64,000 nucleotides of DNA, taken from contig NW_027590154.1 of the NCBI RefSeq assembly GCF_964213995.1, positions 806,001 to 870,000 on the forward strand, given 5' to 3'. This DNA is from Mustelus asterias. Taxonomy: Eukaryota. The notes under the pieces are model-generated. The model was not told where the DNA came from. It ran no database searches and was given only the letters and a program-made list of their open reading frames with translations. Within the stretch, counting starts at the first letter, position 1; every line of letters starts with the position of its first letter. This document shows, piece by piece, positions 1-64,000 of the stretch. The position numbers were made by a program, and so were the translations under genes.

Positions 1-11952: not shown

Positions 11953-14744
11953 GTAATATTCGATAATTGATCCAGTGAGGGGAGTGGTTAATGGTTGGAC
12001 AGTGTTATTGTCTTTAATTGCAACATGGTGGAATAACTAATCAACTCTACTCAAGGGCAATTAGGGGTGACTCTAAATGAATAAAGAAAATCACAATGAT
12101 GGAACCTATCCTCACAAGTAAACAAATAATTTTGACAAAGCTTCTGCCCTATTCTGAAGCGTCGAGCCAATATGGAACAACTGCCATGAGTTTGTATATC
12201 GGCCGATGGCTCAATGGATGATACATCTGACCATGGGTCAGATGGTTCCATGTTCGAATTCTGGCTTGCTCGGTGCAACTTTTAAAATAAGTTTACAATT
12301 TCCATGTTACTTTCGATGACCGTCTTTAATAACTTTAGACCGACTCAGATAAATGCTGATGAACTGCAGTTTGCTTCTCTGCAGAGATGTTTCTTAGGAA
12401 ATTCTTTTTCAACAGAAACCGACTGTTTAAAGTTAAATTCTACTGAAAGATTAGCCTTAAGTAGGTTTAAACGAGCTTTTTTAAACGAACTTTTGATATA
12501 TTGTTTGGAAAACATGTTGATAAGTTTAAGCTTTTTTTTTAAAAGTTGGAGCCGTCTGGATGATGGTATGGAAAAGTTAATTCGGAAAATGCTGAAACTA
12601 GTTTCCAAAAAGTTGACCAACACTTGTCAAATTCTAAGGAAGAATTTGTTTCAAGTATGTTTAGTGCTAAGAAGTTCACAAGATATTTCAGTTCGATACC
12701 AGTTTTTCAAATGTTGACCAATTCTAGTTAAACCCCATGGAGAAATATCTTTGAATAAGTTTCGTTTTGAAACGTTCACAAATTAGCCAGAAGGTGGAGA
12801 TGTTGTAGTTGTTCTCCAAGGGAGCGGAGGAGATTGAGGAGAGATGTAATCGAGGTGGATGAGATTCGGACAGGTTTTGCTCAGGTAGATAAATAAAATA
12901 TGTTCCCATTAACTCGTGGTGCTAACGGGTCGGGGCATGGAAGGGGACATTTTTTTAAGGTTTTGGGCAATTGACGGAGGGGGGAGGGCGATGGAGGAGG
13001 AACATTTTTCCGCAGTGAGTACTAAGCACCAGAACACTTTGCCTCCGAGAGTGGTGGATGGGGTTATTTTAGGTAAATAGAAATTCTGAGGCCGGAAGGT
13101 TGACCTCCTCAGAAAGAAAATGGATCTCTAGGAACATTATGTGGCCGCTAAAAGGAACTGCTCGATTGAATTTGACCTGTAAAGGCACCCACTGCTGTGT
13201 TGTTTGTTAAGAATCTCGCTGATGTTAAATGTGAGGGTACCCCAAAGTACAAAAAGATTAATTGGAACACAAATTATTAATTGTGGGAATTTTCAATTTG
13301 ATACAATGTATAAAAAAAGGAAATGAGTGAGACATGGCCCAGCCTTGTTGCAAATAATTAATAATTGATAGTTATTAAATTAAAGCAGGCACACAACAGT
13401 TCAGCAGGACACTTAACTTCAATAATGGCCACACACACAAAGTATCTCATGAGCATCTCCCCTTTTCCCAGCTGTCCAGGTTCCTGACCTCTGAGAACTG
13501 CCCCTCTCCCTAATATCATTCGAAATTATCTAACCAAATGAGTTCAATGCAGATTATAGTGACCAGCCACGGGTCATTTTCCAGTTTGGGAAACTTTCTT
13601 CAGTCCAGCGTAGCGGTTCTTCTCTGTTAGAGTTTCTTTTTAAACAGCAGCTTTTTTCTGTACATTGCCTTTCTGCAGAGTGCTTTCTCCAGCTGGCTGT
13701 GGCTATTGTAGTCGCTATTCCTCTCCTCCTGTACGCAGCTCCCATGGCTATAGTTTCCATTCCATTTGATATTCTGCTATTTTATTTACACCTCTTCACT
13801 TCAATCCATAATCACTCAAGTCCACATTTGTTTTCCTGCGGTTTTGCTAATTCGCATATCAAAAACCCCTTCAGACAGATGTACTTTTATTAATCCAATC
13901 CTCCAGCTTATTTTATCCAAATTTGAACTTAAATCTTTATATTTATAAATCTTGTAATGTTCTGGGGACGGAAGTTGGGGGTGGCCTCCATTCTGAACGC
14001 GAGAGGCAGGCCAAGGCTTTCTTCAGGGAAGTCCTAATATCTGCACACCATGTTGTTCGGGCCTGGGTGAAAGATTTTAGTCGGAATTCCACTGCGAACG
14101 AGAGCGGAGAAATTGGTGCTCAGCCAAATCTACGTTTGCTGCAGCGGGACCGGAGAAATCCAGCTGCGGTCGAGGTCAGAGAAACTCATGTCATAGCATT
14201 CTGCGTCCACCTGGTCGCAGTTGGATCACAGCTATGTTTCCAGACTGTAGAGCTTTTCCATGTCAATGATTTTTAAAGGAGGTCCTCTCCCAGTTTTTGC
14301 TCCACTAGTCAATGTCTCTGGTCACTTTGCACCAGATTGTATTGCTATTGATATTGCAGGAAGTCCTCTTTTATTTTGACATGTGAGTCGGCTTCTGATG
14401 ATAACAACCAGATCCTGCCTTACGTAATACTTCATTGGATCTTACCTATGCTTAACTGGCAGTTTGTGTTTGTTGTAAATAACAAAATATATCTTTCCAT
14501 GTTATTATATGGCTTAGCTAATTTATTATTGTACTGGACGTTCCCCCTGCCCACGTTACCTGAGGTCATTGTCTGATTTCATATTACACTCGACAACTTT
14601 CTGTTTATACTATATGGTATCACTCCATGTCTCTTTGTAAAGTCAGATCGTCGCTTTTTCATGCATTCCGCTCAACTGTGTCCCTGTTTGCATTTGAGAA
14701 TCATCGGCATATATAGAACACATCTCTGTTAATGTTACAGGTCA

Positions 14745-14995
14745 TGATGTGGAGATGCCGGCGTTGGACTGGGGTAAACACAGTAAGAGTTTTAACAACA
14801 CCAGGTTAAATTCCAACAGGTTTATTTGGTAGCAAATGCCATTAGCTTTCGGAGCGCTGCTCCTTCGTCAGATGGAGTGGAAATCTGCTCTCAAGCAGGG
14901 CACAGAGACACAAAATCAAGTTACAGAATATTGATTAGAATGCGAATCTCTACAACCAACCAGGTCTTAAAGATACAGACAATGTGAGTAGAGGG
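14745..14995 (-). mobile_element. Penelope-like element terminal fragment
   Basis: tgatgtggagatgccggcgttggactgggg...aacaccaggttaaa family, same as 28440-28990. Confidence 0.8.
14839..14875 (-). ncRNA. Minimal type I hammerhead ribozyme motif with an intact core
   Basis: Minus strand: ccat-CUGACGA-a-ggagc(agc)gcucc-GAAA-gc-U-A-augg; stem I ccat/atgg, stem II ggagc/gctcc. Confidence 0.7.
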
Positions 14996-16785
14996 TGGCC
15001 AGGTCTTTGATATGAATGCACTGAATTGTGCGTCAGATTTATTACACTGGGACCTGATTCATTGATCTCCTTGTGTTACTCTTATGCCTGGATTACTTCG
15101 TGGACTATAACAAATTATTGTTCACAATGCTTGAGGCCATTCCCAATTACTGCTGCACAAGATTCTCTATCTGTTCATATCGCACCCTGTTTATATCACA
15201 CTATATGGTGTTATATCTATTAATGTTATCCCGTACAAACGTTTATATCACAATCATCCTACCTCAATTGTTAATGCACACAAATTACCTCCATTTGTAT
15301 TACACTAAAACCCTGCCTCAGCTATGAGCGCACCAGAATATGTATCAGTTTTTAAAAGACTAGGCCCTGCCTCTGTTCTACGACAGTACAGCTTGTCTAC
15401 ATTTCTATTGTATTGGATACTGCTTATGTAATTTGCCGACTTGTCTGTTATCTCTGCACCATGTCTCCTATCTATAACTTATATCGTTACCGTGCTGTAT
15501 TGCTGTGCCCTGTTTCGAGCGTGGCAGCTGCTAATATTGCGCTTGGACCTGGCTCACTTATTACAGCAGAAGACAATGCCACTACTTACGTTAGAAAAAT
15601 GTGCATCTTGCCTATATTGTCCCGTTCCTGTCGCAGGTATCACTGTAGTAGACATGTCCGTGTCCCGAGTACACTGGACCCTGTATCAGTAGTTACTGCA
15701 ATGAATAAAATATGTTTTTCCATTCCTAAATGATTGTCAGTCCGTAAACATCGCCCCTGTGTCAATTAAATCAGAACTAAACCATGTCTTCGTTTCAATT
15801 ATACCAGACGCTTCCTCAGATTCCGAACAGCACTGTGCGTGTACCTACACCTCTGGGACAGCAGAGGTTCAAGAGAAGGCAGCTGAACACAACCTTCTCA
15901 AGGGCAACTAAGGTTCGACAATAAATGCAGGTCTGACCAGTGACACCCAAAGAACAAAGACCAAAGAACAATACAGCACAGGAACAGGCCCTTCGGCCCT
16001 CCAAGCCCGCGCCTCTCCCTGGTCCCAACTAGACCATTCTTTTGTATCCCTCCATTCCCACTCATATCTGATCCATTATTTCTAAAATACAATTACAGCA
16101 CGCACACACATACACACACACACAATAGATATCAGTTAGTGCTTTACAAGAATATGTTCCTGCTAAAATGTATTAGACATTGATTCTGTTTATATTACAC
16201 AAGGTATGCCTTTATTTTGCAGCAAGATACCTTGCATTTATTTATAAAACTATTTATCTGTTCATATTACTCTGCTTTCTGTGTCAACTAATACTACACT
16301 GGACCATAACTTAAGCAGGCACATACGTGTTCTTTGCGATCTAAACGGACTAGCGCTCATACGTGTTTCTTGTTTCTATTTTTCATTGAGTCATTTCTGC
16401 TGTTTGTTCTGAAAAGCGTTTCGGATCTTCAATGGAGTGATCGTGTCTCAACGAAACTAAACTCAGTGTGGGCACGTGGTCAAATAGACTTGCACATTAC
16501 ATTCTGGAATATATTGACAGCACTTTAGAAATGACACCTGTTCAACTTTTCCTGATCTCCTTTCTAATGCGTATAATAGAATATGTGAAGCCTTTATTGA
16601 TGCGAATTGTCAGTCTGTCCCCTATACTATGTAAATATTGAGATGTACTTCTTTCTCTATTGTATACAATCCAGATGCCTCCTGTAATAGTTAGATTGCG
16701 ATTGATTTTCCTCATTTTCGAAGAGGGAGAGATATGCTCGTAATCAATAAAGTGGTTATGTAATGTTTTACATGTTATGTTGCAG

Positions 16786-17094
16786 GTAAAATCCAAGGGA
16801 ATTCGGTTCCACAGTGTCAACTTAAGTTAAAGGTATCTGAGGGAGCTAATGTGCAATTGAACTTCAGTTCTGTTGATCCGGATCGCTACTGGAACCAGCC
16901 ACTCCAGTTTATATTGTATCGGGATAACACCAAGAACGCCGAGTTTTCCGAAGGAAAATTCGATGCTCGACATTTCCGTCAATATCAGGTTTTCACTTTG
17001 TCAATTTTTACAGTGGGGACTAAAGACAGCGCCCTCTATTTCTGTGGATTGAGTATCATGATGCTTCAAACCGGCTGCGACCCGAACAAAAACC
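16786..17094 (+). pseudogene. TCR alpha/delta V pseudogene (frame open, but first Cys lost, internal deletions, heptamer degenerate)
   Basis: tgcag|GKIQGNSVPQ...VQLNF(not C)...YWNQPLQFILY...DSALYFCGLS; perfect nonamer acaaaaacc at 17086-17094 but heptamer catgatg; no leader found. Confidence 0.8.
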
Positions 17095-18215
17095 TCGTTA
17101 AAACGCAACGAAGTCGGGGAGATCAGCAAAGGCATCTTCCAACCATGAAAAATAAAATCCCTCGTTTATATAATGATTCACAAAACCTAACAGTTTTGTT
17201 CTGACAAATTGTTGTCAAGGTTTACAGGCATCGGTTCCGTTTAGTGAATAGAGAAACTGAATTTGTCCCCTTGGAAAAGAGAAGGTCCAGGTGAATTTAA
17301 AATGAAGTGTCAAAACTAATGAAAGGTTTTTAAATAATATATGACGAGGAATTATTTACATGGGCAGCAAGGATGACAATGAAAAGATACTGATTAAAAA
17401 TAATAAGTAAATAGAAATGCTGGAGAAATTTATGATTATGTTCAAAGCGCGCCGTTATGATCTTCAAAACACTGCCTGAAAGACTGGTGGAAGCATTTGC
17501 AGTGATAAATAACTGGGCGCATGTTGGAAAAAGATCAAAGTAGAGGACAAAAAAATATGTATCTGATCTGAAGGAATAGCTCTTGTAGACGAGAAGTACA
17601 AACAACTTAGCCGAATGCCTTCCTTCTGTGTCGTTTTATCCAGTGATTCAATAAATCATATCCAATCCTAACTCCGGCATAAACAACCGTTCCTGCTGTT
17701 GTCTCTCGTTCAGAATCCTAAGAGTGCCTCCAGAATAACACCTGGAAGCACCTTCCACATTCACACTGACGTGGTGCAGGATGAGACCACAACGTGTTTA
17801 TGTGAGGTTCGCGATGGACAATAAATAGTGGTCTTGCTGTAATCGCCGATAACTAGAGAAGAGATAGAACAAACCAAAAATATATGGCACCTTATGAGAA
17901 TCAGCACATAATTTCATCCTCGCTTCGCATAATTCATCCGTTCCTTTTTAATTGTGTCTTGTTCGCTCTCGATGTTTTCCTTTATTTCAGGCCTGTTTCC
18001 TCTCTGCCAGTTTCTCTCATTCACTTCTTTGCATCTATAATCAAGTTCAATGGCAAATTACATGGCCAATTGTTATTTTTTCTGAACAAGTGGCGTGAGG
18101 GGGGAAGGGGCGGGGCTGAATTCCAAACACAAGCCCCGCCCAGAGCAGTGACGCGGTCAGATGGTGTAACAGGACCTGGAGAGACTGTATCTGAGCAGCC
18201 AGCACTCTTACTAAC

Positions 18216-18841
18216 ATGCTGCTCCCCAGTTATCGCATTGCTACTTTATATGAGTAAACGATTTCCCGAGACACTTCCTCTCCTTCTGTTTTAGCTTTCT
18301 GTACAACAGTCGCTTAATTTAAAAGATTACAATAGTAAATTCATCCATATCTCCAACATGCGATTCAAGGAGATCACTGGCCAAGAAATAATGGGGCACT
18401 TCTGTTTTTGTCATTTGGTTATAGTGTGGCTGATGTTCGGTATGTAAAACCATAACTTCTTATCTGCTGGCAGCATTGTGATGCTAATGGTCCCGCCGCT
18501 CAGTATTGCGTTAAAACTTTCCTTGTGTTCTATTCAGGGCTGATTCAAGCAGACTCTGTGTCGCAACCTCAGACTGAACTGTATATTACTGAAGGAGATA
18601 GAGTGAAAATGGACTGCAGCTACACGACAAGTTACAGCGATCCCGACCTTTACTGGTACAGACAGCACAGGGACCAGGCTCCGCATTTTATTTTGTACCT
18701 AGATAGAAGCAGCAGAAGAGACGCAGATTTTGCCAAGGGAAAATTCAAGGCCGGTCAGACGAATGCAGAAAATAATTTTCCTTTAACGCTTACTCGAGCA
18801 GAAATCCAAGATACCGCTGTCTATTTCTGCGCGTTGAGAGA
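18216..18841 (+). CDS. TCR alpha/delta V segment. V exon 18538-18841 is intact; leader 18216-18253 carries a +1 frameshift (possible pseudogene)
   Basis: V exon LIQADSVSQPQ...MDCSY...YWYRQ...DTAVYFCALR; the leader reads MLLPVIALLLYM only if one C of the CCCC run is removed. Confidence 0.85.
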
Positions 18842-18880
18842 CACAGAGGTTTAAAACTCATCTATCGCTGTACATAAACC
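18842..18880 (+). promoter_or_regulatory. 23-RSS
   Basis: cacagag + 23 bp + acataaacc. Confidence 0.9.
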
Positions 18881-20199
18881 TCATCAAACAGAACTGGCAC
18901 AGGTGGTGTGATGTGGAGATGCCGGCGTTGGACTGGGGTAAACACAGTAAGAAGTTTAACAACACCAGGTCGCCAGTTCAAGTTCTATCCGCGGTTCCGT
19001 GTTAACTTACATTTCCGAATTCTATCGCGTCTAATTCAGGAAACTGTGGGTTCAGGTCTCCCTCCAGAGACCTGAGCGCACATTCAGCTGCCACTTACAC
19101 TGCCAGTACAAATGGAGTCGGAGCGTCGCCGCAGTGAATTGCTCAGATAAAGAACTAAATAGAGGATCCGCCTGGTCTTTCTGGAGGGTCGTAAACACTT
19201 GACCGCACTCACCTCTAAAGCAAGGCAATTCTCTAAGACATTTACACCTCCGTCGACAAGCTACAGTAGATGATCATGTTACGTGGGATCTTGTTCTGTT
19301 CATAGCGACTCTTTCCTCCATTACAATAGTGACTGCACTTCAGATTTATTTCATATTTGTTGCGGGCAGGCTGGATGGACTCGGCCGTCCTTCTCTGTCT
19401 GTCATTGTTGGCAGCAATAGAAAATAATGCAACTTGCGGGCCTGCAAACATCTTTTTCAGTTTCCCACTCATCACTCATCCAAACAATGCCAATTGCCTG
19501 ACTGGGCCTTAGGCCCGGTCCTGGGATGCTGAGTTTTCAAATAACCGAACTTTGGTTTCTGTACCAATCCAGCGACAGCGCTTGAACTCAGTCCTCTGAA
19601 AGGTCCTTAGTTCCTCGCGTGCAATATCTCACTGGATTCCAAACCGTTTTCCTTCACCTTTCAGATCATTTGTCTCATTATCCTGCTCAAGCTCTCTTCT
19701 CAATCTTCTCCTCATCCACATTCTGCACAAGAGTGTTTTTAATGACCTCGTTGCTATTCTTTGAGCGAAGGACAGCGAAAACCACAGGATGTTAGTTATA
19801 CCAATCAGGAAAAAAAAACCTGATGAAATATACGTGTTCAACCGAGTTTTATCTGGTTGTTTGCAAACATGGGCAATTTATTCTGACAAATGCTTGTTCA
19901 GAAATCGGAAAGATGGCAGCATTAAACTCGAGACTTTCAGCTGTTATTGTGCTCCCTGTGTGGGAGTTAGAGAGGGGGTGCTGTGAAGCGGTGAGAACTG
20001 AGTAAAAGATGGGGAAGAGCAATCATGGAAATGTTACAGTATATCATAAAGCAATGCAGTGCAATGGAAAACAGTCAGCTGCTGAAAGTGACCGGCACCG
20101 ACAGGCCCACATGTTCCTAAGTGAATAAGCGATGAAGAGTTCTTGGGATTACCTACCAGGTCTGCTGTTTGCAGATGATAGAAAATGTTGCTGTAATGA

Positions 20200-21100
20200 G
20201 CTGTGAGAAGGATGCAGAGATGCTTCAGCGTGATTTGGACAGGCTGAGTGTGTGGGTATGTGCATGGCAGATGCAGTATAATTTGGATGCAGTATAATGT
20301 GAGGTTATCCATTTTTGTAGCAAAAATAGGAAGACAGATTATCACTTGAATGGGTATAAATTGAGAGAGGTTGATATTCAACGGCGACTTGGACATTGTG
20401 CATCAATTGCTGAAATTAAGCGCGCAGGTGTAGCAGGCAGCAAAGAAGGCAAATGACATGTTGGCCTTCATAGCAAGTGGATTTGAATTTAGGGATAAGG
20501 ATGTTTTACTGCTGTTGTATCAGGCTTTGGAAAGGCCAAATCTGAAGAATTGTGTACAGTTTTGGTGTCCTTATCTGAGGAAAGAAGTCCTTATAATCGA
20601 GGGAGTACAGCGAAGATTTACCAAACGGATTCCTGTGATGGCAAGTCTGTCATATGAGGAGAGACTAAGTCGGTTAGGATTATATTCATTGGAGTTCAGA
20701 AGAGTCAGAGAGGATCTCACAGAAATTTATAAAATTCTAAGAGGGTTAGACAGGGTAGATTCAGAAAGAATGTTCTCAATGCTGTCCGAGTCCAGAATTA
20801 GGGGTCATAGTTTGAGGATAAGGGGTAAACCATTTAGTACTGAAGTGAGGAGAAATTTCTTCAGTCGGGGTGGTGGTGAATGGATGGAATTCACTGGCAC
20901 CGAATGTAGTTGAGGGCAAAACGTTGTCTGATTTCAAGAAGAAATTAGGTATAGCTCTTGGAGTTAAAGGGTTCAAGGGATGTGGAGAGAATGGGGGATC
21001 AGGATATTGGATTTCATGATCAGCCATGATCAAGATGAATGGCGGAGCAGGCTCGAAGGGCCAAATGTCCTACTCCTGCTTCTAGTTCCTATTTTTCTAT
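20200..21100 (+). mobile_element. CR1 LINE 3' fragment
   Basis: ORF 20458-20913 CVQFWCPYLRKEVL...VQRRFTK...LGLYSLEFRR; 3' UTR gaatggcggagcaggctcgaagggcc. Confidence 0.9.
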
Positions 21101-21232
21101 ATATCAATTAACAGAGGGCAATTGGATACCCCTCTCTATGTGTTTCAGTGGCTGACAGCCTCATTGTGATTGCACCTTTCCGAAATTCTGGACAATTTCA
21201 CCAGGCAGGAACTGCAGTTTCAGTCGGAAGAC

Positions 21233-21579
21233 TGTTTTTGTACTGAGTTGGTACTGTTTTCTATTACTGTGAGTCCCAGGGCGCAGTAATAAACGGCGGC
21301 GTTAGTCGGCTGCAGGTCCACGATGGTTAACTTTGTGGTGGAGTCTGACAGCTGGAGTCTGAAGCAAAACGGTTCCCTAACGCCGAGCCTTTCCATTCCA
21401 TAACATCTCAAGGCCTCTCCACACAACAAACTGGGGCTCTTTCGCTGTTTGCTGTTGGTACCAAAATACATAATACCTTACTTCTGTAGTGCTAGAGGTA
21501 CACTTTATAGTCTCGGCTTCACTTTCTTTGACGCCCACTGATGCCCGGGACTGAGTAATGTAATCTCCATAACTCTGAT
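21233..21579 (-). pseudogene. TCR alpha/delta V pseudogene (frameshifted) with a 23-RSS
   Basis: ttgcag|DQSYGDYITQ...IKCTSS...FWYQQ in one frame and ...LTIVDLQPTNAAVYYCALG in another; RSS cacagta + 23 bp + acaaaaaca (21233-21271); a CR1 insertion sits just upstream of the acceptor. Confidence 0.88.
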
Positions 21580-21594
21580 CTGCAACGTGTTCAG

Positions 21595-22016
21595 GAACAT
21601 AGAACATAGGTAGAACATAGAACAGTACAGCACAGAACAGGCCCTTCGGCCCACGATGTTGTGCCGAGCTTTATCTGAAACCAAGATCAAGCTATCCCAC
21701 TCCCTATCATCCTGGTGTGCTCCATGTGCCTATCCAATAACCGCTTAAATGTTCCTAAAGTGTCTGACTCCACTATCACTGCAGGCAGTCCATTCCACAC
21801 CCCAACCACTCTCTGTGTAAAGAACCTACCTCTGATATCCTTCCTATATCTCCCACCACGAACCCTATAGTTATGCCCCCTTGTAATAGCTCCATCCACC
21901 CGAGGAAATAGTCTTTGAACGTTCACTCTATCTATCCCCTTCATCATTTTATAAACCTCTATTAAGTCGCCCCTCAGCCTCCTCCGCTCCAGAGAGAACA
22001 GCCCTAGCTCCCTCAA
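21595..22016 (-). mobile_element. Young CR1 3' fragment inserted just upstream of the V exon (presumed intron)
   Basis: LGLFSLERRRLRGDLIEVYK...; (TTCTATG)n tail; near-identical to 25317-25730. Confidence 0.92.
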
Positions 22017-22942
22017 GACAAGACTGGACATTAACAAAAACGTAACACTTTAGTTTGAATGGAACACTGATGAAATCATCCTCACCATCCAAAATCATCC
22101 CAAACACAATCCAGAATCTGAATATCTGCACGGCTGCTGCCGAGCCCGAACCTCTCTCTCCCTTTATAATGTCAAACCCGGACCAGTTAAAAAAACACAC
22201 AGGACTGAATTGGTCAAAATCTCTTCCTCCTGCCATCATTTGCCGGCAATGACACAATCCACAAGATACTTAAATCAGATTCAAATTGGGGGCCTGGGTT
22301 AGCTGATGTTCTTTCACCGAAAGGATTAAATATTTCCTGGTGGGATCAGTCATTCAGTGAGTGCACTCAAACCAGCAAGTTAACTGTCTTTACTGAGGTC
22401 TGTGATTCATTTCCTGGGGCCACTGATCTTGTTCCACTGATGTGTGATTATATTAAATGGGGCCACTGATAAAATATAATCACACATCAGAAATCGAATA
22501 AGATTATATTAAAGAGCATGTTGGCCTCTCTGTCTTTGTCTCAGGCCCCTCTCGCTCTCTCTTGTTATCTCCCTAATTCTCCCTCTCCCTCTTCTCTATT
22601 CTTCTTACTTTCTTCTTTTCTATTTTTCTGATCCTAACTCTTTCTTTTACTCTCTGCGTCCATCTTGGCGTCCAGCGCGCTACCTCTTTGTGCCTCACGG
22701 CCTTTGACTCCCTTTTTTCGCTGCCGTTCTTTCTTCCTGTTTATTTTTCCTTGCCTTTCTGTCACCCTATTTTCTCAGGACCTCAATCATTCAGAATGCG
22801 TTTACACACCGATTAACTCTATTTCTGACTACATTCACACAGCAATAAACGGTCTCGGTCTGATTCTGCAACTGCCAGAGGTGAAGGTTCAGAGTTCACA
22901 AACTGAACTCCCATCACTCGGCTGATGTTGCAGTCCAGCGAT

Positions 22943-22981
22943 AGTTTCCGTACGGGGCTTGTATCAGTTTGTATCACTGTG
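22943..22981 (-). promoter_or_regulatory. 23-RSS with a weak nonamer
   Basis: cacagtg + 23 bp + acggaaact. Confidence 0.8.
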
Positions 22982-23289
22982 AATGATCAGCGCACAATAA
23001 TACACCCCACTGTCACTCAGCTGTACATCTGTCAGGGCTAAACTGAAGAAACGATCCAATACTCGGAGTTTTGACCAGAATCGGCCTCCCACACGCTCAG
23101 CTTTCTCTGCTTCTCCCTCCGAATTCCTTTTGATTAAAAATACCGGCTCCTCCCTCGGTTTTTGTCGGTACCAGAGAAGATCATAGCGGCGGCTGTCTGT
23201 GGAGAATGAACAGGGCAACACCATGCGTTCTTGCTCCAAACATGATACTGACGGTGCAGTTTGCTTTACAGTATCAGAATAACACAGTC
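22982..23289 (-). CDS. TCR alpha/delta V exon (open frame); leader exon not identified
   Basis: ttgaag|GLCYSDTVKQTAPSVSCLEQERMVLPCSF...LWYRQ...DSGVYYCALI; extra Cys in FR1. Confidence 0.88.
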
Positions 23290-23564
23290 CTTCAAAAGGT
23301 AACCAGAAAACAGATATATGTTTAAATATGAGGAACCTCAGTCAACATTCATTCATTCTCCTGGACATAGAATCATTGAATGTTACAACAAATAAAGAGA
23401 ACATTCAGTATATATTACCCGCATTGACAGACGAAGGAGTTACTATTTTATCCCGCAGTCTGTTCTTTCCGCATTGCACTGAAAATCTCCGACCTTCAAA
23501 TATTCATGCAGTTTCTTAACAGTTAAGATGAAATTTACTTTAATTTATATTTCAATCAGCATAT

Positions 23565-23710
23565 AGAAACGGAATCTGCTGCAGAAACTCAGCAGGTCTG
23601 GCAGCATCTGTGAAGACAGAAACAGAGTTAACGTCTGGAGTCCATATGACTTTTGTTCAGATTCTGTAGAAGAGTCATATGGACTCAAAATATTAAATTT
23701 CTTTCTCTCT
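23565..23710. mobile_element. Second Penelope-like terminal family (inverted structure). Other copies at 32865-33035 and 59572-59757
   Basis: ctcagcaggtctggcagcatctg, with its complement cagatgctg(c/t)cagacctgctg in the other copies; degenerate CTGANGA..gagtc/gactc..GAAAC core. Confidence 0.6.
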
Positions 23711-25316
23711 GGTTGACATACTTCATGCGAAGCCTGATTATTTTTGGAAAAATCTTTTGTTTTTGCATTTGCACATTATAAATAGAGGCAAGAATTCTAT
23801 CTGATTTTTAAAGTGCAATTTGAACCAACACCTTCAGCGTTTTCCTTACAAACATCGAAAGTTCTTTCCCTCCAATTACCTAATTTTTAACTGCAGCAAA
23901 CTATTGTAAATTTCACTCCAATCAAAGTGAATGGTCATTCAAAACTCGCATCCGTCCGTCCGGTTTCTAACCGTCATGAAAACTTGCCCTAATTTCTCTC
24001 AGTTGTCGGTTGGTTCAGTCTGTTCAGTTTCCGCAGTGGTTTTACTGTTACTCACTGGGAACTGCCTTCAGGGTATGTGAGAATTTCAATCCTTTTAGTC
24101 CATTGGCTGATTGTTCCCTGTTCTTTCTGAACACAATAGTCTCTGAGTGAACATTCTACACTTTCCACTTAACACGAATGGGCCACTCGGTTCAGCTGGT
24201 CGAAGATTGTCCTCGTCCGCCCCTTCACCTCTCGAACCGGAAATAACCATTTCCATCCTGAGCTGTGTGTCTTTTTATTCCTCACTCCCAAGCTGTTCCA
24301 TAAATTCATCACGCCGTTTCTCCAAAGAGCGAGTTTCACATTCTGATGTGTCTCCGTGTAAATATACCCGAATGTTTCTATCTCTCCTGATAGACATTTC
24401 ATATTCCATATATAAATATCTACTTCTTCTGGGGAACCTGGTTCGAATCCTGCCTCGGCAGTTGGTGGAATTTGACTTCAATTTTAAAAATCTGAAGTTA
24501 AGTATCTGCTGCTGACCGTGAAACCATTTCCGATGTTCAGAAAAAGCCACAGCAATGTGATTGACTCTCAACTGCCCTTAAAAATGGCCCAGCCAGCCAT
24601 TGATTTGAAGGGCGACCAGGGATGCACAATAAATGATGGCCAACCAGCGACGCCATGTCACACGAATGATTTAAAGAAAGAAACAGCTCTCCCACCGAAG
24701 GACCAGTTTCTGCACATGGAACTCCTTGAAACTACAATATAATGTTCGGTGTTTCAATGCCGTTTTTCATGCCTTACGGGCCTTCGAGAGCGAAAGTCAA
24801 AGCTTTTGCAAACTTTCGATATCCATACACATGATTGATTATTTATATTCTCTGGAGTGTAAGAAATTCATGCTGATAATAAGATACATGAGAAATAGAA
24901 ACATGGTAGACCAATCCACCTTGGGGACCCGCTGTACAATTCAGGAATGTTCAGATCTGATCATCTACCTTAATGCTAACTGTGCGTCCTATTTCCAAAT
25001 CCATTGATTCCATTAGTACTCAAAAATAAAATCCATGGAACGGTTCAGCACCCTCAGCCTCGACACAGCCCAATTCTTGAGATTCAGTATGCTTCAGTGA
25101 GCACAATCGCATGTTTTTGAAATCGACAAAAAACATAATGCAAACAGATTTTTCCACCATCAGCGATCAATATGTGGAAGAGAATTCAATTCTAACGTTT
25201 TGGAATTCTGCCAAAATAATTGTTTATAGGAAGGAAATAAAAATCCGACAGGATATAATTATTTTTAGTCACTGATTGCGCATGAAATGTCGCCGACAAC
25301 TATAAAATTAGCTCTT

Positions 25317-27846
25317 AACATAGAACATAGAACAGTACAGCACAGAACAGGCCCTTCGGCCCACGATGTTGTGCCGAGCTTTATCTGAAACCAAGATCAA
25401 GCTATCCCATTCCCTATCATCCTGGTGTGCTCCATGTGCCTATCCAATAACCGCTTAATTGTTCCTAAAGTGTCTGACTCGACTATCACAGCAGGCAGTC
25501 CATTCCACACCCCAACCACTCACTGCGTAAAGAACCTACCTCTGATATCCTTCCTGTATCTCCCACTACGAACCCTATAGTTATGCCCCCTTGTAATAGC
25601 TCCATTCACCCGAGGAAATAGTCTTTGAACGTTCACTCTATCTATCCCCTTCATCATTTTATAAACCTCTGTTAAGTCTCCCCTCAGCCTCCTCCGCTAC
25701 AGAAAGAACAGCCCTAGCTCCCTCAACCTTTCCTCATAAGACCTACCCTCCAAACCAGGCAGCATCCTGGTAAATCTCCTCTGCACTCTTTCCAGCGCTT
25801 CCACATCCTTCTTATAGTGAGGTGACCAGAACTGCACACAATATTCCAAATGTGGTCTCACCAAGGTCCGTACAGTTGCAGCATAACCGCACGGCTCTTA
25901 AACTCCAACCCCCTGATAATAAAAGCTAACACACTATAGGCCTTCTTCACAGCTCTATCCACTTGAGTGGCAACCTTTAGAGATCTGTGGATATGAACCC
26001 CAAGATCTCTCTGTTCCTCCGCAGTCTTCACAACCCTACATTTGACCCTGTAATCCACATTTAAATTAGTCCTACCAAAATGAATCACCTCACATTTATT
26101 AGGGTTAAACTCCATTTGCCATTTTTCAGCCCAGCTTTGCATCCTATCTATTTCTCTTTGCAGCCTACAACAGCCCTCCACCTCATCCACTACTCCACCA
26201 ATCTTGGTGTCATCAGCAAATTTACTGATCCACCCTTCAGCCCCCTCCTCTAAGTCATTAATAAAACTCACAAAGAGCAGAGGACCAAGCACTGACCCTG
26301 CGGCACTCCGCTAGCAACCTGCCTCCAATCTGAATATTTTCCATCGACCACCACCCTCTGTCTTCGATCAGACAGCCAGTTACCTATCCAATCGGCCAAC
26401 TTTCCCTCTATCCCACACCTCCTCACTTTCATCATAAGCCGACCATGGGGGACCTTATCAAACGCCTTACTAAAATCCATGTATATGACATCAACTGCCC
26501 TACCTTCATCAACACACTTAGTTGCCCCCTCAAAAAATTCTATCAAATTTGTGAGGCACGACTTGCCCTTCACGAATCCGTGCTGACTATCTCGGATTAA
26601 TCCACATCTTTCTAAATGGTCGTAAATCCCATCTCTAAGGATCTTTTCCATCAATTTACCAACCACCGAAGTAAGACTAACCGGTCTATAATTACCAGGG
26701 TCATTTCTATTCCCTTTCGTAAACAGAGGAACAACATTCGCCATTCTCCAGTCTTCTGGCACCATCCCCGTGGACAGCGAGGACTCAAAGATCAAAGCCA
26801 AAGACTCTGCAATCCCATCCCTTGCCTCCCAAAGAATCCTAGGATACATTTCATCAGGCCCAGGGGACTTATCGACCTTCAGTTTATTCAAAACTGCCAG
26901 GACATCCTCCCTCCGAACATCTATTTCCTCCAGCCTATTAGCATGTAACACCTTCTCTTCCTCAAAAACATGGCCCCTCTCCTTGGTGAACACTGAAGAA
27001 AAGTATTCATTCATCACCTCGCCTATCTCTACTGACTCCATACACAAGTTCCCACTACTGTCCTTGACCGGCCCTAACCTCACACTGGTCATTCTTTTAT
27101 TCCTCACATAAGAGTAAAAAGCCTTGGGGTTTTCCTTGATCCGACCCGCCAAGGGCTTCTCGTGTCCCCTCCTAGCTCTCCCAAGCCCCTTTTTCAGCTC
27201 ATTCCTTGCTAACTTGTAACCCTCAATCGAGGCATCTGAACCTTGTTTCCTCATCCCTACATAAGCTTCCCTCTTCCTTTTCACAAGACATTCCACCTCT
27301 TTCGTGAACCATGGTTCCCTCACTCGGCCATTTCCTCCCTGCCTGACAGGAACGTACCTATCAAGGACATCCAGTATTTGTTCCTTGAAAAAGTTCCACT
27401 TTTCATTAGTTCCTTTCTCTGACAGTTTCTGTTCCCAACTTATGCCCCCTAATTCTTACCTAATCGCATCATAATTACCTCTCCCCCAATTGTAAACCTT
27501 GCCCTGCCGTACGGCCATATCCCTCTCCATTGCAATAACAAAAGACACCGAATTGTGGTCACTATCTCCAAAGTGCTCTCCCACAACCAAATCTAACACT
27601 TGGCCCGATTCATTTCCCAGTCCCAAATCCAATGTGGCCTCACCTCTTGTCGGCCTATCCACATATTGTGTCAGGAAACCCTCCTGCGCACACTGCACAA
27701 AAACTGCCCCATCCGAACTATTTGACCTACAAAGGCTCCAATCAATATTTGGAAAGTTAAAGTCCCCCATGATAACTACCCTGTGACCCCCACACATATC
27801 CATAATCTGCTTAGCAATTTCTTCCTCCACATCTCTATTACTATAG
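25317..27846 (-). mobile_element. 5'-truncated CR1 LINE (ORF2: end of endonuclease, RT, 3' UTR), frameshifted
   Basis: ORFs 27456-27830 (MGDFNFPNIDW, SDHN), 26268-27323 and 25858-26292 (KFADD); tail at 25317; candidate 7-bp TSD AGCTCTT at 25310-25316 and 27847-27853. Confidence 0.95.
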
Positions 27847-28439
27847 AGCTCTTGAAGCTATTTGGGTCTTGTTCCTGTTTTCCTGTCACTGCAGGTACTG
27901 GATCTGCCGCTGCAATTTTGGGTTGCCTCTCCCGGTACCTCATTGACATTTCCTGGAGCAGAGAGAAATCCTGTGCTCAGTGGCTCCGCTTTCTCCCAGC
28001 GGGGAGCGGGGTTCGGAGTGTCCACAAGGTGCTTTTTATTCATTGATGAGAAATGGGTGTCGACGCTGCCCATCTCCAGTTACCCAGAGGCAGTTGAGAG
28101 TCAGACACATTGCTGTGGCTCTACAGTCACATGTACGCCAGACAGGTAAAGACGGCAGATTTCCTTCCCTGAAGGACATTGGTGAAGCAGATGGGGTTTT
28201 CTGACCATCGTCAATGGTTTCATGGTCATCAGTCGATTCTTAATTCCAGATATGTTCATTGAATTGAAATTCCTCCATCTGCCCTGGCGGGCTCCCAGAA
28301 CTTTAGCTGTGTTTTTGAATTCATTGTCCGGTGATAATTCCTCTTGGTCACGGCCTCCCCTAATGGGCGCTCACTGAAACCAGTTAGGAGAGTGAGAGTG
28401 CAGGCTGTTGTGAGGATTAACCGATGCCTTCCTTAATCC

Positions 28440-28990
28440 ATGATTTGAAGATGCCGGCGTTGGAATGGGGTGGGGACGGTAAGAAGTCTCACAACACCAG
28501 GTTAAAGTCCAACAGCTTTATTTGGAATCACGAGCTTTCCGACTGCTGCTACTTCCTCAGGTGAGTGGAGAGTTGGGTTCGCAAACACGGTATATATAGA
28601 CATAGACGCAATTCCAAGGTAATGGTTGGAATGCGAGTCTCTGAGGACGGCCTCAGCCGGGATCTTGGGTTCATTTCACACTACATGCAACCTCCATCAT
28701 TTTGCCTGGGCTTGCAATGTCCTACCATCTGTCCTGGCTTGAGGTAATTCACACATCTTTCACCTGTGATTATCCCTCTCTCCACTCGCGTTGTCTGCAC
28801 CTGTAAAGACTTGATGACCTGTAAAGACTTGCATCCCAACCATTGCATTGCAATTGTGTTTCTTTCTATATATGCCGTGTTTGTGAACCCAACTCTCCAC
28901 TCACCTAAGAAAGGAGCAGCGCTCCGAAAGTTCGTAATTCCAAAGAAACCCGTTGGCCTTTCATCTAGCGTTGGGAGACGTTTTACTGTT
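28440..28990 (+). mobile_element. Penelope-like element 3' end with an inverted upstream pseudo-LTR copy
   Basis: Encodes EDGLSRDLGFISHY (the C-terminus typical of Penelope GIY-YIG ORFs) followed by a 3' UTR; 28440-28640 is an inverted copy of the 3' terminus. Confidence 0.8.
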
Positions 28991-29283
28991 CCTTAAACCA
29001 ATAATAGTCCAGATTGGGTAAACTGAACCTCCCTCCCTGTGGGATACCTGTCCTTCGGGGTCTCACATTGCTTCAATCTGGTCTCATAGCCTGACTCTTC
29101 GAGTTGTGAGACTCTTCGGTTTCTTAATCTGCTCCCAGGTCTAAATCTGCAGTTGAAAATCTTCCACTGGAAAACACCCTGCTTTAGAAGCAGAGAATTG
29201 AAGTGATGCTGATAACGAATTTAAACTGACGGTGAACACTAACCTAAACAGGCTGCAACATAATGGGATTAGGAGTCACTTAC

Positions 29284-29335
29284 CGGTTGTGATAGTCACC
29301 ACCATCCCAGACCCATCTGCAATCTCCATTCTCCC
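29284..29335 (-). CDS. J segment of the NAR-TCR-type cassette
   Basis: GRMEIADGSGMVVTITT + G|gtaagt phase-1 donor; GxG..V-T motif; preceded by a 23-RSS. Confidence 0.8.
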
Positions 29336-29374
29336 CACAGTGTCAGCGCTCTCAGTCAGCCCAGCACAAGAATG
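29336..29374 (+). promoter_or_regulatory. 23-RSS of the J segment
   Basis: cacagtg + 23 bp + acaagaatg. Confidence 0.8.
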
Positions 29375-29708
29375 TCTGACACCTCAAACTGCCGAGCAGC
29401 CATTACCGAGCAATCAGTGTTTCTCGATTATTCAGGGGATTTGAATCAATAATGAACATTGGATGTTTAAAAAAAACCTCATTGGACCAAACTTTTCCTT
29501 GTGACTCTCTGAGTTCCTGGTAAAATTTCCCAGGAACAGGAGCAGAGATGCAAGATTCTTATTAATGGCGAAAAACCTGGAAGAATTATAACTGATAGGT
29601 GGAAATTAAAATGAAATTAAACTAGATTGAACTGGGAATAACATCAACCCGACAAGTCAAGTTACCGAACATGGGAATTGCTGGGAATTACTGTTTTGAT
29701 TGTCCTGA

Positions 29709-29736
29709 GGGTTTTGTCGATCTCTCTCCCAGTGCG
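29709..29736 (-). promoter_or_regulatory. 12-RSS of the NAR-type V (heptamer mutated)
   Basis: cgcactg + ggagagagatcg (12 bp) + acaaaaccc. Confidence 0.6.
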
Positions 29737-30220
29737 GTGTCCTATGTGAGTAGTACCAGTGCTGAACTTTACAGTAATCGGTGGCACTGTCTTCAACTCT
29801 CACATCCCGAATTTCCAGTGAAAATGTCTTTTCTGCTTTATTCACCAATACAATAAATCTCCCTCCGCTGGAGATCCGCTCCTGCTCCGTCCCGGTCTGG
29901 ATTTGTCTGAAAAAATGACCATTTTCTAAATCATGAACTTCACAGAAAACACAGGTGATGGTAAGAGACTGACACTCCTTCCTGGTCAACGCTGCCAGGC
30001 TCTGTGCCACTGGCAGATTGAAAGATCCTGGAAATTAAACACAGAGAGTTTAATGGACCATCAGAGCCGAACCAAACAAAGGGGCTAAAATCCGAGACAG
30101 TGTCCGTAATTGAGATGGACACGAGGCAGCTTTATATTCAATCCACGCAATGTGGGTTAGTTTGATCGGTACTCATCAGGGTAAACAGGCACACAGGGTG
30201 AAAACAAGAAGGATTCCCAT
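29737..30220 (-). pseudogene. IgNAR-like V segment (NAR-TCR V), probably inactivated. Leader 30179-30220, V exon 29737-30027
   Basis: SFNLPVAQSLAALTRKECQSLTITCVFC...FFRQIQTGTEQERISSGGRFIVLVNKAEKTFSLEIRDVRVEDSATDYCK. VNAR-like short CDR2 region and an extra FR1 Cys. Leader MGILLVFTLCACLP is followed by TGA with no GT donor (gatgagt), and YYC reads DYC. Confidence 0.8.
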
Positions 30221-30544
30221 CGTTCTGCTGTCTGGAGCTGACGGTTTATATGCCAGGGAGCTGAGGCTACAGAGCTGGACTGCTCTGGGAGACTGGCTCT
30301 CAGAGCTGCACTGAAGTCTTTCAGACCCGAACATCGGTGAATTCAGCCACGCCCACAGTTTAAAATGAAACTCCAGTATTTAAATGGGGAACTGAGCTGT
30401 GAATTTTCAGTCGAAACTCCCGGCAGCGAGAATCCAGAATTTCAGCAGGTGATCGACAGTTGTGGGTGGCGTGCTCGACTTGGTTTCGAATAGATTATTT
30501 ATTGTTATTGATTCAATGGATGTGGGCTTCGCTGGCGATGCCAG

Positions 30545-31935
30545 TAGAGTCATAGAGTCATAGAGGTTTACAGCATGGAAACAGGCCCTTCGGCCCAACT
30601 TGTCCATGCCGCCCTTTTTTTTTTAAACCACTAAGCGAATCCCAATTGCCCGCATTTGGCCCTTATCCCTCTATACTCATCGTACCCATGTAACTATCTA
30701 AATGCTTTTTAAAAGACAAAATTGTACCCGCCTCCACTACTACCTCACCACCCTCTGTGTGAAGAAAAGGCCACTCTGGACACTTTTGTGTCTCTCCCCT
30801 CTCACCTTAAACCTATGCCCTCTAGTTTTAGACTCTGCAAGTCTGGGAAAAGATATTGACTATCTAGCTGGTCTATGCCCCTCATTATTTTAAAGACCTC
30901 CATAAGATCACCCCTCAGCCTCATAGGCTCCAGAGAAAAAAGTACCAGTCTATCCAGCCTCTCCTTATAACTCAATCCATCAAGTCGCGGTAGCATCCTA
31001 GTAAATCTTTTCTGCACTCTTTCTCGTTTAATAATATCCTTTCTATAATAGGGTTACTAAAATTTGCACACAGTATTCCAAGTGTGGCCTTACCAATGTC
31101 TTGTACAACTTCAACAAGACGTCCCAACTCCTGTATTCAATGTTCTGGCCGATGAATCCAAGCATGCCGAATGCCTTTTTCACCACTCTGTCCACCTGAG
31201 ACTCCACTTGAAAGTGGAGTCTCAGGTGGACCACTTGAGACTCCACTTGAGTCCACTTTGTTCTGTAACGCTTCCCAACGCCCTACCATTAACTGAGTAA
31301 GTCCTGCCCTGGTTCAAACTACCAAAATACATCACCTCGCCTTTCTCTAAATTAAACTCCATCTGCCATTCGGCAGCCCAGTGGCCCAATCAAGATCCCG
31401 TTGCAATTGAAGATAACTTTCTTCACTGTCCACTATGCCACCAATCTTACTGTCATCTGCAAACTTAGTAACCATGCCTCCTATATTCTCATCCAAATCA
31501 TTAATATAAATGGCAAATAACAGTGGACCCAGCACTGATCCCTGAGGCACACTGCTGGTCACAGGCCTCCAGTTTGAAAAACAACCCTCTACAACCAACC
31601 TCTGGCTTCCATCAAGAAGTCAATTTTGTATCCATTTAGATACCTCACCCTGGATCCCGTGAGATTTAACCTCATGCAACAACCGACCATGCGGTACTTT
31701 GTGAAAGGCCTTGCTAAAGTCCATGTAGACAACATCGACTGCACTGCCCTCATCTACCTTCTTGGTTACCTCTTCAAAAAACTCAATCAAATTTGTGAGA
31801 CATGATTTTCCCCTCACAAAGTCATGCTGCCTGTCCCTAATCAGTCATTGCGTCTCTAAATTCCTGTAGATTCTGTCTCTCAAAATACCTTCCAACAATT
31901 TACCCACTACAGATGTGAGGCTCACGGGCCTATTC
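30545..31935 (-). mobile_element. CR1 LINE 3' fragment, decayed
   Basis: [43 protein letters not shown]; simple-repeat tail. Confidence 0.93.
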
Positions 31936-33447
31936 CAGTAGACATTACCAATCTCTAATTGCCCTTGATAACGTGGTGGTGAACTGCCTTCTTAAGAGGT
32001 TGCAGTCTCTGCGGTGTATGTAAACACACAGCGCTGCTAGGGAGGGAATTCCAGAATATTTTCCAGGGGACAGTGAAGGAATCGAGTACATTTCCAAGTC
32101 TGGAAAGTGATAGTGTTCCGATGTGTCCTGCTCGGTTTCAGCTGTTGTGTGCTTGAAATGTACCGCTTAACGAGGCTTGGTGAGTTCCTGCAGTGCATCG
32201 TGTATGTAATGCAGACGGCTGCATTGGTGGTGGAGGGAATGAATGTTTGGGTCCATTAAAACTGATTTCAAACAATCGACATGCAAAGCAAAATGAATGC
32301 TTTCTGAGGGGTGCATGCCATTATGTAACGTAATACCGCGACGGGAGAGACGATTTCGATTTTGTTTATCCCTGTATCCTAATCAAACAGGGGACCATGA
32401 TGAAGCAATATTATAGAGAGAGCCTAGTGAATTCATGAATGACAGAACGACTACGAAATAAATAACTAGAGCTTGAGAACCACCAAAAAACAAGGAGAAT
32501 CTAGCTAGCACAATAGAAATGGGGTCCAGAGAAAAATAAACATGGAAAGAAACGACTGGAATAGTCAAGACGGCTGGGATTGTTATCAACATATGTATTA
32601 ATTTCCATATGTTCTTCTGTCGGATTTTTTGACAGCTCCCACGTGGTGCGCATTGGGCAGTTTCATGATGTTTCCGGTGCTGTGTGAATGTGTTTGTGAG
32701 AATGCATGCTATTGTGACGTGATGGTCGGTGGAGTCTGTCGGCATCATTTGTACTGTCTGGGAATGACTTACATTTTATGAGGAACTTACATGTTGCATG
32801 GGACTCCTACTTCTGTTATATGAGGCCATTCGATAGCATGTGACTGTCACTGTCATTTCGATACAAAAACAGAAAATGCTGGAAAATCTCAGCAGGTCTG
32901 ACAGCATCTGCAGAGAGAAAATAGAGCCAATGTTTCGAGTCTGAATGACCCTTTGTCAGACCGCTTCGCTCCACAGATGCTGTCAGACCTGCTGGGATTT
33001 TCCAGCATTTTCTGTTTTTGTTCCAGATTCCAGCTTCAGTAGTTTTTTAAATCTTACTATCATTCCGATTTTCATCAGTTCTAATGTCACTGAGCTATGC
33101 TGCCTGCTGCCTCGTAGCTATAATATTTTTTAGCTGTATCATTATAATGAACATTTCACATGATAAACATCCGTTACTTTTGCCCAAGTATTAAGTAATT
33201 CAACTCAAAATTACCCAGGCTGCAGGAGACATAAAGACTAGATCGTCCCCTCCCTGGAATATCGCAATATTCTAACCCCTCCCAGAATGAACCTGGAAAA
33301 TGAATGCTGAATCTGTTTGTTCAAGTCAGTGTAAATAATGTTGGAAATTAATTGCGTCCCTGTAGATTTCCAACAGTATTAATGTGGGTGCCTGTGACTT
33401 TGTGACAGAGAATCTTTGTGTTTAACTGTCATCGTTTCTCATACAGA

Positions 33448-35568
33448 ATGCACGGGCGAATATCTGGTGTAGTTTATGCCATTTACTATCCAATTCTTGC
33501 TGCCATTGGGGTTCCGGGTAAGTCGTGGTACTAAATCATTAACTTGACGCATCATTGATTTATGAAGTTAGCGCTCATTATGGTAATAAAGAACATGACA
33601 TAATTGTTTCCAGCTTTCTTCTAAAACATTATTGCTCAGTGGTAGCCTGTCTTTTCATCACTTAAGTATGTATTTTATTTAAACTTAAGCCTTACTCATT
33701 AAGTCTCTGACACATTCAATACTCTGTGGCTGTTCTTGCCAGTATGTGTATACCGAGGTGAGGTTATTCATATCTTTGTAACCTATAGTTCCTGGGCATT
33801 CAGCTACAGGGATAACGTGAGAAAACATTTCCAGCAATACAATCTTTGGGCATGATTCCAAAATCAGCGGGCACAACCTTCCAGTATTTACTCTGTCAAG
33901 CCTTTCAAGAAGTTGGTTTGTTTCAACAAGATCGTCTTTACTCTTCGAAACTCCAGACAATATATATCCTTTTTTTCACTTCTCATTACGGAACAATTAG
34001 TGTCATTGCTCAACAGATTGGAAATGTATTTTCCCAGCAAGCGGGATTTCTGATTAAAACACATCTGATGCTCCTTAAATTGTGTTAACTTGACACATCA
34101 TACTTACTGAAAATATTCCCGTGGAATCCTAACAAGCCAAACCGAATCCTTATCACATTATACGTTTTAACAACACAGGTGTAACTAATATGTCAAGCGT
34201 ATTTACAGGCTATTCTGCTTATCTGTTACATGGTCCAAAGCTTGAATGCCGAATTTTACATGCAACCCGGAGATCTACAGCCTTTCGGTCCCGAACATTG
34301 CAATTGCTGCCATTGCCATTCTTCCTCACTCTGCTCATTATATAGTTTCCTTAGGTGTATTTCATTGTCAAGTTATTCAGCATTTAACTTCATATCGCCT
34401 CCTGTTATTAGGTGTCAAATTTTGCTGCATTGCTTTCCTGTGAAGCGACTTGAGACACCCTTTGCGTTAAATTTGCAACATAAATGGAGTCTGCCCTTGT
34501 AGCTCTTTTTGAAATATAATTAACCTTGAAAAGCCAAGAATAGCTGTCTTCCATAACGAAGATAAACCAGCAAAAGTGTCAAAAAAAACCCGCAGCACCC
34601 ATGCGTGTGCTTGGAATTTGTTGAATAAATTTACAACTTTAATTTTGCTTTTGCTCTCAGTTAACTTGATGGCTATTGTGATCCTCTCCCGAGGAAGGTG
34701 TGGTCTCTCCAAATGCATCACTCGATATCTGGTTTCCATGGCAGTGACGGATCTCCTTGTCGTTGTCACTGCTGTGATATTCAACCGGATTATTGGCATT
34801 TATTTTCCAGTAAGTTTTATGTCGTTGACTCCAGCCTGTACTCTGAGTACTGTGATAATATATGCAGCCACGGAGAGTTCTGTCTGGTTAACCGTCGTTT
34901 TCACCTTTGATCGTTATGTAGCCATTTGCTGCCAGAAACTGCAAGCAAACTATTGCACCGAGAAAACTGCAGCTGTGGTGATTGGAATGGTCTGTTTGTT
35001 GAGTTGTTTAAAAAGCATTCCCTGGTATTTTATGTATGAACCGCTCTATATAATGAACAATGTGCCATGGTTTTGTAATATAAAGTCAGCTTTCTACACT
35101 TCCTTCTCATGGACAGCCTATGATTGGTTTGCACGTATATTAAATCCCATTCTGCCATTCCTTCTGATTTTGTTGTTTAATGTACTGACCGTCAGACACA
35201 TCCTGGCGGCCAGTAGATCCCGCCGTCGACTCCGGGCTCACAGCAGTGCAGATAATCAGAGTGATCCAGAAATGAAGAACAGGAAGAAATCTGTTGTTTT
35301 ACTCTTCGCCATTTCGGGAAGTTTCATTCTGTTGTGGATGACATACGTTGTGGATTTCCTCTATGTGAAAATTACAAATGAAGCATATTTCGGAGGATCC
35401 AATTTCAATGACCCAAAATTCATTCGCCAAGAAAGTGGAAACATGCTGCAGCTGCTGAGCTGTTGCACTAACACGTGTATTTATGCAGTGACGCAGAGGA
35501 AATTCCGAGAAGAATTGAAACATGCAGCAATATATATTGGCAGTCTCGTTGTAAGCATAGTAAAGTAG
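33448..35568 (+). CDS. Class A orphan GPCR, GPR139/GPR142-like family expanded in chondrichthyans. Exons 33448-33517 and 34661-35568, 325 aa
   Basis: Exon 1 MHGRISGVVYAIYYPILAAIGVP G|gtaagt splices in phase 1 to ctcag|TT AAC (VNLMAIVILSRGRCGLSKC); seven hydrophobic segments, TFDRY motif, CTNTCIY in TM7. Confidence 0.88.
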
Positions 35569-37739
35569 AAAATCCAAAAGGTTTGGTTTAAATTACAAAT
35601 CGAAATGTATATTTTTATCACAGAATTTTTCGCCTTGACTTGTAAGGTGAAATTGGTCTTCAGCAGCTCTGTAAGAAAACTACCACGAGTTTCCCTTTTA
35701 TTCCACTGAGACGGCAATTGAAGAAAGTTGTATCACATGTAAAGATGGCAGCTGCTTTCTGGTCACCAGGCCAATGTAACCTGTCCCTTCCATTCTGTTT
35801 CCATCCTTCCTTAGAGATTTCCTCTTAAGAAAATAAGAATCGGGAGAAGAGAGGCCACTCGGCTCCTCCAATCAGTACTGTCATTTAACATGTTTGGGAC
35901 CAATCTTTTTCATGAAACAATAAATCTGCTCTGTACCTTTATCCCGTAAGCCATTCAGTGCCCCAAAATCCATCAACATCAATCCTGAACATGTTCAACG
36001 ATTGAAAAACCACAGCGATCACATAGTGAAATCCAAAATTATCAACAATTGGAGCGCAGCTATTTCTCATCATTCCAGTCGTTCTTCGTTAATCTGAAAC
36101 TCTCATCCTTCACACTATCTGGATGGAGAAATAGCTTCTGAGTATTCACGCTGTTAACTTCAAACAGGAGTTGAAACATGTCACTGAGAACTTTTCATGA
36201 TTTGAATCCAGACACTAAATACCCATACTATTCAATTTTCACCCCGTCCCTCTCGCAGTTCCTGCCTCCGGATACAAAAAGGATAGTATCAAGTATCAAG
36301 TGACCTCGTAGGTCAGAAGTGAAGTGCTAAAATAAATCAGTGAGAAAAATTATTTGATGATTTGTCCTTGCATGAATCATTGAACTAGTAGAAATGCAGG
36401 TACTCTTTCTTTGAGAAAATGTTCCACACATTAAGGCCATCAGGAAGAAAATCAGCCGGTCACAGCCCTCAGGATCTTCAAGGTTTCAACCAAGTGGCTT
36501 CTTAATCTTCGCAATTCTCACGCATTGTCTGCCTCGAATACACATCTGTTATGTACCCTGCTAATGTTAAATACGAGGGTATCCCAGAACCTAGAGGTGT
36601 AACTTGGAACACTGGTGCTTAATGGTTTATATTTCAATTTGGTGTCCATGAAGTACGACATGCAAACCCGGGAGGAACAGTCAAGTCTTGTTGCGATCAT
36701 TTAACAAAGAACATTTATTAACATAAAAAGAAAAGCGCATGACAAGCATGACGATAAAACACCAATACAGTGCACGTAACTACACTAATGGCTATAAATA
36801 CGCACGTTAACATGAAGTAACCCCTTTTTTCCCAACAACCAACTTTTCCTGAAATCTGACATGCCCCTTATTGCCAAACAGCAACCAATATTATACAACT
36901 GTATGAGCATCTAGAGCATATAAGTTCCAATTCCCTGAACGATCACATTGAAGTTACCTCTTCCACACCTGATTGTATTCCCCCAATCATATATGTAAAC
37001 CCTTGCTTTTCTGACTGGCATGTTAGTTCACTTATCAATACCCCCTTCTTCCAGCTGTCCTCATAAATTTCCTTTTTTAAATTTATATTACCTAATTTTC
37101 TTTTGTTTTAATAAGTTTATTCCTAATCTAAATTTTTCCCACTTCTTAACAAATCGTCGTTGCGTTCTGGTTTGTTTCCTGGCTCCTCGTGTTGAAAACC
37201 CTTGTGCCAATCTGAAGGATTTATCCTTTAGGGAATGGAACAAAGGCATAAAAGTAAAACAAAATGAATGTGCAGAGGGAGTTGCGCTCCTGGATAGTGG
37301 ACAAAGCAGAAAACGAATGCACACAGTCAACTGAGGACGACATTTGGAATAACAAAGATGGAACGTGGCATGATCTCGGGCATAGCAAACTCCTTCATTG
37401 GAACCCCTTCCATGCATTGACATATATCAGCCCTCGTTAACGCCTTTTGTCAAGATGCATCACCTAAAATTCCAGCTTTCACTCATTTACCAATTCTGCA
37501 AGCCTGAACCGGTCCGTTTGCAGCTGAAAGGTACAATTCTCAATCTCTGACACAATTCGAAATATTTAGAAATTTCAATCAATATGACAAGAACACGGAA
37601 CATATATAGTGCAGAACAGTGATACTAGCACTGAACTTTGGGGGAGCAACCACTGTTTATCACCAAAAATTAGGTTACATTGACATTTATCCCTGAGGCA
37701 AATGGGGCAAAAATGAAATTGTCCAGATTACTGGTTTGA

Positions 37740-38330
37740 ATAGAAAATAAGACTATTTTGGGAGAGACTACAGACTGCACGTTACCAAGGCACATACGTA
37801 TATAAATCACAACACGTTAGCATCGCAGATACGGTACATATTTAGGAAGGCAAACAAAATGTTCTGACTATACAGAGTGTTGGTGAAATCATACCTCAAC
37901 ACAATTTTCGTGTCCTGATTTAAGAAGGGTTATACGTGCATGGAAGCTCTTCGGGGAAGATTCATTACGTTATTTCCAGGGAACAAATGTTTGAATTATG
38001 GCAATATGTTTAGTTAGAAGTGCCGGCATACACTTGAATATAGATGAATGAGAGACGAACATTTGGAAACATAACTTTTTCTCAGCGTGTTTCACAACGT
38101 AGATGTGGAGATTGGAGAAAGGAGAACTCGTGGCACAATTTCAAAATAAGAGGCCTCCAACTTAGCAGAGATTAGGAGGAATATCTTCTCTCAGATTTTT
38201 TTGTGGCCTTCCAAATATCGAATGCTGAATTGGACATTTTTCTGATCTACAACGGAGTCAAAGGATACAGGACGCAGGCAGGATGGTAGATTTAATTCTA
38301 CAGTTAAATTGATTGGTGGTAAAGGCAGAT
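37740..38330 (+). mobile_element. Old CR1 fragment
   Basis: Degenerate matches to the CR1 3' region (aggaaggcaaac, gattaggaggaatatcttctctcag). Confidence 0.55.
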
Positions 38331-38744
38331 GAGCATATGGTTTTCAAAGAGCAATAGCATTAACAGCTGAATGAAATGAAATTCCACAGTTATTAGGAAC
38401 TGTCGGCTAGTGAATATAGGTAAATTGTTATTGCAAGGAGCGAGCCTGGAATGGAAGGGCCGAAAGCTTGGATGTGCTGTAATGATTCTGTGATTGTATT
38501 CCATGTGGAAGGAGGTGGGTGAAGTAGAAAATCTCAGCAATAGTGATCATAGTATCAGAAATTGATGTTACCAATAGAAAGATTTGTGGGACAATATAAA
38601 ATAAAAACTGGCTGAGAAACCGTGTCACCGATTTGAGGAGAAATATTGATCCAGTAAACTGCAATCTAATACCGTTAGGCACTAATGTATTGGATCAGTG
38701 GGTGTGGTTAAGAGAAAATTAATTCTGTTACAGTTGCAAACCGT

Positions 38745-41069
38745 TATATTGGATCTGGTGCTGGGAAATGAGCCAGACCAGGTGCTAGACTTGGAAGTTG
38801 GTGTGCATTTTGGTGATAGTGACCACAATTCGGTTACGTTCACCTTAGTGATGGAAAGGGATAGGCATGAACCTCGGGCCAGTGGTTTTAGCTGGGGGAA
38901 GGGTAATTATGAGGCTATTAGGAGAGAATTAGGAAACATAGGTTGGACTAGGAGATTACAGGGACTGGGAACGTCCGACATGTGGAGTTTTTTCAAGGAG
39001 CAGCTACTGCGAGTCTGTGATAGGTATGTCCCTGTCAGGCAAGGAGGAATTGGTAGGGCTAGGGAACCGTGGTGCACCAAAAAAGTTTCTTTGTTGGTTA
39101 AAAAGAAAAAGGAGGCTTATGTTCGGATGAGACGTGAGCACTCGGGTAGTGCACTAGAAAGCTTTAGATTGGCTAAGAGGGAGTTGAAGAGCGAGCTTAG
39201 AAGGGCTAAAAGGGGACATGAGAAGACTTTGGCGGATAGGGTTAAAGAGAATCCTAAGGCGTTCTATAGGTATGTCAAGAACAGAAGGTTGGTTAGGGCA
39301 AGTTTAGGGCCAGTTATAGATGGCAGAGGGAAGTTATGTGTGGAACCGGAGGAGATTGGTGAAGCATTGAACCAATATTTCTCTTCGGTGTTCACGCAAG
39401 GGGACATGAATATAGCTGAGGAGGACACTGGGTTGCAGGGGAGTAGAATAGACAGTATTACAGTTGATAAGGAGGATGTGCAGGATATTCTGGAGGGTCT
39501 GAAAATAGATAAATCCCCTGGTCCGGATGGGATTTATCCAAGGATTCTCTGGGAGGCAAGAGAAGTGATTGCAGAGCCTCTGGCTCTGATCTTCAGGTCG
39601 TCGTTGGCCTCTGGTATAGTACCAGAAGATTGGAGGTTAGCGAATGTTGTCCCATTGTTTAAGAAGGGGAACAGAGACTTCCCCGGGAATTATAGACCGG
39701 TGAGTCTCACTTCTGTTGTCGGCAAGATGTTGGAAAAAATTATAAGGGATAGGATTTATAGTTATTTGGAGAGTAATGAATTGATAGGTGATAGTCAGCA
39801 TGGTTTTGTGGCAGGTAGGTCGTGCCTTACTAACCTTATTGAGTTTTTTGAGAAAGTGACCAAGGAGGTGGATGGGGGCAAGGCAGTGGACGTGGTATAT
39901 ATGGATTTTAGTAAGGCGTTTGATAAGGTTCACCATGGTAGGCTTCTGCAGAAAATGCAGATGTATGGGATTGGGGGTGATCTAGGAAATTGGATCAGGA
40001 ATTGGCTAGCGGATAGGAAACAGAGGGTGGTGGTTGATAGTAAATATTCATCATGGAGTGCGGTTACAAGTGGTGTACCTCAGGGATCTGTTTTGGGGCC
40101 ACTGCTGTTTGTAATATTTATTAATGATCTGGATGAGGGTATAGTTGGGTGGATTAGCAAATTTGCTGATGACACCAAAGTCGGTGGTGTGGTAGACAGT
40201 GAGGAAGGGTGTCGTAGTTTGCAGGAAGACTTAGACAGGTTGCAAAGTTGGGCCGAGAGGTGGCGGATGGAGTTTAATGCGGAGAAGTGTGAGGTAATTC
40301 ACTTTGGTAGGAATAACAGATGTGTTGAGTATAGGGCTAACGGGAGGACTTTGAATAGTGTGGAGGAGCAGAGGGATCTAGGTGTATGTGTGCATAGATC
40401 CCTGAAAGTTGGGAATCAAGTAGATAAGGTTGTTAAGAAGGCATATGGTGTCTTGGCGTTTATTGGTAGGGGGATTGAATTTAGGAGTCGTAGCGTTATG
40501 TTGCAACTGTACACAACTCTGGTGCGGCCGCACTTGGAGTACTGTGTGCAGTTCTGGTCCCCACATTACAGGAAGGATGTGGAGGCTTTGGAGAGGGTGC
40601 AGAGGAGGTTTACCAGGATGTTGCCTGGTATGGAGGGGAGATCCTATGAGGAGAGGCTGAGGGATTTGGGATTGTTTTCGCTGGAAAGGCGGCGGCTAAG
40701 AGGGGATCTTATTGAAACATATAAGATGATTAGAGGTTTAGATAGGGTGGATAGTGATAGCCTTTTTCCTCTGATGGAGAAATCCAGCACGAGGGGGCAT
40801 GGCTTTAAATTGAGGGGGGGTAGTTATAGAACCGATGTCAGGGGTAGGTTCTTTACCCAGAGGGTGGTGAGGGATTGGAATGCCCTGCCAGCATCAGTTG
40901 TAAATGCGCCTAGTTTGGGGGCGTTTAAGAGATCCGTAGATAGGTTCATGGACGAAAAGAAATTGGTTTAGGTTGGAGGGTCACAGTTTTTTTTTAACTG
41001 GTCGGTGCAACATCGTGGGCCGAAGGGCCTGTTCTGCGCTGTAATGTTCTATGTTCTATGTTCTATGTT
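38745..41069 (+). mobile_element. Young 5'-truncated CR1 LINE with an uninterrupted ORF2 remainder (~740 aa, RT domain)
   Basis: ORF 38698-40971 with SDHN, NYRPVSLTS, YMDFSKAFD, GVPQGSVLGP, KFADD; (ATGTTCT)n tail at 41044-41069. Confidence 0.96.
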
Positions 41070-41167
41070 GAGCACGACATAAGTCCAGCTGGGAGAACAA
41101 CAGAGTGAAAATCGAGAGGGAGAACTAAAGAAAACGATAGACAGAAAGAATAGAAAGAGAAAGAGGG

Positions 41168-41442
41168 ACACACACACGCACAACACATAGACAGACAGAC
41201 GCACACACACATACACACACATACACATGCACACGCACACGCACACACACACACAATAATTCAGCTCAGCTTCTGTTAAATGCCAACCCAGAGGATGATA
41301 ATACTCGGAGATAATTAATACCATTGCATATCAACGGGAGATGAGACCGAGTGCAATGCGTCTGATGGAGGTGATATAAACGGGAATGTGAGAAAAGAAA
41401 ACTGAGAATGAGGGAGCGAGCGAGCGAGAGAGAGAGAGAGAA
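41168..41442. repeat. Imperfect (CA)n and (GA)n microsatellites
   Basis: Direct inspection. Confidence 0.9.
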
Positions 41443-41658
41443 TGACAAACCTAGCAGTCAGGCATGCGGGAACCACATAAAGAGATTTGCGAAAAGAATC
41501 TGAGCAGGTGGAGAAAGCCCAACCGACGAGATAGTGAACCAGATACAGACAAATTTAACTGTTGAATGTAGTTAATAGAATGTACATCACATTGCTGCGG
41601 CAGTTGCAAAATATCACAACTTGTGTGGAGTCAAAACGTCATATTAGAAAGAAGGAGC

Positions 41659-41697
41659 ATTTTTTGTACGGGTCTCTACTGACCTGGTAACGCTGTG
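41659..41697 (-). promoter_or_regulatory. 23-RSS
   Basis: cacagcg + 23 bp + acaaaaaat. Confidence 0.88.
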
Positions 41698-42050
41698 TGT
41701 CCCAGTACACAGTAATACACCGCACTGTCAGAGAACTGCGCATAGTGAATGGTTAAAGGAACAGTTCTTGCTGTGTTATCTAAAGTAGCATAAAGCAGCC
41801 GCTTCCCAAAGGCAGTCACAATTTTTCCAGAGCTCGTTTTTTCCAATAGATATTGAGGGTGTTTCTCTGGGTGCTGAATATACCAGAAGAAAGCAGGAGA
41901 AGTATGTGATGTCGAATAATTGCAGTTTAGCTTCACAATGTCTCCATAACTCACTCTGATACTCGGTGGATCCTGAAACACTGCCTCCATTTCCTCACTG
42001 GCCTGAATAAGAAGGATGAATACCGATGTCAAACAGAGAAAATGCTGCAT
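41698..42050 (-). CDS. TCR alpha/delta V segment, open frame, with an in-frame hydrophobic N-terminus
   Basis: MQHFLCLTSVFILLIQASEEMEAVFQDPP...LNCNY...FWYIQ...DSAVYYCVLG. Confidence 0.88.
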
Positions 42051-43209
42051 GATATCAGAATACAGAACACAGCAGCAACACAGCTTCGGACCCTTAGTAA
42101 TAGGTTTACAAAGCCTGCATCACCCACCCTCCACCTCAATAGTGGAACTAAATGAGCCAAAACCTGAAATGTGAACTTGAATGTATATCTGTGCGACCGA
42201 TGAGCGGAAATGGCAACTTAGATGACAGAATGACAGGTTTTCTGACAGATGTCACTTTCCATCAGCCCTCCAATCTACATCACTAAAATCGATGACCTGA
42301 TTATCACTTTGTTCTTTGTGGAGTTTGAAGCGCGCCCATTAACTGCCACTTCTCCTATATTAAGGCAGTGATGAAAATTCGAAGACTTCTTTGGGTGTAA
42401 AGCTCTTTGTGAAGTCCTGATATCATGAACGGCGGTATATAAATGGAAGTCTTTCTTGATTGCCTTTGAGAGACAGCGTGCGAATCAGAATCAGAAGATG
42501 CGATGGAAACGTTTACACTGAGTGCATTTTAACCGTTACATCAAACTCAATATCAGGAGTTTCTTTCTCAGTATCTTTCGGAATCTGTACATCTTCGTGT
42601 CACTCTATAGCTCTTCACCTCGACAACCCTATCTCTGAACTTATTGTGTCCCTCACCATGTCTCTGTACCGGGAAGGCAGATAGTGGAAGAAATATGCAG
42701 ACAAGTTATGCAATAATAGTAATGGAGATTTATATTGTCTCGTATTAATTCCATGCAAGAAGTCGGTAAAGGAGGTAAACGAATAGCTTCCTACGATTGG
42801 TTTCAGATGCTTATATAATCCGAAATGCTGGGCAAAACACCAACGAGGGAAGATTTACTATTGTATCTTGTAGTCAGGAAGAAAGCAGATCAGATCAGAG
42901 AAATAACTGGAGGGGAACGTTCAGCAATACAGATCATACTTCCTCATTAAGAGGTCCGAGATGACTAAGTGTTTGACGGAAAACAACTAACCACTTGATT
43001 CAGTGACAGGTATCCTGAACGGTACACAGTGAACCAGAATGTTTGAGTGATTCAGGTAGATGACTGAAAATTCAATAAAGAAACTCTCATGTATGTTTGA
43101 GCTACATTGCTGGAAGTAAGCTTACCAGCGCTGCTCCAATTACGTTTGCATAAGGAATATGGAGGTTAGGGAATGCAGTTGATGAAGAGATCAACAATTG
43201 TCTTAGAAT

Positions 43210-43525
43210 CCATACATTGCAAAAGGAGGCCATCAGATCCTTCGAGTCTGCAGTGACTCTCCGACAGAATATATTTTCCCGGTCCTCTCCCCTGCTCCAT
43301 CACCGTAACCCCACAGATTTATCGTGGCTATTAATTCCAACCCACAAATTTTTGACAAGTTGGCATGCTAAATGCATCTAACCTGCACATCATTGAACTG
43401 TCGGAGGAAAAGGGGCACCCCACACAGACACTGGGAGCATCTGCAAACTCCACGCAGCCTGCAACTGAACCCGGATTCCTGGAATTATGAGGCAGCAGTG
43501 CTAACCACTGTGACACCACTGTACC
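43210..43525 (-). mobile_element. HE1/V-SINE-like SINE, decayed
   Basis: Homologous to 1207-1526. Confidence 0.75.
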
Positions 43526-44244
43526 AATTAATGACAGCCAAGCACGCACGATGGGGTGAAGGGCCCATCGCACGATCTGCAAATGTTATGGATTTACAGG
43601 ATTCCCTTGGTGGTTTACACACTTCGCTGTGCGGATGTGAGCAGTGAGGATAAGATGGTGCTGCTCCATTGGATGACTGTCGATAAAACGCGAAATACAG
43701 CCATGGTCTGCTCCGCTACTTTTGCTTTCACCGTCTTTGCCCGGGTGCAGACAGCAGCGGAATCAATCGCTTCAGCAATTGCTGATGGCGAGGAGTGGGG
43801 CTGATCAACAAGGAAGGATCACTGCTTAAATCCGGTGAACATTATCCATTTCCAACCAATCCAAGAGCAGAGAACACACGTGACTTTAAATGTATGTCGC
43901 TAACTTTAGCTTTCTACTTCTTATTTACACCGCCAGTCTCATGGTCTCTACTAATGACGGATTCATTAAATGAGACAAATAGAAAGGGCACATTGATTGT
44001 CAGGTAGCAATGTGAAAACTCCGCAACGACGGTAAGTCACGCCACCTGCTGGTGGTTTCGGGTAGCTTTGTTTGTCGAGTTTGTCAAACTCTGTTGTCAC
44101 CCTTTGAATTATTTGAATTAATTTCCAGTCATTTGATAGCGATAAGGAGGTTTACAAAAAATGAGAGGTTGGTATAACAGAGAGACGGAAGCAATGAGAC
44201 AGAGTTATGAGGAAAGCCGCATAAGACACAGAAGGAACCAGAAA

Positions 44245-44895
44245 ATGCGATTCTTCACAGCTCTCATTTATTGGCGGGGAATATCCATCAGTTCCGGCAG
44301 AGTAGCCAATCCTGTCTCTGGGAAATGCCCCTCAGTTTCTCAAAAAATAAACCCAGACTATAACAGGGGCTACCCTTTACACTAGATTGGAATCACCGGC
44401 AGAATTAGAGCATTTTGTTACTTTGTATCGAGACGTATACACGGAAACCATCTGTTCGCCATGCTCCTTACTGATTATAATGATCTTGCTGCCCGACGGG
44501 TCCATTATTAAATGGTAACCATGTCATCCAGTGGTTATTTTTAAACCCTGACTTTTGAGCTAATCTGTATTTGTGTGACAGGAATGAGTGGCAAAACTTC
44601 AGTGTTCCAGGCTCATTTCGAATTGACAATTCGGGAAGGACAGTGTGGACTGGACTGCCGTTACTTGATAATCTACACTACCCCAACTCTCCTCTGGTAC
44701 ATGCAGTCTTCCAGGGAAGCTCCGAGATATTTGCTGAAGAAATATAGCTTAGGGGGTGAAGAAAGGTCCCCAAACCGAGGTTCTCTGCAGATTTGCTGAA
44801 GGGAAACAAAACAGTTCCTTTATATCTTCTGTCGGATACTGCTGTGTATTTCCGTGCCACACATAGATACATAGAGCGGATCCAGTACGAAACTC
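44245..44895 (+). pseudogene. TCR alpha/delta V pseudogene (probable leader 44245-44290, V exon from 44582)
   Basis: MRFFTALIYWRGISI; gacag|GMSGKTSVFQ...LDCRY...LLWYMQ...APRYLL; frameshift, then RFSADL...TVPL...SDTAVYFR (Cys to Arg); degenerate RSS; related to the V at 41.7-42.0 kb. Confidence 0.82.
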
Positions 44896-46049
44896 CCCAG
44901 AATGGGGGTTCCAGTTGGTGGCCAGAGGATGGCGCTGTCACACCGATAATTAGGGACAAGAATTAAACTCAGTGAGAGTCACAGGAATCTTCCGAAAAGA
45001 ACAAAATATAACCCCCCATAAGAAGAGGTGAGGGACACTTGCGGAATTGTATTAGTTGGTTTTAACTCGCGTTCATAATTAAACTCGCCTTTATAAATCT
45101 ATTTGAACTGTTTCGTTCACTTAGTGTTTTGAAGCTGTTTCCATGTCTCTCTGTAACATTAAACAACTCTTCCTCATCTCCCCTTTTAGATTTCTGGAGC
45201 CTTTGGCCCGAGACCAGTTCTCTGGTTTTTTTTGATCAGAGTGTGCTGTTGGGTCAGAAACAGTTTATGAAAAATGAACAGATTTCAGAACTCATTGACT
45301 TTGATCATTCAATTGAATTTCACAATGTTTCCCAAACAGTATTCAAATATTCATCTGATTTACAGAATCAAGGAGCAGCGACAAACAGATGAACAAGCCA
45401 GATATGATAAGAAGTTTAATGCTACCCTGGTATCAGGTGGAGACAGTCAGGGGGATGTGGAAATTGGCTGCTCGGATTTGTTTGAGAAATCAAAGTCACA
45501 ACATTATGAAATGTGTTCCGGATGTGCAAGCTGTCTCGAATATAGCAATAGTGATCAAATAAACGCTATGAACAGCTCACCCTCAAAGGCCCAGAAACTG
45601 AAAAGGGAGATGGAGCGAATGGTGTTCAATATGGTAAGCAGGCATGGAAAAAGAAGAAAAGGACAAATAGGGACTTCGGGATCAGAGGACGTCACACAAA
45701 CATGGAGAACTGTCCGTCTGCTGTGTGTGTGGCGCTTCACGGCCAGGTTTGACGGATGTTTGGGATTTTATCACCCAGGGCTGATTTTAGAGGAATACAG
45801 AGTTGATTAGCAGCAGAAGGGACGATTTAATTGACACATTCATTATGTGATGGACTTGTCGGCCTAAAACGGTTCTGCAGTTTGTTTTCTCGGCCTCTCC
45901 TGGAAACAGTTGGGTGACAGTTGATCCGAGATGAATGTGGTTTCCTGTCGGTTTGTGTTTGAGCGGCTGACAGCGCCGCTGCTCATTGTGGCTGCATCTG
46001 CCAGAAGTTCTATACAGCAGCGAGGAGCCCTGACTTATCCTGCTGAGAC

Positions 46050-46088
46050 AGTTTTTGTACAGGAGTCAGGCTGCTTTCCATCACTGTG
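46050..46088 (-). promoter_or_regulatory. 23-RSS
   Basis: cacagtg + 23 bp + acaaaaact. Confidence 0.95.
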
Positions 46089-46547
46089 AGGCTGAAAGCG
46101 CAGTAATACACGGCCGCGTCAGACAACTGCAGACCCGAGATAGTCAAACTGATGGATTTCTTCGGGATTTGGAAGTCAGTCGAGAAACGGATTTTAGCAA
46201 AATCTGCTTTATATTCATTACCCCGCGAGGGCCTTCTCAGTATGTACTCGGGCTGGGAGTCTGGATGCTGTCGGTACCAGTATAAATTATAGATGGTTTC
46301 TGCAGTATCATAGTTGCAGTTTAATGTCACCACGTCTCCTTCTGGCTTAACATCTGAGGACAGCGGCTGAGTGACAGAATCTCCATGGCTCAGACCTGGA
46401 AAATATGTTCAAATAGATAAAGAAAAGAGTGATGTGTAATCAACAGTAAGATTCCACCCAAGTTTTGGAAATGAGAAAACTAACGTGATGCCCAGAAATA
46501 CCTGTTAGAAATGCCCCCCACACAATCCAAATGACGAGCATCTTCAT
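46089..46547 (-). CDS. TCR alpha/delta V gene segment, apparently functional. Leader 46502-46547, V exon 46089-46395
   Basis: MKMLVIWIVWGAFLT|GLSHGDSVTQPLSSDVKPEGDVVTLNCNY...YWYRQHPD...DAAVYYCAFS; canonical phase-1 intron; same family as 6320-6782. Confidence 0.93.
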
Positions 46548-47295
46548 TGTTTCTGTCCGCTCTGTGAAGGCGGAATTGGTTATTTGAAGACACCCATCCT
46601 AAATCCCCACCCTTAATAATCTGACGACATTTCTCAGAGGCTCATGCCTCAGTTCCGTGTCTCGCCAGTGGCACCCTGAGATTGGTAATTGCTCAGATGA
46701 CTATCAGTGAATAGAAGCTCCCCGACCTGTACTACATTCGGTGTCACTGTTGGGCGAATTGTTCCGCTTTGGAAACGGGATGTCAAGAAAAAAACCTTCA
46801 TTTTGTTATTGGAACGGAGGAGCAAGGAGTGTTGATACATTTGGTGGATTTCCAATCAATGTTCTGTGCATATTCTCTTAATCTTAGCATCCAAGCATTA
46901 GTGCCTGAGACTCAGTGAGAGTCCAGAGAACGGTGGAGGCTGTGGGCCACTGAATAATTTTAAAACTGAGTGAAACCAACATTTTAACTAAAATGTATGC
47001 CACGGTTCAAGAAGATCAAGGCAGAAAAGTGGATTTAAACGGAAAATCAGATGAACTGTAATCTGACTGAATGTTAGAGCAGATTTGCAGGCAGTCTAAT
47101 TTTTATGTTCGAATGTTGAGTTATCGGTGGATGGGCTGTGAATACCATGCAATCTTCTTTGTTTTACTGAAGGTACAGAGAAATCAATCAATGAAGTCTA
47201 GTTGCCTGTATATTATTCCTGAGATAATGTAAAGCGTGTACTGTGGGTGCTGTCCTGAAAGCTGGCCATGCACTGTTGGAGAACAGATATCCACT

Positions 47296-47332
47296 CCATC
47301 TGACGAAGGAGCTGTGCTCCGAAAGCTTATGG
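47296..47332 (+). ncRNA. Minimal type I hammerhead ribozyme motif in a Penelope terminus (47290-47392)
   Basis: ccat-CTGACGA-a-ggagc(tgt)gctcc-GAAA-gc-T-T-atgg. Confidence 0.65.
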
Positions 47333-48159
47333 TATTTGCTACCAAATAAACCTGTTGGACTTTAACCTAGTGTTGTGAGACTTCTTACTGTCTGAAATCA
47401 GCAGGGTTAGGATATGAAATTGTCATGGTGCAGCTAATTGTGACATTGCCGTTTCTTCAAAGGTCCACTCAGAGACAACACGATGCACTGTGTGGTTGTG
47501 ATCCCATTCTGATATAATGTACTGGGAAGAGTCAACTTTAAGAACTTGCGCTTTTTCTTATTAATTATTATCAACATGGGGGTCACTGGACAAGTAGTTC
47601 AAGGGCCCAGAATAATGCTTTGGGAAAATTAGTTCAAATCCCACCATATCAAATCGTTATATTTCAATTCGATTTTGGAGAAAAATGGTCAAAATTTAAA
47701 TTTAGAAAAGTCAAGGTTATATTTAAATGTGATGAATTGATATTGAAAGCTCGTCGCATTGATGGTGCTGGAACGCTTTCACTGCAAATCCACCTAGTTC
47801 ACTAATGCACTTTGTGGAAGGAAATATGCCATCCGAGCGAGGCCTGGAATGTGTGTGATTGCAGAATAACAACAATATAACGAACTCTCAAATATCCCAG
47901 CCCGGTTCGAGGACAAAACGTGATGGACAGAAATATTGTCTTGTCACCGACGTCCAATTAATAATTTTAAAAAAGAGTTCATATCATTTGAATAATGGCA
48001 ATGCCTGAGTTACAGCGGTCAGGAGAACAGCATATTCTTTACTTTCAATTGGGAAGGAAACGCTAAGTGAGAAGTGAGAAAATTGATGAGGAGAGGTCGG
48101 TTGTGGTTCTGCTTCCTTCTCCCCGAGTCTATGACTACAGTTCGGAAAAAATCCCCGTA

Positions 48160-48365
48160 ACACTAAGGGGCAATTTAGCATGACCAATGCACCTAACCTG
48201 CAAATTTTTGGACTGTGGGAGGAAACCGTAGCATCTGGAGAATACCCAGGTAGACACGGAGAGAACGTGCAAACTCCGCACAGACAGTCATCCAAGGCCG
48301 GAATTGTATCTGGGTTCCTTGCGCTGTAAGGCAGCAATGATAACCACTGTGCCACCGTGCCGCTC
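48160..48365 (-). mobile_element. HE1/V-SINE-like SINE, 5' part
   Basis: gcggcacggtggcacagtggttatc... on the minus strand. Confidence 0.8.
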
Positions 48366-49434
48366 ATTTAGTAATGCAGGACACGTGAGGTAGGCCAGAG
48401 AGAGGGGGCGACACAGAGCAGAAAAAATAGACTGTGGACTTTGTTGCCAATAGCAACGGTATGCCAATGGTACCAGAGACATTGTCCGTGTCATTTCAAG
48501 TTTGGAGAAACATGTGACGACTGCGCCCTCTGACGGTGACTCAGGGTACGTGACACTGTCTGCCAGTGCAAGGTTGTCGATGGGCAGACTCCAGCGGTCT
48601 TTTATTGAGAGACGTGTTTTCAAACAATTCAACTATGTAAACAGACGCGAGGGAAATATAAATAAATTGAAAGAACAGTGCATTCTGTGTCATTTCTGAA
48701 TCTCTTCCTTTCTGTCCTCCCCCCATCAGTTGGCTTTGTATTTCGCACTCGTAATGTCTCACTTTCTTTCATTTCTCCTTCCATACTTTTCTAATTGGTT
48801 GTCCTCTGCCTGTAATCCTAAGCAGAAAACGATTTCCAGAATTTTGACGCAAGGAACGGCGATATGGTTCAAAATGAGGATGGTGTGTGGCTTGAAGTGG
48901 TGCCGCAGAATGTGGTGTTCCCGTGCATCTGTTCCTCTTCTCCTTAGAGATGAAAGAGATTCCGGATTTCGAAGGTGCTATCGAAGCAGGGCTGACGGGT
49001 TAATTTAATCAAAGTTTCAAGTACATACATTAACTTATAATGGAAGACTGTGGTTTTGTTGGTTAACAAATAAGGATCATTGGACACCGTTATTTTTAAG
49101 AAGGTTTGTTTATTGCTGAGAAACGTTGCGCAAACCTGGTTATCCAGATTGCCGAGTGACATTGATTTATAGAGTCCACTCTCTAAGCCTCTTGTGTCGT
49201 CCACCTCCTCCTCTTCCAGTTACCATGCCCCAAGAGGGCATTGGTGACCATGGATGTCCATTTGATCGCTCTGTGATTTCAAAGTACTCCAGCGGTCTGT
49301 CATTGACTTCTGCAGTATTGTTGACCAGGTATCGGTTCCGTTCCCATCACCTGCCATCAGCAATACCGAAAGGATTTACAGGCTGATAATCAACGTGTTG
49401 ACCTCGTTAAGAACGTGACCATCAAGTTTGGTAG

Positions 49435-49975
49435 TTTGTGTTCTGTGGAACGAAGGGAACTTGGCGTGTTTGTCCACAGATGTCTGAAAGAGGAAGGGTA
49501 TGTTAGTAGGGTGGTGAAAAGGGCATACGTGACACTTCACTTTGTCAATCATGACATAGGTTGCAAAAGCATGGAACTCATGTTGGAACTGTGCAGAACT
49601 TTGGTGAGGCCACAGCTTGAGTACCGTGTGCAGTTCAGGTCGCCACATTCTCGGAAGGATGTGATTGCAATGCAGGGGGTGCAGAAGATATTTACCAGGA
49701 TACTACCTGGGATAGAACATTTAAGTTATGAAGCAAGGTTGGGTAGGCTTGGCTTGTTTTCGTTGGAGCAGAGAAAACTGAGGGGCGACCTGATCGAGGT
49801 GTACAAGATTATGAGATACACGGACAGAGTGGATAAAGAGCAGCTATTCCCCTTCATTGAAGGGTCAGTCACAAGGCGAAATAGGTTCAAGGTGAGGGGC
49901 AGGAGGTTTCGGGGGAATGTGAGGAAAACCTGTTTACCCAGAGGGTGGTGACAGTCTGGAGTACGCTGCATGGGA
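49435..49975 (+). mobile_element. CR1 LINE fragment
   Basis: LVRPQLEYRVQFRSPH...LGLFSLEQRKLRGDLIEVYK. Confidence 0.9.
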
Positions 49976-50442
49976 GGATTGCAAAATCTCTTCCCATCAT
50001 TTTCTTCCAAGTCCCGCAGTTTGATTTGAAACAGCTCAGCTTCTGTTTTTAGCTTCACACACAGACTCAAACTTTCTCCTCTGGCCAACATCTGTGAGGA
50101 AAATACTTTCTTTCGTCCCCTGGGAAATACAGAGACAGAGAAATTCTCTGGAACTGGAATTAGAGCTAAATATGCTGAGGGGGAAAATGTTTGTGATTTT
50201 GTGGAACCTGTTTTTATTGTCTGAGCTTTTTAAAGTGTAATTTATCCTGTCTATTCAAATACTGTTTCTTAATGAATGATTCAGTTGTGATAATTTTAGA
50301 TTATTTTTTAAAGTAAAAATTTAATAAATAAAACATTGTCTTTCAGTTTATTCCCTTGGGATTTGTGGGAATTTGTTTATTATAAGGTGACCATGAGGAT
50401 CGTAAAAACATTGATATGTCTGGTGTTGTTATATGGTGCATA

Positions 50443-50643
50443 TGATGTAGAGATGCCGGTGTTGGACTGGGGTGGGCACAGTAAGAAGTCTCACATCACC
50501 TGGTTAAAGTCCAACAGGTTTATTTGGAATCACGAGCTTTCAGAGCGCTGCTCCTTCTCACGTGATGAAGGGGCAGCGCTGTGAAAGCTTGTGATTCCAA
50601 ATAAACCTGTTGGACTTTAACCTGGTGTTGTGAGACGTCTTAC
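50443..50643. mobile_element. Penelope-like terminus forming a long hairpin (inverted pseudo-LTR)
   Basis: ggttaaagtccaacaggtttatttggaatcac ... gtgattccaaataaacctgttggactttaacc. Confidence 0.8.
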
Positions 50644-51199
50644 AATATGGTGCATATTAGGTATGTTATTTATGGATTTGTATTACAGTTGATGTTGTTT
50701 AATTCCAGAATAGTATTGTAACTACACTGTATATTTTCCAGTTAAAGAGTCAGCAGAGCACAAGATAAATCAATTCAGCAGCTTGAGTCCATGCCAAGTC
50801 TCTGTCGGGGAATCCACTCAGTGCCATTTTTCCTCGATATCCCTGTTCCCCAGTACGTTTAATTCCTTCAAGTGCCCGACCAATTTTATTTTGAAATCAC
50901 TGGTCGTCTCCACTTCCACCACTCTCATCGTCAGTGAGTTCCAGAACATGATTGCTTGCTCCCATGTCAAGTTCTTCCGCACCCATCTGTATCTCTAATC
51001 TTGTAATAGAGTTCTGAATATTGCATACATTTTTAGTTCACTAAATATGCAAATTTTTTATATGCTTGGACACAAGCCTGTGTGAAGATTTCAGGAATAT
51101 GTGTCCTGTACATGAAACAGTCAGCATGGATCTGTCGATTAGGATGAATCAGCACTCTCAGGACAATGTCTATTTCAGGTCCAGCAAAGTGAGAATGGA

Positions 51200-52140
51200 G
51201 GGAGAGTGTTTGGGATGGAGATTTACAAATTTTCAAGAATGAGAGGAAAGAATGTTCCACAGAAACTAGAATTGTCTGTTCTGAGTTTTTATCCTGTACT
51301 GACAGCAATGATTTTTGTGAATTTCTTTCACAGGCTATTAGAAGGGGAGAATTTACAGACACAAATCTCAACAAACATGACGTTAGGATCTGACAGAGTC
51401 ACACAATTATTCAGGATCTGAATACCATCGACATTTGAAACTAGAATGGAAAATGTTTGTCTTTTCCTTCAAACTGTTTAAACATCAGTGTGACTGGAAA
51501 ATCACTGAGACACATTCACTTGAGTGAGAGTATTCCAGTGAACTGACTGTGGAAAGAGCTTTAACCAGTTACACAGCCTGGAAAAGATTGAAGGATTCAC
51601 AGTGAGGAGAGAGACCATGTACGTGTTATCTGTGGGGTCAAACCTTCATCTGAACCTGGAGATTACAAAGACACGCAGACCATGGAAATGTAGGGACTGT
51701 GGGAAGGGATTCAATTGTCCCTCGAAGCTGGAAACCCTTCGATGCAGCCTCACTGTGGAGACACCGTTCACCTGCTCTGAGTTTGGAAGGGGATTTCGTG
51801 ATTCATCCACCCTGAGGAATCACCAGCGACTTCACATCAGGAGAGGCCATTCACCTGCTCTGAGTGTGGGAAGAAATTCAGCGATTCGTCTGCCCTGCTG
51901 ACACACCAGCGGGTTCACAATGGGGAGAGACCATTCACCTGTTGTGTGTGTGGAAAGGGATTCACTCAGTCATCTACCCTGCAGAACCACCAGCGATTTC
52001 ACACGGGTGAGGGACTGTTCCCCTGCTCAAAGCGTGGGAAGGGATTCACTCACTCATCCCTCCCGCTGACAAACCAACGCATTCACACTGGGCCGAGGCC
52101 ATTCATCTGCTCCGAGTGTGGGAGGGGATTCACTCAAGCT
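51200..52140 (+). pseudogene. C2H2 zinc-finger pseudogene (frameshifts, broken fingers, 3' truncated)
   Basis: [20 protein letters not shown] and [16 protein letters not shown] in different frames; upstream intron/exon cassette shared with the other two ZNF genes. Confidence 0.85.
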
Positions 52141-52500
52141 TTTGTGAGAAATGACTGAAAGGCAGTGGGAATTGTCAGGGTCTGATTACCTGCTGATGCT
52201 CTCGGAGACTGAACCATACAACCAGTGGAAGAATGAAGTGGCGATGTGGACACGGGTTACATCCCGATCAAGGAGGAAACAAGATCTGGCCTTGGCATTG
52301 TCACTTCCTAACACAAGGAAAATCAGCAACAAAGCATTTTCTGATCAGCCAAACTGCAAGTTGATAACTGCACTGGCACGGATGATTCATGTAAAGAATT
52401 CACTTCAGGTGGTTGGAGGGTAGAATCCCTGTCAATTGGTCTATGGGAGAAATCCCTAATTCCCCTCTGTGCCGGGCAATCGCCCTCCTGCTTTAAAGGG
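52140..52500 (+). mobile_element. Probable LTR-retrotransposon (Ty3/gypsy-like) gag/integrase relics
   Basis: PYNQWKNEVAMWTRVT...KQDLALALSLP (gag-like) and NPCQLVYGRNP (integrase C-terminal-like). Confidence 0.45.
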
Positions 52501-54464
52501 ATACAATTAGTTCCATTTTCAATCATCAATTATCTGATTGTTCCATGAAAAGAATTGCTCGAAGCAACAAATTATTGGAGATACCAGAAGAGGGTTTCTT
52601 CATGTGTAACGTTTGGACTGAAGAAGAAAAAACATCTTTCTCTTCGATTTGTTTTGAAACACTGTTTGTGTGAATTTTTGCGATCCCGGTCAGGACTGTT
52701 AACGTTTGCAGAGAAATTCGAACACCCAGTGATTAACTGAAAGAATTACATCACAAGATTCCACATTGTTAAACAAAAACAAACTTTATTGTATGTTTAA
52801 ATAAAATTTAAAAAGACAACACTACAAATTGAATACTACACTCAATAAAGATTTATGATATAAACCTAGTTCTATTTTTTTACCTCACCCCAAGAGTTTC
52901 TTTATACTTAACAATATCTTGAAGGTTCATTCACTTCTGTTCCTAGGAACCATCCCTAGGACCATCCCAAAGGTATGTCAAAGCTCTCCACAATTCACTT
53001 TAATTCTCCCCAGTACTCCAGGTATTCTCCAAGCTCCAAGAGTTTATGGGAGTCCATCCATTATCGTTTCACGAAACAAGCCTCCAATTTTCCTTTAAGC
53101 TCTCAAACTGTGGACTCCTCAGTCCAAACATGGGCTTCACTGCATTCTTGCTGACGGATTTAAATGTTGGAAACACCCCTGGTTTCTAATGGTCCTCTAG
53201 GCTTCTAGTCCCACAGCTGGTTCACAGCTCCTGGTCCCACAAGTGGTGGCTTCCAAGCTAACTGCAGACTGTCCGCTGGAACCAGGTCATTGATTGGAAA
53301 GGACTCAAAAGGTTACGGGGAAAAGGCAGGAGGATGGGATTGAGATTTATCAGCCATGATCGAATGACACAGCAGATTTGATGGGCCGAATAGCCTAATT
53401 CTGCTCCTATATCTTATGGTCTAATTCTAACCAAGGCTCCACCCTGAATCACATATCCCCATGGTAACAGAGACCAGGTGGAATATCTGACAGATATTTA
53501 GCTTCAAAACTAAACCTTTTTCCTGAGGTCTTCATGAAGAATTCACCTAACAAAAACAGTACAATAATTGTCAGTCCCAATGTCTCCAGCTAAAAGATCC
53601 AGCTGACCTTTTACAGTTCTTACCTCTCGAGTTTTGACTTCTTAAACCAACATGGGCCATGCTTTGTGACTGCGAATTCCCTGAGGGTGTTTTTGTCAGA
53701 TTCTCAATCCAGGTTTTCCATTTTTTAAAAGCAATTCTTGCAACTAATTCATATTTCTAAAACATAGGAATTATGAAATTAGATTTCTGTAACAAAAACA
53801 GGAAGAAATGGAAATGTATCACCTTCATAATATCCCATTTAGAATATTACAATATATAACATGCTGTATATCTTAACAACAGCCATGATCTTATTGAATG
53901 GTGGAGCAGGCTCGAAGGGCCAAATGGCCTCCTCCTGTTCATAAGTCCACTGTTTTCCTCTGTTGATCTATCTTATAACCTGCAATAGACATAATAATCC
54001 CTCCATTGTCCACTTCACATTCACAAGTCCAGCTTGGTAACAGCACACTGCTGGGTTCCATGTCCAGGAATCTCAGTCCACTGAAGATGGAAATTACTGC
54101 TTGCAGTCTTTTCTGAAAGTTTTCTTTTTACAATAATTATAGTCCAAAGTTCCTCCTGCAAAAGGAGAGTCTTCATTGCTGTTCATTTGTGAATTTTCAA
54201 GTTCTATTTTGAAAACAGTCTGTACAGAGTTCACATTTTGAAATTTATTTTCTTCCATGTTTGTAGTTCCTCCATTGTTTAAATCCAGAGAGAATATTCC
54301 ACTCAATTCCACATTGAAACTGTCTTCTTCTTGCTCAGTTGTAGCTGATTCCTTTATTGTCCAGGACAATATATTCACAATATCTTTAAAACAGAAATTA
54401 AACATTCCCATTTGATTCCAGACAGTAACATATTCTGTTGGTTTGTTCTTTATTGTCAATGTCA

Positions 54465-54760
54465 GGCTGGGGTTGTTCTCCTTGGAGCAAAGGATGTTGA
54501 GGGGAGATTTGATAGAGGTGGACAAGATTCTGACAGGTTTAGAAAGGTGGACAAAGAAAAGCTGTTCCCATTAGCTGATGGGACAAGGACGAGGGGGCAC
54601 AGATTCCTTGTTTTGGGTCAGAGATGCAAGGGGAGGAGTGGGGGGGGGGAGATGTTAGGAAGAATATTCTGATGCAGCGAATGGTAATGACCTGGAACTC
54701 GCGGCCTACGAGGGTGGAGGAAGTGGAGACAATAAACAATTACAAAGGAAATTGGATGGA
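54465..54760 (+). mobile_element. CR1 3' fragment
   Basis: LFSLEQRMLRGDLIEV...KEKLFPLADGTRTRGHRF. Confidence 0.8.
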
Positions 54761-55479
54761 CATTGGGGGGTTCCAAACAGAATGAAGAACAAAGAAAATC
54801 CATCAAGACATCATTTGACTGAGTGTGGCAGAAAGGGACCACAGGGTTGGAGTCAGTGGGATTCAGGGGGGAACTCTCCACCGGTTGGGGATATACCAGG
54901 GACAGACGAGGATGGCTGTGGTTGTTGGAGGTCAGTCATCACTGCAAGGGTCACTGCAGGGTTCATCTAAAACTCTGCTGGCCATGTTTAAACTCACATT
55001 AAGTGTTATTCCACTATCACCCTCGTGCACGATGATCCACCCAGTAAAGCAACAACTTAATATTAAAATTCTCATCCTTGGTTTCAAATCACTCCATGAC
55101 CTTGCCTGTCCCAATATCTATAATCTCCTATAAGCCTCACAACCCTCAATATATTACACTGCTCTAATTCTGGTCTTTAGTTTGTCCCTGACCTTGCTTC
55201 ACCATTGCAAGCTCTACCTTCAGTTGCTTAGGCTCCAACCTCTGGAATACCATCCCTACACGTCTCCAACTCTCCACCTCGCTTTACACCTTTAACACAC
55301 CCCTTAAAATCTATCACTTTGACCAAACCTTTGGTCATCTAACCTAATATCTTCTTTGTGGCTCAATATCATACTTTATTTTACAATGCTCCCTGGATGT
55401 TTTATTACTTTAAGGCGCTATATAAATATATTTTGTTGTTCCTCATGTCTCCTGGGCCTAATCATTTTCAGCGGCTTCA

Positions 55480-56960
55480 TTAATTACCGTCTCCCCACCG
55501 TAGGGTGGGAAACGGGGATGTTCACTGATGATTGCAGTGTATATTACCATTCACAACTCTGAATACTGAAGCTGCCCGCATGCAGCGCAGGACCAGGACA
55601 ATATTCAGGTTGGAGCTGATTGTCAATTCATACTGATACCACATAATTATCAGGAAATATCTATTTCCAGCAAGAAAATCTAACCATCTTCCCTTGATAT
55701 TCAATGGCATTACCATCAGTGAATGTCCCACCAGCAATAACTTTGGGGTTACCATTGACCAGTCATTTAAATACTGTGGTTACAGGAGCAGATCAGAGGT
55801 TGGGAGTTTTGTGGCAGGTTACTCACTTAATGACTCCCCAAAGGCTTGCCATGATTCACAAGGTATAAATCGGGAGTAAGGTGGAATATTCCCTACCTGG
55901 ATGAGTGTATCTGCAACAATTTTGTAGATCCTATCCAGGACAAAGTAGCTCGCCTGATCAGCATCTCAAATACCACCTTAAACATTCACTCTCCACCATT
56001 AGCCCACAGTGGTGGCAGTGTATCCCACATATTAGATGCACTGCAAGAAATCACCAAGGCTGTTTTCACAGCATGTTCCAAACCCTAACTTCTACCACTT
56101 GAAAAACAAGTGCAGCCAGCGTTTGGGAATGCCACCATCTGCAAATTGTACTCCACATCACATACCATTCTGACTTGAAAATCAATCACCATTCCTTCTC
56201 TGTCACTGCATCAAATTCCTGGAACTCCCTAACAGCGTTGTGGGTATACCTACACCAGATGCATTGCCGTGATTCAGGAAATTGGCTCACTTTCTTCACA
56301 AGGGCAATTAGTGATGCACAATGAATGTTGGCCTTGCCGCCACATTCACATCCCCTGAAAGAATAAAAAAATTCCTCATCCCTGGTATCATTCTCAGCCA
56401 TGAGGACTGTAATTATCAATGAACAGCTCCGCTTTCGACTTTATGATGGGGGGAGGGTCATTGGTGGAGCAACTGAGGATGGATGGGCCGAGGACACTAC
56501 CCTAGGGCTGAGATGATTGGCCTCCAACAACCGCGATCACCCTCCTCTGTGCGGGATGTGGCTCTCGCCGGTGGAGAGTTTCCCCCTGATTCCCATTGAC
56601 TTCAATGTTAATCGGGTTGCTTGATGCCACGCACAGTCAAATGCTGTCTTGATGTCAATGGCAATCACTCCAACATCACCCAGTTCAACTCTTTTGTCCA
56701 TGTTTGGACAAAGGCTGTAAATGAGGCAGGAGGTGAGTGGTCCTCGGTGGAACCCAAAATGAGCATCAGTGAGCAGGTTGTTGCTATAAATGCTGCTTGA
56801 TCGCACCGTTGGCAACAACATCTTCCATCATTTTGCTGATGATCGAGACGAGAGACATTGGAGGGCAGTTGGCCAGTTTGGATTTTTCCTTATCCATTGC
56901 CTTCAGCTGGTGATTGATATCCCTTGAAGTGAATCGAATTGGCTGAAGATGGGCATCTGT
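55480..56960. mobile_element. Decayed L2/CR1-superfamily LINE fragments in opposite orientations
   Basis: MFTDDC (RT motif) on plus; IAIDIKTAFD...WHQ...LKSMGIRGK on minus. Confidence 0.65.
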
Positions 56961-56989
56961 GATACTAGGGACCTCAGGATGGATAATCC

Positions 56990-58095
56990 ATATGGAGAGA
57001 TTAGAGAAGCTGGAATTGCACTCTATAGAGCAGGAAAGGTTAAGGAAAGATTTAATAGTGATATTCAAACTTTTGAGAGGTTTTAGTCCTATTTTCAAGA
57101 AGGGGAATAGGGATAGCCCAGGTAATTACCGACCAGTGAGTCTAACCTCAGTGGTTGGTAAACTGATGGAGAAGATCCTGAGGGACAGGATATATGAGCA
57201 TTTAGAGAGGTTTAGTATGCTCAAGAATACTCAGCATGGCTTTGTCAAGGGCAGATCGTGCCTTACGAGCCTGGTGGAGTTCCCCTCGCACCTTAAACCC
57301 ATGCCCCGAGTAATTGACTCTTCCACCCTGGGAAAAAGCTTCTGACTATCCACTCTGTCCATGCCCCTCATAATTTTGTAGACTTCTATCAGGTCGCCCT
57401 CCTCAACCTCCGTCGTTCCAGTGAGAACAAACCAAGTTTCTCCAACCTCTCCTGATAGCTAATGCCCTCCACACCGGGCAACATCCTGATAAATATTTTC
57501 CGTACCCTCTCCAAAGCCTCCACGTCCTTCTGGTAGTGTGGTGACCAGAATTGAACGCTAGATTCCAAGTGCGGTCTAACTAAGGTTCCATAAAGCTGCA
57601 ACAAGACTTGCCAATTTTTAAACTCAATGCCCCGGCCGATGAAGGCAAGCATGCCATATGCCTTCTTGATTATCTTCTCCACCTGCATTGCCACTTTCAA
57701 TGACCTGTGTACCTGCACACCCAGATGCCTCTGCCTATGAATACTCTTCAGGGTTCTGCCATTTACTGTATATTTCCCATCTGTATTCGACCTTCCAAAA
57801 TGCATTACCTCACATTTTTCCGGATTAAACTTCATCTGCCATCTCTCCGCCCAAGTCTCCAACTGATCTCTATCCTGCTGTATCCTCTGCCGGTCCCCAT
57901 CGCTATCCGCAAATCCACCAACCTTTGTGTCGTCCACAAACTTACCAATCAAACCAGTTACATTTTCCTCCAAATCATTTACATATATTACAAACAGCAA
58001 AAGTCCCAGCACTGATCCCTGAGGAATGTCACTTGTCACAGCCCTCCATTCAGAAATGTACCTTTGCACTGCGAACCTCTGTTTTCTTCTGACTA
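56990..58095. mobile_element. Composite CR1 fragments (plus 56990-57280, minus 57280-58095)
   Basis: NYRPVSLTSVVGK on plus; PQGSVLG...KFVDD...LERRRLR on minus. Confidence 0.9.
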
Positions 58096-58326
58096 AATAT
58101 CTCTAAACTTCCTAACACCCTGTCACTCTGTGATCCTTGTGACATTTGAAATCAGGTATTCACAAAAAGACTCAAAGAGCATCAGCCCACTGGAGGCTGA
58201 GACCAGCCAGTCCAGCACAAAGAAACCCTCTGACCCTTCCCATTGACCAACTGTGAGAATGAACAAAATGCAATCCTGGATGTAATTGAGAGCAGAAACA
58301 ATAACAGCAGAATCCAACCACTGTCA

Positions 58327-59085
58327 TCACTCGTGAACCTGTTGATGTCTCAGCAGCTGGGATGAAACGCTGAAACCCTTCCCACACTGAGAGCAGGTGA
58401 ACGGACTCTCCCCAGTGTGAACTCGCTGGTGCGTCCGCAGGGTGGATGACCGAGTGAATCCCTTCCCACACTGAGAACAGGTGAATGGCCTCTCCCCAGT
58501 GTGAACTAGCTGGTGTGTCTGCAGGGTGCATAACTGAGTGAATTCTTGCCCACACTGAGAGCAGGTGAACGGTCTCTCCCCAGTGTGAACTCGTTCGTGT
58601 GTCCGCAGGTTGGATGACTGAGTGAATCCCTTCCCACACTGAGAGCAGGTGAACGGCCTCTCCCCAGTGTGAATGCGTTGGTGTCTCTGCAGGTGGGATG
58701 GCTGAGTGAATCCCTTCCCACACTGAGAGCAGGTGAATGGACTCTCCCCAGTGTGAACTCGCTGGTGTCTCTGCAGGTGGGATGACCGAGTGAATCCCTT
58801 CCCACACTGAGAGCAGGTGAATGGCCTCTCTCCAGTGTGAACTCGCTGGTGTGTCTGCAGGCTGCAGAACTGAATGAATCCCTGCCCACACTGAGAGCAG
58901 GTGAATGGTCTCTCCCCAGTGTGAACTCGCTGGTGTGACTGCAGGTTGGTTGACCGAGTGAATCCCTCCCCACACTGAGAGCAGATGAACGGCCTCTCCC
59001 CAGTGTGGTTGCGCCGATGAGCTTCCAGCTGAGATGGGGTTCTGCATCCCTTCCCACAGTCCACACATTTCCATGGTTTCTCCAT
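58327..59085 (-). CDS. C2H2 zinc-finger protein, 9 tandem fingers, no KRAB seen
   Basis: ATG at 59085 (MEKPWKC); repeated CxxC...HxxxH with TGERPF linkers. Confidence 0.88.
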
Positions 59086-59756
59086 GGTGCAGGTGTCCTT
59101 ACCTCTCTCTTGGGTGGACAATTAGTTGAAACTTCGTCCACACACAGAACAAGATTACAGTTTCTACCCGCTGTGAATGGTGTGATATTGATTCAGACTG
59201 TGTAACTGGTTAAAGCTCTTTAGTCAGTGCATTGGAACACTCTCACTCGAGTGTGGTAGTGTGTTGATGCTTTTTCACTCACACTGACATTTCAAATCTT
59301 TTCAAATCGACAGACTGGACAATCATTTCTCCTTCTAGGTTCAAAGTCCGATGATATTGAGGTCCCAAGGAATAAGACTCTGTCAGATCGAGACGTGACG
59401 TTTGAGATTTCAGCCTGTGATTCCTCTTTCAATATCCTGTAAAATGAGTTTACAAAAGTCATCAGTGTCAGTACAGGATAGAAATTCAGAACAGACAATT
59501 TCTATGGAACATTCTTTCCTCTCTCATTCCCCAAAAGCTGTAAATCTCCATCCCACACACTCTCTCCCCATTCTCAGCAGGTCTGGCAGCATCTGTATGG
59601 AGAGAAAAGAACTGATGTTTCAGAGCTTTGACAAAGGGTCATCTAGACAAAAAACATCAGCTCTTTTCTCTCCTTACAGATGCTGCCAGACCTGCTGAGA
59701 TTTTCCAGCATTTTCTCTCTTGGTTTCAGATTCCAGCATCCGCAGTAATTTGCTTT

Positions 59757-60290
59757 TATAAGGCTGCAGATACCTCCTCCCAAGTAACATGCGTGTGCCC
59801 AACACATCACCACTTGTTTCCCTTATTTCTTTCGCACCCATGGTGCTCTCCGCAGTAAACACAGAGAAGTATTCATTAAAAATCTCACCCATCTCCTGTG
59901 GCTCCACACGCAGATGGCCATACTGATTTTTCAGGGGATCTATTCTCTCTCTAGCCACCCTTTTCCTCTTAATATAGCTATAGAACATCTTGGAATTTTC
60001 TTTAATCTTACCTGCCAGATCCATATCATACCCTCTTTTTGTCCTCCTGATTTCCCTCTTCAGTATTTTCTTACACTTTTTATAGTCAGAGTGATTCATT
60101 TGTCCCCGATTGCCTAAACCCAATGTATGCTTCCTTCTTTTACCTGACCAGAGCCTCAATGTCCCTTGTCTGCCAGAGATCCCTAAATTTACCATTCTTT
60201 CCCTGCATCTTAACAGGAATATACTGCCCCTGGACTCTTGATATCACACTTTTAAAACCTCCCAATTGCCAGTCATTCCTTTCCCTTCAT
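59757..60290 (-). mobile_element. CR1 ORF2 middle fragment
   Basis: LKREIRRTKRGY...KIKENSKMFYSYIK...MGEIFNEYF. Confidence 0.85.
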
Positions 60291-60299
60291 TGATCTCGC

Positions 60300-60780
60300 T
60301 TCCAAACTAAAACCGGCCGTCGCCATTACCCGCACTGATGTGGAGATGCCGGCGTTGGACTGGGGTAAACACAGCAACAAGTCAAACAACACCAGGTTAA
60401 AGTCCAACAGGTTTATCTGGTTCACCCGCACTGCGCATGCTTCAGGTCCCGCCCCTCATTCATTCCGATTGGTTGGAGGACCAGCCGCTCCCACTCGGTC
60501 CTCCAGCCCCGCCCCCTCTTCCTATTGGTCCGGAGCTGCTGTCAATCAGCCCCTGGGCATTGTGATGTGGAGCATGCGCAGTGTCATTGCTGTCCTTGGC
60601 GCTTGTTTGTCCCGGAGAAGCGGAGTCAGCGTTAGTGGCTGGGAGGATTTGGAAACACTTTGTGGATCCGCAAACCCTTCAGAATCATTGTCAGCTCCCT
60701 GGTTTGCAGCTGCGGGGCTTCTCCCTCCCTCCCTCCCGGGAACAGGCCCAGGTTAACGGCCCCATCCTGGCTCAGCCACT
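60300..60780. promoter_or_regulatory. CpG-rich putative bidirectional promoter between head-to-head ZNF genes
   Basis: Inverted NRF1-like motifs cactgcgcatgct (60429-60441) and agcatgcgcagtg (60571-60583), ATTGG boxes at 60468 and 60524, GC boxes (cccgcccc). Confidence 0.65.
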
Positions 60781-60984
60781 GGAGGATGGTTCACATCAGA
60801 GGATGGGGGAGGGGGACAATAAATAAGAGGTTACACTTTGTCCTCAAATCAATGAGGACTCTGATCTCTGGGAAGGAAGGAAACCCTGGGAGGTGGGCGG
60901 GGAGGATTCACAAACACCCGCTGGAGGCCCCAGACCCATTGGTTTTATTGTCAGTCTGCAGACAGGAGCTGGAGAACTAAACCC

Positions 60985-61245
60985 AGTAAGAAGTTTAACA
61001 ACACCAGGTTAAAGTCCAACAGGTTTATTTGGTAGCAAAAGCCACCAGCTTTCGAAGCGCTGCTCCTTTGTCAGGTAAGTGGGAGTTTTGTTCACAAACT
61101 CAATTTACAAGATAATGGTCGGAATGCGAGTCTTTACAGGTAATCAATTCTTAAAGGTACAGACAATGTGAGTGGAGGGAGAGTTGAGCACAGGTTAAAG
61201 AGATGTGTATTGTCTCCAGCCAGGACAGTTAGTGAGATTTCCACA
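60985..61245 (-). mobile_element. Penelope-like terminal fragment
   Basis: Same family as 14745-14995; hammerhead core mutated. Confidence 0.75.
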
Positions 61246-61724
61246 TCAATAACTGAACCCAGACAGAGGAGAGGGAGGGAGAAAATGGAGTGGAGGAAAG
61301 AAATGGTGGAGATGTTGAGATGGGTTTGGATTTCAGCCCAGGGGAGGTGGGAGAGTGTGTGGGACGGGGAACAAGAGAGGAAAATATGTTGCAGAGAAAT
61401 TTCAGAATTTCTATCCTGGACTGACAGTGATGGTACCCTGTATTTGTAAACTGTTTTTGCAGAGTATTATGAAGCAAGATTTACAGATATGAAACTCAAA
61501 CCAAACTTCACATCAAGATCTGTTTCAGTGATTTGATTAATCAGAAACTGAATATCATCAGCCTTTGTCTCCAGAAGGAGAAATGTTTATTCTGTCTGCG
61601 GGCAAAGATTTCAAACATCAGTGTGACTGAAAAAGCACCGAGACACACACACACCTGAGGGTTTCCAATGTGCTGAATGTGGAAAGTGGTTGAACAAGTC
61701 TGAAAAATAATCACATCATTCTCA

Positions 61725-63035
61725 GTGAGTAGTGACCCGACTCATATTCTGTGTAAACGAGGCTTCAACTCATCATCCAACCTGGAGTCACACGAGGACA
61801 CCGGCAGCACAGAGAAACCATTGAAATGTGGGGACTGTGGGAGGGGATTCAATTACCCGTCCGAATTGGATATTCATCGTCGCATTCACACTGGAGAGAG
61901 GCCGTTCACCTGCTCTGAGTGTGGGAAAGGATTTGCTTACTCATCCAGCCTCTATACACACCGGCGTGTTCACACTGGTGAGAGGCCGTTCACCTGCCTC
62001 GAATGTGGGAGGGGATGTCATGCTTTATCAAGCCTCCTGATTCACCGGCAAGTTCACTCCGATCAGAGACCGTTTCAATGTTCTGATTGTGAGAAAAGCT
62101 TTAAAAGCACAAAGGACCTCCTGAGACACCAGCGCACTCACATGGCGGTGAGACCGTTCACCTGCTCAGTGTGTGGGAAGGGATTCACTCAGTCATCCCA
62201 CCTTCTGACACACCAACTTGTTCACACTGATCGGAGACCATTTCAATGTTCTGACTGTGAGAAGAGGTTTAAAAGTAAAAATGATTTACAAGTCCATCAG
62301 CGCACTCACACTGGGGAGAAGCCATTCACCTGCTCCGTGTGTGAGAGGAGATTCGGACGTTTATCCCAGCTGCAAACACACCAGCGAGTTCACTCTGATA
62401 AGAGACCATTTCAGTGTTCTGACTGTGAGAAGAGCTTTAAAAGTAAACAGGATTTGGTGACACACCAGCGAGTTCACACTGGGGAGAAACCGTTCACCTG
62501 CTCGGTGTGTGGGATGGGATTCACCCATTCATCCCACTGTCTGAGACACCAGCGAGTTCACACCGGGGAGAAGACATTTATTTGCTGTGTGTGTGGGAAG
62601 GGATTCACTGATTCGCCCCACCTTCTGATACACGAGCGAATTCACACTGGGGAGAAACCCTTCGCTTGCTCCACATGTGGGAAACGATTCACTCAGCCAC
62701 CCCAGCTCATTGCACATCAACTGGTCCACACTGATCAGAGACCTTTTAAGTGTTCTGACTATGAGAAAAGTTTTAAAAGCACGAAGGACCTGCTGAGACA
62801 CCAGCAAATTCACACTGGGGAGAGATCATTCACCTGCTCCATGTGTGGGAAAAGGTTCACTCAGTCATCCCACCTGCTGAGACACCAGCAGGTTCACACA
62901 GGAGAGAGATCGTTCACCTGCTCCGTATGTGGGAAGAGATTTGCTCGGTCAGCCAATCTGCTGAGACACCAGCAAGTTCACAAGTCACTGCAGGGATTGG
63001 ATTCTGCTGTTGCTGCTAACCCCATGCAGGACTGA
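61725..63035 (+). CDS. C2H2 zinc-finger protein, 14 fingers (12th broken, C to Y); start codon uncertain
   Basis: Tandem CxxC...HxxxH with TGE(R/K)PF linkers; alternating CSDCEKSFKS finger type. Confidence 0.85.
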   Translation: MSSDPTHILCKRGFNSSSNLESHEDTGSTEKPLKCGDCGRGFNYPSELDIHRRIHTGERPFTCSECGKGFAYSSSLYTHRRVHTGERPFTCLECGRGCHALSSLLIHRQVHSDQRPFQCSDCEKSFKSTKDLLRHQRTHMAVRPFTCSVCGKGFTQSSHLLTHQLVHTDRRPFQCSDCEKRFKSKNDLQVHQRTHTGEKPFTCSVCERRFGRLSQLQTHQRVHSDKRPFQCSDCEKSFKSKQDLVTHQRVHTGEKPFTCSVCGMGFTHSSHCLRHQRVHTGEKTFICCVCGKGFTDSPHLLIHERIHTGEKPFACSTCGKRFTQPPQLIAHQLVHTDQRPFKCSDYEKSFKSTKDLLRHQQIHTGERSFTCSMCGKRFTQSSHLLRHQQVHTGERSFTCSVCGKRFARSANLLRHQQVHKSLQGLDSAVAANPMQD

Positions 63036-63054
63036 ATCATGTTCATTCTGTTAT

Positions 63055-64000
63055 TAAGGAGGCTGGGAGGGTGGAACACAGAGATAATCTCTGTACAATC
63101 AGGCAGAGTCAACATGGTTTTGTGCAAGGGAAATCACCTTTAATTGATTTATTGGATTTCTTTGAGGAAGTTACAAGCAATGTGGATAAAGTGGAACCTG
63201 TGGATGTGGTGTATTTAGATTTCCAGCAGGCATTTGACACATCAAAGTTTACCACACAAAATAAGAATTCGTAGCATAAGGCATAACATATTAGCATCCC
63301 ATCCACATCGGTTCTTTGTATTAGCATGGATAGAGGATTGATTAGCTAATGGGAAACAGAGAGGAGGGAGAAAGGAGTAACTTTTGGGATGGCAAGATGT
63401 AGCTTGTGGAGTGCCACAGGGATCAGTGCTGGGGCCTCAACTATTGACAAACTATTTTCATGACGTGGATGACAGGATCAAAATTTGCTGATAACACAAA
63501 GGGTAGGTCGGAAAGTGAGATGTGAATGACCATAACAAGCCTGCAAAGCGACATAGTGAGTGAGTGGGTAAAAAGTTGGTAGCTGGAACAAGATTTTTGG
63601 ATAATGTGAACTTGTCCATTTGGACAGGAAGGATGGAAAAGCAGTTGATTATTTAAAGAGAGCGATTGCAGGTACAGAGGGATCTGGGTGTCCTGGTACT
63701 GTAATCAGGAAACGTTAGTGTGTGGACACAGCAAATGATTAGAAAGGTAAATGAATTGTTGTTTATTGCAGGGATGTTTTGCTGCATTTGTTCAGGGTAT
63801 TGGTGAGACCACATCAAGAGTACTGTGTACAGTTTTGGTCTCCTTACTTCAGAGAGGACTTGTGTGAGAAGTAGTTCGGAGAAGGTTTACTTGACAGATT
63901 CCTGGGATGAGGGGGTTGTCATATGATGAAAAGTTGGACATGTTCGGCCTGTATCTATTGGGGTTTAGAGGAATGAGAGAGGATCTGATTGAAACATATA
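63055..64000 (+). mobile_element. Decayed CR1 LINE (runs off the window)
   Basis: QSQHGFVQGKS...VDVVYLDFQQAFD; GVPQGSVLGP. Confidence 0.88.

What the first reader, a model, noticed from the sequence alone, without database searches (positions are those of the whole stretch)
29284..30220. NAR-TCR-type cassette (IgNAR-like V plus its own J) embedded among TCR alpha/delta V genes
Seen: a leader plus V exon unlike the neighbouring TCR Vs. It has a short VNAR-style FR2/CDR2 (FFRQIQTGTEQERISSGGRF), an IgNAR-like FR3 (VNKAEKTFSLEIRDVRVEDS) and an extra FR1 Cys (RKEC). About 400 bp downstream is a J (ADGSGMVVTIT) with a 23-RSS and a phase-1 donor. Established: sharks make NAR-TCR, a TCR delta chain with two V domains, in which a rearranged IgNAR-like V is spliced onto a leaderless supporting V-delta; an FR1 Cys is proposed to pair with a CDR1 Cys of that partner. 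Inference: this is one such cassette, probably dead (leader ends in TGA with no GT donor, YYC reads DYC, heptamer is CGC).
Basis: partly seen in the sequence, partly recalled or inferred. Interest (0 to 1): 0.8.

Follow-up and report, generated by a model that had tools for sequence, protein, structure and literature searches.

The report
Dead pre-joined shark NAR-TCR cassette
This is a broken, partnerless copy of a known shark T-cell-receptor module that stacks an antibody-like domain on an ordinary one; its first two gene pieces are already fused in the inherited DNA, as in intact sister copies, likely because the immune recombinase once cut and joined them in a germ cell.

Summary
Confirmed, with corrections. 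The minus strand holds a leader, an IgNAR-related V (30027-29749) and its own J with 23-RSS and phase-1 donor. The V groups with the N-terminal domains of rearranged two-V TCR chains, sister to IgNAR V and apart from TCR V. It is a NAR-TCR pseudogene: leader stop plus lost donor, CGC heptamer. (1) The 12-RSS behind the V is a D segment's 3' signal: the DNA from it to J is homologous to the D-to-J spacer of split cassettes (z 12-25), not to their V-to-D spacer. V and D are fused in the germline; 40 of 69 NAR-TCR V places in this assembly share the junction, 16 look intact, and a second animal carries it. (2) A 6.6-kb deletion removed this copy's supporting V-delta. Germline VD-J joins are known for shark Ig genes; six searches found none reported for NAR-TCR, but four primary papers were not held. 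No RNA evidence. This scan had already noted the VD-joined family on other DNA of this genome and in other genomes.

The parts
30245..30250 (-). TATA-like hexamer upstream of the leader
   Evidence: sequence; similar element in paralogues; function inferred
30178..30220 (-). Leader exon, broken: 43 nt, last base T where intact paralogues have C (or A), giving TGA read through or spliced; donor reads GATGAGT where intact copies read GTGAGT
   Evidence: the same lesion in 15 of 15 readable members of this dead sub-lineage
30028..30177 (-). Leader intron, acceptor AG at 30029-30028
   Evidence: conserved in paralogues
29749..30027 (-). NAR-TCR V exon: open frame, a-b loop Cys, no FR2 Trp, short CDR2 region, DYC for YYC
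   Evidence: DYC in only 3 copies (window, C110, C166)
29737..29748 (-). 12-nt junction: remnant of a D segment plus up to 4 extra bases, fused to the V end
   Evidence: intact sisters read CACA+TGGGACAC; a free D in a split cassette ends TGGGACAGT
29709..29736 (-). 12-RSS (heptamer CGCACTG, nonamer ACAAAACCC): the D segment's 3' signal, damaged at the CAC
   Evidence: intact sisters have CACAGTG or CACAATG
29375..29708 (-). D-to-J spacer
   Evidence: about 72% identical to the D3'-J spacer of split cassettes, z 14-25 for this copy; z -0.2 to 1.1 against their V-D spacer
29336..29374 (-). J 23-RSS (nonamer 3 mismatches from consensus, as in intact sisters)
29284..29335 (-). NAR-TCR J segment (DGSG motif), phase-1 donor at 29283-29282; one base shorter than in intact sisters upstream of the motif
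23958..23961 (.). Deletion junction: about 6.6 kb missing relative to G000:C786 (114340 to 120907); the lost DNA held both supporting V-delta exons, an intact VD-joined cassette and the leader of the next V
   Evidence: same structure on C110 and C166, 99.5% identical over 10 kb; not at an RSS
22982..23289 (-). Ordinary TCR alpha/delta V, open frame, left leaderless by the deletion; not a supporting V (no CDR1 Cys; outside that group in the tree)

Best explanation
This is a dead copy of a shark NAR-TCR cassette whose V and D segments are fused in the inherited DNA, likely by RAG acting in an ancestral germ cell, and whose supporting V-delta has been deleted. Shown: leader-V-J anatomy, NAR-TCR grouping, the lesions, the D origin of the 12-RSS and spacer, the junction shared by 40 of 69 places and by a second animal, the deletion. 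Inferred: intact sisters would need one RAG join (12-RSS to the J 23-RSS) instead of two to finish the IgNAR-like domain, would splice J in phase 1 onto the leaderless supporting V-delta, which rearranges to D/J-delta, and would so make three-domain delta chains whose NAR CDR3 has a fixed first half (AQHWYY.HGT-like). This copy likely makes nothing: no usable leader, no CAC heptamer, no partner.
For: VNAR-only top PDB hits. Tree: 20 NAR-TCR-like rows one group 98/92, with IgNAR 100/99 against TCR V. Unnamed database chains P0046, P0054 and P0066 are rearranged two-V chains with the same C start as single-V TCR chains. Split paralogues have V-22RSS, 12-D-12, 23-J. Spacer homology: 16 of 16 comparisons to D3'-J spacers z 12-25, 16 of 16 to V-D spacers z -1.3 to 1.1. 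The V end in the joined family is the same 25 nt as in split L027/L049. Spacer tree: 27 distinct joined-type spacers form one group, 100/100. A contig of a second sample spans 29515-29817 with 4 differences and no gap. An independent single-copy V-D join (L054) keeps the same TGGGACA part of D. Two intact joined lineages show dN/dS 0.23-0.29; dead copies against their nearest intact lineage 0.83-1.23. Supporting V with CDR1 Cys downstream on the same strand in 17 of 20 ten-kb loci.
Against: No unjoined parent of this sub-family was found: all 40 spacer matches lie at joined-type places (lower bound) and the joined spacers are sister to, not nested in, the split ones. The 12 nt can also be read as CAC plus ATGGG of the V's own RSS joined to D through TGGG, which needs no RAG. 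No named nurse shark NAR-TCR sequence came from any call; P0046 and P0054 carry no name and their C is called delta from recalled knowledge. dN/dS values rest on 85 codons, were not tested for significance, and V exons may be homogenised by conversion. None of the 74 proteins held is a somatically rearranged chain with the joined-type junction.
Confidence: 0.78

Rival explanations
1. Same dead NAR-TCR cassette, but V and D were fused by ordinary germline deletion: a deletion through the TGGG shared by the V-RSS spacer and the D, plus loss of 4 bases from the V heptamer; selection kept it because it still obeys the 12/23 rule.
For: Split copies read CAC-CGTG-ATGGG after the V end, joined copies CAC-ATGGG; the 4 extra bases are not P nucleotides of the V end; another, non-RSS deletion hit this same copy.
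Against: Needs two events; both ends fall at RAG cut positions (V coding end intact, second end inside a 13-19 nt D); L054 shows the same product with an untrimmed V end and one extra base; RAG-type signal and hybrid joints occur in this gene family in the assembly.
Confidence: 0.15
2. The D-less form is not derived from a V-D-J cassette: it is an old V-J cassette with a 12-RSS on V, like a light-chain or primordial V-J gene, and D was added in other lineages.
For: Joined-type spacers form a sister group to all split-type spacers; no unjoined parent in this assembly.
Against: The V end equals that of split copies and is followed by D-like bases; the joined-type V exons are scattered inside the NAR-TCR V group, not basal; IgNAR V genes, the sister group, have a V 22/23-RSS and D segments (L070).
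Confidence: 0.03
3. The junction is somatic: DNA from a rearranging T cell that was assembled into the genome.
For: The assembly holds four single-copy RAG-type joins in this family (L025 D-J, L054 V-D, L041 inversion, L063 hybrid plus signal joint), one of them on the window's own contig.
Against: One junction in 40 places whose spacers differ by up to 0.39 substitutions per site; present in a second sample and, by contig ends, in two other coded species; read through in an unnamed protein of another V subfamily (P0003).
Confidence: 0.01
4. The V is a stray IgNAR V or a non-rearranging IgSF V (NKp30-like), not NAR-TCR.
For: Best solved-structure matches are VNAR.
Against: True IgNAR V of the same genome are 34-44% identical and form a separate group; closest relatives are first domains of two-V TCR chains; RSS and J are present; sisters have supporting V-delta.
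Confidence: 0.01

Closest known systems
NAR-TCR, the doubly rearranging TCR-delta of cartilaginous fish (Criscitiello 2006, not held; features from passages of PMC1845163, PMC12227049, PMC5931798)
   Same: IgNAR-related V with a-b loop Cys and no WYRK Trp; own J; intact sisters are followed by a leaderless V-delta with CDR1 Cys; lies among TCR alpha/delta V genes
   Different: V and D are fused, so one join instead of two; this copy has lost its leader function, its RSS heptamer and its supporting V
Partially germline-joined (VD-J) shark IgH clusters and germline-joined IgL (passages of PMC2193156, PMC5192425, PMC8355894)
   Same: Segments fused in inherited DNA beside split relatives; RAG in germ cells is the accepted cause
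   Different: [quoted passage not shown]
Marsupial TCR-mu germline-joined supporting V (passages of PMC3457774, PMC7615758)
   Same: Three-domain TCR chain with a germline-joined V
   Different: There the invariant, fully joined V is the supporting domain and is thought to be retroposed; here the outer, presumed antigen-binding domain is half-joined and keeps its leader intron
IgNAR V (VNAR; PDB 2ywy, 7s83 and others)
   Same: Shortened FR2/CDR2 and FR3 sequence
   Different: Separate group in the tree; IgNAR V of this genome keeps FR2 Trp, lacks the a-b loop Cys and has a multi-D cluster (L070)

Membership tests
NAR-TCR cassette | N-terminal V related to IgNAR V, not to TCR V | tested here: met
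NAR-TCR cassette | Cys in the a-b loop of the V (PMC1845163 passage) | tested here: met
   RKEC, codon 29974-29972
NAR-TCR cassette | No Trp in the WYRK motif (PMC1845163 passage) | tested here: met
   HFFRQ
NAR-TCR cassette | Working leader peptide on the NAR V | tested here: not met
   Stop and lost donor in this copy; intact in sisters. Hence filed as a pseudogene of the family, not a working member
NAR-TCR cassette | Own V, D and J that rearrange separately from the supporting V | tested here: not met
   J and a 12/23 pair are present, but D is fused to V and the heptamer is CGC; 20 split V-D-J or V-RSS paralogues exist
NAR-TCR cassette | Downstream leaderless V-delta with CDR1 Cys | tested here: not met
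   Deleted in this copy. In sisters: 17 of 20 loci; leader-like hit upstream of 2 of 28 supporting V matches against 3 of 3 intact NAR V and 4 of 7 window V
NAR-TCR cassette | Position in the TCR alpha/delta locus, upstream of D/J/C-delta | tested here: inconclusive
   Neighbours are TCR-type V with 23-RSS; no TCR J matched in the window; C-delta was not located; the contig is 1.13 Mb
NAR-TCR cassette | Expressed as a two-V delta chain; inter-domain disulfide | not testable with these tools
   No RNA holder listed; no complex prediction run
Germline-joined antigen receptor gene (VD-J type) | Junction inherited: same joint in several copies and animals | tested here: met
   40 of 69 places; second sample
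Germline-joined antigen receptor gene (VD-J type) | V RSS, V-D spacer and D 5' RSS absent; D 3' RSS and D-J spacer kept | tested here: met
Germline-joined antigen receptor gene (VD-J type) | Joint bears RAG hallmarks against an unjoined parent (trimming, N or P bases) | tested here: inconclusive
   V end intact, D trimmed, up to 4 extra bases, but no direct parent found and an RSS-remnant reading fits too
IgNAR cluster | IgNAR-group V, several D, own C exons | tested here: not met
   Outside the IgNAR group; no free D; C exons were not searched for specifically
Non-rearranging IgSF V (NKp30-like) | Complete V exon without RSS or separate J | tested here: not met
   RSS pair and separate J

The most novel reading that the evidence does not exclude
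RAG cuts the shark TCR-delta locus in germ cells, not only Ig clusters: one old V-D join was amplified to more than half of this shark's NAR-TCR cassettes and is kept under selection as a half-fixed, innate-like antigen-binding domain, and the four single-copy joins in the assembly are further, recent germline events.
Probability: 0.3. Interest if true: 0.7.

Novelty: new variant of a known kind. Interest (0 to 1): 0.42.

Why it matters
The copy itself is a fossil of a known receptor. The family it belongs to extends germline V(D)J joining from shark Ig clusters to the antigen-facing domain of a T-cell receptor. Sixteen intact-looking places (some probably alleles) predict NAR-TCR chains with one junction and a fixed half CDR3, which a single C-delta 5' RACE experiment can test; the ligands of NAR-TCR are unknown (PMC7615758 passage), and a semi-invariant subset is a handle on that question.

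Tried and rejected
Next V at 23289-22982 as the supporting V: rejected (no CDR1 Cys, outside the group, leader lost by deletion). First tree held that V in a wrong frame; redone. A 23/24-spacer reading of the RSS after the V (CACATAG): rejected, sisters keep the 12-spaced heptamer and vary in those bases. Sequencing runs: no RNA holder listed among 20 runs for an intact sister cassette; no evidence either way. Laying reads on the single-copy join L054 gave no result, so germline versus somatic origin of the four single-copy joins is open. Metagenome scan: 3 hits of 24 residues, taken as chance. Cluster look-up gave no name for P0046 or P0054. Pfam says only V-set, below cut-off for the window V. 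Papers not held: Criscitiello 2006, Criscitiello 2010, Ott 2021, Deiss 2019. No structure or complex prediction was run: the fold is known and the copy is dead.

Full report
Observation. The minus strand of 30220-29284 holds a 43-nt leader, a 150-nt intron, a V exon open from 30027 to 29749, 12 further bases, a 12-RSS (29736-29709), a 334-nt spacer, a 23-RSS (29374-29336) and a J (29335-29284) with a phase-1 GT donor. The two facing signals occur together in 0 of 1000 shuffles of the stretch. The window also holds ordinary TCR alpha/delta-type V exons on both strands and no match to a TCR J pattern.

What the V is. The 30 best of 58 PDB matches are VNAR domains; the first TCR chain comes at E 1.3e-3. 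A protein search of the own genome gave 81 matches, which are 72 places once 9 split matches are merged: 69 of this family and 3 IgNAR V at 34-44% identity. A search with a split paralogue found 59 longer proteins from sharks and rays, mostly gene models of this V plus J plus a second V; one, labelled Mustelus asterias, is 100% identical over the V, so the organism is likely a smooth-hound shark. Two unnamed proteins (P0046, P0054) are rearranged leader-V-J-V-J-C chains, and they share their C start with single-V TCR chains; that this C is delta is recalled knowledge, not a tool result. In a 38-row tree the window V lies in one group with the first V of those chains (20 rows, 98/92), sister to 3 IgNAR V, and separated from 9 supporting and 6 ordinary TCR V (100/99; 11 of the 74 proteins held and 8 paralogues were used; no VH or NKp30 rows). 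It has the two sequence marks given for NAR-TCR V in PMC1845163 (passages): an a-b loop Cys and no WYRK Trp.

The missing D. Split paralogues read V, 22-RSS, about 400 nt, 12-RSS, D of 13-19 nt, 12-RSS, about 370 nt, 23-RSS, J. In the window copy the V end is followed by 12 nt and a 12-RSS. The DNA from that RSS to J aligns with the D3'-J spacers of four split cassettes (about 72% of aligned bases, z 12-25 in 16 of 16 comparisons using four joined-type copies) and not with their V-D spacers (z -1.3 to 1.1 in 16 of 16). So the V signal, the V-D spacer and the D 5' signal are gone and the D 3' signal remains. Intact sisters read a complete 25-nt V end, then CACA, then TGGGACAC; one free D ends TGGGACAGT. 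The script labelled 35 of 69 places joined, 22 split and 12 unclear; by reading, 5 of the 12 are joined, 1 is a separate recent V-D join, 1 a hybrid joint and 5 are decayed, giving 40 of 69. Of the 40, 16 have ATG, GT donor, open V, CAC heptamer, J signal and donor (12 by script, 4 by reading leaders); 16 belong to the window's dead sub-lineage; 8 are otherwise broken. Many places are near-identical pairs on different contigs and may be alleles, so these are not copy numbers. The 27 distinct joined-type spacers form one group (100/100), sister to the 13 split-type spacers: one old event, whose unjoined parent was not found.

Germline, not somatic. The joined copies differ by up to 0.39 substitutions per site in the spacer. 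A contig from a second sample of the same coded species spans 29515-29817 with 4 differences and no gap (4 of 20 listed runs laid; run X1 may be the assembly's own source and is not counted). In two other coded species, contigs stop fitting at 29722 and go on with the spacer of the intact sisters; for one, a 254-nt piece runs from the V to that point, 27 letters past the V end, just under the tool's 31-letter rule for bridging, so this is strong but not formal support. An unnamed ENA protein with a different CDR1 reads through the same junction (P0003).

RAG or deletion. A RAG coding join explains both ends in one step, and the accepted cause of joined shark Ig genes is RAG in germ cells (PMC2193156 abstract and passages; PMC5192425 passages). 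L054, a single-copy V-D join 99.5% identical to split L052/L053, keeps the same part of D. But split copies read CAC-CGTG-ATGGG after the V end and joined copies CAC-ATGGG, so a two-step deletion through TGGG cannot be excluded without the parent.

Why this copy is dead. The leader ends in T instead of C or A and its donor reads GATGAGT, giving TGA with or without splicing; 15 of 15 readable members of the sub-lineage share this (1 was cut by the locus end). The heptamer lacks CAC in all 16. DYC is private to three near-identical copies. dN/dS is 0.83-1.23 between dead copies and their nearest intact lineage and 0.23-0.29 between the two intact lineages (85 codons, no significance test; dead against the farther intact lineage 0.32-0.39). 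In 17 of 20 ten-kb loci a V with CDR1 Cys follows on the same strand 3-6 kb downstream; it is inverted in 1 and absent in 2, one of them the window's twin. A leader-like exon was found upstream of 2 of 28 such V matches, against 3 of 3 intact NAR V and 4 of 7 other V in the window. Elsewhere the dead cassette faces an intact joined cassette, with two supporting V between them. The window lacks about 6.6 kb of that unit (C786 114340-120907), with the junction at 23958-23961 in a simple repeat and not at an RSS; this removed both supporting V, the intact cassette and the leader of the V at 23289-22982. Two other contigs share the deletion.

How the intact sisters would work (inferred). One 12/23 deletion joins VD to J; J splices in phase 1 to the leaderless supporting V, as in P0046 and P0054; that V rearranges to D/J-delta. 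The NAR CDR3 would have a fixed first half and one variable junction. The outer V is thought to bind antigen unpaired (PMC3457774 passages). No RNA evidence was obtained.

Literature. Searches for NAR-TCR/shark/supporting, NARTCR/shark (13), germline-joined/shark/TCR (35), NAR-TCR/cassette (48), pre-joined/T cell receptor/cartilaginous (60) and NAR-TCR/D segment (61) were seen as listings; passages were read in PMC12227049, PMC6795676, PMC1845163, PMC2193156, PMC3457774, PMC5192425, PMC8355894, PMC7615758 and PMC5931798; no supplements were opened. None of these passages describes a germline-joined NAR-TCR; germline joining is given for shark Ig and for the supporting V of marsupial TCR-mu. 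The four primary NAR-TCR papers were not held, so absence from print is not established. Earlier notes of this scan describe the same VD-joined family and the facing pair on other pieces of this genome and similar cases in other genomes; my reading was written down before I looked and those notes are not independent support.

Verdict. A real NAR-TCR pseudogene, new variant of a known kind through its germline V-D fusion. Interest 0.42: the copy is a fossil, the family makes a testable prediction of half-fixed NAR-TCR chains.

Noticed in passing
L041:1166-6929 (G000:C122, about 393-399 kb; same contig as the window): A 5.8-kb inversion relative to L034 with a perfect heptamer-to-heptamer signal joint at one end and the NAR D joined to the 3' end of the supporting V at the other: a RAG inversion, single copy, germline or somatic unknown.
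   Followed up: partly
L054 (G000:C110:84772): Single-copy V-D join of the L052/L053 subfamily, flanks 99.4-99.8% identical to the split copies; independent of the old join.
   Followed up: partly
L025/L036 (G000:C173:94363): Single-copy D-J join with trimmed ends; V still has its 22-RSS.
   Followed up: partly
L063 (G000:C110:114505): V coding end joined to the inverted J signal (hybrid joint), D inverted, and the V signal joined to a foreign 12-RSS: at least two RAG events.
   Followed up: partly
L034:6926-7137; L044 between the facing supporting V: Tandem 61-bp repeats of the 23-RSS behind supporting V exons; also noted by earlier scan findings.
   Followed up: no
window 22982-23289 (-): Ordinary V with open frame, a Cys in FR1 and a 23-RSS that lost its leader in the deletion and now sits 6 kb behind the NAR J donor: an accidental leaderless V in the supporting position.
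   Followed up: yes
window 6478-6790 (+), 18540-18842 (+), 46088-46393 (-), 41697-41999 (-): Open TCR alpha/delta-type V exons with 23-RSS on both strands; leaders found for three, none within 1.2 kb for the 41.7-42.0 kb exon.
   Followed up: partly
window 16788-17060 (+), 21272-21585 (-), 44599-44870 (+): Decayed V exons: lost Cys and FR2, frameshift with a repeat upstream, and a frameshifted relic.
   Followed up: no
L070-L072 (G000:C71:0.7-2.9 Mb): Three IgNAR V exons on the same 20-Mb contig as NAR-TCR cassettes at 7-16 Mb, in line with the linkage reported in PMC12227049.
   Followed up: partly
L047, L060, L061: Split-type NAR V with Tyr in place of the a-b loop Cys, no D or J found within about 1.2 kb and an ordinary V downstream: a second orphan lineage.
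   Followed up: no
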